Source: Escherichia coli (lineage in GTDB: Bacteria > Pseudomonadota > Gammaproteobacteria > Enterobacterales > Enterobacteriaceae). From it: DNA of 64,000 nucleotides. The notes under the pieces are model-generated. The model worked only from the letters and a program-made list of their open reading frames with translations. It was not told the DNA's origin and ran no database searches. The position numbers and the translations under genes are program-made. This document shows positions 1 through 64,000 of the stretch, piece after piece. The number at the start of each line of letters is the position of its first letter. Positions within the stretch are counted from its first letter, which is position 1. The DNA is taken from assembly GCF_030013205.1 (NCBI RefSeq), contig NZ_CP122648.1, one strand, 5' to 3'.

Positions 1-24403: not shown

Positions 24404-25948
24404 TTACCCCTGTTGCTGCGTCGGTTGTTCACTCTGCATCGCGCTCGGCCCCAGACGGGCATATTTCTGCATCAGGTAGACTTCGGCGATTAAGAACAGG
24501 GTGTAAAGCCCTACGATCATGATCAGTGAGAAAGCCAGTTGTCCTGTGGTTAAGGCGGAGTGCGCGGAGTATGTCGGTAAGATGTCCTGTATCGCCCACG
24601 GCTGACGACCAAACTCGGTCATAAACCACCCGGCTTCAATCGCAATCCACGGCAGCGGCAAACTCCAGAGCGCCATTTTCAGCACCCAGCGATGCTGGTC
24701 GATTTTGCCACGCAGCGTCTGGACAAGCGCAATAAGCATCACCAGTAGCAGCAGGGAACCACAGCCCACCATGATGCGGAAACTCCAGAATACCGGCGCA
24801 ACCTGAGGTATCGCGCCACGCATCGCCGCCTGGTACTGTGCGGCTGTGACATGATTCATATCCGGCGCATAGCGGGAGAGCAACATGCCGTAACCAAGGT
24901 CGCCTTCCAGCTCCCGAAATGCCTGCAACACATGCGGCTCACGATTGCCTTGCGATATTTCCTGCATTAACAGCCAGGCCATACGTCCGCGTTGCAAGCG
25001 TGGGTAGGTTTCAGCCATCAAATTCTTCAGACCCGGCACGGGTTTATCTAATGAGTGAGTGGCGAGGATCCCTAGCAGCGCGGGAATTTTGATAGCAAAG
25101 GCGTTACGTTCTTGATCCTGTTCCGGCCAGGCAACCACATGGAACGGTGCAGGTGCAGGTTCCGTTTGCCACTCCCCTTCCATCGCCGCCAGTTTTACCG
25201 GTTGTACTTGCGCGACTTCATACGCAGAACTGTCTCCGAGTTGCAGCGTGCCGATAATCGCCAGAGTACCGAAGACGGAACCGATGGCAAACGAGCGTAA
25301 TGCAACATCGCGCTCCCGTCCGCGCAGTAAATACCAGGCGCTGATCGCCATAATAAACATGGCCCCGGTCACGTAGCCCGCCATTACGGTGTGCACAAAT
25401 TTCACCTGGCTGACCGGGTTAAAGACCAGCTCGCTGAAGCTGGTCATTTCCATGCGCAGGGTGTCGATATCAAAATGCGCACCGGTCGGGTATTGCATCC
25501 AACCGTTGGCATTCAATATCCACAACGCAGAGAGATTTGAACCGAACGCCACCAGCCACGTCACCAGCAGGTGCTGGTATTTATTCAGCCGCTGCCAGCC
25601 GAAGAAGAACAGCCCGACAAAGGTGGATTCGAGGAAGAAGGCCATTAATGCTTCCATTGCCAGCGGTGCGCCAAAAATATCGCCCACATAGTTGGAATAG
25701 AATGACCAGTTAGTACCAAACTGAAACTCCATCGTCAGGCCGGTAGCCACGCCAAGAGCAAAGTTGATACCGAAGAGCTTACCCCAGAAGCGCGTCATAT
25801 CGCGGTAGATTGTTTTGCCGGTGACCACGTAAATGGTTTCCATGATAGCCAGCAAAAAAATCAGCCCCAGGGTAAGGGGTACAAATAAAAAGTGATACAG
25901 CGCGGTCAGAGCAAACTGCCAGCGCGATAAATCAATGACATCCCACAT
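24404..25948 (-). CDS. appC: AppC cytochrome bd-II subunit I
   Basis: [28 protein letters not shown]... 514 aa. Confidence 0.95.
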
Positions 25949-26081
25949 GCGCACTCCTGTAGGCGAAGAGAGAAAAATAACCCGATAATGGTAGATCTCC
26001 CTCTTTATCCTGAAACTCTACGACCAGAGGTATTCGCCGATTGCGATATTCATAAGCCTGAAAGCGATACTTACCGTCTTT

Positions 26082-26939
26082 TTACGACGGAGCCCCTTCC
26101 GCCAGCCACTGACATACCTCGCTAAGCCGCTGCGCTGAGTCGACCAAATCTTCTGGCGCTGCCAGAACCACTTCCGGTATCGGGCAGATTTCATAACTCT
26201 CCATTAACGGGCCTTTTAAGGTGTCCGTACAGCGTAAATGCCAGACATGGCGTAACCCCGTGGCGTTGATATAGCTCTCGCCATAGCCAATGGTACGAAT
26301 CTGAATATTTCCCGGCCCACAGAGACGTGAGAGAAAAAGCCGGTCAGCTTCGCTGATGGGCAATTGCGTCAGATTAATGCTGTGCGGCTGCGCGTCGGGG
26401 TTACGTACATGTGCCAGTAATTCATGAGCCAACGGTAGGCCATTCATCAGGCCATCAATGGGCGGCGGTAACAGCGAATCTGTCGGCAAGACGTTTTGCG
26501 TTGCCGCCTGCCACAATGCCAGCGGCGCGCAGCCAGCCTCCAGTTTGTCCTCCAGCAACTGTTCGCCGCAACGTCTGCGCACCCGCCATAATCCGCAGAA
26601 GATCGCCTCCTGTATTTCACTTTCACTGTCGTCAGCCTGCTGAATGCGCACTGACACTTCCCCTTCCCCGAGAAGCGTATTGATAAAGTGACGATCGTCG
26701 GCGTTGAGATTTAACAGATCGACTGCCAGCACCTCACCCAGCGGCGGCTGGCGCTCGCTTAGTCGATGTTGTAACTCGTTTAATAGCGCAATCACCTGCG
26801 GGCTGTGAGCACATTGCTCCAGGGCCGCCATACTCGGTTCATCATTCACCTGACAGGTGATCGGCAGTGGATTCATGCTGAAACTGTCATCGTCAGGTTG
26901 CGTTCCTGGCCCCAGCAGATGGAAAAAAGTTTCGCTCAT
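26082..26939 (-). CDS. hyaF: HyaF hydrogenase-1 operon protein
   Basis: [18 protein letters not shown]... 285 aa, operon position. Confidence 0.9.
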
Positions 26940-27334
26940 GAGGCACGCTCCTGCTGCGGTTCGACAAGCCCACGCATCAGGTTTATCAGTTCCGCCCACG
27001 GGTGAATACCATTCAGCACGCCGCGATAGTTTCCGCCGGTAAACACTAATGTGGCGGGAAAGCGAAAGACGCCAAAGCGATCGCCGATGGCTTCGCTCTG
27101 CTCAAGGTCAGCAATCGCCACCTGCCATGTGTAGTCGGGAAACTCGCGCAGTAATTCGCCAATCATTACCGGATTATCGCTGACCTCTGGCGTGCGTTTC
27201 GGGTCACTGCTTAATAACACCACGCCGTCTGGCGCTTGCGTAAGCCAGTCGTCAAGACGGGATTCACTGATCGGCGTCCAGCCGCGCGCCAGCATTCGTT
27301 GCCACAACGCATCAAATGGCGTGTCGTTGCTCAT
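26936..27334 (-). CDS. hyaE: HyaE hydrogenase-1 chaperone
   Basis: [22 protein letters not shown]... 132 aa. Confidence 0.92.
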
Positions 27335-27918
27335 CCCTGCTCCTCCAGCGTCATCCGGTACTGGCGCAAGCGAATGCCTTCGTAATTTTCCATAGACAGA
27401 CAGTCATAATTGAGACAGCGCGATTCATTAGCCGGTTGCGGCACAATTCCCCACACAGCCAGCTGCGCCAGCGCCGCCTGTTCCGCAGCGGGCAGTTGCT
27501 CCCGCGCCAGTTCGCTCAGGCTACCGCCGTAGTCGTCGAGCATTGCGGGTTGCAGACCGACGAGGGCAATATGTGCTGGCAGATGTCCGCGGATATCTGC
27601 CAGCGCCAGCACTTCGGAGAAGCTGTTCTGGTGCAGACTCATTTTCTTCGCGCTGAGATAAGCCGGAATGCGTTCTCCGGCATATGTTCGCAGCGTTCCG
27701 GGTTCCAGCCCGTAATCAATGGCATCGAGGATCAACAAGTGACTGGCGCTTTCGACATACCCCAGCAAGTTCAGTCCCTGAGTACCGCCATCGACAATCT
27801 CCACATCCTCGGGCCAGTGGTAATGGGCATACAGCCGTTCCGCCACCCGCACGCCGAAGCCTTCATCGGCCCACAGCAGGTTGCCCAGCCCCATTACCAC
27901 CACGCGTTGCTCGCTCAT
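27331..27918 (-). CDS. hyaD: HyaD hydrogenase-1 maturation endopeptidase
   Basis: [22 protein letters not shown]... 195 aa. Confidence 0.93.
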
Positions 27919-28622
27919 GAACGCTCCTTGTTACTTATTTTGCCAAATTTGTGGCTACGGTAGCCGTTGACCATAGTGGAGATCACCGTGTCGTCGGACA
28001 TAATGTCTTCACGCAGCGCCATGTAGACATGGCCGATCACAAACGCGCCAATCAGCCACATCCCCAGCCGATGCCAGCTGTGAATGTCCATTGAGTTGCC
28101 CCCCGTCCAGTAGAAAAATTCCACCACATAACGAAACGGCGCAAAAATAGCGTACTGGCTGTGTTCGCTGTAGAGCGCAAAGCCGGTGATGATCATAAAT
28201 ACCGACATCAGGAAATAGCCGAACATCGCCGCCTGGGCGATGGGGTTATGACCTATATCGGCACTCGGACGTTTTGCCAGAAACAGATACCAGCGGATTT
28301 CATACCACACGCCCTGCCACCAGCTTTTGCGCCATACTGGCACGATGAAAAGCTCGCGTGAGTAGCGATTGCCGACAAAAGCCCAGTAGATCCGCATCAG
28401 CAAGACCACGGTAAAAATCATCCCGGCGCTGAAGTGAATCAACCTGATATAGCCCATGTAAAACAGATACGTCGCCTCACCGCTGACCGAAGGCAGCGGT
28501 TTGCCGATGAAGTAACCGGTGACCATCAACACCGCCATGCATAACACCGTCAGCCAGTGCCATATCCGCACGGGTGCTTCAAAGACATAGTGACTGACAA
28601 CGTTGTCGCTTTTCTGTTGCAT
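27915..28622 (-). CDS. hyaC: HyaC hydrogenase-1 b-type cytochrome subunit
   Basis: 235 aa membrane protein, operon position. Confidence 0.93.
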
Positions 28623-28640
28623 GATGATTCTCCTTCGCTG

Positions 28641-30434
28641 TTAACGCACCTGCACGGAGATCAGCTCGCTACCGTCGTCGCCCAGCACGTGTGTTGAACA
28701 GGCGAGGCACGGGTCAAAGCTGTGCAGAGTACGCAGGATCTCCAGCGGTTGCTCGGGGATCGCCATTTTGGTGTTCATCAGCGCCGCTTCATAAGCGCCA
28801 ATTTGCCCTTTAGGATCGCGCGGGCTGGCGTTCCAGGTGGTCGGCACCACGCACTGGTAGAGATCAATCTTGCCATCGCGAATGGCGGCCCAGTGGCCTA
28901 ACGCTCCGCGCGGCGCTTCGGTAAAGCCGACACCACGGCACTCTGTCGGCCAGGTTGCTGGTTCCCACTTCTCAGTGGAGGCGGTGGCGAGATTGCCGTT
29001 TTTGAGATTGGTCATCAGCTTGTCGAAGAAATACTGCAACTTACCTGCGGCCCACTGCGCTTCGTGCGCGCGACACAAAATGCGGCCCAATGTTGACTGG
29101 ATGCCGGAAAGCGGTAGGTTCAGCGCCGACATCATGCGATCGACCGACTCAACGGTCGCCGCATCGCCTTTGTGATAAGCGATTAACGTGCGTGCCAGCG
29201 GCCCCACTTCCATCGCGTTACCGCGCCAGCGTGGCGCTTTGATCCACGAGTAGCGTTCCTGTTCATTCAGCTGCTGAATGTTGGTATCGCTGCCTTTGAC
29301 ATCGCCGGGGTTGTACCACGGGTCGGTGATGCCATCGAACGGATGATGCCCGACCTGATCGTTGGGATATCGATACCAGGCGTGGTCGACAAACTCCTGC
29401 ACCTGCTGCGGATCAACCAAATCCACTGGCAGCACATTGTTGAAGTCGCCGTTAATCACCGCGCCGCCAGGCATCAGCAGACTTTTCTCGCCAAAGTCGT
29501 TGGCAATATCCGGGAATGCGCCGTAGCTGAGGACACATTTATCAGAAAGACCCGTGCCGATTTCGCTCCACGGTTTGTTGAACTGACCAATGGCTAAGGC
29601 GTCGGGGATCATCACGTTGTTAATGAAATCCGCCGTACGGGTAATGATTGACTGCACCAGGTTCAGGCGTTCCATATTGACCGCCCCGACCGCGCCGCTT
29701 TCGTCAATGTTAATGGCGCAAGGCATCCCGCCGACAATCCAGTTTGGATGCGGGTTTTTACCGCCAAAGACCGCGTGGATTTTGACAATTTCACGCTGGA
29801 AATCGAGAGCTTCGAGATAGTGGGCAAAGCCCATCAGGTTGGCTTCTGGCGGCAGTTTGTACTGCGGGTGCCCCCAGTAGCCATTGCGGAAGATCCCCAA
29901 CTGCCCGCCTTCAACGAATTTCTTCAGGCGGTTTTGTACGTCGAAGAAATAGCCAGGGGATGATTTCGGCCATGAGGAGAGACTTTGCGCCAGTTCGGAG
30001 GTTTTCCGCGGATCGGCTTTCAGCGCATCTAACACATCGATCCAGTCCATCCCGGCAAGCTGATAAAAGTGCACCAGATGGTCATGGCACCAGAGCGTCG
30101 CCAGCATAATGTTGCGGATGATATTAGCGTTGTCCGGCACTTTAATACCAATGGCATCTTCGATGGCGTAAACCGAAGCCAGAGCGTGTACGCCGGTACA
30201 GACGCCGCAGATACGTTCAACGAACGCCCACGCATCGCGCGGGTCGCGCCCTTGCAGGATGATCTCCAGCCCGCGAAACATGGTGCCGCAGGAGACGGCA
30301 TTGGTGATCACATTCTGATCGTTAATATTCACTTCGCAGCGCATGTGGCCTTCAATGCGCGTAATCGGGTCGACCACCAGGCGGCGTCCGGCATTATTGA
30401 TGGTGTATCCCTGAGTTTCGTACTGAGTGCTCAT
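28641..30434 (-). CDS. hyaB: HyaB [NiFe] hydrogenase-1 large subunit
   Basis: 597 aa; N-terminal [10 protein letters not shown] and C-terminal DPCLACSTH Ni-binding motifs. Confidence 0.96.
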
Positions 30435-31549
30435 GCCTGTTTATCCTCATTGCCTGGCTGATGTTCGGTTTCTGTAGGTTGCTGGTTATGACGTCTGCGC
30501 TGGTCAACGGCGCTGGCGACTGCGTGCACACCAACAGCCGCTGCCACCACGCCAAGCGCGGTTAAACCGACGGTGTCGGCGGTGGAATGAGTTCCCATTT
30601 GCGGAATATCGACCACGCGACTGTAGAACGAACCGCGATCCCAGAAACCATTTTCCGCACAGCCCAGGCAGCCGTGACCAGACTGGATTGGGAAAGAAAC
30701 GCCATCATTCCAGCGTGTGGAGGAACAGGCGTTATAGGTGGTAGGCCCTTTGCAGCCCATTTTGTACAGGCAGTAACCTTTGCGGGCAGCGTCATCATCC
30801 CAACTCTGCACGAACTCTCCGGCGTCGAAGTGGGCGCGGCGATAGCATTTATCGTGGATTCGCTGACCATAGAACATCAACGGACGGCCCATTCTGTCGA
30901 CATCTGGCAAGCGATCAAAGGTCACCATGTAAGTAATGATGGCGCTCATCACATCCGGGATCGGCGGGCAGCCAGGTACTTTGATAATAGGTTTGTCGGT
31001 GATGACTTTGTCGATAGGCGTTGCCTGCGTCGGATTGGGTCGCGCGGCCTGCACGCAGCCCCAGGACGCGCAGGTTCCCCAGGCGATAATCGCACTGGCT
31101 CCGGCAGCAGCACGTTTGAGTTTCTCAATAAACGGTCGTCCGCTGCTGATACAGAACATCCCCTGCTCGCCCAGCGGCGGATTACCTTCTACTGCGAGGA
31201 TATATTTGCCATTGTATTGCGTGATGATGTCTTCAAAGACTTCTTCCGCCTGGGTTCCGGCGGCAGCCATCAAAGTATCGTCATAATCGAGGGAAATCAG
31301 GGAAAGGATGACGTCCTTCGCCAGTGGGTGAGCGGAGCGGATAAAAGATTCGGTACAGCAGGTGCATTCCAGACCGTGGATCCATACCACCGGAATGCGC
31401 GGTTTGTTCTCCAGCGCCCAGGCAATCTTTGGTGCCATTCCCGCGCCTAATCCCAGCGACGTGGCAGCCAGACTACAATATTTGAGAAAGCTGCGCCGGG
31501 TAACGCCCTGACGCCGCATGGCCTGGTAAAATGTTTCCTCGTTATTCAT
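30431..31549 (-). CDS. hyaA: HyaA [NiFe] hydrogenase-1 small subunit
   Basis: [29 protein letters not shown]at signal; 372 aa. Confidence 0.95.
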
Positions 31550-31975
31550 ATCGCACGTCTCTTCTCCTTGCGACACCGGCAGGACACCGGGCGCACATGG
31601 TCGGCAAGCGACGTCCCTGTAGCAAGGCAAACCATCGCTTCACGTGAGATGCTGAAAACGAAAGCTCATCCTTCTGCACTGGCGCACGTCGCCAGAAAGT
31701 AATGTTAATAAAGCGTAGTGAAACTTTTGCACAAAACAATACAAACTGTGTGGATTTATCTTTTAGCGATAAAAATGGACCTATTTTTCTTTTTGCCGGG
31801 CGGTGGGGATGTTTAGCCAGTTGCTAAACGAGTAAAAGAGAAGGAATTCATGGTGATGAAATGATCAATCTGCTGTTATTTCACGCTATCAATGCACTTT
31901 TGGCTGTTTTTCAGGCAAACAAACAAATTAGGGGTTTACACGCCGCATCGGGATGTTTATAGTGCGCGTCATTCC

Positions 31976-32063
31976 GGAAGTGTGGCCGAGCGGTTGAAGG
32001 CACCGGTCTTGAAAACCGGCGACCCGAAAGGGTTCCAGAGTTCGAATCTCTGCGCTTCCGCCA
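31976..32063 (+). tRNA. serT: tRNA-Ser (anticodon UGA)
   Basis: GGAAGTGTGGCCGAGCGGTTGAAGGCACCGGTCTTGAAAACCGG...CGCTTCCGCCA, long variable arm, CCA encoded; 3' half lies in prophage att core. Confidence 0.95.
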
Positions 32064-32071
32064 AATAATCA
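32004..32071. repeat. Prophage att core copy, serT 3' half (attL)
   Basis: 68-bp identical to 52435-52502. Confidence 0.85.
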
Positions 32072-32105
32072 AGGGGTTACCAAATGGTAACCCCTTTGCT
32101 TTTTG
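32072..32105 (+). terminator. Intrinsic terminator after serT, supplied by prophage-side DNA
   Basis: Stem AGGGGTTACC / GGTAACCCCT followed by T-run. Confidence 0.7.
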
Positions 32106-32107
32106 GG

Positions 32108-32140
32108 CTCTTGGTATAAACTTGGTATACCAATTGGTAT
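32108..32140. promoter_or_regulatory. Three direct repeats TTGGTATA, candidate integrase arm-type sites
   Basis: CTTGGTATAAACTTGGTATACCAATTGGTATA next to attL; the same octamer recurs near attR at about 52321. Confidence 0.4.
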
Positions 32141-32326
32141 ATTTTCTGCCAAAAAATTCCTAAAATCCCCTCCAGCACAAACAATCACTTGCTCATTCAT
32201 ACTTTATCAAGAAAATATCCTTGCAAGTTATGTTGTTTCTTTCTGCGTCCCGACAGGGTGTCATGGTTCCCCACTTCTCTCGGGATGGACACTTAACGGA
32301 CGAGAAATTTTCAGGTGTCATTCAGA

Positions 32327-32365
32327 CGCGCTTCGGCCCCGGATTGGCGAAGCGCGCTTTTTTTC
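32327..32365 (+). terminator. Strong intrinsic terminator inside prophage end
   Basis: Stem CGCGCTTCG(GCC) / (GGC)CGAAGCGCG followed by TTTTTTT. Confidence 0.6.
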
Positions 32366-32511
32366 TCAGATTATTTCGTTTTGCCTGAGTGTTGAATAAC
32401 GCCACTACAGTTATATAAGCTGGAAATCATTCAATACTCGCACTATCGAAAGTTCACCAGCCAACCGCAGCACGTACTGCATACGTCGTGTCTGCGGTTT
32501 TTCTTTTTCAC

Positions 32512-32878
32512 TTACATTGTGTCTGGTTCTTCCGGCCACACAATATCCGGTGCTACTGATGTATCAACACGGTTCAGCAACACCCGATACTTTTTCCAGG
32601 CTTCCAGCAACGAGTTTTCTTCCTCCGTTGCGATCTCCAGATCTACAGCATCCTGAAGTGGCGCAATATGCTCACTGGCTACCTGCATCAGGCTGTTTTT
32701 TGTTTCTTCCGCCTCCCGGATCCGGAACAGTTTTTCTGCTTCTGCATCTTTCACCCAGGCTGTGCCGTTCCACTTCTGAAACTCCCCTTCCGGCGATAAC
32801 CAGGTAACATTTTCCGGTAACGGACCGAGTTCAGAAATAAATAACGCGTCCCCTGACGCTACGTCATAAACCGTTTTG
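32512..32878 (-). pseudogene. Tail fibre assembly protein (Tfa) C-terminal remnant
   Basis: ...[57 protein letters not shown]...[18 protein letters not shown] matches recalled Tfa family; N-terminus missing, fused at a deletion to stf remnant. Confidence 0.75.
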
Positions 32879-33710
32879 CAGATTTGTCAAAAGTCTGCCC
32901 CTGCATCAGGGCATAACCAGACGGAACGGTATTTGATGGCCACGGGATTGGTGCACCGACTGGGTAGCTTTCTGGTGGAAGATTTTTCGAGGTATAAACT
33001 TCTGCCCAGTCTTCCTCAAAACCATAACCGTCTCTTGAAGAACGGTAGAACAGACCACCATTTCTGTAATGCGCCTTCATCTGCAGGGTCCGGCAACTTC
33101 CGACTCCGGTATAGAAGTTAACCAGAATATAGCTGTTGCCTGTCCGGGTGACATTGTATGCACCAGATTTAGCATTCCACGGAACGCCTCCCTCTGACTC
33201 TGCGTGCACACCAGACGATCCAAGAGCAAAAGCAGAGACATCTGCAGCGGACAGCCTGATGTCTGATTTCAATGCCTTACCATTCACCTTACGACCAGAT
33301 GGAACCCGGTCATTTGCATTATCATTCACCGCTTTCACCGCCATTGGTGTTGCCGCCAGCGATTCACTGTCACTGTCCGTGGCACTGCTGAGCTGTACCA
33401 CCCCCTTTCTCGTCGTGCTCGCATCCTCTAGCGCCACGGCAGATGCAATATCCTCTGCCCGTTTTGCTGCTGTCTCGGCACGCGTTGCTGCAGATTCCGA
33501 CGTACTTTTGCTCTGAGCTGCCGCTGTCGCACTACCAGCTGCCTCTGTCGCCTTCGTGGATGCCGTCGTGGCACTGACCTTCGCCTCTGACGCCTGTCTT
33601 ACCGCCTCATCTTTTGAAGCAGACGCCGATGATGCTGATGACGCCGCCGAACTGGCGGACGATGCGGCTGCCGTTTCTGAGGCTCCTGCGCGGGTTGCCA
33701 CTTCCGTCAA
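32859..33710 (-). pseudogene. Side tail fibre (Stf) remnant
   Basis: Ala/Ser-rich repeat region then ...[16 protein letters not shown], after which the frame diverges into the tfa remnant. Confidence 0.65.
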
Positions 33711-34582
33711 CCAGGCTTATCAGCGTGGTGCCGGAGGATGGCAGCGTGATTTCACGGTCGAGCGTCAGCGTCCGGGTCTGGCTGTTCACCGCCAGCACGC
33801 GCCCGCCGGTGCTGATACCGGCATAGTCATCATCGCAGATTTCAATGACATCGCCCGGTACATGGCGAAGCCCTTCGGCACCCACGCTGAAGTCCACGGT
33901 CTGCGTTTCCAGCAGTTCTGTTTTAATCAGCCACAGCCCGGCGCGGTGCGCCTGCCCCCGGCTGGTACAGCCAAACGCATCCATCTTCGTGACGTTACGA
34001 CCGTAACGGGCAATGGCCTGCGAGTCCTCCACAAGCTCTGTCGCCGTCTCCTGGCCGTTATCCGGGTCAATCCAGTTCACTTCAACGGCATTATGGCGGT
34101 CTTTCAGGGCGCTGAAGCTGTAGCGGAATGGTGCGCCATCATCCGGCATCACCACATTACTGCGGTTATAGGTCCACACCTTATCCGACGGTCGGTCCTG
34201 CACGAACGTCAGCGTCTGCCCGTTCCATACCGGCATACAGCGCATCGCCGAGCAGAAATCACTGAGCACATCCCAGGCCTTGCGCTGTGTGGTCAGGTAC
34301 GCATTACAGGCGATGCGCGGCTCCGTGCCGCCAAAGCCGTCCGGCACCGACTGGTCGCAGTACTGGCCGATGACATACAGCGCCCATTTGTCCACATCCG
34401 CCGCACCAAGACGTTTCACTGTCCAGCACCGGCGTACTGTTCAGCAGCACGCTTTTTAATCCCTCCACCGGACCTTCTATCGGCCCTTCGCTGATGGCAT
34501 CAATCACACTCAGCAACTGCGTGGATTTCAGATTGTCCTTCGCTTCTCGCGGGGTATGCCCCTTACTGCTGCCTTTACCCAT
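33607..34582 (-). pseudogene. Lambda J-like tail tip protein remnant, frameshifted and internally deleted
   Basis: N-terminal ORF MGKGSSKGHTPREAKDNLKSTQLLSVIDAISEGPIEGPVEGLKSVLLNST as recalled for lambda J, then a second overlapping frame; about 330 aa in total versus over 1100 aa for intact J. Confidence 0.7.
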
Positions 34583-34642
34583 TCGTCATGCTCCATAAAC
34601 GACAAAACCGCCCGCAGGCGGTTTCACATAAAACATGTTGTA

Positions 34643-35140
34643 TCAGCGACCAATCACCACAACCTGACCACCATCCCCTTCGTCTGCCGTGCTGATCTCC
34701 TGAGAAACCACCCGCGACCCCACGCGCATTTCACCGTACAGAACGGGCAGAACATTGCCCTGGGCAACCATGTTATCCAGTGAGGAGAAATACGTATTCT
34801 GTTTGCCGTTATCCGTTGTCTGTGTACGGGGGGTTCTGGGTTTAGGGGCCAGCATCTGTGCAACACCGCCAAGCGTCATACTGGCACCGAGAGAAAACAG
34901 CAGATTGCTCGCCATAATTCCTACCCCCGGCATCCATATAGCAACCGCCATAACAGCAGCGCCCAGCACAGCCTGAAACACTCCGCCACTTTTAGCCCCA
35001 GCCAGACGCGGCACGATGTGGATCACGGCACCATTCGCCAGCGGTTCATTAAGACGGGCTGATAATTCTGTTTCACCGGCATCATGCCCGGCAATGCGTA
35101 CCTGATACCAGCGATGCGATATCCTGCTGGTGGATGAATG
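34643..35140 (-). pseudogene. Lambda I-like tail assembly protein, N-terminally truncated
   Basis: ...WYQVRIAG...GAVIHIVPRLAGAKSGGVFQAVLGAA...EISTADEGDGGQVVVIGR matches recalled gpI C-terminal two-thirds; in-frame stop upstream near 35150. Confidence 0.7.
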
Positions 35141-35447
35141 AGAGAATCTTCACCGACACCACCGATACCAGTACCGCACAAAGCGCGTCGAGAGATGTGC
35201 TGTGGAGATTCAATTTTTCGACCAGCCAGGACGCAAGGACATCCGCCCCCAGCACGCCAACAATGAACGACACCAGAAAATGCGCCGCCACACGCCAGAC
35301 AGAAATCACCTGTGGCATCGTGGCCACAAACAACGCCCCGGCAAACGCGCCAAACACAATCCCGAAATCCGTCCCGGTAAACAGCCCGAATACCGTCGCC
35401 CCGCCGAGCGCCACAGCAGTGCTGGAACCGGATAAGGGTTCAGACAT
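35082..35447 (-). CDS. Hypothetical multi-TM membrane protein (holin-like), 3' end overlapping I remnant
   Basis: MSEPLSGSSTAVALGGATVFGLFTG... three to four hydrophobic segments; no recognisable K motifs. Confidence 0.35.
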   Translation of the reverse strand: MSEPLSGSSTAVALGGATVFGLFTGTDFGIVFGAFAGALFVATMPQVISVWRVAAHFLVSFIVGVLGADVLASWLVEKLNLHSTSLDALCAVLVSVVSVKILSFIHQQDIASLVSGTHCRA

Positions 35448-35646
35448 ATTTATTCTCCTGTAAATAAAAAGGACCATCAGCGGCCCCGTAACTGACATTT
35501 TATTAACGTTTGAAGATATGGATATTTATCAGGGTTTACCGTTTTCTGAACCCTGGATATGTTAAGCATTCAGCCGGCCAGTGGTGGGACGCTGGCTCAT
35601 CATAGAGAAAGAGGGATGGCTGATTACCTCTGATCAGGGAAATCAC

Positions 35647-35916
35647 ATGCAGTTTTTACATAAAAGAATGCATTTAAATGCAGGAGATACGGTAGTGGTT
35701 GACTGCTCTCATCAGTGCAATATTTTGCTGATGACAGATACAAACTTTAATAACTACCGCAACGCAAGAAGCTTTCATCATCACGGTGGTGGCGGTTTTT
35801 TTCAGAGATTACCGGCCCACCTTCATGTACCGCATTCAGGTTACTGGAATATTACAATTGATTTAGGAGGCGGAAGTGCAGCTATTCGGCACTCCATTTC
35901 CGTCATCCCAGCATAG
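35647..35916 (+). CDS. Hypothetical protein
   Basis: MQFLHKRMHLNAGDTVVVDCSHQCN...HHHGGGG...; ORF followed by hairpin at about 35952-35983. Confidence 0.4.
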   Translation: MQFLHKRMHLNAGDTVVVDCSHQCNILLMTDTNFNNYRNARSFHHHGGGGFFQRLPAHLHVPHSGYWNITIDLGGGSAAIRHSISVIPA

Positions 35917-36227
35917 CAACTCGCCTTTAGCCTGAGTAAATGCGTCCTCAAGGACGGCAACGAGTCGCAGTTGCGTGCCGTCCTTTACACAGCGTGTGCA
36001 GGCAATACCTTCAGAACTTTCATTATGCCGAGCTCATACAATTTCACCATTTTGTTCAACTACAACGCTCATAATTTTCTTACACTTTTTTAATAAACCA
36101 CACCAATAACAACCATCACCGATACCTTTTGTATGCTGTTATTTTGCATTACGGTGTAACGGCAAGAGCCCCCTCCCCGCCCTGAAAGGCTCTGTGTTTT
36201 TGATGTGCGCCTGATGTGGCTCAGATA

Positions 36228-36251
36228 CAAAAAAGCTCGCAGTAGCGAGCT
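36228..36251 (-). terminator. Intrinsic terminator for the 36275-36553 gene
   Basis: Stem AGCTCGC / GCGAGCT with A-run on plus strand (T-run on minus) just below the stop. Confidence 0.6.
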
Positions 36252-36274
36252 AACAGAAAATATGAAGCATGTTT

Positions 36275-45702: not shown

Positions 45703-45736
45703 TAAAATTTCCTCCCGGTAAAAATTACTTCTCAAC

Positions 45737-46402
45737 TCAAACAAAACCAGCCGCTTTCCGGCGTTCATATTCCTGTTTCAGCAACTCAATTGGCGTTGGT
45801 CCCGACGGGTGTTTGGGTGCCGCCAGTTGTCGCCGGACTGGCGGAATGCTCAGGCCATTACCAACATGCTTTGCCCATTTCGTCAGTTGCCATTCTGCAA
45901 GCCGTTTTAACTCCCCTTCGGTCATCTGGCGCTCAATCCCCTTTGAACGCATCTCGAGGCAAATGTGATACAGCACAGGCTGAGACCACGGGTACTTATC
46001 ACTTCCGTCGTATCGCCAGGACTCATTGCGCCAGCGGCGGTACTCCTCCATCACAGCATCCACCGTCAGACCAAATGGATTGGCTCCGCTTTCCGAAATC
46101 AGCGCCACAAACTCAGCCAGGTCCGGAGGCCATGTTTCACCCGCCCGGCAGCGGTCCATGCACTGGCGGCAGACCTGCCGGATTTGCTGCTCAGTCATCG
46201 CGCCAATCTGTGCAATCCAGAGCTTCGAAGGTGCGGCCCCGTTCTTCTGGGTCCAGCGGTTCGAATAAACCTCCCCCATGAGTTCCCACAGCTTCCAGGC
46301 CGTTTCCGTCGCTGATAAATCCGTTTTCACGTTCCCACTGCTCACGTGCTGCCCGAATTTCCTGAACTGCTCGTGATGCGGTGCCACCTGGTGCTGCTGC
46401 AT
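45737..46402 (-). CDS. Lambda P-like replication protein (helicase loader)
   Basis: C-terminal half resembles recalled lambda P (DKYPWSQPVLYHICLEM..., ...ELLKQEYERRKAAG); N-terminal extent uncertain because the ORF overlaps the upstream gene. Confidence 0.5.
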   Translation of the reverse strand: MQQHQVAPHHEQFRKFGQHVSSGNVKTDLSATETAWKLWELMGEVYSNRWTQKNGAAPSKLWIAQIGAMTEQQIRQVCRQCMDRCRAGETWPPDLAEFVALISESGANPFGLTVDAVMEEYRRWRNESWRYDGSDKYPWSQPVLYHICLEMRSKGIERQMTEGELKRLAEWQLTKWAKHVGNGLSIPPVRRQLAAPKHPSGPTPIELLKQEYERRKAAGFV

Positions 46403-46652
46403 GGTTTACCCCCTTGCTGACTGGTTTAACCTGCGCCCTGACGTGATTTACGTGACGGGCGAATTTCTGCTCCCACTGAATCTGCGTGAACACTTTCCCC
46501 TCCGCTGCCCAGTAGTCCCGGAAGGCTGCAAATTCAGCTGGTGTAAATTCCGGCTCAGGCAGAGCCACTCCCCACAGAGCAGCCCGTCGTCGAAAATCCG
46601 GCGACGGATGCCAGCCATCGGTCATCGGAAATTTCCCGATGGGTTCGCTCAT
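46191..46652 (-). CDS. DnaT-domain-like replication protein, apparently N-terminally truncated
   Basis: KFPMTDGWHPSPDFRRRAALWGVALPEP...; starts with this segment directly and overlaps the P-like ORF in another frame. Confidence 0.45.
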   Translation of the reverse strand: MSEPIGKFPMTDGWHPSPDFRRRAALWGVALPEPEFTPAEFAAFRDYWAAEGKVFTQIQWEQKFARHVNHVRAQVKPVSKGVNHAAAPGGTASRAVQEIRAAREQWERENGFISDGNGLEAVGTHGGGLFEPLDPEERGRTFEALDCTDWRDD

Positions 46653-46691
46653 GCCGTCCAGATAAGCGAAGCAGCACCGCGAGGAATCAGT

Positions 46692-46910
46692 ATGCAGAAA
46701 CGAGAACCCGTCATCATCGCGCCAGACTATACCGATGATGAACTTTATGAGTGGATGCGCCAGAAAATTAATGCAGCGCAGGATCTGAAATGGGCCAATG
46801 AAGCCAGGGCTAAGCAGGCTGAAAATCTGTCCGCTCTGGAGCAGGATATCACCAGGCTGGAAAAAGCAGCGGCATTAAGCATTGCCAGAATGATTTCATA
46901 CCCGCGTTAA
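46692..46910 (+). CDS. Hypothetical small protein
   Basis: 72 aa ORF MQKREPVIIAPDYTDDELYEWMRQ... with GAGGAA RBS 6 nt upstream; opposite strand to the replication genes. Confidence 0.4.
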   Translation: MQKREPVIIAPDYTDDELYEWMRQKINAAQDLKWANEARAKQAENLSALEQDITRLEKAAALSIARMISYPR

Positions 46911-47045
46911 TAGCTAACCAACGAAGCTAAGGTTGGTAATTAAGGAGTTCTCCACGGGTCAGGTGGAGTGCGTGCGCCGGACACGGGTGAGCATCCGGTA
47001 CGTTCTTTAAAAATCTGGATAGTCCCAACTTATTTAAACGGTTAA

Positions 47046-47606
47046 TTATCTTGAGTTCATCCAGAACTTATTATTGCAAGCGGGGCAAAAAGTACGAAAA
47101 TGAGCATCAAAGCGCATTATTTCCATTGGCTGAAGTACAGATATTACCTTTTTTCCAAAACATTGTGGGCAAAGATACACAGTTATCTCAGTATCGCCTA
47201 TAAATTGCTTCTTGGAATATACAAGGGTTCCAGAATCAAGCTTGTTAAGCTTGTAACCTTCCGCCTGTCGCTGAAAATCTTCTGTCTCTGCAATTTTTGC
47301 TTTGAGATGCATTATCTCTTCATCACGAAAGCGGATCGCATCGCAAAGAGAGAAGCATTCCGCCTGAAGCGTGATTAGTTTGTTCTGAAGTTCAATAGTT
47401 GCGGCTTTAACTTCTGCATCCGTTTTTGCGTCATTAATAACCTTAGCGAGACCAGCTGTCTCCTTTATCGCAGCCATAGCCGCTGACAGTTCTGCTATCA
47501 CGTTGAGTACTCTTCTCGTTGTTGGGGATATCCGGATTATACAAATTTCTTGTTGTTGGGGAATAACAGGAACCACCTCGCCTGACGTGGTTAAAAGCAG
47601 GCACAC
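47046..47606 (-). CDS. Coiled-coil protein with C-terminal zinc ribbon
   Basis: ...DAEVKAATIELQNKLITLQAEC... then CPQC-x26-CPAC; likely start at MAAIKETAGL (47478); no helix-turn-helix evident. Confidence 0.5.
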   Translation of the reverse strand: MCLLLTTSGEVVPVIPQQQEICIIRISPTTRRVLNVIAELSAAMAAIKETAGLAKVINDAKTDAEVKAATIELQNKLITLQAECFSLCDAIRFRDEEIMHLKAKIAETEDFQRQAEGYKLNKLDSGTLVYSKKQFIGDTEITVYLCPQCFGKKVISVLQPMEIMRFDAHFRTFCPACNNKFWMNSR

Positions 47607-47692
47607 AACGCGAAAGCGTACGGCGAGGTAGCTGGTTCATAGATAGCCTGTCGTTAAATTTTCGTCGACCGTGCACTTCCGGTTGTGGCAAT

Positions 47693-47863
47693 CCGCGAAA
47701 TGGCGCGGCGGTAAGTATGGCTGGGTTATCCTTACCCCATTAGTGGCACCGGGTTGTCAGGTTGACCATACGCTTAAGTGACAACCCCGCTGCAACAACC
47801 CATGTTGATTACCTTTTGGCGGGTATCCGTTTTTTGTTTTCCCTTGTGATACCCGCCCTTTTT
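47693..47863 (+). ncRNA. Candidate structured RNA or leader: four consecutive hairpins ending in an intrinsic terminator
   Basis: Hairpins at 47693-47708, 47710-47736, 47750-47789, then terminator 47818-47863 (GGCGGGTATC...GATACCCGCC + CTTTTT). Confidence 0.35.
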
Positions 47864-47868
47864 AAAGT

Positions 47869-48028
47869 GAATTTTGTGATGCGGTGAATGCGGCTCAGCG
47901 CACGCGGAACAGTTAAAAAGGCCAGTTGACTTCCGTATTGGTTCTTATGGGTGGGTTCTCTGTATCCGGCGTTAATTATTAACTGGTTAACGTCACCTGG
48001 AGGCACCAGGCACCGCATCACAAAATTC
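47869..48028. promoter_or_regulatory. 18-bp perfect inverted repeat arms flanking 124 bp, upstream of the plus-strand early genes
   Basis: GAATTTTGTGATGCGGTG at 47869-47886 and exact reverse complement CACCGCATCACAAAATTC at 48011-48028. Confidence 0.5.
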
Positions 48029-48046
48029 ATTGTTGAGGATGCGATA

Positions 48047-48229
48047 ATGGAAACGTTATTACCAAACGTCAATACGTCTGAAGGTTGTTTTGAAATTGGT
48101 GTCAGAATCAGTAACCCTGTATTTACTGAAGATGCCATTAATAAGAGAAAACACGAACGGGAGCTATTAAATCAAATATGCATTGTTTCAATGCTGGCCC
48201 GTTTACGCCTGATGCAAAAAGGACGATGA
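48047..48229 (+). CDS. Hypothetical small protein, first gene after the inverted repeat
   Basis: METLLPNVNTSEGCFEIGVRISNPVF...; RBS GAGGA upstream. Confidence 0.35.
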   Translation: METLLPNVNTSEGCFEIGVRISNPVFTEDAINKRKHERELLNQICIVSMLARLRLMQKGR

Positions 48230-48435
48230 CAATGAATACAGTATTTGCACTCGTTCTGACGGTTTTTCTTAATACAGGCGAGCCAGTCGATCTTGTTATT
48301 GGTATACATGACTCAATGAAAGAATGCATGGCTGCCGCAGCGGAACAGAAAATTCCCGGCAACTGTTATCCGGTTGATAAAGTTATTCGCATGGACAATA
48401 ACGAAATCCCGGCAGGACTTAAAACAGCACCGTAA
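48226..48435 (+). CDS. Hypothetical small protein with hydrophobic N-terminus
   Basis: MTMNTVFALVLTVFLNTGEPVDLVIG...; RBS AAGGA. Confidence 0.4.
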   Translation: MTMNTVFALVLTVFLNTGEPVDLVIGIHDSMKECMAAAAEQKIPGNCYPVDKVIRMDNNEIPAGLKTAP

Positions 48436-48515
48436 TTAATATCCGGTTTCATTTTTATATGCCAGCAATGGCAGGGATTTGTTCACCCTTAAATCTGTAA
48501 TGAGGTTAAAACAAA

Positions 48516-48740
48516 ATGAGTAAAGTCTTTATTTGCGCCGCCATTCCGGACGAACAGGCAATAAAGGAAGAAGGTGCAGTCGCTGTAGCCACTGCCATTG
48601 AAGCCGGCGACGAACGCCGCGCCCGAGCCAAATTTACCTGGCAATTCCTGGAGCAATATCCGGCTGCTCAGGACTGCGCTTATAAATTTCTTGTTTGCGA
48701 GGATAAACCCGGCATGCCCCGCCCTGCCATCGACTCCTAG
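48516..48740 (+). CDS. Hypothetical prophage protein
   Basis: 74 aa ORF MSKVFICAAIPDEQAIKEEG... Confidence 0.4.
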   Translation: MSKVFICAAIPDEQAIKEEGAVAVATAIEAGDERRARAKFTWQFLEQYPAAQDCAYKFLVCEDKPGMPRPAIDS

Positions 48741-48752
48741 GATACCGAATAT

Positions 48753-50987
48753 ATGCAGGAAAACTGCTGGGATGAGGAATCCGCTTCCTTTATTCCGGTC
48801 GAACCAGAATCCGATCCGATGAACGTCAATTTTGACAAGCTGTCCCCTGAAGTACAGAACGCGGTCCTGGTTAAGTTCGACACATGTGAAAACATCACCG
48901 TTGATATGGTTATTAGCGCACAGGAATTGTTGCAGGAAGACATGGCAACATTCGACGGACATATCGTTGAAGCGTTGATGAAAATGCCAGAAGTTAACGC
49001 CATGTATCCGGAGCTTAAGTTGCACGCCATTGGGTGGGTTAAGCATAAATGTATTCCTGGTGCTAAATGGCCCGAAATTCAGGCAGAGATGCGCATCTGG
49101 AAAAAACGTCGCGAAGGTGAACGCAAGGAAACCGGAAAATACACGTCTGTTGTTGATCTCGCCCGCGCCAGAGCCAATCAACAGTACACTGACAATTCAA
49201 CAGGAAAAATCAGCCCGGTCATTGCTGCCACTCATCGCGAATACAAGCAGACATGGAAAACACTGGATGACGAACTGGCCTACGCTCTCTGGCCTGGTGA
49301 TGTGGATGCCGGAAACATTGACGGCAGCATCCATCGCTGGGCAAAAAATGAAGTTATCGACAACGACCGCGAAGACTGGAAGCGTATCTCGGCATCAATG
49401 CGCAAACAGCCTGATGCCCTTCGCTACGACCGCCAGACTATTTTTGGCCTTGTCCGTGAACGTCCGATCGACATTCACAAAGACCCTGTGGCACTGAACA
49501 AATACATTACTGAATACCTGACTACAAAGGGCGTGTTTGAAGATGAAGGAAGAAATCAGAGCGCAACTGATACTCTCTCGTCGCCAGTACCAGAAACTGA
49601 TGCAGTGGAAACGGCAATTCCGGACAACGAAAAAACCGAATGCAAAGTGGAAGTCGAACCATCTGTAGAGCGTGAGGGGCCGTTCTACTTCCTCTTCACC
49701 GACAAGGATGGCGAAAAATATGGTCGCGCAAACAAACTTTCTGGTCTGAATAAGGCGCTGACTGCAGGGGCTACTGAAATCACGAAAGAAGAATATTTTG
49801 CCCGTAAAAACGGTACATACTCAGGTTCACAACAAAATACTGGTGCATCTGACACGACCGCACAACCAGAGCCGGTAAAAGTTACCGCTGACGAAGTAAA
49901 CAAAATTATGCAGGCAGCCAATATCAGCCAGCCTGACGCCGATAAGTTGCTTGCTGTATCACGTGGTGAATTTGTTGCAGGGATTAGCGACCCGAATGAT
50001 CCGAAATGGGTGAAGGGGATTGAAACCCGCGATTCAGTGAATCAGAACCAGCAAGAAACGGAACAGAACGACCAGAAAGCGGAACAAAACAGCCCAAATG
50101 CGTTACAAAACGAGCCAGAAACGAAACAACCTGAGCCAGTAGCGCAACAGGAAGCGGAAAAAGTCTGCACCGCCTGCGGTCAGACCGGCGGCGGCAACTG
50201 CCCTGATTGTGGTGCGGTGATGGGCGACGCAACATACCAAGAAACATTCGATGACAAGAACCAGGTTGAAGTTCAGGAAGACGATTCGGAGAAAATGGAA
50301 GGCGCTGAACATCCACACAAAGAGAATGCTGGCAGCGCTCAGGATCACGCCAGCGATAGTGAAACTGGCGAGACGGCAGATCCCTTAATTACGGTGAACG
50401 GTCATCACGTTATCACATCCACCAGCAGGACGTGTGACCATCTAATGATCGACCTTGAAACCATGGGAAAAAATCCTGATGCCCCGATTATCTCAATAGG
50501 TGCAATATTTTTCGATCCGCAAACCGGAGATATGGGACCGGAATTTAGTAAGACTATCGATCTGGAAACTGCTGGCGGAGTCATTGATCGGGACACCATT
50601 AAATGGTGGCTTAAGCAATCACGCGAAGCGCAATCTGCCATTATGACCGATGAAATCCCGTTAGATGATGCACTGTTACAATTGCGGGAATTTATCGACG
50701 AAAACTCCGGTGAATTTTTTGTTCAGGTCTGGGGAAATGGAGCCAACTTCGACAACACGATTTTGCGCCGTTCATACGAACGGCAGGGGATCCCCTGCCC
50801 GTGGCGTTACTACAACGATCGCGATGTACGCACAATCGTTGAGCTGGGGAAAGCCATAGACTTCGATGCCAGAACGGCTATTCCATTCGAAGGTGAGCGC
50901 CATAATGCACTTGATGACGCCCGTTACCAGGCAAAATACGTTTCAGCAATCTGGCAAAAACTGATCCCGAATCCGGTTGATTTTTAA
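48753..50987 (+). CDS. Prophage exonuclease with C-terminal DEDDh 3'-5' exonuclease domain
   Basis: C-terminus MIDLETMG...ISIGAIFF...WGNGANFD...HNALDDARYQAKY; long acidic Gln/Glu-rich linker and CTACGQTGGGNCPDCG zinc-ribbon-like segment upstream. Confidence 0.7.
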   Translation: MQENCWDEESASFIPVEPESDPMNVNFDKLSPEVQNAVLVKFDTCENITVDMVISAQELLQEDMATFDGHIVEALMKMPEVNAMYPELKLHAIGWVKHKCIPGAKWPEIQAEMRIWKKRREGERKETGKYTSVVDLARARANQQYTDNSTGKISPVIAATHREYKQTWKTLDDELAYALWPGDVDAGNIDGSIHRWAKNEVIDNDREDWKRISASMRKQPDALRYDRQTIFGLVRERPIDIHKDPVALNKYITEYLTTKGVFEDEGRNQSATDTLSSPVPETDAVETAIPDNEKTECKVEVEPSVEREGPFYFLFTDKDGEKYGRANKLSGLNKALTAGATEITKEEYFARKNGTYSGSQQNTGASDTTAQPEPVKVTADEVNKIMQAANISQPDADKLLAVSRGEFVAGISDPNDPKWVKGIETRDSVNQNQQETEQNDQKAEQNSPNALQNEPETKQPEPVAQQEAEKVCTACGQTGGGNCPDCGAVMGDATYQETFDDKNQVEVQEDDSEKMEGAEHPHKENAGSAQDHASDSETGETADPLITVNGHHVITSTSRTCDHLMIDLETMGKNPDAPIISIGAIFFDPQTGDMGPEFSKTIDLETAGGVIDRDTIKWWLKQSREAQSAIMTDEIPLDDALLQLREFIDENSGEFFVQVWGNGANFDNTILRRSYERQGIPCPWRYYNDRDVRTIVELGKAIDFDARTAIPFEGERHNALDDARYQAKYVSAIWQKLIPNPVDF

Positions 50988-51053
50988 TGTTCAACCCTGA
51001 TCGCCGTCCCCGAATTATATTGGCGGCGGTCATGCTGTAAGGCACGTGACCAC

Positions 51054-51305
51054 ATGTACGAATTAACTCTATCGCCAGCAGAGATTCAAGAGATCACGAA
51101 ATACGAGCGATACACAAAACAGCAACACCAGTTAAGGCTGCACGGTATCCCATTTGTAATCGGTCCTAAAAACGAACCAATAGTTCTTCGCAGGGATATT
51201 CCACACGGACTGACTACGATGCCAAAAGCACCTGAACTGGTTTCCGCTGAACCCGATTTTGAGGCGCTGAACAATGGGAAGACCAAGAAAAAACAAAAAA
51301 GATAA
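51054..51305 (+). CDS. Putative excisionase
   Basis: 83 aa ORF immediately upstream of and overlapping the integrase; call is positional. Confidence 0.45.
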   Translation: MYELTLSPAEIQEITKYERYTKQQHQLRLHGIPFVIGPKNEPIVLRRDIPHGLTTMPKAPELVSAEPDFEALNNGKTKKKQKR

Positions 51306-52293
51306 TGCACTACCACCGCGTGTTAGATCGAATGGTTACAGTTACGTATGGAAACCCGAAGGAAGCACAAGAACTATAGGGCTCGGAAGAGTGCGGGAAA
51401 CCAGCGTAGCTAAAGTCTGGCAAAATTATGAGCTGGAAAAAGCAAAACTCCACAACATAATGACAGTAGCTAAATTATGGCACATGTTTATGGACTCCCC
51501 TGCATTTACAGAACTGGCCCCCCGAACCCAAAAAGATTATCGGCAACATCAAAGGGCATTGTTGGCAGTATTCGGAAAAGTGCTTGCTGATAATGTAAAA
51601 ATTGAACAGGTAAGAATTTTCATGGATAAGCGAGGACTTGAGAGCAAGACCCAAGCAAACCATGAACTGGCAAGTCTGAGCCGTGTATACGGATGGGGAT
51701 ATGAGCGTGGGTATGTGAAAAATAATCCATGCAAAGGAGTCAGAAAATTCACACTTAAAGCCCGTACTGTTTACATCACCGATGAACAGTATGCTGCAAT
51801 ATATGCGGAAGCAATTCCACAGTTACGTATTGCAATGGAGATATCCTATCTTTGTGCGGCAAGGCTCGGTGATGTACTCGAGCTGAAATGGCAGGATATT
51901 ATGGAGAAAGGGATTTACATTGAGCAAAACAAGACCGGCACTAAACAAATCAAGGAATGGTCTCCGCGATTACGTACGGCGATCCAGTTAGCCCGAAATG
52001 TATCTTCCGGCACATGCGAGTATGTGATCAACACAACCAAAGGCGGGAAGGTAATAGCCAAGACGCTGAACAACTGGTGGAATCAGGCTAAACGTGCAGC
52101 CGAGCAAAAAGCCGGCGTTCCGTTTGGGTGCAACTTCCATGACATAAAAGCCAAAGGGATTTCACATTACGAAGGCAGCAGTCGCGACAAACAAATTTTC
52201 AGTGGACACAAAACAGAAAATCAGGTGTTGATTTACGATCGTAAAACCAAAATAACACCAACACTGGATTTGCCGCTTGTGGTCAGTAAGTAG
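51274..52293 (+). CDS. int: Phage tyrosine integrase
   Basis: 339 aa ORF 140 bp from the att core; C-terminal region with candidate catalytic residues (ARLGDVLELKWQDI; HDIKAKGISHYEG...LIYDR). Confidence 0.8.
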   Translation: MGRPRKNKKDNALPPRVRSNGYSYVWKPEGSTRTIGLGRVRETSVAKVWQNYELEKAKLHNIMTVAKLWHMFMDSPAFTELAPRTQKDYRQHQRALLAVFGKVLADNVKIEQVRIFMDKRGLESKTQANHELASLSRVYGWGYERGYVKNNPCKGVRKFTLKARTVYITDEQYAAIYAEAIPQLRIAMEISYLCAARLGDVLELKWQDIMEKGIYIEQNKTGTKQIKEWSPRLRTAIQLARNVSSGTCEYVINTTKGGKVIAKTLNNWWNQAKRAAEQKAGVPFGCNFHDIKAKGISHYEGSSRDKQIFSGHKTENQVLIYDRKTKITPTLDLPLVVSK

Positions 52294-52434
52294 GCAATAC
52301 AGAAAATTTTCTGGCAAAAAGACTTGGTATATTAACTCTGAATAACTCCCTAATATATTGATTTTTCTTGGTGTCAAGTCTGATTAACTTTTCGGATATT
52401 TTCCGTATTATACTGATTTTTCTTTATTTTTCTT

Positions 52435-52502
52435 CGGTCTTGAAAACCGGCGACCCGAAAGGGTTCCAGAGTTCGAATCTCTGCGCTTCCGCCAAATAAG
52501 AT
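52435..52502. repeat. Prophage att core copy (attR), partial serT 3' half
   Basis: 68-bp identical to 32004-32071, followed by a hairpin terminator AGGGGTTAG...CTAACCCCT + T-run. Confidence 0.85.
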
Positions 52503-52700
52503 AAGGGGTTAGCTAACTGCTAACCCCTTTTTCTTTTGCCTGTCGAAATTCTCAGGGCGTTATATTTGCTTAATGACCTGATAATCCGCTGTTAAACCTG
52601 TTCCAGATCAAATGCGTAAAGATGGGTAAAACTTCTGGGTGCCCTTACGCATTATCATTATGCTGCTTAATTAATTACATCTGTCATAGAGAGTGACTCA

Positions 52701-53360
52701 ATGGATCGTATTGTTAGTTCTTCACATGACCGTACATCACTGCTTAGCACCCATAAGGTGCTGCGTAATACCTATTTTCTGCTGAGCCTGACGCTGGCCT
52801 TTTCGGCGATTACCGCAACTGCCAGTACGGTGCTGATGCTGCCATCTCCGGGTCTGATTCTGACGCTGGTGGGTATGTATGGTTTGATGTTCCTGACCTA
52901 TAAAACGGCGAATAAGCCGACCGGAATTATCTCCGCATTCGCCTTTACCGGTTTTCTGGGTTATATCCTCGGACCAATTCTGAATACCTATCTGTCTGCC
53001 GGAATGGGTGACGTAATCGCTATGGCACTGGGCGGAACGGCGTTAGTGTTCTTCTGTTGCTCTGCGTATGTGCTGACCACCCGCAAAGATATGTCGTTCC
53101 TTGGCGGTATGCTGATGGCGGGTATTGTGGTGGTGCTGATTGGTATGGTTGCTAATATCTTCCTGCAACTGCCTGCTCTGCATCTGGCGATCAGCGCGGT
53201 CTTCATTCTGATCTCCTCTGGCGCTATTTTGTTTGAAACCAGCAACATCATTCATGGCGGTGAAACGAACTATATTCGTGCCACGGTTAGCCTGTATGTT
53301 TCGCTGTACAACATCTTCGTCAGCCTGCTGAGCATTCTGGGCTTCGCCAGCCGCGATTAA
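52701..53360 (+). CDS. yccA: YccA (BAX inhibitor-1 family membrane protein)
   Basis: [34 protein letters not shown]... 219 aa. Confidence 0.93.
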
Positions 53361-53450
53361 TCTCACCCGCTAACACTTTCATAGCCTCGCTTTATGCGGG
53401 GCTTTGTTTTTTGTTACACTGCCGGCAGTCTGATTAAGGTAGTAATAATT

Positions 53451-53780
53451 ATGCTGATCTTCGAAGGTAAAGAGATAGAAACGGATACCGAAGGCTATCT
53501 CAAAGAAAGCAGCCAGTGGAGTGAGCCGCTGGCAGTGGTGATTGCAGAGAACGAAGGGATTTCGCTGTCGCCAGAACACTGGGAAGTGGTGCGTTTTGTA
53601 CGTGACTTCTACCTGGAATTTAATACGTCTCCGGCGATTCGTATGCTGGTAAAAGCGATGGCGAATAAATTTGGTGAAGAAAAAGGTAACAGCCGCTATT
53701 TATACCGACTGTTTCCGAAAGGTCCGGCTAAGCAAGCCACCAAAATTGCTGGCCTGCCAAAACCGGTAAAATGTATTTAA
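53451..53780 (+). CDS. tusE: TusE sulfurtransferase
   Basis: [36 protein letters not shown]... 109 aa. Confidence 0.9.
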
Positions 53781-54055
53781 TGGATACGAAAATCGGTTAA
53801 TTCCCCCGAGGGGTGATGCGGCTCGCTGAGCACCCGTTCTACACGCGCAGAACGCGGGCCGCCACTCTTTAACCACTGCATTAATTTTTCTACCTGCCCT
53901 TCTTCACCGCAGGCAACCACTTCCACGCTGCCATCGTCAAGATTTTTGGCGTACCCGGCTAATCCCAGTTTTTTCGCTTCGTACTGCGTGGTATAGCGAA
54001 ATCCTACGCCCTGAACTCGCCCGTAAACCCAGGCAATTATGCAGACTTTCGACAT
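53777..54055 (-). CDS. yccX: YccX acylphosphatase
   Basis: [46 protein letters not shown]... 92 aa. Confidence 0.9.
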
Positions 54056-54149
54056 TGCTGCTCTCCTTATCCTTAATGGACGCGTTGCAAATCCATGGAA
54101 AACTCCGGACAATGACGCCCATTTCTTTGCATCGACAGAAAAGTAAATT

Positions 54150-64000: not shown

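Follow-up and report, generated by a model that had tools for sequence, protein, structure and literature searches.

A heavily deleted lambdoid prophage remnant in the serT gene of Escherichia coli

A probable Evi-type prophage, decayed in place

The element that lies between serT and yccA in the 64-kb window (the whole stretch of Escherichia coli DNA that was analysed) is what extensive deletion has left of a lambda-like virus in serT, a remnant of an ordinary kind, and it is unable to form particles, to lyse the cell or to replicate autonomously (Table 1). That it is a decayed lambdoid prophage of the Evi/CP-933M type, which integrated in serT and then suffered microhomology deletions and point mutations, we regard as very highly probable. 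A preliminary description had likewise recognised a defective lambdoid prophage at this position, and the assignment is borne out by collinearity with a near-intact serT prophage of 44,123 bp in the ETEC strain E21845/O/A (NZ_CP076272.1), to which the element is 98.9-99.6% identical over the shared DNA. Since serT of another strain harbours a 44-kb relative that is almost complete, the finding is unsurprising. In the tail region identity to E21845 falls to 88-96%, so that a mosaic variant, not that exact phage, must have been the true ancestor. The two prophages share site, orientation and cargo (ParDE, methyltransferase, DUF1883, the Rip1-like protein WP_046788612.1 and dicB), but that of E21845/O/A keeps its lysis, terminase, portal, capsid and tail genes as well as the racR-ydaS-ydaT region, and its replication initiator is an HTH protein where the element has DnaT-like and P proteins.

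Seventeen complete genomes, drawn from several accession series, contain the same remnant at 100% coverage, so its structure is not an assembly artefact. These carriers are near-clonal (99.9-100% identity at the locus), and the best explanation is that the remnant is an island which a pig-associated lineage of E. coli passes on vertically. The int-xis module is more widespread, being carried by 749 genomes, among them an O157:H7 strain, and ETEC1706 and ETEC1738 represent independent decay paths of the same prophage.

Table 1. Features of the element and its boundaries, with positions in the window.
Feature	Position	Strand	Evidence
serT, tRNA-Ser(UGA), intact	31976..32063	+	ARAGORN; Rfam tRNA; identical to K-12 serT
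attL core, 65-nt perfect repeat, begins in serT anticodon stem	32004..32068	.	Repeat search; same 65 nt in Evi
Phage-supplied replacement serT terminator, 11-bp hairpin and T-tract	32071..32106	+	attB/attL/attR alignment; terminator scan
Tail-fibre assembly gene remnant without N-terminus	32512..32877	-	PGAP pseudogene in W13-16; phrog_105
Tail-fibre gene, internal fragment	32877..33689	-	PGAP partial CDS; tail-fibre PHROGs
Host-specificity gene J, two fragments	33691..34582	-	tblastn with E21845 J; blastn maps
Tail assembly gene I, C-terminal fragment (aa 54-215)	34643..35125	-	tblastn; PGAP partial CDS
Deletion A junction, 17.2 kb, 9-bp microhomology GATACCAGC	35104..35112	.	blastn vs 44-kb relative; junction sequences
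Holin (Phage_holin_8)	35115..35447	-	Pfam; tblastn aa 1-111 of 129
DUF1883 gene, cargo position downstream of Q	35647..35916	+	PGAP; PDB 2b1y homologue
Hypothetical gene	36275..36553	-	phrog_2873
Orphan N6/N4 DNA methyltransferase	37072..38157	-	Pfam PF01555; PADLOC MTase_II
Hypothetical membrane-protein pseudogene, internal stop	38679..39392	-	PGAP 'internal stop'
Antiterminator Q, full length	39648..40319	-	Pfam PF06323, E 1e-89
RusA Holliday-junction resolvase	40310..40669	-	PGAP
DUF968/YdfU-like HNH protein	40682..41731	-	PGAP; phrog_96
ParD-ParE type II toxin-antitoxin pair, opposite strand to neighbours	42141..42703	+	PGAP
nin-like block (hypothetical, HNH endonuclease, DUF4014, two hypotheticals, DUF977, DUF1627)	42902..45702	-	PGAP; Pfam; PHROGs
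Replication protein P homologue	45737..46198	-	Pfam PF06992; PGAP
DnaT-like replisome organiser, C-terminal part	46191..46664	-	Pfam DnaT; intact 339-aa gene in ETEC1738
Deletion B junction, 2,561 bp, 4-bp microhomology GATA	46661..46664	.	blastn vs ETEC1738; junction sequences
ydfC	46692..46910	+	PGAP; phrog_1744
Rip1-like gene, 151 aa, coiled coil and zinc ribbon	47046..47501	-	phmmer; phrog_1244
dicB (cell-division inhibitor) and DUF1482 gene	48047..48435	+	PGAP
Large exonuclease gene, 823 codons	48516..50987	+	Translation; phrog_2082 matched from position 80
DUF4224 protein, presumed excisionase	51054..51305	+	Pfam; phrog_1266 'excisionase'
Tyrosine integrase, 339 aa, full length, D298H	51274..52293	+	Pfam; 99.1% identity to Evi Int
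attR core, second 65-nt copy, partial serT	52435..52499	.	Repeat search
Native serT terminator, now apart from serT, upstream of yccA	52503..52539	+	attB/attL/attR alignment

Integration at serT

The tRNA-Ser(UGA) gene is the sole tRNA gene found in the window by ARAGORN. In K-12 MG1655, as the preliminary description stated, serT directly adjoins yccA and the 20,431 bp are absent; nothing interrupts this junction in 4,664 of the 5,426 complete E. coli genomes surveyed. The direct repeats that bound the element, spaced 20,431 bp from start to start, consist of the 3' 60 nt of serT and 5 nt downstream. Their perfect length is thus 65 nt rather than the 68 given earlier, and beyond this core an imperfect similarity runs over the terminator hairpin (about 103 nt at 91%). 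Their interpretation as an att duplication holds, since the attP of coliphage Evi carries the same 65 nt beside an integrase of 99.1% identity.

The replacement terminator at attL differs from the native hairpin by a compensatory C/G swap, and its region is 98.6% identical to the P' side of Evi attP. The serT gene rebuilt at attL is identical to that of K-12 across the aligned region. Integration would have proceeded by Int-mediated recombination between the chromosomal gene and attP, which contains the final 60 nt of serT as well as the substitute terminator, thereby leaving serT functional at attL and only part of it at attR.

Deletions and point lesions

We infer that decay took place in situ and followed integration. 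Comparison with related prophages, which had been proposed as the means of mapping the missing modules, resolved both a 17.2-kb deletion (A) and a 2.56-kb deletion (B) to their junctions. Deletion A, which was microhomology-mediated and removed the lysis, packaging, head and most tail genes, accounts for tail genes K, L, M, H, T, G, V, U and Z, for the head, portal, terminase and GH108 endolysin genes, for a second holin and for the final 18 codons of the holin that is retained; it also took the region between genes, by the terminase, where cos is expected. The reported lack of terminase, capsid and endolysin genes stands: with the proteins of two intact relatives as tblastn queries, no match to terminase, portal, capsid, protease, endolysin, Rz, tail tube or tape-measure proteins was obtained in the 64-kb window. 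Smaller deletions broke up J and the tail fibres. The J fragments correspond to aa 289-530 and aa 1-56 of 1131, with the C-terminal 600 aa and aa 57-288 deleted, and the tail-fibre assembly remnant includes a match to Rfam IS009 (32555-32753).

Deletion B lost the 5' half of the DnaT-like gene, and with it the N-terminal half of the product, together with ydaT, ydaS, racR, DUF1391 and ydfB; RacR, YdaS and YdaT have no tblastn match in the 64-kb window. This second microhomology-mediated event thus eliminated the Rac-type immunity switch as well as half of the replication-initiator gene, together with the intergenic regions in which, judging from the gene layouts of lambda and Rac, both early promoters are expected, presumably with the promoters themselves.

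Point mutations would then have followed, namely the internal stop of the membrane-protein gene (uninterrupted in ETEC1738 and E21845), Int D298H and, most recently, a nonsense change in the large exonuclease gene. The last is an in-frame TGG to TAG substitution at codon 75 (48738-48740; W75*), the only protein difference from the ETEC1738 exonuclease, and it leaves a 744-codon open reading frame starting at 48753; going by the sequence, the gene is predicted to be inactivated. W75* is the latest lesion, since the remnant in ETEC4068 shares the Int variant but has an intact exonuclease. The genes listed in the preliminary description (int, a xis-like gene, exonuclease, P, DnaT-like, RusA, Q and tail remnants) are accordingly all present, but the exonuclease is interrupted and half of the DnaT-like gene is lost. 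Three lesions had escaped that description: the loss of the immunity region, W75* and D298H; the missing last 18 codons of the holin are a further correction to it.

Accessory genes

The cargo genes noted earlier are present, and because ParDE, the methyltransferase, the Rip1-like gene and DUF1883 occur in the intact relative as well, they are normal phage accessory genes rather than later gains. ParDE, the Rip1-like gene and DUF1883, which lie on the strand opposite the dead operons, are presumably the likeliest to be still expressed, and the methyltransferase possibly is. PADLOC found no partner nuclease for the methyltransferase. The Rip1-like protein matches PDB 9oox, 'ring interacting pore 1' (phmmer, E 1.4e-12 over 142 aa), which makes its gene a candidate anti-phage defence gene; Rip1 is a recently solved, structurally characterised prophage anti-phage protein (PMC12908700).

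It is conceivable, if unlikely, that selection retains the remnant as a defence or addiction island built on the Rip1-like gene, ParDE and the orphan methyltransferase, and that its persistence is more than a mere failure to excise. Homology of the Rip1-like gene to that characterised defence protein spans its full length, ParDE is intact on the strand opposite the dead operon, and these genes are undisrupted while several neighbours are pseudogenes. However, with carriers as near-clonal as these, intact reading frames are no evidence of purifying selection; the occurrence of the same genes in the intact relative (with identical ParDE proteins) means that nothing was gained; and in the element PADLOC picks out nothing beyond the methyltransferase and a weak HNH match.

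Excision and mobility

Prophage excision requires Int, Xis and the att sites, and virion genes are not required. The earlier conclusion that the element is locked in place for want of capsid genes therefore does not follow; if the element is immobile, the deletion of the immunity and promoter region and Int D298H are the likelier causes. The int and xis genes had been called intact-looking, which is correct insofar as both are full-length open reading frames but overlooks D298H, a lineage-specific change at a position that is D in Evi Int and invariant in eight homologues, down to 42% identity (nine-sequence alignment). The substitution may impair Int. A crude consensus scan found no sigma-70-like site on the + strand from 46500 to 51433, a span that covers the upstream regions of ydfC-dicB-exo-xis and the start of int, the nearest promoter-like match on that strand lying within int at 51434. 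We infer that int and xis are silent, and the element is probably not self-excising.

Against this, a remnant that is still mobile, with measurable excision or loss driven by low-level Int and Xis or by a co-infecting Evi-type phage, would not be locked in place at all. Such mobility has some points in its favour: every aligned catalytic residue of Int is kept (nine-sequence alignment; lambda Int structures), the DUF4224 Xis-like protein is identical to its homologue in the near-intact E21845 prophage, the attL and attR arms share 98.6-99.6% identity with those of E21845/O/A and the attL arm shares 98.6% with Evi attP, and the att cores match at 65 of 65 positions, so that Int and Xis acting in trans might excise the element. 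Phages with the same Int circulate, and RM13745 shows tandem integration at serT. We nevertheless consider it quite improbable in view of the deleted region upstream of the ydfC-dicB-exo-xis-int operon, the lack of a consensus-like promoter ahead of xis or int in the scan, the D298H change and the unchanged retention of the remnant in 17 genomes of several projects.

A helper-dependent phage satellite of the PICI or P4 kind, to which the small size (20.4 kb), the tRNA site, the int and xis frames, the perfect att cores and the missing capsid and terminase genes might point, is scarcely credible for an element that matches a 44-kb prophage collinearly, at 99% identity, save for two clean microhomology deletions, contains truncated J, I, tail-fibre, holin and DnaT-like pseudogenes, has no repressor, lacks the region by the terminase genes where cos is expected, and shows no primase-type replicase or capsid-remodelling gene in the Pfam, PHROG and PGAP annotations.

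Relation to known phages and prophages

Evi (LR597642.1), a temperate coliphage isolated from infant faeces (PMC10910852), has an Int differing by three substitutions, the exact 65-nt attP core and the terminator mimic immediately after int, the same lambdoid gene order, and an exo-xis-int block of 92.5% DNA identity. Its 40-kb genome, however, is that of a complete phage, with terminase, HK97-type head, tail, lysis genes and an immunity region of its own; much of its early and late regions has no DNA similarity, and 41% of the element is matched. Prophage CP-933M of EDL933 is reported to lie between yccK, annotated tusE in the genomes examined, and serT (PMC5552260), and serT prophages of O157:H7 share this site between serT and yccA/tusE. 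Compared through strains other than EDL933, they have about 92% identical int-xis DNA and the same dicB-DUF1482-exo-xis-int arrangement (in strain 86-24 the homologous int-xis-exo adjoins yccA), but they are another mosaic in another host lineage.

Rac and Qin (Kim) of K-12 are likewise defective lambdoid remnants, with other integration sites and integrases. The relatives of the element use the Rac-type RacR/YdaS/YdaT switch, its own being deleted, and it carries the Qin-type ydfC and dicB genes, but no DicF RNA was detected upstream of dicB (Rfam, E<=0.1). Salmonella phage ST64B and coliphage vB_EcoM-606R7 have different genomes and use another tRNA-Ser gene, but their integrases belong to the same family (50-55% identity) and are likewise preceded by a DUF4224-type excisionase. 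The int gene of vB_EcoM-606R7 adjoins a tRNA-Ser(CGA) sequence, so that targeting of tRNA-Ser recurs in this integrase family.

Integration at serT

The element belongs to the Evi/CP-933M group of lambdoid phages, which integrate at serT, and its defective state resembles that of Rac and Qin in K-12; every testable feature of an integrated tyrosine-integrase prophage is present, and the virion genes and repressor of a functional lambdoid phage are absent. Both the kind of element and its site are already known, and the remnant is annotated gene by gene in RefSeq, with no description of the serT remnant itself found in the literature searched.

The sole tRNA gene of the window detected by ARAGORN is tRNA-Ser(UGA), the final 60 nt of which (from the anticodon stem on), together with 5 nt downstream, form a perfect 65-nt direct repeat with a start-to-start spacing of 20,431 bp. 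This is 3 nt less than the 68 bp given in the preliminary description, which rightly gave serT and yccA as adjacent in K-12, as they are in MG1655, where the element is absent. A three-way alignment of the K-12 attB with both window junctions reveals a simple insertion, in which bacterial DNA runs up to and through the repeat on the left and is met again from the repeat onward on the right. The direct repeats match the 3' part of serT and leave an intact tRNA, as is characteristic of tRNA-gene integration, and the gene reconstituted at attL is identical to that of K-12. A crossover in or near the anticodon loop is a described pattern for tRNA-targeting integrases and, because the identity block begins in the anticodon stem, we infer such a crossover here.

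On the phage side of attL, beyond the exact repeat, is a terminator hairpin of phage origin (GGGGTTACC-AAAT-GGTAACCCC, followed by a T-tract), which mimics the native serT terminator (GGGGTTAGC...GCTAACCCC, 52503-52529) with a compensatory C/G swap in the stem; similarity between the att regions extends to ca. 103 nt at 91%. Since attL carries both the repeat and the terminator mimic, the phage replaces the 3' part of serT and its terminator alike. Integration has handed termination of serT to phage DNA and left the native terminator upstream of yccA.

Coordinates of the features discussed (positions in the window; strand where reported)
Feature	Position	Strand	Remark
rutE pseudogene	2012-2602	+	stop at codon 89
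rutG pseudogene	3128-4456	+	stop at codon 233
torS pseudogene	16559-19302	+	2,744 nt, frameshifted
serT, tRNA-Ser(UGA)	31976-32063	+
attL core	32004-32068		65 nt
Phage terminator hairpin	32071-32106
Rfam 'IS009' match	32555-32753	-	223 bits, gathering score 117
Deletion A junction	35104-35112		9-bp microhomology
Deletion B junction	46661-46664		GATA microhomology
151-aa gene	47046-47501	-	phrog_1244, unnamed
STnc100 match	47870-48024		33.5 bits, gathering score 47
Exonuclease codon 75 (W75*)	48738-48740		TGG to TAG
DUF4224 ORF (presumed excisionase)	51054-51305		PF13986; phrog_1266 'excisionase'
int	51274-52293		339 aa; PF00589
Int codon 298 (D298H)	52165-52167
attR core	52435-52499		65 nt
Native serT terminator	52503-52539

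The flanking repeats are an integrase att duplication, as the preliminary description had proposed, and the same core occurs as attP in the isolated temperate phage Evi. Among 50,697 phage records searched with tblastn, only Escherichia phage Evi, a 40-kb coliphage from infant faecal samples (PMC10910852), encodes a near-identical Int (99.1%). Evi positions 31617-31681, which begin 142 nt after the end of int, are the exact 65-nt core followed by the same terminator mimic, and constitute attP. The unoccupied attB is likewise found in other strains, namely in K-12 and in 4,664 of 5,426 complete E. coli genomes, in which a 365-nt empty-site probe is uninterrupted. The int-xis module is present in 749 of these 5,426 genomes and accounts for nearly all of the ca. 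760 interrupted serT sites. Integration by Int at the serT core is well supported.

Related elements occupy the site elsewhere. In O157:H7 strain 86-24 a homologous dicB-DUF1482-exo-xis-int block (92% DNA identity) abuts yccA, and the EDL933 prophage CP-933M is reported to lie between yccK and tRNA-SerT (PMC5552260). Furthermore, serT is listed as a prophage site in O121:H19 (PMC8767318), E. albertii (PMC10673567) and an stx2d strain (PMC13188871). At serT of E. coli RM13745 (NZ_CP044312.1) a pair of related lambdoid prophages stands in tandem, and the attP that separates the two (int - core - tail fibres) has not recombined, which suggests that the att site is used repeatedly in nature.

Gene content and decay of the prophage

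Gene assignments were taken from the PGAP annotation of a near-identical record (O139:H1 strain W13-16, 99.95% identity) and agree with Pfam and PHROG scans. The attL end holds tail remnants (a tail-fibre assembly remnant, a tail-fibre fragment, two J fragments and an I fragment), followed by a holin, DUF1883, a hypothetical gene, a DNA methyltransferase and two small or broken hypotheticals, then Q, RusA and DUF968, and ParD and ParE on the strand opposite to their neighbours. Beyond these are a nin-like block (HNH, DUF4014, DUF977, DUF1627), P and a truncated DnaT-like gene, then ydfC, an opposite-strand 151-aa gene, dicB and DUF1482, with the large exonuclease, the DUF4224 xis-like gene and int at the attR end. 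All gene types named in the preliminary description (int, xis, exonuclease, P-like, DnaT-like, RusA, Q-like and tail genes) are thus recovered by PGAP, Pfam and PHROG. The surviving genes keep the lambdoid order int-xis-exo/immunity/replication/nin/Q/lysis/head/tail and are collinear with Evi and with the near-intact serT prophage of the ETEC strain E21845/O/A.

The window was searched by tblastn with 27 late, lysis and immunity proteins of two intact relatives (terminase subunits, portal, capsid, protease, endolysins, Rz, tail tube, tape measure, M/L/K, RacR, YdaS and YdaT among them), and matches were limited to the I, J and first-holin fragments. No terminase, portal, capsid, endolysin or other late protein was matched in the 64-kb window; the earlier statement that terminase, capsid and endolysin are missing is upheld, no overlooked head or terminase gene having come to light. 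RacR, YdaS and YdaT were also absent from the 64-kb window, and with them the repressor of a functional phage. What is left is incapable of producing particles, of lysing the cell or of replicating from its own origin.

With respect to small RNAs, DicF was not found upstream of dicB (region 47600-48050; Rfam, E<=0.1), unlike in the K-12 Qin prophage, and a sub-threshold STnc100 match in the same region was taken as chance. The Rfam 'IS009' match falls within the tail-fibre assembly gene remnant and probably reflects conserved prophage sequence, not a separate RNA gene.

The exact decay history can be read because near-intact and alternatively decayed versions occupy the same site, and the comparison with intact relatives advocated in the preliminary description allowed the deleted modules to be mapped to two deletions. 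The E21845/O/A prophage (NZ_CP076272.1) measures 44,123 bp, lies at the same site between the same 65-nt cores and is 98.9-99.6% identical over shared DNA. It keeps holins and a GH108 endolysin, terminase (small and large), portal, a fused protease-capsid gene and the full set of tail genes. Relative to this prophage, deletion A spans 17.2 kb, from gene I to the first holin, on a microhomology (GATACCAGC) found at both parental positions; the holin lost its last 18 codons at the junction, and of the 1131 residues of J, only 1-56 and 289-530 are left.

Deletion B is defined by the pig strain ETEC1738, whose matching early region encodes the identical P protein and includes a DnaT-like gene that is intact (339 aa). 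This clean loss of 2,561 bp took the 5' half of the DnaT-like gene, ydaT, ydaS, racR, DUF1391 and ydfB. If the layout was like that of lambda and Rac, the intergenic stretches lost would have held the divergent early promoters and operators. Consistent with a loss of early promoters, a crude consensus scan of the + strand (46500-51433) returned no sigma-70-like site upstream of ydfC-dicB-exo-xis and the int start.

Point mutations have also accumulated. The large exonuclease gene noted earlier is present, but the nonsense codon W75*, its sole difference from the ETEC1738 protein, had been overlooked; a membrane-protein gene also has an internal stop. ETEC4068 shares the remnant and the Int variant but has an intact exonuclease, so the deletions and the Int substitution D298H came before W75*. 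Two further pig ETEC strains represent independent decay paths of the same serT prophage: ETEC1706 has a 26-kb version with the lysis cassette, frameshifted terminase and portal fragments and racR kept, and in ETEC1738, P2-like tail genes and a His-Xaa-Ser (HxsABCD) radical-SAM cluster stand in place of the late region.

A reading of the element as a satellite, of the PICI or P4-like kind, was rejected, because instead of the compact, dedicated genes of a satellite (a replicase of its own, packaging-hijack functions and a packaging site) it consists of what clean deletions left of a full prophage, with which it is otherwise collinear; fragments of J, I, holin and DnaT-like genes remain, and the region of the expected cos is deleted. 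An assembly artefact was dismissed given that the same structure recurs, unchanged, in 17 complete genomes from several accession series. In the best-matching public genomes the element differs in length from that in the window by 6-60 nt despite ca. 100% identity, which suggests a small indel or a difference in repeat number.

The remnant matters little beyond annotation: prophages at serT have been reported before, and defective lambdoid ones are a common feature of E. coli. Its use lies in an exact decay history comprising two microhomology deletions and dated point mutations.

Integrase, excisionase and mobility

The int gene, which adjoins one att site, encodes a tyrosine recombinase that aligns end to end with lambda Int structures. 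Residues R197, K220, H289, K292, H312 and Y321 are present and invariant in a 9-sequence alignment, and by analogy with lambda Int are read here as the catalytic set. Directly upstream of int, and overlapping it, is a small DUF4224 protein whose homologues in ST64B (Sb29), mEp390 and ZF40 are annotated as excisionase in the same position, making it a presumed, xis-like excisionase. A PDB sequence search gave no solved structure for this protein, and no experimental work on DUF4224 was found in the literature searched, in which the papers naming the domain appear to be genome surveys. The Int proteins of ST64B and vB_EcoM-606R7 belong to the same family at a greater distance (50-55% identity); there too a DUF4224-type excisionase precedes int, which in 606R7 is next to a tRNA-Ser sequence.

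Both int and xis had been described as intact-looking, which holds for the open reading frames, but Int carries D298H at an otherwise invariant residue. All other sequences of the 9-sequence alignment, which reaches down to 42% identity, have aspartate here. Aspartate is the residue in Evi, E21845, ETEC1738 and O157:H7 and in five homologues further removed (the lowest at 42% identity), and H298 is common to the remnant carriers checked (W13-16 and ETEC4068).

The preliminary description further concluded from the loss of capsid genes that the element is locked in place. This does not follow, since excision depends on Int, Xis and the att sites, all of which are present as open reading frames or cores, and the case usefully illustrates that absence of capsid genes does not immobilise a prophage. 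Judged from sequence, the lesions relevant to immobility would instead be the regulatory region missing upstream of the int-xis operon and the substitution at the invariant Int residue. Given that the remnant is unchanged across the 17 complete genomes, the element probably excises itself rarely or not at all; an incoming Evi-type phage could drive excision or tandem integration.

Accessory genes and a Rip1-like protein

The near-intact E21845/O/A prophage also has ParDE, the methyltransferase and DUF1883, together with the 151-aa gene on the opposite strand; these are thus normal accessory genes of the phage and not later acquisitions. The 151-aa gene lies between ydfC and dicB. Over its full length the product is homologous to PDB 9oox, 'ring interacting pore 1 (Rip1)' (phmmer E 1.4e-12); 142 positions align (query residues 5-146 with residues 15-155 of the 164-residue chain), the two CxxC motifs included. 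This homology places it, as a candidate function, in the recently solved Rip1 prophage-defence family. Rip1 is reported, in secondary mentions, to bind the rings formed by the small terminase when a phage infects and to stop that phage from replicating (PMC12908700; bioRxiv 10.64898/2026.04.30.721860); the preprint calls it a sensor of the small terminase subunit.

The Rip1-like protein was unrecognised by PADLOC (PADLOC-DB of 2023), which, among ten cargo and unknown proteins, recognised only the methyltransferase, along with a weak PtuB-like HNH match. PDB sequence searches with DUF4224, DUF1883 and three hypotheticals gave nothing informative (2b1y is a protein of unknown function, and other matches were absent or at chance level).

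A Rip1-family cargo gene offers a testable reason for retention of the remnant. It is conceivable, though we consider it unlikely, that the remnant, without virion genes, repressor and probably both early promoters, is kept in a widespread E. coli lineage associated with pigs because it serves as a small island for defence and addiction, with att cores still usable by Evi-type phages. The candidate active genes would be the Rip1-like sensor of small-terminase rings, ParDE and the orphan methyltransferase, and the intact att cores could let incoming Evi-type phages integrate beside the remnant, excise it in trans or recombine with it. If true, the remnant would offer a natural case in which a Rip1-family gene has survived its phage.

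Outside the element, the chromosomal flanks contain three pseudogenes (rutE, rutG and torS). The wrbA and torS/torT sites, both known to be used by prophages, are unoccupied in the window.

Follow-up and report, generated by a model that had tools for sequence, protein, structure and literature searches.

The window, that is, the whole analysed stretch of 64,000 nucleotides of Escherichia coli DNA, was 100% identical to porcine E. coli genomes, e.g. K_EC180. The tRNA-Ser(UGA) gene serT was located on the plus strand at 31976-32063 (ARAGORN, the Rfam tRNA family and the RefSeq annotation of identical genomes), and the minus strand carries hyaBA. A repeat search revealed a 65-nt exact direct repeat at 32004-32068 and 52435-52499, assigned to no strand, which represents the left and right copies of the att core. 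The core reaches from the serT anticodon stem to 5 nt beyond the 3′ end of the gene. Beyond 52499, the K-12 serT-yccA intergenic sequence resumes, including K-12's own serT terminator (52503-52529), and yccA follows. The 20.4 kb between the repeats contains, just inside the right copy, a Xis-like DUF4224 gene (51054-51305, plus strand) and a tyrosine integrase gene, int (51274-52293, plus strand), both transcribed towards the att core. Just inside the left copy, the tail fibre, J and tail assembly pseudogenes lie on the minus strand; the tail fibre assembly (tfa) pseudogene at 32512-32877 was taken from the RefSeq annotation of the identical locus and from the ORF list.

Because the core repeats are flanked by int/xis and by tail pseudogenes, the 20.4 kb is a degraded lambdoid prophage that has inserted into serT, in the 3′ half of the gene. 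The whole sequence from 32069 on, including the interval studied here (32106-32365), is phage DNA. The original prediction had placed the interval inside a prophage end, and the core repeat ending at 32068 bears this out. In Escherichia albertii, serT was reported as a prophage insertion site (PMC10673567). The analysis is of value chiefly for annotation: it gives the exact prophage boundaries, 32004/32069 to 52434/52499, identifies the present serT terminator as phage DNA and accounts for the TTGGTATA repeats described below as attP arm sites. We also observed a match to the Rfam family IS009 (RF02111) at 32555-32753 on the minus strand (223 bits), wholly within the tfa pseudogene; conserved tfa coding sequence may account for this 'RNA family' match. 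Elsewhere in the window, Rfam matched the cspA thermoregulator at 21009-21431 on the minus strand (156 bits), a match presumably due to a cold-shock gene's 5′ UTR and without relation to the interval, and the repeat search found two tandem 62-nt copies at 4561-4688, 66 nt apart and 73% identical.

The first feature beyond the core is a terminator hairpin on the plus strand, hairpin 1 (32071-32096), which with its tail TGCTTTTTGG occupies 32071-32105 and starts 3 nt beyond the core. It is a phage replacement of the serT terminator, and it also follows the core in the free phage Evi; the host's original terminator has been displaced to 52503-52529. The two hairpins have the outer stem AAGGGGTTA/TAACCCCTT in common, and their sequences are AAGGGGTTACC...GGTAACCCCTT in the phage vs AAGGGGTTAGC...GCTAACCCCTT in the host. 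The phage copy is thus a diverged one, placed just outside the 65-nt identity. Hairpin 1 folds with -18.8 kcal/mol (z = -4.2 vs shuffles) and its U tract is interrupted (UUUGCUUUUUGG), whereas the host serT terminator has UUUUUCUUUU and -21.3 kcal/mol. The terminator that now serves serT is therefore phage DNA, with a U tract poorer than the host's.

Hairpin 1 is followed by three direct TTGGTATA repeats on the plus strand (32111-32141), which begin at 32111, 32122 and 32134, i.e. 11 and 12 bp apart; one inverted copy overlaps them. The window contains six matches to the motif vs 1.26 expected, and none of the 100 shuffles reached six. A further copy lies at 52324-52331 in the integrase-side attP arm (52295-52434, plus strand), which also carries TTTTCTGGCAAAAA and was identified by sequence comparison with Evi and by motif counts. 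The Evi integrase is 99.1% identical to that of the window. In Evi, the int stop is followed without interruption by TTTTCTGGCAAAAA-gac-TTGGTATA, then by the 65-nt core seen in the window, by hairpin 1 and by three TTGGTATA repeats, and homology to the window stops right after the third repeat. The alignment shows 32069-32145 as the attP arm distal to int, comprising the phage copy of the serT terminator and the three phased repeats. Since TTGGTATA is a motif other than that of the core, recurs with a phasing of 11-12 bp, occurs in both arms and travels with the integrase, the repeats are presumed to be arm-type recombination-protein sites of attP. They would be bound by the N-terminal domain of the integrase, or possibly by Xis. 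The motif was not found in the aligned arms at potB, ompW, ydfJ and ssrA. The original prediction had correctly listed the repeats within the interval, and recognised neither them as attP arm repeats nor hairpin 1 as phage-supplied.

The third TTGGTATA repeat also gives rise to TGgTATATT (32135-32143, plus strand), an extended -10-like element found in a hexamer scan. It is the sole promoter-like feature pointing into the interval and a weak candidate, as its -35 scores 3/6. Its expected start site would be near 32150. A near-palindrome, TTTTCTG[C/G]CAAAAA, stands beside TTGGTATA in both arms (32142-32155 and 52307-52320), with three matches at ≤1 mismatch vs 0.13 expected; it was not counted as part of attP, because the int-distal copy is not conserved in Evi.

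Beyond the arm, a search of 5426 complete E. coli genomes located the segment 32152-32383 in 86, with 92-100% identity; it carries no annotation in any of them. It stands next to attP arms of four unrelated types, at serT, potB, ompW, ydfJ and ssrA (five att sites), always at the tail-fibre-side end of the prophage and in constant orientation. As the same segment stands beside unrelated arms, the alignments show it to be a non-coding module that is exchanged by recombination separately from the int/attP cassette. Its body (32152-32326, plus strand) is common to the prophages at all five sites, and indels that are not multiples of three occur among the copies (1-nt deletion at ompW, 20-nt at ssrA), together with 1-nt indels in the loop and the T tract of the terminator described below. 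The body had no match among 50,697 phage records, and a plasmid search gave no match to the module. Two scans of species-representative genomes detected no relatives, merely chance matches in unrelated phyla; a wider covariation analysis was therefore impossible. RNAalifold placed a long hairpin in the body, with a covariation term of a mere -0.36 kcal/mol; it was no more stable than shuffles in the window and was not relied on. In the ydfJ copy (strain 401651, locus 1816-3312), the module with its terminator abuts P2-like late genes (late control protein D and tail proteins X and U) and not lambdoid tail fibre genes.

The terminator within the module is hairpin 2 with its T7 tract (32327-32365, plus strand), co-directional with int. 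The 5′ arm CGCGCTTCG (32327-32335) and the 3′ arm CGAAGCGCG (32348-32356) form a stem of 9 bp, above which a bulged G, two CC/GG pairs and a 7-nt loop are predicted; the T7 tract occupies 32358-32364. The hairpin has an energy of -18.9 kcal/mol vs -13.4 ± 3.0 kcal/mol for shuffles. It was missed by a consensus terminator scan, probably because the perfect 9-bp arms, owing to the bulge, stand 12 nt apart and the loop limit of the scan is 8 nt. Of 17 distinct natural versions that we gathered, 12 were aligned. In these 12 variants, 90% of the cells pair, vs ≤52% with slid partners, and two stem pairs show compensatory C-G↔U-A changes. Hairpin 2 is thus a predicted rho-independent terminator. Three anatomical claims of the original prediction are confirmed here: a strong terminator ~260 nt past that of serT, a plus-strand unit bounded by two plus-strand terminators (the hairpins at 32071-32096 and 32327-32356), and a weak ORF that runs through the second of these (32103-32399, 98 aa, TTG start, the longest of the interval).

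Hairpin 2 is always preceded by the 19-mer TTTTCAGGTGTCATTCAGA (32308-32326, plus strand), also in a second, serU-type family. The stretch 32308-32506, which comprises the 19-mer, hairpin 2, a spacer and a conserved block, recurs with ~82% identity in serU prophages that adjoin zinT/yodB and carry cargo such as nleC, cdtABC or a GGDEF gene. In this family, hairpin 2 stands directly after the attP arm, the 175-nt body is missing and the tRNA fragment points away. Among the phage records, the hairpin 2 unit was present in ev099, mEp332 and PhiR70_1 only. The attP core of ev099 corresponds to the serU 3′ half in reverse complement, and hairpin 2 begins ~150 nt beyond it, in the same direction as int. 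In ev099 (NC_049953.1, locus 417-2892), int and the attP core are 2.4 kb apart, and the stretch between them contains transposase fragments and, on the opposite strand, an AraC-family regulator. In three IMG/VR UViGs, the hairpin 2 unit is joined directly to a sequence, ...CTAAATCAGTAAGTTGGCAGCATCACC, that looks like the region upstream of cat in Tn9/pACYC184; the junction may be engineered or IS-associated.

According to the alignments, a spacer (32366-32418, plus strand) separates hairpin 2 from a widely conserved block at 32419-32509 (plus strand). The block ends in hairpin 3 (32463-32499) with a T-rich tail, a third plus-strand terminator that abuts the tfa stop codon. This block takes most of the matches found in 3062 of the 5426 E. 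coli genomes, and it is also present in HK97, mEp460, phi80 and many Stx phages. Hairpin 3 folds with -19 kcal/mol (z = -3.9), and its homologue in lambda is kept between ea47 and tfa, with compensatory changes. We also noted that the ~90-nt block, unannotated, has an sRNA-like shape, with a GCUGG...CCAGC stem around ~33 nt and then hairpin 3, and that a weak promoter-like TTGAAT-16-TATAAG is located at 32392-32419.

The interval thus lies among three co-directional plus-strand terminators, the last of which is set against the convergent tfa. The explanation that we favour, with a confidence only slightly better than even, is that the interval, as the tail-fibre-side terminus of a decayed lambdoid prophage in serT, holds no autonomous gene: it would consist of an attP arm and a b-region remnant that ends in the terminator of a leftward transcript. 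This architecture is ordinary for a phage, and we saw no firm sign of a new RNA gene. The circular order is int (51274-52293, plus strand), the core and then 32069 onward; it is contiguous in Evi, and the arrangement is also found in ev099. In the excised circular phage, leftward transcripts crossing int and attP would run into these terminators, which would keep them from running antisense into the tail genes, in the geometry of lambda tI/sib. Integration would separate the terminators from int and put them downstream of serT. In the lysogen, they would act only as backstops for read-through past the interrupted U tract of hairpin 1. Since the prophage has decayed, the element in the present strain is probably a relic.

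Several points speak against this explanation. Hairpin 1 could stop most int transcripts, and hairpin 2 may then be redundant or serve another purpose. The account by attP arm and terminator gives no role to the 175-nt body upstream of hairpin 2. In ev099, the 2.4-kb gap between int and attP contains an opposite-strand gene, which makes it less than evident that hairpin 2 stops int read-through in that phage. Moreover, the left edge of the module coincides with the start expected from TGgTATATT, which lies ~7 nt upstream of it, and homology of the ydfJ copy ends exactly after the T tract; the module thereby resembles a unit of promoter, gene and terminator.

The last point leads to the reading in which 32150-32365 is an independent, horizontally mobile sRNA gene (a non-coding 'moron') of ~215 nt that ends at hairpin 2. 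We regard this reading as possible but doubtful. Equally tentatively, transcription might start from TGgTATATT or from equivalent -10-like hexamers in the other arms, and an unstructured A/C-rich 5′ part together with the U7 terminator might give the RNA the shape of an Hfq-binding RNA. Besides the two edges, the extended -10 matches 8/9, and its spacing to the first position of module homology is suitable. In three of the four unrelated arm types, the module start is preceded, at 14-15 nt, by the end of a -10-like hexamer with A2 and T6; for this we estimated, roughly and post hoc, a chance of ~0.01. The potB and ssrA copies are preceded, just upstream, by a further terminator-like hairpin. 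The first ~55 alignment columns of the module are predicted to be unpaired, and several G-U pairs favour the plus strand.

Nevertheless, the -35 is absent in every context, and two scans found no sigma-70 promoter at ≥9/12 on the plus strand inside the interval. No Rfam family matched the interval at E ≤ 1 (E-value scan of 29000-36000; the whole window was covered by a gathering scan), and the body folded no better than shuffles in the window (z = -0.14). The original prediction, which had suggested a small RNA or a leader driven by tRNA read-through, was accordingly right in its anatomy, whereas its small RNA gained no positive support from Rfam, the promoter scans or the fold. In addition, the putative promoter is always in the non-homologous arm, outside the shared module; the serU-type family has hairpin 2 and lacks the body; and Evi carries TGgTATATT without the module. 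The known prophage sRNA PasB was rejected as the identity of the interval, since it maps to the gpI-gpJ intergenic region, between tail genes I and J in E2348/69, and svsR was rejected likewise, being situated at the 3′ end of cI. A more specific version is distinctly less likely still: the ~215-nt 32150-32365 would be an unannotated mobile sRNA gene moving between lambdoid prophage ends and driven, in serT phages, by the extended -10, itself an integrase arm-type site, such that integrase occupancy of attP/attR would gate expression.

We consider it improbable that the interval is a 3′ trailer of serT, i.e. a read-through RNA that ends at hairpin 2 and is freed by tRNA 3′ processing, like a 3′ external transcribed spacer RNA. 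The sole good plus-strand promoter nearby is indeed that of serT (31935-31963, 10/12), and hairpin 1 is weaker than the host terminator in both U tract and energy. Hairpin 1 is still strong, however, with 11 bp. The module with hairpin 2 also occurs at ompW and ydfJ, and hairpin 2 occurs in serU phages, where no tRNA reads in; a serT-linked RNA would therefore be a by-product of insertion and not the function of the element. The leader driven by tRNA read-through fares no better: in serU phages the same terminator stands beside attP with the tRNA fragment pointing away from it, and tRNA read-through is therefore not the general purpose of hairpin 2. Finally, a small protein gene, or its decayed 3′ end, with hairpin 2 as its terminator is very improbable: a 58-codon open frame ends with TAA at 32294-32296, ~30 nt before hairpin 2, and ATG/GTG alternate at 32230, but none of the five ORFs of the interval had a match in Pfam or PHROG, the longest starts with TTG and passes through the terminator, the ompW and ssrA variants carry the 1-nt and 20-nt deletions, and the indels in the loop and T tract break the long ORFs.

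The attP arm and terminator explanation can be compared with several known systems. Like the lambda P1/P2 and P′1-3 arm sites, TTGGTATA is a short non-core motif present in both arms as direct repeats spaced by about one helical turn, and, as with arm sites of tyrosine integrases, it co-occurs with its integrase in a related phage. It differs in that the motif is unrelated to lambda's and in that its triplet belongs to the int-distal arm, the lambda triplet being on the int-proximal one. As in other tRNA-integrating phages that carry the 3′ part of their target tRNA, the 65-nt core equals the serT 3′ half plus 5 nt, and integration thereby restores the gene with phage DNA. Here, the phage additionally supplies a diverged copy of the tRNA terminator hairpin. 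With PasA-D, AgvB, AsxR and DicF, the Hfq-dependent prophage sRNAs of pathogenic E. coli, the interval shares an intergenic position in a lambdoid prophage and a U-tract terminator; it differs in having no sequence or Rfam match to them.

The closest comparison is with sib/tI of lambda and HK97. Lambda sib/tI lies beyond attP on the int-sense strand and is thus detached from int by integration (PMC5300877). It ends pI transcripts, and read-through pL transcripts form an RNase III site there, which lowers int expression (PMC5300877). Hairpin 2 likewise lies beyond attP, away from int, on the int-sense strand, and is separated from int by integration; like sib, it has a large hairpin loop and a T tract. 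In HK97, the depositors annotated sib immediately before the conserved block that here comes after hairpin 2. The differences lie in the hairpin itself. We found no similarity between hairpin 2 and the lambda/HK97 sib hairpins, and alignment similarity starts in the downstream block. The energy of hairpin 2 is -18.9 kcal/mol vs -28.2 kcal/mol for HK97 sib, and the extended duplex over the U tract, the RNase III substrate in sib, is lacking: upon folding 32322-32368, the U tract was unpaired, whereas it was paired in the HK97 sib control. The one helix that could form, GAGAAA/UUUCUC, is discontinuous, and the serU family lacks it. A sib-like RNase III duplex at hairpin 2 was rejected, as folding did not find it. 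Hairpin 1 stands between the core and hairpin 2, and an extra 175 nt precede the latter. If the terminator family or the 175-nt body regulated Int, or if it were an sRNA, it would represent a second solution to sib's problem; the present evidence does not demand that reading. Hairpin 2 is a positional and probably also a functional counterpart of tI, and we do not regard it as a member of the sib family. It represents an unannotated terminator family that, from sequence comparison, takes the position of lambda sib in a subset of E. coli prophages and differs from sib.

Follow-up and report, generated by a model that had tools for sequence, protein, structure and literature searches.

Introduction

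The established point of reference for arm-type integrase sites is the attP of phage lambda, laid out as P1–H1–P2–H2–core–H'–P'1-3, in which the arm sites P1, P2 and P'1-P'3 and the IHF sites H1, H2 and H' have known orientations and map positions. Structures of lambda Int are available both for the N-terminal domain (PDB 1KJK/2WCC) and for the full-length protein (1Z1B/1Z1G/5J0N). Multiple Int arm-type sites plus accessory-factor sites are reportedly also present in two enterobacterial prophage systems, in the tRNA-targeting att of the KplE1 (CPS-53) IntS/TorI module at argW, and in the P22 attP at thrW, the latter said to have been treated by Smith-Mungo et al. in 1994 as a 'lambda motif'; both differ from the present system in integrase lineage, motif, target tRNA and directionality factor.

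Two elements of the same lineage as the locus considered here have been isolated or studied directly. Prophage Sp4 of E. coli O157:H7 Sakai excises and circularises after mitomycin C, and the paper that reports its sequenced attP junction makes no mention of arm-type sites and regards the Sp4 excisionase as non-functional (PMC2669165). Evi is a coliphage isolated from infant faeces (PMC10910852). A search of the literature on Sp4/serT, ST64B and arm-type sites at tRNA anticodon loops yielded no description of the arm sites reported below, and a full-text search for the octamer itself returned irrelevant matches only; the sites of this lineage are apparently an undescribed member of a well-known kind.

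The 64,000-nucleotide stretch of Escherichia coli DNA analysed here (the window) carries, on the two sides of a serT prophage, four direct copies of the octamer TTGGTATA that are very probably the arm-type sites P1 and P'1-P'3 of a lambda-type (heterobivalent) integrase. Likeness to lambda attP extends to an integrase homologous over all three domains, one direct distal P-arm site, three direct P' sites 10-12 bp apart, and IHF-like sites between the arm sites and the core on both sides, and an inverted P2 is present in relatives of the window element. By contrast, the arm motif is C/AAGTCACTAT in lambda and TTGGTATA in the window, the 15-bp lambda core is replaced by the serT anticodon loop with a 65-bp identity block, the excisionase belongs to DUF4224 rather than being lambda Xis, the integrase is only ~21% identical to lambda Int, and the window lineage is without a recognisable P2. 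The P' sites also lie ~45 bp further out than in lambda (+99 to +130), displaced outward because the 3' half of the tRNA and a terminator hairpin intervene.

The serT prophage and its attachment blocks

The window is arranged as hyaA – serT – a 20.4-kb lambdoid prophage remnant – yccA. The remnant retains Q, RusA, DicB, a ParD/ParE pair, replication-gene fragments and broken tail genes, having lost the head genes and most of the tail genes, and its int–attR region is 100% identical to that of porcine and wild-boar O139:H1/ETEC strains. The features that delimit it are as follows.

31976-32063, + strand: serT, tRNA-Ser(UGA), the integration target (ARAGORN; serT is annotated at the same junction in O157 Sakai)
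32004-32068, + strand: 65-bp identity block at attL (direct repeat, 100% match to 52435-52499)
32071-32096, + strand: hairpin with an 11-bp stem and a following T run, brought by the phage as terminator of the reconstituted serT (terminator scan)
52435-52499, + strand: attR copy of the 65-bp identity block, a displaced serT 3' fragment (100% direct repeat)

The 3' part of serT, from position 29 on, is supplied by the prophage, and the 65-bp block begins at the second base of the serT anticodon stem, ending 5 bp beyond the tRNA. In correction of the earlier note on this DNA, that repeat is an identity block and not the core proper. Since the identity has its left boundary at tRNA position 29-30 in every related attP, crossover and overlap would probably be sited in the 7-nt anticodon loop (32008-32014), ~100-120 bp from the repeats.

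The phage sequence that follows the tRNA end (AATAATCAAGGGGTTA, 32065-32079) is an exact match to the IHF consensus, a property that its displaced chromosomal counterpart (AATAAGATAAGGGGTTA, 52497-52511) does not share; similar terminator hairpins follow both versions, so that the phage copy imitates the host terminator and brings in a putative bending site as well.

Position and statistics of the octamer copies

The octamer was first noticed as a triplet beside attL with a further copy inside attR near int, and all four copies proved to be exact and in direct orientation. They are numbered here from the centre of the anticodon loop, together with an additional inverted copy.

32111-32118, + strand: predicted arm-type site P'1, TTGGTATA, at +99
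32122-32129, + strand: predicted arm-type site P'2, TTGGTATA, at +110
32134-32141, + strand: predicted arm-type site P'3, TTGGTATA, at +122, the outer edge of attP
52324-52331, + strand: predicted arm-type site P1, TTGGTATA, at -119, in direct orientation with P'1-3
32126-32133, - strand: inverted exact copy of TTGGTATA overlapping P'2, arising from the palindrome TTGGTATACCAATTGGTATA

The start-to-start spacing of the three attL copies is 11 and 12 bp, approximately one helical turn, while the attR copy starts 31 bp after the int stop codon (52293) and 111 bp before the identity block. The description of the triplet as lying within 45 bp of the core holds for the start of the cluster, 43 bp past the 65-bp block, but not for its far end, the third copy ending 73 bp past the block; likewise the span originally given, 32108-32140, was correct as to place and off by 1-3 bp. 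No copy is present within the 65-bp identity block, the octamers being on both arms and away from the presumed crossover.

Six matches to TTGGTATA were recorded in the 64-kb window against 1.26 expected, a number reached in 0/100 shuffles. No other 8-mer in the window has three copies inside 40 bp that do not overlap, and a triple of that kind, formed by any 8-mer, was found in 0/200 dinucleotide shuffles. Two of the six copies had been overlooked in the earlier note, namely the inverted one at 32126-32133 (-), which is probably a by-product of the CCAA spacer and is not kept in three related elements (L004, L005 and L007), and one at 48299-48306, within a DUF1482-family gene upstream of the exonuclease gene, which was taken as chance because the expectation per window is 1.26 copies.

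AT-rich intergenic DNA readily gives rise to short tandem duplications, and slippage could give a spacing of 11-12 bp, so the triplet might be considered a neutral relic of local duplication with the attR copy a coincidence. That explanation is extremely improbable: the spacers aac and ccaa are unrelated, so that no tandem unit has been duplicated; composition predicts only 0.007 direct-strand copies in the 141-bp P arm; and the same plan recurs, with four other motifs at identical positions, in the attPs of integrases 42-60% identical.

Other short sequences close to the arm sites were also recorded. A 14-bp palindrome, CAGAAAATTTTCTG, lies just past the int stop codon at 52300-52313 and is extended to CCAGAAAATTTTCTGG in Evi. 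The run TTTCTGGCAAAAAGAC leading up to P1 is invariant in seven aligned P arms and differs in more diverged ones, and a similar sequence, TTTTCTGCCAAAAAA, follows P'3 (32142-32156) in the window only.

The integrase and excisionase genes

Two genes precede P1.

51054-51305, + strand: excisionase-like gene, DUF4224, 83 aa (Pfam PF13986; PHROG 1266 'excisionase', E=6.5e-23)
51274-52293, + strand: lambda-Int type tyrosine integrase, 339 aa, residues 1-60 being the predicted arm-binding domain

Comparison of the integrase with lambda Int (1Z1B) by phmmer gave a collinear alignment, 1-318 against 1-339, with E=1.3e-17 and with the N-terminal domain included. Residues 1-59 taken alone matched the lambda arm-binding domain 1KJK with E=0.009, the two having MGRxR…LPP…NGY…GLGR in common; a Pfam scan of the protein at E<=10 detected no arm-binding-domain model at the N-terminus. 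Conservation of the N-terminus in 17 homologues indicates that the 339-aa start is the true one; the product is annotated as shorter in the phage Evi record.

An AlphaFold2 model (mean pLDDT 80; ~85 over residues 11-50) placed strands at residues 17-19, 23-26 and 35-39, followed by a helix at 45-60, and the topology so modelled, a three-stranded sheet plus a helix, is that of the lambda N-domain. The best Foldseek matches were full-length lambda Int structures (1Z1B, 1Z1G, 5J0N), with E ~1e-16 over ~340 columns.

Intact attP and conservation among serT elements

The attP deduced from the two prophage ends exists as a contiguous sequence in phage Evi, the Int of which is 99% identical to that of the window at the protein level: downstream of the int stop come one copy on the P arm, then the 65-bp block, then the hairpin and a further three copies (1+3 TTGGTATA). 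Sp4 of O157:H7 Sakai, likewise at serT, has the same arms as the window element, and Sp4-type DNA is 88.7% identical to the window in the P arm and 97.6% identical in the P' arm, where the octamers are the same. Sp4 and Evi share both site and attP type with the window; they differ in their cargo, espV being located beyond P'3, and the window element is a 20.4-kb remnant. Within 5426 complete E. coli genomes, the P' arm was present in 748/5426, the P arm in 747/5426 and the int–attR region in 744/5426.

Prophages with different cargo match the window only as far as 32145, ~4-5 bp past the third copy, and thereafter continue into espV (Sp4, Evi), ykgJ (99RCEF, NCCP 13983) or other genes. Termination of homology among mosaic prophages just past P'3 is what would be expected of the outer edge of a functional attP. 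The location of the cluster, just past the phage-supplied serT terminator and before this variable cargo (espV, ykgJ, others), could alternatively suggest operators or sites for some other protein unrelated to recombination, serving cargo control or as a signal after the serT terminator. That possibility is rated as very slight, given that the repeats stay whatever cargo follows, that homology stops directly after them, and that neither a fixed-distance partner on the opposite arm nor covariation with the Int N-domain (see below) would be expected of a cargo regulator. A promoter reading was rejected because the scan predicted no sigma-70-like site across the repeats.

The repeats, whose absence from related elements with the same integrase had been named in advance as the outcome that would count against an arm-site reading, were found in every related element examined. 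Octamers are kept while spacers vary (aac/cac/gac; ccaa/ctaa/ctcag) in L004, L005, L007, L034 and 99RCEF. The P' arm of 99RCEF (Int 96.8% identical) reads TTAGTATA-cac-TTGGTATA-ctaa-TTGGTATA and that of a Salmonella contig TTGGTACA-gac-TTGGTATA-ctcag-TTGGTATA, P'1 being TTAGTATA or TTGGTACA in some serT elements. P'2 is unchanged in all intact serT-element P' arms read, a set that leaves out a decayed PPompW relic and the one-copy locus L054. On the other arm, P1 is an exact TTGGTATA in all those read except L054 (CTGGTATA); the longest invariant P-arm stretch is TTTCTGGC(A)AAAAAGACTTGGTATA, among seven sequences 88-100% identical. Conservation of P1 within E. coli says little alone because the whole P arm is 88-100% identical there; TTGGTATA is also kept at P1 in the more diverged L034 despite different flanks.

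Two degenerate arrangements were encountered. In locus L054 (IMGVR_UViG_2778261065_000020, 2517-2800) the P arm carries CTGGTATA and the P' arm is down to a single CTGGTATA, which looks like a deletion between repeats together with the same T-to-C change on both arms. A decayed copy of attP, consisting of a degenerate serT 3' half, the hairpin and TTGGTATA / TTGGTACA / cTGGTATC (compared with window 32004-32145), is present in PPompW prophages, Stx2a phages and many E. coli (L008, LC567818.1 37973-38116; L006), where it adjoins the type III effector genes espO, nleG and espM. It looks like a fossil att site inside the effector region of another prophage, and it explains why the P' arm query finds two places per genome in many genomes.

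The IMG/VR scan produced mostly near-identical prophage fragments ending at the int stop codon, informative loci amounting to 4/80 (L034, L054, L082 and L094). In L088, L090 and L091 (Int 72-78%) other genes follow directly after int, and no att was taken from them.

A common register of arm and IHF-like sites

For comparison over a greater evolutionary range, contiguous attPs were taken from the complete phage genomes of Chris1 (Int 59.5%), BUCT708 (53.7%), KpF5 and ST64B (50%) and mEp390 (42%), each being oriented by its tRNA fragment and numbered from the anticodon-loop centre. In eight attPs, with Int 42–99% identical, repeats occupy like distances, at about −119 on one side and about +100, +111 and +123 on the other. 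Copies in the window, Evi, Sp4-type elements and L034 are at -119, +99, +110 and +122. A direct P-arm copy is present at -119/-118 in 4/5 of the more distant relatives (Chris1, KpF5, ST64B, mEp390), BUCT708 having only a 6-of-8 match there, and direct P' copies are present at +100, +110/111 and +123/124 in Chris1, BUCT708, KpF5 and ST64B. The P' arm of mEp390 carries four copies located further out, from +126 to +157.

The octamer itself varies with lineage, being TTGGTATA in Chris1, TTAGAATA in BUCT708, TGAGAAAA in KpF5 and ST64B, and TTCGCCAT in mEp390, with TTGGAATA as the repeat at further attL junctions. ST64B, KpF5, Chris1 and mEp390 (Salmonella/Klebsiella/Citrobacter/Enterobacteria phages) resemble the window element in belonging to the Int/DUF4224 family (Int 42-60% identical), in having the excisionase gene before int (DUF4224 or DUF4224-like where checked, in BUCT708 and Chris1), in targeting a tRNA anticodon loop, and in bearing arm and IHF-like sites in the same register; Citrobacter phage Chris1 shares even the octamer, in which the other phages of this family differ (TGAGAAAA, TTCGCCAT, TTAGAATA).

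The window also contains three sequences resembling IHF sites at the positions between arm sites and core.

32067-32079, + strand: H'-like IHF consensus AATCAAGGGGTTA, exact match, carried on the phage arm at +55/+56
52351-52363, - strand: H1-like IHF consensus AATCAATATATTA, exact match, at -92
52406-52418, - strand: H2-like weak IHF site AATCAGTATAATA, 2 mismatches, at -37, weak evidence alone

The chromosomal flank at attR reads GATAAGGGGTTA in place of AATCAAGGGGTTA. The exact consensus WATCAANNNNTTR has 5 matches in 64 kb, 2/5 of them in the two att arms. Corresponding sites recur in register among the eight attPs, the H'-like site at +55/+56 with 0-2 mismatches in 7/8, the H1-like site at -92 with 0-2 mismatches in all eight (its consensus bases kept while the N positions vary), and the H2-like site at -37 with 1-2 mismatches in all eight; the background in shuffled controls with equal-size windows was 8.6% for <=2 mismatches and 0.8% for <=1 mismatch. 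To judge from the sequences, putative IHF sites would therefore flank the core on both sides, inside the arm sites.

Two incidental observations were made in the course of this comparison. A GTGTnAAA-like block at 52369-52377 occupies a fixed position (~-72 to -64) in attPs whatever their motif class, reading GGTGTCAAG in the window, CTGTGTTAAAA in BUCT708 and GTGTGTGAAAT in KpF5, and may be the target of the conserved DUF4224 excisionase or of another shared factor. The BUCT708 record (L097; OM816834.1, 'Stenotrophomonas phage vB_SmeS_BUCT708') combines an attP core that matches enterobacterial serT exactly with an Int/DUF4224 module of enterobacterial type, and its assignment to a Stenotrophomonas host may be wrong.

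Absence of a recognisable P2 and inversion of attP relative to int

An inverted arm site is present at -55/-54 in Chris1, BUCT708, KpF5, ST64B and mEp390. By comparison, a search of the P arms of the window, Evi, Sp4-type elements and L034 found nothing <=1 mismatch from TATACCAA, and in the window lineage the P arm varies most in the stretch from -55 to -40 (52388-52403). Two candidates for additional arm sites were rejected: TATACTGA (52410-52417), considered as P2, overlaps the H2-like site and is not conserved, reading TACACTGA, TGCACTGA and TGCATTGA in other lineages, and TTGGTGTC (52367-52374) is part of the GTGTnAAA block common to all motif classes.

Measured against the full five-site lambda layout, the window has the direct P1 and the three adjacent direct P' sites and lacks the inverted P2, so that in the absence of a site at -55 the arrangement is not a complete lambda pattern. 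P2 is required for excision in lambda. Excision of Sp4 without a recognisable P2 implies either that the excisive complex is organised differently or that P2 is too degenerate to see.

A second difference concerns gene order. In ST64B, KpF5, Chris1 and mEp390, int is located on the P' side of an attP with an inverted P2 at -55, whereas in the window it is located on the P side of an attP without one. More generally, int is on the P (one-repeat) side in the window lineage and on the P' (three-repeat) side in the other 12 lineages, some of which have 0.9-2 kb of cargo between int and the P' arm; the ~300-bp attP is thus inverted relative to int (window 51274-52499 compared with L094-L108).

Covariation of the octamer with the Int N-terminal domain

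Eight further Int homologues were located in genomes, all with the arrangement tRNA → P' repeats ← int. Three copies of TTGGTATA were found in Citrobacter (Int 78%), Lelliottia (76%) and K. aerogenes (64%), three of TTGGAATA in K. oxytoca (Int 76%), Salmonella (68%) and E. albertii (57%), and three of TTAGAATA in Salmonella (Int 73%). In a tree of the C-terminal 270 residues of Int from 13 lineages, the TTGGTATA, TTGGAATA and TTAGAATA classes are interleaved, all three occurring inside a clade at least 74% identical and again in a distant clade; switches of motif class have been repeated, and separate integrases with 75-85% identity elsewhere.

Base 5 of the octamer (T vs A) is split perfectly, in 13/13 lineages, by Int residues 18 (R/T vs Y), 30 and 33 only, and base 3 (G vs A) is split perfectly by residues 25 (V vs F/Y) and 34 (S/T vs C), as it is by five very variable columns outside the N-domain (110, 253, 256, 260 and 275). 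The AlphaFold2 model places residue 18 in strand 1, residue 25 in strand 2 and residue 34 just before strand 3. A blind prediction was made for a Sodalis Int (63% overall), which was expected to use TTGGTATA because its strands, RVRSNGYSYVFKP…KTIGLG, are nearly those of the window. It was borne out by an arm reading TTGGTATT-ga-cTTGGTATA-ttct-cTTGGTATA, that is, one TTGGTATT and two TTGGTATA. The sites consequently appear, from the sequences compared, to be conserved along with the integrase, the motif class seeming to follow its N-domain. As the sample is small and its 13 sequences are related, the covariation constitutes supporting evidence and not proof, and it could come partly from the int N-terminus and the att arms having been inherited together as a single module.

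These comparisons also bear on whether the octamers might instead bind the excisionase, a DUF4224 recombination directionality factor encoded directly upstream of int. Such factors, lambda Xis and TorI among them, commonly bind short direct repeats in att arms. Binding by the excisionase is nevertheless highly unlikely to account for the octamers, which occupy both arms in the P1/P'1-3 arrangement of lambda, at 100-120 bp from the crossover, and are not clustered on a single arm by the core. No column of the excisionase alignment splits by base 3 or base 5, in contrast to the Int N-domain residues with which the motif covaries, and near-identical excisionase N-terminal halves (window, P0013, P0020) go with three different motifs. 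This combination points to the N-domain of Int, rather than Xis, as the part that would read the octamer.

The proposal in the earlier note that the repeats are integrase arm-type sites is accordingly supported by every line of comparison, namely the lambda-like Int, the Evi attP, the presence of the repeats in related elements, the end of homology past P'3, the conserved register and the covariation with the N-domain. We go further only tentatively, and at slightly less than even likelihood, in suggesting a recognition code for the family, residue 18 being paired with base 5 and residues 25/34 with base 3, combined with a natural attP that works without P2 and is inverted relative to int.

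Proposed organisation of the recombining complexes

The excised attP would comprise ~300 bp in the order int stop–P1(-119)–H1(-92)–H2(-37)–core–serT 3' half–H'(+55)–hairpin–P'1/P'2/P'3, the core being the anticodon stem-loop, with P1 on the arm beside int and P'1-P'3 on the arm beside serT. The N-terminal beta-sheet domain of Int (residues ~1-60) would dock on the octamers, and the same protomers would bind the core at the anticodon stem through their C-terminal domains. Bends introduced by IHF at H1, H2 and H' would fold back the arms, enabling the bridged intasome to synapse with serT, and strand exchange would take place in the anticodon loop. In the prophage state, attL would hold P'1-3 and H', and attR would hold P1, H1 and H2, so that excision would need Int bridges between attL and attR plus the DUF4224 excisionase. 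The remnant may still be excisable, since the window retains int, xis and the two arms in intact form.

Significance

General understanding of site-specific recombination is left unchanged by these results; a specialist might take up the register common to the family, the covariation between residues and bases, and the lack of a P2. If the N-domain residues identified above do set specificity, arm-site specificity would be predictable from sequence and re-programmable, and the natural TTGGTATA, TTGGAATA and TTAGAATA variants offer direct tests of specificity coding by the Int N-domain.

For the elements themselves, the predicted sites would define the functional attP as ~300 bp extending from the int stop codon to 4 bp past P'3. 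The resultant map of arm, IHF and core sites could serve in the design of integration vectors for serT and serU. It applies to a prophage family that occupies serT in ~14% of complete E. coli genomes and includes O157:H7 Sp4 and effector-carrying relatives, for which it would help to predict which remnants, such as the 20-kb one described here, may still be excised.

Follow-up and report, generated by a model that had tools for sequence, protein, structure and literature searches.

Putative remnants of a lambda-like tail module in a defective serT prophage of swine Escherichia coli

Incomplete prophages are reported to lose the genes for packaging, replication, and release preferentially but to keep tail fibre genes (PMC7744054). 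[quoted passage not shown] In the Qin-type prophage of CFSAN061772, an I' that is missing its N-terminus, a truncated J, and tfaQ even follow each other in the same order. However, the present element occupies a different site (serT), has other breakpoints, and possesses a holin of the phiP27 type instead of the essQ type of Qin. Its fragments are 99.4–100% identical to intact relatives, unlike those of the K-12 cryptic prophages, which suggests that its decay is young.

The late region of phiP27, an Stx2e phage, encodes a holin of the Phage_holin_8 family and a DNA methyltransferase that are 84–85% identical in nucleotide sequence to those of the present element and are arranged in the same order. 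In phiP27, the two genes are separated by tRNAs and stx2e, none of which occur at this position here. Moreover, phiP27 carries holin L28, holin L29, and an endolysin, whereas the element has kept a holin without its last 13 residues and has lost everything downstream. Matches in the phage collection were restricted to distant relatives of this holin (phiP27 and phiSTEC1575-Stx2k, ~85%). Literature searches for microhomology in decaying prophages and for the serT prophage of O139 strains yielded nothing specific. Prophage decay of the kind seen at this locus is a known phenomenon, of which the locus is an ordinary example, and its pseudogenes had been flagged earlier in public annotation.

The window, i.e., the entire stretch of 64,000 nucleotides analysed, contains the tRNA-Ser (UGA) gene serT (31976–32063, plus strand), at which the prophage is anchored in the chromosome; the gene was detected with ARAGORN and is also annotated in the near-identical K_EC180 record. 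Self-comparison with blast revealed a 103-nt att repeat pair of 91% identity at 32004–32103 and 52435–52537, the far copy of which adjoins an integrase pseudogene in the K_EC180 annotation; repeats and pseudogene together document integration at a bacterial attachment site. The repeats delimit a defective prophage of ~20.4 kb, with the tail remnants at its right end. According to the same record, the integrase and exonuclease genes are frameshifted. The K_EC180 record also contains an IS1 that is not present in the window. Separate losses have occurred in the immunity and replication region of this prophage.

The minus strand between 32512 and 35498 comprises, in canonical lambda order, a truncated phiP27-type holin, I', two pieces of J, stf', and tfa'. 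All pieces match genes of intact lambdoid prophages with 94–100% nucleotide identity over 366–820 bp, which is far beyond chance, and the blastn matches to the prophages of ETEC1738, PEC41, and WY517-2 are collinear. Family domains are present for gpI, gpJ, Stf, and Tfa, but no gene is complete with its own start and stop. The morphogenesis and lysis genes are either gone or broken: ~17 kb are absent, lom is missing altogether, and what remains of I, J, stf, and tfa has been truncated and shifted in frame. Judged by these similarities, the region very probably represents the remains of a lambda-like tail module in a defective lambdoid prophage of swine E. coli.

The holin (35082–35447, minus strand; the longest open reading frame starts at 35498) corresponds to residues 1–116 of the 129 residues of the phiP27 L28 type. 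The hydrophobic open reading frame that a preliminary description of the region had called holin-like indeed matches Phage_holin_8 (E=1e-20), albeit only at profile positions 1–107 of 121, whereas the orthologue in ETEC4073 covers positions 1–121. A comparison with the holin proteins of ETEC4073, PEC41, phiP27, and phiSTEC1575 located the difference at the C-terminus, where the last 13 residues (LFSRLRGGGGNVK) are swapped for THCRA*, encoded by out-of-frame I' DNA. The tail assembly gene I' (34643–35112, minus strand) encodes residues ~26–180 of 180, the first ~25 codons having been lost, and matches Lambda_tail_I at profile positions 46–83 of 83. Its frame is open from 35149, just past a stop codon at 35150–35152, lacks a start codon, and overlaps the holin in another frame, exactly as first reported. 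The I' region is identical (100% of nucleotides) to positions 11999–12695 of the PEC41 sequence L007, and the native I–J intergenic spacer is preserved at 34583–34642.

The tail-tip gene J (1165 residues when intact) is represented by two pieces on the minus strand. J-N (34418–34582) comprises the start codon and residues 1–55/56, with 100% amino acid identity to residues 1–56 of the PEC41 protein. J-mid (33697–34417) encodes residues 289–530; it contains the Phage-tail_3 domain (E=8e-42) and shares 99.4% of its nucleotides with J of PEC41 and 95.9% with J of ETEC1738. The 92-aa N-terminal frame and the 270-aa internal piece noted previously are thus both real, but genuine J sequence is limited to residues 1–56 and 242 residues, respectively. 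The next fragment, stf' (32878–33696, minus strand), comes from the interior of the side tail fibre gene (residues 370–642 of 826) and contains Phage_fiber_2, gp37_C, and partial Collar domains (profile positions 1–27 of 57 for the latter); it is 99.9% identical in nucleotides and 99.6% in amino acids to an intact prophage sequence (L008, 12000–12819). Alignment to intact prophages detected no trace of lom between J-mid and stf'; the entire gene is missing. The last fragment, tfa' (32512–32877, minus strand), consists of the C-terminal 121 codons (residues 74–194 of 194) without a start codon. It matches Caudo_TAP (E=4e-44), is 100% identical in amino acids to residues 74–194 of Tfa in ETEC1738, and shares 99.9% of its nucleotides with L008 (10249–11226). 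In the RefSeq/PGAP annotation, tfa', stf', J', and I' are partial pseudogenes, with tfa' and I' listed as missing the N-terminus and stf' as missing both ends.

The minus-strand reading frames (codon-top coordinate modulo 3) are 2 for the holin, 1 for I' and J-N, 0 for J-mid, 2 for stf', and 0 for tfa'. The frame changes across all four junctions, and the upstream frame stops 5–37 codons past each of them, so that the region consists of pseudogene fragments and short chimeric open reading frames, not of fusion proteins; the "in-frame fusions" in the title of the preliminary description do not exist. The 283-aa chimeric frame of stf' (32859–33710) diverges after ...TFDKSA, as described, into DNA that encodes residues 74–194 of Tfa in another frame, and ends after KRFMT*, five codons past Stf. 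Likewise, the 92-aa frame (34304–34582, minus strand) combines residues 1–55 of J with 37 out-of-frame codons, and the 270-aa frame (33607–34419, minus strand), 242 residues of which are J sequence, begins at a fortuitous GTG.

The presence of such 270- and 283-aa frames, together with the PGAP annotation of a 92-aa "phage tail protein" (WP_149018281.1) and a 121-aa "putative holin" (WP_063085245.1) as ordinary, intact coding sequences, might be taken to indicate short intact genes belonging to another type of tail, which would have refuted the preliminary description, or working fusion proteins joined in frame. This interpretation is exceedingly improbable. Each frame combines authentic sequence from inside a gene with read-through in the wrong frame, the start codons are fortuitous GTG or TTG codons across or beyond the junctions, the domains are truncated, none of the four junctions is in frame, and full-length versions of the genes, with 94–100% identity, exist in other prophages. 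WP_149018281.1 and WP_063085245.1 are junction chimeras, not genes.

The intact relatives also reveal what has been lost. The prophage of the swine strain ETEC1738 is integrated at serT, as in the window, and has the gene order K–I–J–lom–stf–tfa, with 99.9% identity in stf and tfa and 94–96% in J. An intact relative in the human strain WY517-2 is 96.6% identical over 10.2 kb in the early and late-regulatory region; here, the region of Q, the methyltransferase, DUF1883, and the holin matches the window and reveals what lay beyond the holin. In both prophages, I (180 aa), J (1165 aa), Lom, Stf (826 aa), and Tfa (194 aa) are full length and the head, tail, and lysis block is present in its entirety, whereas the window contains only the fragments described above. 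The prophage of PEC41 is 100% identical to the window in I and J-N, 99.4% in J-mid, and 94.9% in stf'. The prophage of strain 0-4 was also aligned but was replaced as a reference; its identity is only 88–96%, and its own stf is truncated.

Alignment to these lambda-like tail modules, as the preliminary description had proposed, resolved the junctions to the base; instead of "at least three", there are four, clustered within 2.3 kb. They were placed by three-way alignment of the window with intact prophages that serve as proxies for the true ancestor, which is not among them. Relative to ETEC1738, junction 1 between tfa' and stf' (32877/32878) lacks 774 bp, encoding residues 1–73 of Tfa and 643–826 of Stf, and joins the fragments out of frame with an overlap of 1 nt (T). 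Junction 2 between stf' and J-mid (33696/33697), also out of frame, lacks 3,753 bp by comparison with ETEC1738, comprising residues 1–369 of Stf, the whole lom gene, and residues 531–1165 of J, with an overlap of TT (5/6 when extended). At junction 3 between J-mid and J-N (34417/34418; overlap TC), the loss of 698 bp (residues 57–288 of J) is 2 mod 3, which shifts the reading frame.

Junction 4 between I' and the holin (35104–35112) was aligned with PEC41 and ETEC1738 on the I side and with ETEC4073 on the holin side. It contains a perfect 9-nt microhomology (GATACCAGC), with 11/12 identical positions over 35101–35112, and lacks ~17 kb that comprise the second holin, the endolysin, the terminase, the portal, and the head and tail genes through K and the 5' end of I. 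The holin, I, J-N, and J-mid of WY517-2 are collinear with the window, and the two ends of the junction (positions 2851 and 20048 of L012) are separated by 17.2 kb from the 3' end of the holin to I; the ends are likewise collinear in PEC41. ETEC1738 was dropped as a reference for the size of this deletion. A P2-like prophage interrupts its serT prophage just past the small terminase gene, and the ~17-kb deletion was therefore sized from PEC41 and WY517-2.

Measured against the proxy parents, microhomology beyond chance is limited to junction 4. Among simulated random junctions, the probability of an overlap of at least 9 nt is 7-8e-5, whereas overlaps of at least 2 nt and at least 1 nt have probabilities of 0.16 and 0.44; the 1, 2, and 2 nt at junctions 1–3 are therefore at chance level and fit random joins. 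The ancestral prophage would have had the order holin, second holin, endolysin, terminase, head, tail, K, I, J, lom, stf, tfa, and att, from which ~22 kb would have disappeared in four non-homologous deletions that neither rearranged nor inverted the surviving pieces. The largest deletion, from the 3' end of the holin to codon ~25 of I, appears to have joined two 9-nt copies, which is the signature of a microhomology-mediated (slipped-strand, RecA-independent) deletion. With overlaps of only 1–2 nt, the small deletions (774, 3,753, and 698 bp) may be plain illegitimate joins. The resulting element would probably be unable to make tails or heads or to lyse the cell.

None of the sequenced prophages is the true ancestor: I and J are nearest to the PEC41 type, stf and tfa to the ETEC1738 type. 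Because of these different affinities, junction 2 (and perhaps others) could have arisen by illegitimate recombination between a PEC41-like and an ETEC1738-like prophage residing in the same cell, considering that J-mid is closer to PEC41 (99.4% vs 95.9%) and stf' closer to ETEC1738 (99.9% vs 94.9%). This origin is very unlikely, since mosaicism around J, lom, and stf is routine in lambdoid tail modules, which renders an ancestor with such a combination unremarkable. Moreover, the 7 nt of J at junction 2 (33697–33703) agree with ETEC1738 and not with PEC41, and gene order and orientation are canonical. Deletions within a single, mosaic ancestor are the preferred explanation.

The region between 31500 and 36500 is present with ~100% identity in 17 complete genomes, all of which (17/17) were obtained from swine; two are labelled O139:H1, and isolates from South Korea and Belgium are among those with the identical structure. 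An assembly artefact, for which there is no specific indication beyond the well-known tendency of repetitive prophage tail genes to be misassembled, is practically negligible given that the identical structure was recovered in 17 independently sequenced complete genomes. When 80-nt probes across each junction were searched against 5,426 complete E. coli genomes, each of the four junctions was found contiguous in the same 17 genomes and always together with the others. An eighteenth record for junction 3 was rejected because it was a two-piece match in the Qin-type prophage of CFSAN061772, which has a different junction. The junction sequences, being specific to these 17 of 5,426 genomes, are possible lineage markers.

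Intermediates carrying a subset of the four junctions were not detected by the probes among the 5,426 genomes. The decay by deletions claimed in the preliminary description is borne out by the remnants, but its stepwise course, with the number and order of the events, is inferred rather than demonstrated. Alternatively, all four junctions may stem from one complex event, either serial template switching during replication or the repair of a single break. The co-occurrence of the junctions in exactly the same genomes, their clustering, and the collinearity and common orientation of the fragments agree with such an event, and the high identity of the fragments to intact relatives implies recent damage, for which one complex event is equally compatible. 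However, the 17 genomes are nearly identical in this region and may represent a single clone, so the absence of intermediates is weak evidence. In addition, cryptic prophages usually show multiple independent deletions, as in the Qin-type I'–J'–tfaQ remnant, and the same prophage has lost parts of its immunity and replication region separately. A single event is therefore considered unlikely, and several deletions are the favored scenario.

The swine strain ETEC4073 harbors a serT prophage like that in the window, with 99.8–99.9% identity in the flanks and the early region. By contrast, it has a single, different deletion that extends from the stop codon of the holin into stf and has eliminated all fragments of I and J, whereas it retains a complete holin (129 aa) and a complete tfa (194 aa); this junction is unique to the ETEC4073 genome. 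ETEC4073 was rejected as a precursor or descendant of the element in the window, because each holds sequence that is absent from the other. The left ends of the two deletions, both close to where the holin gene ends, are separated by no more than 43 bp. It is quite unlikely that this site is a recurrent end-point of independent deletions in two lineages or, alternatively, that the four junctions reflect a single event with multiple template switches; a recurrent end-point might stem from selection against everything downstream of the holin or from a local fragile site.

Beyond bookkeeping, the locus carries little weight; its value lies in being a cleanly mapped, base-resolved case of the disarming of a prophage. 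The pattern would comprise one large microhomology-mediated deletion, which eliminated the genes for lysis, packaging, head, and tail, and three small illegitimate ones that took away more. From its gene content, the element of this swine lineage, which includes the two genomes labelled O139:H1, is predicted not to form particles. The analysis also provides a small correction of the RefSeq annotation, in which the two chimeric open reading frames are listed as intact genes.

The window is part of the E. coli chromosome, and the tail remnants on its minus strand (32512-35498) are the right end of a defective prophage of about 20.4 kb at the tRNA-Ser(UGA) gene serT (31976-32063), because the element is bounded by a 103-nt repeat (32004-32103 and 52435-52537; 91% identity). 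serT and hyaABCDEF lie to its left; to the right of the tail remnants follows a lambdoid early and late-regulatory region encoding a DNA methyltransferase, Q, RusA, a DUF968 protein, ParDE, and dicB, with an exonuclease and an integrase that are both frameshifted, and then yccA. Public annotation already treats the locus as pseudogenes: RefSeq (PGAP) lists a tail fibre assembly protein, a phage tail protein, host specificity protein J, and a tail assembly protein, all four as partial. What is added here are the exact breakpoints, lineage-specific junction markers, and the correction of two chimeric CDS calls.

All ORFs of the preliminary description were recovered at its positions. Pfam profiles match the hydrophobic ORF to Phage_holin_8 (E=1e-20; profile positions 1-107 of 121 only) and the I frame to Lambda_tail_I (positions 46-83 of 83 only), the 270-aa ORF to Phage-tail_3, a J domain, the 283-aa ORF to Phage_fiber_2, gp37_C, and half a Collar domain (1-27 of 57), and the last frame (tfa') to Caudo_TAP. 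This domain content places the fragments in the I, J, Stf, and Tfa families of lambda and the L28-type holin family of phiP27, and in each of these families the fragment falls short of a complete gene. A six-frame walk bore out that the I frame lacks a start codon (it is open from 35149, directly after the stop at 35150-35152) and shares DNA with the holin ORF, which is read in a different frame, and that the Stf frame runs through TFDKSA into KRFMT*, tfa' being encoded by this same stretch in another frame.

The alignment to intact lambda-like tail modules (blastn) was based on three intact or near-intact references. ETEC1738, from swine, harbours a lambdoid prophage in this very serT site, and its K, I (180 aa), J (1165 aa), Lom, Stf (826 aa), and Tfa (194 aa) are all of full length. 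PEC41, also from swine, has a complete prophage at a different site, in which the methyltransferase and tRNAs precede a holin, a second holin, and an endolysin; the terminase, head, and tail genes come next, then I, J, lom, and stf. The intact prophage of the human isolate WY517-2 shares the Q-to-holin region of the window (96.6% over 10.2 kb); after its holin come a second holin, a GH108 endolysin, the terminase, portal, head, and tail genes, and then K, I, and J. The remnants form four collinear blocks in one orientation: serT, att, and Tfa aa 74-194 (31900-32877; 99.9% to ETEC1738), Stf aa 370-642 (32877-33696; 99.9% to ETEC1738), J aa 289-530 (33697-34417; 99.4% to PEC41, 95.9% to ETEC1738), and J aa 1-56, the I-J spacer, and I aa ~26-180 (34416-35112; 100% to PEC41). 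Protein-level blast confirmed these residue ranges. From 35101 onward, the holin and its upstream genes are 99.8% identical to those of ETEC4073.

Three-way alignments located the junctions precisely, as had been claimed for at least three of them, and placed four breakpoints. J1 (tfa'|stf', 32877/32878) lost 774 bp, with an overlap of 1 nt; J2 (stf'|J-mid, 33696/33697) lost 3,753 bp comprising the Stf N-terminus, all of lom, and the C-terminal half of J (overlap TT; 5/6 if extended); J3 (J-mid|J-N, 34417/34418) lost 698 bp (overlap TC). At J4 (I'|holin, 35104-35112), about 17 kb were lost by the coordinates of WY517-2 and PEC41, with a perfect overlap of 9 nt (GATACCAGC; 11/12 over 35101-35112). 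Among 400,000 simulated random deletions on two reference loci, overlaps of at least 9, 2, and 1 nt had probabilities of 7-8e-5, 0.16, and 0.44, respectively. Hence, only J4 bears a real signature of microhomology; J1-J3 look no different from blunt illegitimate joins. The nearest relatives differ on the two sides of J2, as would be expected of a join between prophages, but ordinary mosaicism of tail modules explains this too, and such an origin of J2 is very unlikely.

The minus-strand codon phases (holin 2, I' 1, J-N 1, J-mid 0, stf' 2, tfa' 0) change at all four junctions, so the term "in-frame fusions" in the heading of the preliminary description, whose own text twice refers to another frame, is wrong. 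The 270-aa and 283-aa ORFs start at a fortuitous GTG and TTG, respectively, at or beyond a junction. Both ordinary CDSs annotated here by RefSeq (PGAP) are junction chimeras: the 92-aa "phage tail protein" WP_149018281.1 (34304-34582) joins J aa 1-55 (55-56 residues) to 37 out-of-frame codons, and the 121-aa "putative holin" WP_063085245.1 (35082-35447) keeps holin residues 1-116 (of 129) and ends in THCRA*, five codons read from I' DNA, in place of the C-terminal LFSRLRGGGGNVK.

Over 31500-36500, the window matches 17 of the 5,426 complete E. coli genomes at ~100% identity; all of these are from swine, and two are labelled O139:H1. Probed with 80 nt centred on it, each contiguous junction was confined to these same 17 among the 5,426 genomes, none of which carried only a subset. 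A stepwise decay is therefore not established, and neither the order nor even the number of events can be derived from this sample. A single complex template-switching event producing all junctions seems improbable. The alignments, the frames, and the 17 independent assemblies rule out intact short genes, functional fusions, and an assembly artefact. Between the fragments and their intact relatives there are only 0-1 substitutions per 700-980 bp (99.4% identity for J-mid), so all of the damage is recent. One additional J3 record matched in two separate pieces within a Qin-type prophage (CFSAN061772, 4023-5792) with its own, different decay (I' without its N-terminus, truncated J, then tfaQ and pinQ), illustrating that the same pattern recurs in unrelated lambdoid remnants.

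In ETEC4073, the same serT prophage carries one different deletion, found in that single genome only, which leads from the holin stop codon straight into stf (8287-8386 of its locus). Unlike the window, it has an intact holin and tfa but retains nothing of I or J. The two deletions have left end-points 43 bp apart. By deletion alone, neither structure can give rise to the other, so the morphogenesis block was lost in at least two independent events. Beside the junction, the 49 nt of ETEC4073 stf match stfR in the K-12 Rac prophage at 100% identity.

The best-supported scenario starts from an ancestral serT prophage with a canonical late operon, which would have undergone one large microhomology-mediated deletion, probably by slippage or RecA-independent recombination at the 9-nt repeat present at the join, and three small illegitimate ones in the J, lom, stf, and tfa genes. 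Endolysin, terminase, head, and tail shaft genes are all missing from the remnant, I, J, Stf, and Tfa are incomplete, and the holin is truncated; by its gene content, the element is presumably non-functional. These losses agree with the general pattern in incomplete prophages, which preferentially lose genes for packaging, replication, and release, while tail-fibre sequences tend to persist (PMC7744054). The remnant belongs with the K-12 cryptic prophages Qin, Rac, e14, and DLP12 and countless other elements of this kind.

Decay extends past the tail end. Relative to WY517-2 (30268-33656), the region 45321-46661 lacks most of the immunity/replication block, with a truncated replisome-organiser gene and YdaT and cI/cro-like genes missing or replaced; the integrase and exonuclease are frameshifted in a near-identical annotated record. 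Apparently intact accessory genes, namely the ParDE toxin-antitoxin pair (~42100-42700, transferred from 11008-11570 of the K_EC180 locus), the DNA methyltransferase (37072-38157), dicB, Q, and RusA, may account for the retention of what is left of the element. The late-regulatory layout of 35500-38157 is that of the Stx2e phage phiP27 (methyltransferase and holin 84-85% identical), but this region contains no stx genes or tRNAs; the slot holding tRNA-Ile, tRNA-Arg, and stx2e in phiP27 is occupied by a DUF1883 gene and a 92-aa hypothetical gene. The otherwise intact ETEC1738 prophage (10010-41233) is split by a complete P2-like prophage just past the small terminase gene and has an internal stop in the large terminase gene. 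The window comes from a different member of the 17-genome group than K_EC180, because it lacks, at 38900-38914, the IS1 (7005-7766 of the K_EC180 locus) that in this strain splits a hypothetical gene located between the Q and methyltransferase genes.

Follow-up and report, generated by a model that had tools for sequence, protein, structure and literature searches.

The window, by which we mean the whole 64,000-nucleotide stretch of Escherichia coli DNA that was analysed, carries a prophage remnant of ~20.5 kb between two att repeats, one of them at a serine tRNA gene (serT). The remnant is without head, tail and lysis genes, what persists of the tail genes being fragments or pseudogenes. Its exonuclease gene is interrupted by an in-frame stop that leaves two ORFs (48516–48740 and 48753–50987), and the integrase ORF (51274–52293) is intact, with no IS1 insertion. 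Two overlapping minus-strand ORFs make up the replication module, and the features relevant to their interpretation are as follows.

32004–32103, no strand: att repeat at the tRNA-Ser (serT) end, overlapping tRNA-Ser 31976–32063
44977–45702, minus strand: DUF1627 gene, immediately 3′ of P in the same operon and unaltered compared with the intact relative
45737–46402, minus strand: lambda P family ORF from the ORF list, 221 aa if the start is the ATG at 46402
46191–46402, minus strand: out-of-frame overlap of the initiator tail and P, 212 nt
46191–46652, minus strand: DnaT-like ORF from the ORF list, 153 aa, beginning MSEPIGKFPMTDGWHPSPDF
46191–46664, minus strand: initiator 3′ remnant, codons 183–339 of a 339-aa protein, with a DnaT-like ssDNA-binding domain and an acidic C-terminal tail
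46409–46415, minus strand: Shine-Dalgarno-like AAGGGGG, 6 nt upstream of the P ATG and within the initiator coding sequence
46661–46664, no strand: deletion junction, a GATA 4-bp microhomology present in both parental flanks
46692–46910, plus strand: ydfC, of the early-left operon and the first gene left beyond the deletion
52435–52537, no strand: att repeat at the integrase/yccA end

When curated Pfam cut-offs are applied, the 153-aa ORF matches DnaT (PF17948) over residues 8–74 with 63.9 bits (cut-off 25), and the 221-aa ORF matches Phage_lambda_P (PF06992) over residues 56–188 with 59.2 bits (cut-off 26). The original prediction of a DnaT-like and a P-like ORF overlapping by 212 nt in different frames is therefore confirmed in both its coordinates and its domains. 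The overlap consists of the last 70 codons of the initiator and the first 70 codons of P, the two frames being shifted by one base. PHROG 109 (‘P-like helicase loader’) aligns with the P ORF at E=6e-63, residues 18–220 corresponding to profile positions 21–235 of 236, and a P-family helicase loader is encoded directly downstream of the initiator. A further profile, PHROG 15931, matches both ORFs over overlapping profile columns. An O-P fusion made by programmed frameshifting was considered; the only fusion-like proteins seen are singletons (P0101 and P0030), consistent with sequencing or assembly errors.

Residues 3–88 of the 153-aa ORF correspond to residues 84–169 of E. coli DnaT, i.e. its ssDNA-binding C-terminal domain, and the alignment extends over DnaT 84–157 in the structures PDB 9ZBT, 4OU6 and 6AEP. 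The likeness is confined to this domain. The NCBIfam equivalog profile NF002770 gives 95 bits where 201 are required and is matched at positions 82–169 only, and nothing in either the fragment or its intact 339-aa parent matches DnaT residues 1–83 in this profile. A DnaT-like domain is present, but the ORF does not encode a DnaT orthologue.

It had been noted from the sequence that this ORF begins directly with the DnaT domain, lacking an N-terminal initiator domain, and the profile alignments bear this out: PHROG initiator profiles cover the ORF at their C-terminal parts only (185–302 of 302, 200–345 of 345 and 179–265 of 277). An intact version of the gene is present in E. coli ETEC4073, where the same serT-integrated prophage remnant (locus L003) encodes an initiator of 339 aa. 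The 153-aa ORF represents codons 187–339 of that gene, its ATG being the internal Met187, and 46191–46664 is 100% identical to L003 10385–10858. We chose ETEC4073 as the intact reference for its collinearity with the window to either side. ETEC1732 (L002) was rejected for this purpose, given that its right flank is a different mosaic in which ydfC is only 97% identical and the neighbouring genes are rearranged.

A comparison with ETEC4073 reveals the window to follow L003 7222–10858 at 99.97% identity up to 46664, and to resume from 46661 at L003 13419, with the junction reading CCAGATA/AGCGAAG (slash at the point of joining). L003 10859–13422 is absent, and the window is thus missing 2,564 bp in relation to ETEC4073. 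The first 182 codons of the initiator (5′ 546 nt) have been removed, and with them the N-terminal origin-recognition domain that is present in intact relatives. A single illegitimate-recombination event between two GATA tetranucleotides would account for the junction, fusing initiator codon 183 to the last bases of ydfB. The parent protein is a lambdoid initiator, made up of a variable N-terminal part for origin recognition, a DnaT-like ssDNA-binding domain and, last, an acidic tail. We conclude that the DnaT-like ORF is very probably a pseudogene fragment, the 3′ part of an initiator gene that lost its 5′ part to a 2.6-kb deletion when the prophage had already decayed, and that its overlap with P is native to the module.

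The 153-aa ORF could instead be read as a complete, stand-alone small DnaT-domain gene that works with P, leaving the module intact. It does possess an ATG and a full, uninterrupted DnaT-like domain above the Pfam cut-off, and structures exist for the isolated C-terminal domain of E. coli DnaT (PDB 4OU6, 6AEP), so that the fragment may still yield a product of its own. Against a complete gene, the sequence recurs without a mismatch (100% identity) as the 3′ part of the 339-aa gene of a prophage that is collinear elsewhere, and homology to that gene stops 12 nt upstream of the ATG, at the microhomology junction. Furthermore, the initiator frame extends far upstream of the DnaT region in 10/10 homologous loci outside the window, six of which were confirmed to encode full-length initiators of 275–393 aa. 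No promoter-like site is found, the divergent ydfC start lies 39 bp away, and RefSeq treats the ORF as a pseudogene. A self-sufficient small gene is hence very improbable.

Less credible still is that the junction stems from a collapsed or chimeric contig and that the real genome has the full initiator, a worry that attends any unexpected junction and has nothing specific in its favour here. In megablast searches, the region 45500–46664 is widespread, while the continuation across 46664 is found in 17 of 5,426 complete E. coli genomes. The junction is identical in all of them, although they originate from different laboratories and from several countries, South Korea and Belgium among them, and the clean, 100%-identical flanks with a 4-bp microhomology are typical of a real deletion. 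All 17 genomes are from pigs, most being labelled ETEC or O139:H1.

For one junction-bearing strain, K_EC180 (100% identical over the query), RefSeq labels the ORF a pseudogene, ‘incomplete; missing N-terminus’. We did not carry over the annotation of this strain wholesale as, unlike the window, it has an IS1 insertion and a frameshifted integrase. The truncation is therefore already on record, and constitutes ordinary prophage decay. The ETEC4073 copy has an intact replication and immunity region, yet is itself without head, tail and lysis genes, so that the deletion struck an element already non-viable as a phage. The remnant resembles other decaying cryptic prophages of E. coli (Rac, Qin, DLP12 and the like) in its tRNA-gene site, loss of morphogenesis functions, pseudogenised tail genes, interrupted exonuclease and internal deletion. 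Nothing notable sets it apart from these, and this particular deletion is restricted to a single lineage associated with pigs.

In addition to the initiator 5′ 546 nt, the deleted segment carries ydaT, ydaS, racR, a DUF1391 (ydfA-like) gene and ydfB, together with two intergenic regions expected to hold the divergent early promoters. The initiator remnant now lies head-to-head with ydfC, the remnant ATG being 39 bp from the ydfC start at 46692. Furthermore, ydfC has lost ydfA-ydfB, which preceded it, and the intergenic region ahead of ydfA in which its promoter is expected. A consensus scan of 45600–47800 returned no sigma-70-like promoter (shuffled sequences average 2.1), and an early rightward promoter under immunity-region control was not found in the window, from which racR, ydaS, ydaT and both intergenic regions are deleted. 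This points to loss of the early promoters. P and the initiator fragment are probably transcriptionally silent: the P helicase-loader gene has an intact reading frame and probably no promoter. Read-through from the minus-strand gene at 47046–47501 could nevertheless transcribe P, as only a weak terminator-like site lies between the two. No RNA, DicF included, was detected in this region by an Rfam scan.

The deleted initiator sequence also harbours a candidate replication origin. In ETEC4073, the 546 nt contain five GTCACG motifs at 10–11 bp spacing, beyond which comes an AT-rich run (GATAAAGATACAGATAAAGAATTAAA). Three or four GTCACG copies form a second cluster ~250 bp upstream of the first. 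The 22-kb locus has 14 CGTGAC hexamers, eight of them within these 546 nt, and a single CGTGAC is left in the window between 45000 and 47500. We infer from the repeat pattern, and by analogy with ori-lambda inside gene O, that the phased GTCACG repeats and AT-rich run may act as the origin; no such combination of iterons and AT-rich run is found in or next to the initiator gene in the window. In the megablast searches, related prophages in the same genome account for 3–5 matching places per record. If the candidate repeats are indeed the origin, an initiator supplied in trans by these relatives could not rescue the element. Having lost initiator codons 1–182, the candidate origin repeats and the racR-ydaS-ydaT region through one 2,564-bp deletion, the element cannot initiate its own replication. 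Of the two options put forward in the original prediction, that of a truncated initiator in a replication-defective prophage is thus the one supported.

The second option, an internal P start in an unusual gene arrangement, concerns the overlap and not the deletion. RefSeq (PGAP) places P at 45737–46198, giving a 153-aa protein that starts at Met69 (46198) and overlaps the initiator stop by 8 nt. The P homologues in databases fall into length classes of ~221, 180, 153 and 140 aa, which reflect different start calls. To compare the two frames, we assembled 11 loci whose P proteins are 49–97% identical to that of the window: the window itself, Escherichia phage Rac-SA53, Citrobacter phage Chris1, prophages of Enterobacter, Salmonella, Klebsiella, Raoultella and Symbiopectobacterium, and three metagenome contigs. 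The diverged loci were gathered by protein search and contig look-ups. A scan of viral contigs with the 153-aa ORF returned 80 loci, all 95–100% identical, and was of no use for divergence.

The P ATG lies inside the initiator gene in 11/11 loci, with an overlap of 113–224 nt, the initiator of one locus (L091) ending after 113 nt of overlap. A GGAGGT, GAGGT, GGAGAT or AAGGGGG(G) sequence occurs 5–10 nt upstream of the P ATG in every one of the 11. The same overlapping layout is present in ETEC4073, Rac-SA53 and Chris1. The initiator-frame codon that holds the AT of the P ATG is CAT, AAT, TAT or GAT (His, Asn, Tyr or Asp), and the next codon always starts with G. Retention of a T-ending codon across four amino acids, followed by G, is the pattern expected if the P ATG is under selection. 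The 212-nt overlap is a conserved native feature of the module family, unrelated to the truncation, and the either/or framing of truncation against unusual arrangement accordingly falls away. Homologous prophages with the same two-gene layout had been named as the finding that would indicate an intact module. The layout and the P start are conserved in such homologues, but their initiator is ~186 residues longer, and the module in the window is not intact.

The overlap could nonetheless be an artefact of ORF calling, with P starting at the internal Met69 (8-nt overlap) or Met42 (89-nt overlap) and the upstream part of the 221-aa ORF being merely an open alternative frame of the initiator gene. 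The PGAP annotation and the length classes agree with such a start, and Met42 is conserved in 11/11 loci. An alignment of 17 P family members, on the other hand, shows M1 to be nearly invariant, as are W50, K53, N54, G55, P58 and W62, which all lie upstream of Met69 and are invariant or nearly so. Met69 is not conserved, position 69 often being Leu in homologues. BLASTP against lambda P aligned only the C-terminal residues 86–193, and family alignments were therefore used to judge the start. P residues 71–194 correspond to lambda P 82–203 (PDB 8V9T), and a start at Met69 would consequently leave out everything that corresponds to the N-terminal domain of lambda P, which is distinct from the DnaB-binding part of that protein (residues 103–233; PMC6391071). 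The alignment of PHROG 109 from residue 18 onwards likewise argues against an internal start.

Constraint on the two frames was assessed as mean pairwise nucleotide differences by codon position among the 11 loci, with the following values.

P residues 1–30 (overlap), P frame: position 1 0.47, position 2 0.58, position 3 0.47
P residues 31–41 (upstream of Met42), P frame: position 1 0.37, position 2 0.38, position 3 0.51
P residues 31–70 (overlap), P frame: position 1 0.29, position 2 0.24, position 3 0.50
P residues 72–221 (non-overlapping), P frame: position 1 0.29, position 2 0.22, position 3 0.57
Initiator-ORF residues 84–113 (first ~30 overlap codons), initiator frame: position 1 0.42, position 2 0.42, position 3 0.58

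The pattern in P residues 31–70 matches that of the non-overlapping part of P, with positions 1 and 2 conserved and position 3 variable, and it is also seen in residues 31–41, upstream of Met42. This is not what is expected if P starts at either internal Met. The first 30 P residues are poorly conserved, and variation among them peaks at P position 2, the wobble position of the initiator; this stretch would fit an internal start. The corresponding initiator-ORF residues 84–113 show a coding signature of their own and a conserved SRAVQxIRxAR motif. Constraint is partitioned within the overlap, the initiator dominating the first ~30 codons and P the last ~40.

Recoding simulations and stop counts allow the openness of each frame to be judged. 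With the initiator protein fixed, the P frame is open by chance in 24–67% of recodings, and its openness alone is thus uninformative, a point that leaves room for an internal start. With the P protein fixed and its codons resampled, the initiator frame is open in 1.5–21% of recodings per locus (geometric mean 6%). In the P-dominated part of the overlap, the initiator frame of ten loci has 0 stops in 390 codons versus ~19 expected, counts that are not independent as the loci are related, but that span at least five well-diverged lineages. Elsewhere in P the same frame contains 71 stops in 1,488 codons (4.8%). The amino-acid identity of the last ~40 tail residues is 0.39, not above the by-product baseline of 0.34; conservation of LDCxDW in the tail was therefore dismissed as a sign of selection on the tail sequence, and only the stop depletion stands. 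Sequence comparison supports selection for an open initiator frame, and this support does not extend to a particular tail sequence. In diverged homologues, both frames stay open through the overlap at a rate above chance, one of the features expected of a genuinely dual-coding pair.

When the ATG and ribosome-binding motifs, the invariant residues upstream of Met69 and the codon signature upstream of Met42 are considered together, the ATG at 46402 appears to be the best-supported start of P, and an internal start is probably wrong. We consider it unlikely that the overlap is an artefact of ORF calling. The suggestion that the true P start is internal, or that the arrangement is unusual, is also countered by intact phages and prophages, which have the same kind of overlap, as do eight further loci from Enterobacterales or metagenomes. 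Translation of P in this module family would start at an ATG with its own Shine-Dalgarno sequence, ~70 codons before the initiator stop, with ~210–224 nt common to the two frames. We found no description of this overlap in the literature searched, our coverage of which is incomplete.

The module can be compared to the O-P pair of phage lambda. The order is the same, initiator then P, downstream of an immunity region, and the P of the window belongs to PF06992 and aligns with lambda P residues 82–203. The ETEC4073 initiator gene has phased repeats and an AT-rich run, where lambda gene O has the annotated ori-lambda iterons. In contrast to lambda, the initiator is not O-like, an acidic tail following a DnaT-like ssDNA-binding domain in its C-terminal part. 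Whereas O and P overlap by 4 nt, the present module overlaps by 212 nt out of frame, and the window is without the initiator N-terminus and candidate origin.

The C-terminus of lambda O contacts the N-terminus of P. As in lambda, the initiator N-terminus is modular and exchangeable, and the C-terminal part travels with P. The N-terminal parts found ahead of this P family have no Pfam match in the parent of the window's fragment and in Chris1, match DUF1376 in Rac-SA53 and L091, and match HTH_36 in three other loci (L088, L090 and L092). The DnaT-like domain is kept in 5/7 scanned initiators, and the tail with the overlapping P in 7/7. An origin-specific N-terminus joined to a loader-specific C-terminus is the classical lambdoid pattern.

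A similar relation holds for the Rac-type early region, in which intact relatives have racR, ydaS and ydaT directly upstream of the initiator, a block that is missing altogether from the window. The ‘YdaU’ protein of Rac-SA53 is 94% identical to the C-terminal 153 aa, and its gene likewise overlaps a P-frame ORF of 221 aa by 212 nt. It differs in having a DUF1376 N-terminal domain, the 339-aa parent having another N-terminus. Profile searches for DnaT, DUF1376 and lambda P had been proposed as a check on the module. They matched PF17948 and PF06992, and DUF1376 (PF07120) is absent from the 339-aa parent (L003), while Rac-SA53 YdaU and L091 both match it.

For the window itself, the deletion is one more decay step of a cryptic prophage, with little wider meaning. 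One event took away the repressor, ydaS and ydaT (annotated as toxins), the candidate origin and half of the initiator, which would amount to a safe disarming for the host lineage. The truncation is accordingly of little interest, and the conserved overlap is a modest side finding. On balance, we lean towards the view that the initiator tail and the N-terminal ~70 residues of P are deliberately encoded by the same 210–224 nt in two frames, in a module widespread among Enterobacterales. If so, the P starts in the RefSeq/GenBank records examined, as well as those in the large 153-aa and ~180-aa clusters, would sit 41–68 codons too far downstream. A long conserved initiator/P overlap is missing from these records, and the P gene of the family appears, judging by the sequence alignments, to be called 41–68 codons late in them. 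One 153-aa P cluster was found on at least 1,000 contigs. The overlap would weld the two partners into one recombination unit, and this would explain why at least three unrelated N-terminal origin-binding domains are seen to precede the unit of DnaT domain, tail and P. If verified, the module would show cleanly, in a natural case, how constraint is divided between overlapping genes, and would connect gene overlap in a testable way with the joint inheritance of replication proteins that interact.

The start of P, the lambda-P-like helicase-loader gene that overlaps the initiator remnant, differs between annotations; several further features of the prophage remnant and its relatives are also described.

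Features of the window and of related loci
~42141..42703 (L001 2642..3204), plus strand: ParD/ParE type II toxin-antitoxin pair
45737..46198 or 45737..46402, minus strand: P, two start calls (RefSeq WP_236265426.1)
47046..47501, minus strand: gene of unknown function (PHROG 1244)
47568..47603 (ETEC1732 locus L002, 8819..8855): 37-bp stretch
48516..50987, plus strand: exonuclease gene, 3'-5' exonuclease domain
ETEC4073 locus L003, 10961-11026 and 11237-11276: GTCACG repeats and second cluster, absent from the window

The PGAP call for replication protein P is 153 aa long and starts at Met69, and cluster P0024, made up of 153-aa proteins, occurs on at least 1,000 contigs; another length class, of ~180 aa, begins at Met42. 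Alignment of the family indicates that both starts are set too far downstream. PHROG 15931 (482 columns) matches both the initiator-remnant and P ORFs, with overlapping profile columns. In the singleton database proteins P0101 and P0030, P is joined to DUF1376 or DUF1627 domains. Such proteins may represent a real fusion; they are probably the product of frameshift or assembly errors merging adjacent genes.

The 47046..47501 gene, whose product carries CxxC...CxxC motifs at its C-terminal end, sits between ydfC and dicB and shares its strand with P and the remnant of the initiator. Apart from read-through out of this gene, P has no obvious source of transcription.

The intact initiator gene of ETEC4073 contains, in its linker-coding part, five GTCACG motifs spaced 10-11 bp apart and adjoining an AT-rich run, with a second GTCACG cluster ~250 bp from the first. 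The repeats and AT-rich run constitute a candidate iteron origin, located inside the initiator gene just as ori-lambda lies inside gene O.

The 37-bp stretch is immediately upstream of ydfC in ETEC1732. Its counterpart in the window lies ~900 bp off, on the far side of the 47046..47501 gene. These prophages have mosaic early-left regions that differ in their arrangement. The ParD/ParE pair is embedded in the nin-like region on the opposite strand, and may help to retain the remnant. An Rfam IS009 match (223 bits; 32555..32753, minus strand) lies just inside the remnant, adjoining truncated tail-fibre genes.

The 823-aa exonuclease is intact in ETEC4073, and in the window an in-frame stop (48738..48740) divides it into ORFs of 74 aa and 744 aa. 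K_EC180 carries an IS1 insertion (L093 8138..8899; compared with window 38900..38914) and a frameshifted integrase. As the window has no IS1 at that position and retains an intact integrase ORF (51274..52293), it and K_EC180 are separate members of the lineage that carries the deletion.

Follow-up and report, generated by a model that had tools for sequence, protein, structure and literature searches.

The stretch from 47607 to 48046 is very probably a transcribed spacer within the leftward early (PL-type) operon of a Qin/Rac-type lambdoid prophage, an RNA-processing stretch and not an operator. It lies in a 64,000-nt window of an Escherichia coli genome (GCF_030013205.1, contig NZ_CP122648.1), and its flanks are approximately 95% identical to the ydfC-dicF-dicB intergenic region of the E. 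coli K-12 prophage Qin and of phage Tritos. On this reading, the prophage harbours no unusual genetic switch: the spacer belongs to a known RNA-processing type, the prophage is decayed, and its conventional switch has been deleted, so that a false lead is avoided.

Operon context and the deleted immunity region

By alignment, the flanks of the DicF slot are near-identical to those of K-12 Qin and Tritos, and the RefSeq annotation of this locus has ydfC, dicB and a DUF1482 gene in matching order. On the plus strand, ydfC (46692..46910; RefSeq on the identical locus, 97% identity by tblastn with K-12 YdfC) precedes the spacer, and dicB, a cell-division inhibitor gene (48047..48229; RefSeq, 91.5% identity to K-12 DicB), follows it, with a Shine-Dalgarno sequence, GAGGA, read at 48035..48039, 3 nt past the end of a 21-bp helix. 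A ydfD-like gene of the DUF1482 family (48232..48435, plus strand; RefSeq) comes next, then exonuclease, excisionase and integrase genes, which is the order of a dicBF-type operon. In intact phages the arrangement is O-cII-cro / cI, ydf genes, dicF, dicB, ydfD, exo, xis and int, and the operon proposed here would run ydfA-ydfB-ydfC, small RNA, dicB-ydfD-exo-xis-int. In operons of this type, ydfC is the last protein gene 5' of the small-RNA precursor. The dicF-dicB segment of the cryptic prophage Qin of K-12 was reportedly treated by Faubladier et al. in 1990. The same segment is the subject of Balasubramanian et al. 2016 and Ragunathan et al. 2023.

As the first-pass annotation had noted, the roughly 440 bp of the spacer contain no convincing ORF, and RefSeq calls none there. 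A hidden spacer ORF was considered and rejected, as the variable arms contain indels whose lengths are not divisible by three. The spacer of two phage records carries an annotated 51-aa minus-strand ORF, which is considered spurious.

The minus-strand gene placed at 47046-47606 exists, but its proposed length of 186 aa was too great: RefSeq gives 151 aa (47046..47501), and the product belongs to phrog_1244, a family of unknown function (E 1.3e-51). This protein has a coiled coil towards its N terminus and a CxxC...CxxC zinc ribbon at its C-terminal end, with no PADLOC (defence-system) match and no Pfam match at E <= 0.001. Inserted between ydfC and the small-RNA precursor, its gene replaces 43 bp of K-12/Tritos sequence, and homologues occupy the same slot in the loci L107, L075 and L010. 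Distant homologues include hkaP of HK620 and genes of Pseudomonas phages, and phrog_1244 turns up in numerous phage settings that are unrelated to one another. The zinc-ribbon ORF is an accessory gene that phages carry repeatedly, and nothing ties it to regulation. A putative extended -10 element for it, TGTATAAT (47536..47543, minus strand), was read from the sequence and is not called by the consensus scanner. The junction of the inserted gene and the conserved precursor is marked by a recurrent boundary module, ACCACCTCGCCTGACGTGGTTAAAAGCAGGCAC (47571..47603, plus strand), which also lies 5' of the precursor in other loci (L006, L009, L010, L046, L069 and others) and upstream of ydfC in phage 640R1.

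The absence of a nearby helix-turn-helix repressor, remarked on earlier, was confirmed by tblastn with seven repressor/Cro-type queries (DicA, mEp460 C2, two cI, two DicC, Tritos and mEp460 Cro), which found no homologue in the whole 64-kb window. It is explained by a lineage-specific deletion. The intact sibling L107 aligns with the window by blastn in two blocks of 99.9-99.97% identity that abut at a GATA microhomology (46661..46664, no strand), showing that a clean deletion has cost the window 2,561 bp; 46661 is where homology to K-12 and Tritos begins. The genes lost comprise the N-terminal half of an O-like replication gene, a CII-like gene (matching phrog_163 in L107), a Cro-like gene (phrog_35), a RacR-type repressor (RacR match 244.6 bits, curated cut-off 200), ydfA and ydfB. 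Other loci with the same small-RNA variant carry DicA/C2-type and DicC/Cro-type genes upstream. The suggestion of an unusual, RNA- or zinc-ribbon-based regulatory logic is not supported, given the conventional RacR-type repressor, Cro-like and CII-like genes that the sibling retains and this prophage has lost. An early promoter repressed by an adjacent helix-turn-helix repressor, with a divergent cro-like gene, was likewise not found in the window.

Further signs of prophage decay include an IS1 insertion, truncated tail genes, and frameshifted exonuclease and integrase genes. The deletion would have removed the early promoter along with the immunity genes, so the operon has probably lost its native promoter, and with it, presumably, its expression. 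A consensus scanner found no plus-strand sigma-70-like promoter in 44000-48500, and the spacer may therefore not be transcribed at all in this prophage.

The precursor and the small RNA in the DicF slot

The 5' part of the spacer begins with helix P0, a long irregular plus-strand stem (47611..47681; strands 47611-47626 / 47665-47681) with a variable apical part, delineated by the consensus fold of 84 unique homologues, per-module folds and K-12 mapping. In this copy, two changes, C>T at 47619 and G>A at 47675, weaken P0, which is absent from the minimum-energy fold. A three-hairpin domain follows on the plus strand (47682..47796), defined by inverted repeats and folds, closed by the helix 47682-47688 / 47790-47796 and nearly identical in K-12 and Tritos. 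The three consecutive hairpins first placed at 47693-47789 are present, at 47693-47708, 47710-47736 (a variable cassette) and 47751-47787. The block 47670-47866 is not significantly stabler than its shuffles (z = -1.6), and among the 84 homologues about as many positions carry pair-keeping as pair-breaking changes. An antitermination RNA of the nut or put type was also considered for the hairpins and set aside, with no specific evidence for it and the repeat-bounded domain situated downstream of the terminator.

According to the account in PMC10448788, the equivalent stretch of K-12 is a 190-nt DicF precursor ending at the DicF terminator. Counting 190 nt back from the DicF 3' end leads to the 3' strand of helix P0; this end, like that of a 72-nt species considered below, was mapped through secondary citations of the original work and carries gel-size uncertainty. 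By analogy, RNase III would act on P0 here, its cut at about 47676-47680 generating the 5' end of the long (190-nt-type) precursor.

The small RNA ends in a plus-strand terminator hairpin with a U tract (47818..47863), recognised from its inverted repeat, its fold and its alignment to the DicF terminator, with which it is homologous in position. The earlier description of a canonical intrinsic terminator holds: a 10-bp G+C-rich stem (47818-47827 / 47848-47857) with seven G-C pairs runs directly into CTTTTT, although the U-rich loop of 20 nt is atypically long, which is why the consensus scanner returned just an inner sub-hairpin. The alternative of a small structured RNA ending at this terminator was essentially right, the stretch being a homologue of the DicF precursor.

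Situated between ydfC and dicB, 3' of the conserved hairpins and ending at an intrinsic terminator, the sequence has the location of DicF; the slot nevertheless holds an undescribed small-RNA variant that is not DicF. The Rfam DicF model (RF00039, gathering threshold 48 bits) gives no match at E <= 10 in 47000-48400 or 47775-47875, compared with 76.7 bits for the K-12 control and 72.5 bits for Tritos. The DicF 5' region UUUCUGGUGACGUUU is replaced by the segment CAACCCAUGUUGAUUACCUUUU (47796..47817, plus strand), a candidate seed, and a small hairpin (47793-47807) lies within the variant 5' region. By duplex energy, a crude measure that ignores intramolecular structure, the variant shows no particular complementarity to the ftsZ ribosome-binding region: it scores -26.6 kcal/mol against the ftsZ translation start, with 41-77% of shuffled targets as good, versus -38.5 kcal/mol and 2.7% for the DicF control. 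A target search across 2.49 Mb of phage loci returned only self-antisense matches, and a literature search with the seed as a sequence string returned only unrelated papers. Sites complementary to the 5' segment CCAUGUUGAUUACCUUUU would be AAAAGGUAAUCAACAUGG-like.

The DicF slot may be an exchangeable small-RNA cassette, with a fixed scaffold (P0, the three hairpins, the terminator base and the 21-bp helix) into which 5' seeds and terminator loops are swapped, and the allele CAACCCAUGUUGAUUACCUUUU may be a functional, undescribed Hfq-type small RNA whose targets are unlike those of DicF and do not include ftsZ. This reading is put forward tentatively, its chances being judged a little under even. 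Across six alleles, a 24-nt 5' segment (47796-47819) shows 0-1 differences, compared with 7-16 differing alignment positions in the interiors of their terminators, and the DicF-type seed likewise combines a constant seed with a swappable terminator. Of 5,426 complete E. coli genomes, 203 (about 4%) carry the variant, among them O121, other Shiga-toxin-producing and porcine enterotoxigenic strains, and it is never annotated. Its different, conserved 5' segment suggests that its targets are probably not those of DicF.

It is unlikely, if deserving of serious weight, that the slot instead contains a decayed, non-functional dicF remnant, a small-RNA pseudogene. The decay of the host prophage, the empty target searches (ftsZ start and phage loci) and the lack of any annotation of the sequence would fit such a remnant. 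However, the same allele is present in loci with intact repressor/cro modules as well as throughout those 203 genomes, a strong terminator and U tract are retained, and an invariant seed beside variable hairpin interiors, the pattern that the DicF-type seed shares, points to selection and not to drift.

DicF couples the expression of prophages to cell division and metabolism of the host and, in enterohaemorrhagic E. coli, to virulence. If the exchangeable-cassette reading is correct, a second conserved seed allele in the DicF scaffold would be a regulator that a few per cent of E. coli genomes carry and annotation pipelines miss, and phages would diversify their small-RNA targets through cassette exchange.

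The inverted repeat and the leader domain before dicB

Immediately downstream of the terminator lies a plus-strand multi-hairpin leader domain (47866..48031) closed by a 21-bp helix, supported by its fold, a below-threshold Rfam match to STnc100 and 48 homologues. The perfect inverted repeat reported earlier as 18 bp is real and slightly longer: its arms measure 19 nt (47868-47886 and 48011-48029), are separated by 124 nt, and reach 21 bp (47866-47886 / 48011-48031) when the terminal A-U and G-U pairs are counted. By estimate, a perfect 19-nt repeat would be expected by chance about 5e-7 times in 551 nt. Folding of the plus strand from 47864 to 48050 yields -72 kcal/mol (z = -4.9), a stability reached by none of 200 shuffles, and the palindrome GTTAAC, also noted in the first pass, forms part of the 3' strand of one of the domain's internal hairpins. 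The central arm (~47915-47965) is hypervariable and is replaced wholesale while the helix and the first hairpin stay conserved.

Across 48 unique homologues the helix is approximately 99.5-99.6% paired, with 41 sequence-by-pair cells changed on one side yet still paired through plus-strand wobble-compatible substitutions, and eight cells unpaired. Covariation of the stems or the repeat in related prophages, raised earlier as a sign of function, gave no significant signal in either the 48 leader or the 84 precursor homologues, as the sequences are too similar and the changes mostly one-sided. The RNA-level case rests for this reason on wobble bias, fold stability, islands of conservation and the K-12 experiments. 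With variants that are G-U wobbles on the plus strand, the inverted repeat has the behaviour of an RNA helix.

At 21 bp, kept in all 48 homologues, the helix has the approximately two turns (at least 20 bp) of an RNase III site. Accounts of K-12 in PMC5069750 and PMC9438474 describe a 72-nt DicF species whose 3' end is made by RNase III on the full-length mRNA. Adding 53 and 19 nt places this published cut at nucleotide 12 of the left arm of the helix. The corresponding cuts in this copy would fall at about 47877 and 48022.

These elements can be assembled into a processing model, all steps of which are transferred from K-12 by homology. RNase III would first cut P0 (~47611-47681), releasing a long precursor with the three hairpins, which RNase E would trim to a small RNA of about 55 nt ending at the 47818-47863 terminator. 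In read-through transcripts, the next 166 nt would fold into the multi-hairpin domain closed by the 21-bp helix, and RNase III cleavage of this helix would then part the small RNA from the dicB message, leaving a dicB leader of about 25 nt.

The leader domain appears to be distantly related to the prophage RNA STnc100 in sequence and predicted fold. It matches the Rfam STnc100 model (RF02076) at 33.5 bits (E 3.3e-5) over model positions 21-154 of 206, below the gathering threshold of 47 bits and without the 3' terminator hairpin, so full membership is not reached; the K-12 equivalent scores 34.4 bits, and true members score 73-208 bits. The core architecture is nonetheless present, with four hairpins inside a closing helix and the motif UCACCNGGAGGCACCNGGCACC, and a scan with this motif retrieves both dicB leaders and STnc100 elements. 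At gathering thresholds, Rfam reports only IS009, a cspA-type element and a tRNA in the window, all elsewhere.

This relationship raises the possibility that the 166-nt domain is mainly a cis-regulatory leader for dicB translation or stability, such as a thermosensor or standby-site gate, or an STnc100-type small RNA, which is considered improbable. The architecture and 21-nt motif common to STnc100, a helix that stops 3 nt 5' of the dicB Shine-Dalgarno sequence, and internal hairpins far more conserved than a bare RNase III stem needs all speak in its favour. Nevertheless, the STnc100 terminator is missing and the model is matched only in part, the domain has no promoter of its own (by the scanner, and in the account of PMC10448788), and STnc100 itself has no known function. 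This reading is, moreover, compatible with RNase III cleavage and does not exclude it.

The proposal that the region is an immunity or operator region, with an unconventional repressor (an RNA, or the zinc-ribbon protein encoded at 47046-47606) binding to the inverted repeat, is largely refuted and keeps a barely appreciable probability. The genes diverge on both sides, the repeat is long and perfect, and no helix-turn-helix gene is adjacent; yet the region is homologous to the ydfC-dicB intra-operon spacer, the internal spacer of a known operon, and the arms, with 124 nt between them, form the closing helix of a conserved RNA fold, and their G-U variants would be mismatches on the other strand. 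In addition, the true immunity region (RacR, Cro-like and CII-like genes), which the deletion has removed here, is found 1.5-2.5 kb upstream in the sibling that is intact, and the zinc-ribbon gene is missing from most homologous loci, which keep the repeat nonetheless. A search for the hallmarks of a CI/Cro operator turned up neither a promoter-like site on the plus strand nor a family of short operator-like repeats, and neither a repressor gene nor a cro gene. Equally implausible is a DNA-level element such as a MITE or recombination site inserted upstream of dicB, which the 19-21 bp terminal inverted repeats around a short non-coding segment and the multi-copy, sometimes tandem, occurrence of related STnc100 elements might suggest, but which is opposed by the lack of a target-site duplication (flanks TAA and GTT), by a position before dicB fixed in 48 of 48 unique homologous elements aligned, by the absence of an empty site among the loci examined, and by variants that keep RNA pairing.

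Comparison with known systems

Among the closest known systems is the dicBF operon of K-12 Qin, with which this locus shares the gene order ydfC, small RNA, dicB and ydfD, near-identical precursor hairpins, the terminator position, and the 21-bp helix and leader domain before dicB. The two loci differ in that the 53-nt DicF module of K-12 is swapped here for a non-DicF sequence, the interval from ydfC to the precursor has gained a phrog_1244 gene on the opposite strand, and the repressor, promoter, ydfA and ydfB are deleted. Furthermore, the repressor of the intact sibling is RacR-type and not DicA-type, and the central arm of the leader carries a distinct cassette, 14 nt longer.

With DicF (RF00039) itself, the variant small RNA has in common the operon slot, the upstream precursor and a layout in which a single-stranded 5' part leads into a GGCGG...CCGCC terminator hairpin with a U tail. 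It departs from DicF in lacking a covariance-model match, in its 5' segment (CCAUGUUGAUUACCUUUU instead of UUUCUGGUGACGUUU), and in the terminator loop, which in DicF is the part that pairs with ftsZ.

The STnc100/PasD family (RF02076; Zhu, Shabalina and Storz 2026 preprint) resembles the leader domain in its closing helix (GGUG...CACC), its order of internal hairpins and the motif UCACCNGGAGGCACCNGGCACC. The leader differs in its lack of the family's terminator hairpin, in a closing helix of 21 bp as against about 8 in STnc100, and in its placement in the early-left operon before dicB, whereas true STnc100 members in the loci examined lie beside tRNA genes and the AsxR/AgvB small RNAs, sometimes in tandem. 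Through its likeness to the dicF-dicB spacer, STnc100/PasD is linked to an RNase III site that has been mapped by experiment, which points to a function open to testing.

In the PL operon of phage lambda, host RNase III cuts a long RNA helix in the N leader, shortly before the ribosome-binding site. Both systems thus place a long helix just 5' of the ribosome-binding site of an early-left gene, with no sequence similarity between them, and the helix described here differs in that it would also make the 3' end of a small RNA.

The ydfC-dicF-dicB spacer and its lost immunity region

Alignment with the cryptic prophage Qin of Escherichia coli K-12 and with phage Tritos identified 47607-48046 as the ydfC-dicF-dicB spacer, whose flanks are near-identical. 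Chromosomes of porcine E. coli strains, K_EC180 among them, match the window at 100% identity, and the RefSeq annotation places a decayed lambdoid prophage between yccA and a tRNA-Ser gene adjoining hyaA. In this annotation, tail genes are truncated, an IS1 is inserted (about 38153-38850), and the genes for a 3'-5' exonuclease (48516-50986) and an integrase (51272-52290) are frameshifted, while a ParD/ParE toxin-antitoxin pair lies at about 42141-42703. Rfam located the tRNA-Ser gene that bounds the prophage on the left (31976-32060, plus strand), an IS009 RNA (32555-32753, minus strand, 223 bits), and a cspA-type thermoregulator 5' UTR (21009-21431, minus strand, 156 bits). At the region itself, RefSeq lists, in order, a truncated DnaT-like replication gene on the minus strand, ydfC on the plus, a hypothetical 151-aa gene on the minus, and then dicB and DUF1482/ydfD, both on the plus strand. 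Intact phages of the same type are arranged as O-cII-cro / cI - ydf genes - dicF - dicB - ydfD - exo - xis - int. Taken with the ydfC-dicF-dicB homology, this order indicates that the plus strand carries the early-left (PL-type) operon and that 47607-48046 lies inside it, rather than forming its control region. The variant locus of the E. coli type also turns up, at 92.8% identity, at 5840-6069 of PP818812.1 (Actinobacillus phage vB_Apl-pPE4), which is catalogued as a phage of Actinobacillus pleuropneumoniae; the match suggests that the prophage is E. coli-like or that its host was wrongly assigned.

The first-pass annotation, finding no CI/Cro-type gene nearby, had proposed an unusual regulatory logic. 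The absence itself was borne out: tblastn with seven repressor and Cro-type queries returned no repressor-like gene across the whole 64-kb window. The proposed logic was not, as comparison with L107, a sibling element of this prophage, makes clear. L107 1-3570 corresponds to 43095-46664 at 99.97% identity and L107 6132-11764 to 46661-52293 at 99.9%; because these blocks abut, the window lacks L107 3571-6131 (2,561 bp), and the deletion junction shows a GATA microhomology. Of the genes on the deleted piece, the CII-like activator matches phrog_163, the Cro-like regulator matches phrog_35, and the RacR-type repressor scores 244.6 bits with NCBIfam NF049929 (curated cut-off 200); the piece also holds ydfA, ydfB, and the N-terminal half of the replication initiator. 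Further loci that share the small-RNA allele of the window likewise carry DicA/C2-type and DicC/Cro-type genes upstream, so phages of this type have a conventional regulatory logic, which has been lost in the window. The operon promoter was probably lost together with the repressor region, and a scan of 44000-48500 gave no sigma-70-like site on the plus strand.

Probable RNase III helices around the small RNA

Repeat scanning and folding recovered the three hairpins (47693-47708, 47710-47736, and 47751-47787) and the terminator (10-bp stem, 47818-47827 / 47848-47857, followed by CTTTTT) described earlier. The hairpin block alone is not significantly more stable than its shuffles (z = -1.6). 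Downstream, the inverted repeat has perfect arms with the 124-nt spacing first described, each arm being 19 nt rather than 18 (47868-47886 / 48011-48029), and it grows to 21 bp (47866-47886 / 48011-48031) when one A-U and one G-U pair are counted. Folding of 47864-48050 as plus-strand RNA gave -72 kcal/mol (z = -4.9), a stability matched by none of 200 shuffles. Upstream of the hairpins, alignment and homologue folding revealed a long, irregular helix, P0 (47611-47626 / 47665-47681).

In K-12, DicF is excised from a polycistronic transcript starting at dicBp; a 190-nt species owes its 5' end to RNase III, a 53-nt species is made by RNase E, and no internal promoter was found for DicF (PMC10448788). 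According to passages in PMC5069750 and PMC9438474, both citing Faubladier et al. 1990, the 53-nt DicF ends at the intrinsic terminator, and RNase III makes a 72-nt species from read-through mRNA. By coordinate mapping, the 72-nt end given in those passages lies 19 nt beyond the annotated DicF end, within the 21-bp helix at nucleotide 12 of its left arm, and the position 190 nt before the DicF 3' end aligns with the 3' strand of P0. These mapped ends identify the inverted repeat as the helix that RNase III cuts beyond the small RNA in K-12, and the three hairpins plus terminator as the long precursor. The earlier suggestion of a small structured RNA ending at the terminator thus essentially holds, the RNA being a DicF-type precursor by K-12 homology. 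By analogy with K-12, RNase III would cut P0 near 47676-47680 and the 21-bp helix near 47877 and 48022, the last cut leaving a dicB leader of about 25 nt. The dicB Shine-Dalgarno sequence begins 3 nt past the helix end. Two substitutions, C>T at 47619 and G>A at 47675, weaken P0 and occur only in the window and L107 among 84 unique homologues; with both, the helix is gone from the minimum-energy fold.

About 240 related loci were gathered by two scans of viral contigs. Across 48 unique dicB-leader elements, the 21-bp helix is 99.5% paired, and changes are mostly G-C to G-U and C-G to U-G, plus one U-A, with 41 sequence-by-pair cells keeping pairing versus 8 unpaired; read on the opposite strand, the wobbles become mismatches. 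Formal covariation, proposed earlier as a check, reached no significance in the leader and precursor alignments because the sequences are too close, and in the upstream precursor neither strand was favoured when changes were counted by position. The helix is kept, as is the first internal hairpin, while the adjoining central arm (47915-47965, and the matching columns of the leader alignment) is a hypervariable cassette in which unrelated sequences of several types are swapped between invariant flanks, a pattern that points to selection on the helix and that hairpin. The central-arm type of the window is found together with the variant small-RNA allele. In two phage records, a 51-aa hypothetical protein is annotated on the minus strand within the structured leader (L244 3727-3882 and L245 3581-3736); most likely a non-coding RNA domain was miscalled as a gene.

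A variant allele in the DicF slot

The DicF slot of the window (about 47796-47863) holds a differing sequence, which the Rfam DicF model did not match even at E <= 10. Among the fetched loci, slots carry canonical DicF, the DicF 5' part joined to other terminators, the window allele (also noted at L075, L078, L096, L107, L023, L198, and L247-L251), or its relatives with other terminators. The 24-nt 5' segment of the window allele (47796-47819) shows 0-1 differences in six alleles, and the hairpin interiors differ at 7-16 alignment positions; an invariant segment amid varying terminator hairpins is, at the sequence level, a conserved-seed pattern. Predicted pairing with the ftsZ translation start was no better than chance for the variant and better than chance for DicF. 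The seed complement resembles a ribosome-binding site and start codon, and the fetched phage DNA yielded no seed partner. Opposite the seed, a 9-codon minus-strand mini-ORF (MGCCSGVVT, 47806-47777) with AAAGG upstream at good spacing, not present in the canonical DicF allele, is probably a coincidence, the seed complement being translation-start-like.

Among 5,426 complete E. coli genomes, 203 carry the variant (239 places), which none of them annotates; the canonical slot occurs in 3,974 (6,700 places). A literature search by sequence string found no paper printing the seed, and a published dicF-locus survey considered only copies >99% identical to dicF. The variant is apparently a selected, unannotated small-RNA allele, of modest interest.

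Neighbouring elements and known RNA families

The minus-strand gene (47046-47501 and 151 aa in RefSeq), once suspected of a zinc-ribbon regulatory role, belongs to phrog_1244 (unknown function, E 1.3e-51), has no PADLOC or Pfam match, and has distant homologues in HK620 hkaP and Pseudomonas phage genes. It replaces 43 bp of K-12 sequence, L107, L075, and L010 have homologues at the equivalent position, and a putative extended -10 lies at 47543-47536 (minus strand). These features suggest an accessory gene served by a putative promoter of its own; no evidence supports a link to the inverted repeat. Flanking it is a 33-nt module, ACCACCTCGCCTGACGTGGTTAAAAGCAGGCAC (47571-47603), which recurs in early-left operons at differing gene junctions, ahead of either the small-RNA precursor or ydfC (L006, L009, L010, L046, L069, and L245 about 3010-3045), and looks like a mosaic boundary or linker element.

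In the Rfam search, the spacer matched STnc100 below threshold (33.5 bits, E 3.3e-5, model positions 21-154; gathering threshold 47 bits), as did the K-12 and Tritos spacers. True copies score 73-208 bits and, in the loci examined, adjoin tRNA genes and AsxR/AgvB small RNAs, sometimes in tandem. Six copies occupy 3 kb beside tRNA genes at L182 4984-7937, with further arrays at L211 and L222, and at L124 and L129 an AsxR or AgvB small RNA directly adjoins a copy on the opposite strand. A 21-nt motif is common to the dicB leader type and true copies, and a motif scan retrieves both. The sub-threshold score and shared motif make the dicB leader a distant STnc100 relative, not a member by the Rfam criterion; unlike the family, it lacks the terminator. 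STnc100 is thereby tied to an experimentally mapped RNase III site, a connection of modest interest. The locus as a whole is explained by known biology, as a dicF/dicB RNA-processing spacer in a decayed Qin/Rac-type prophage.
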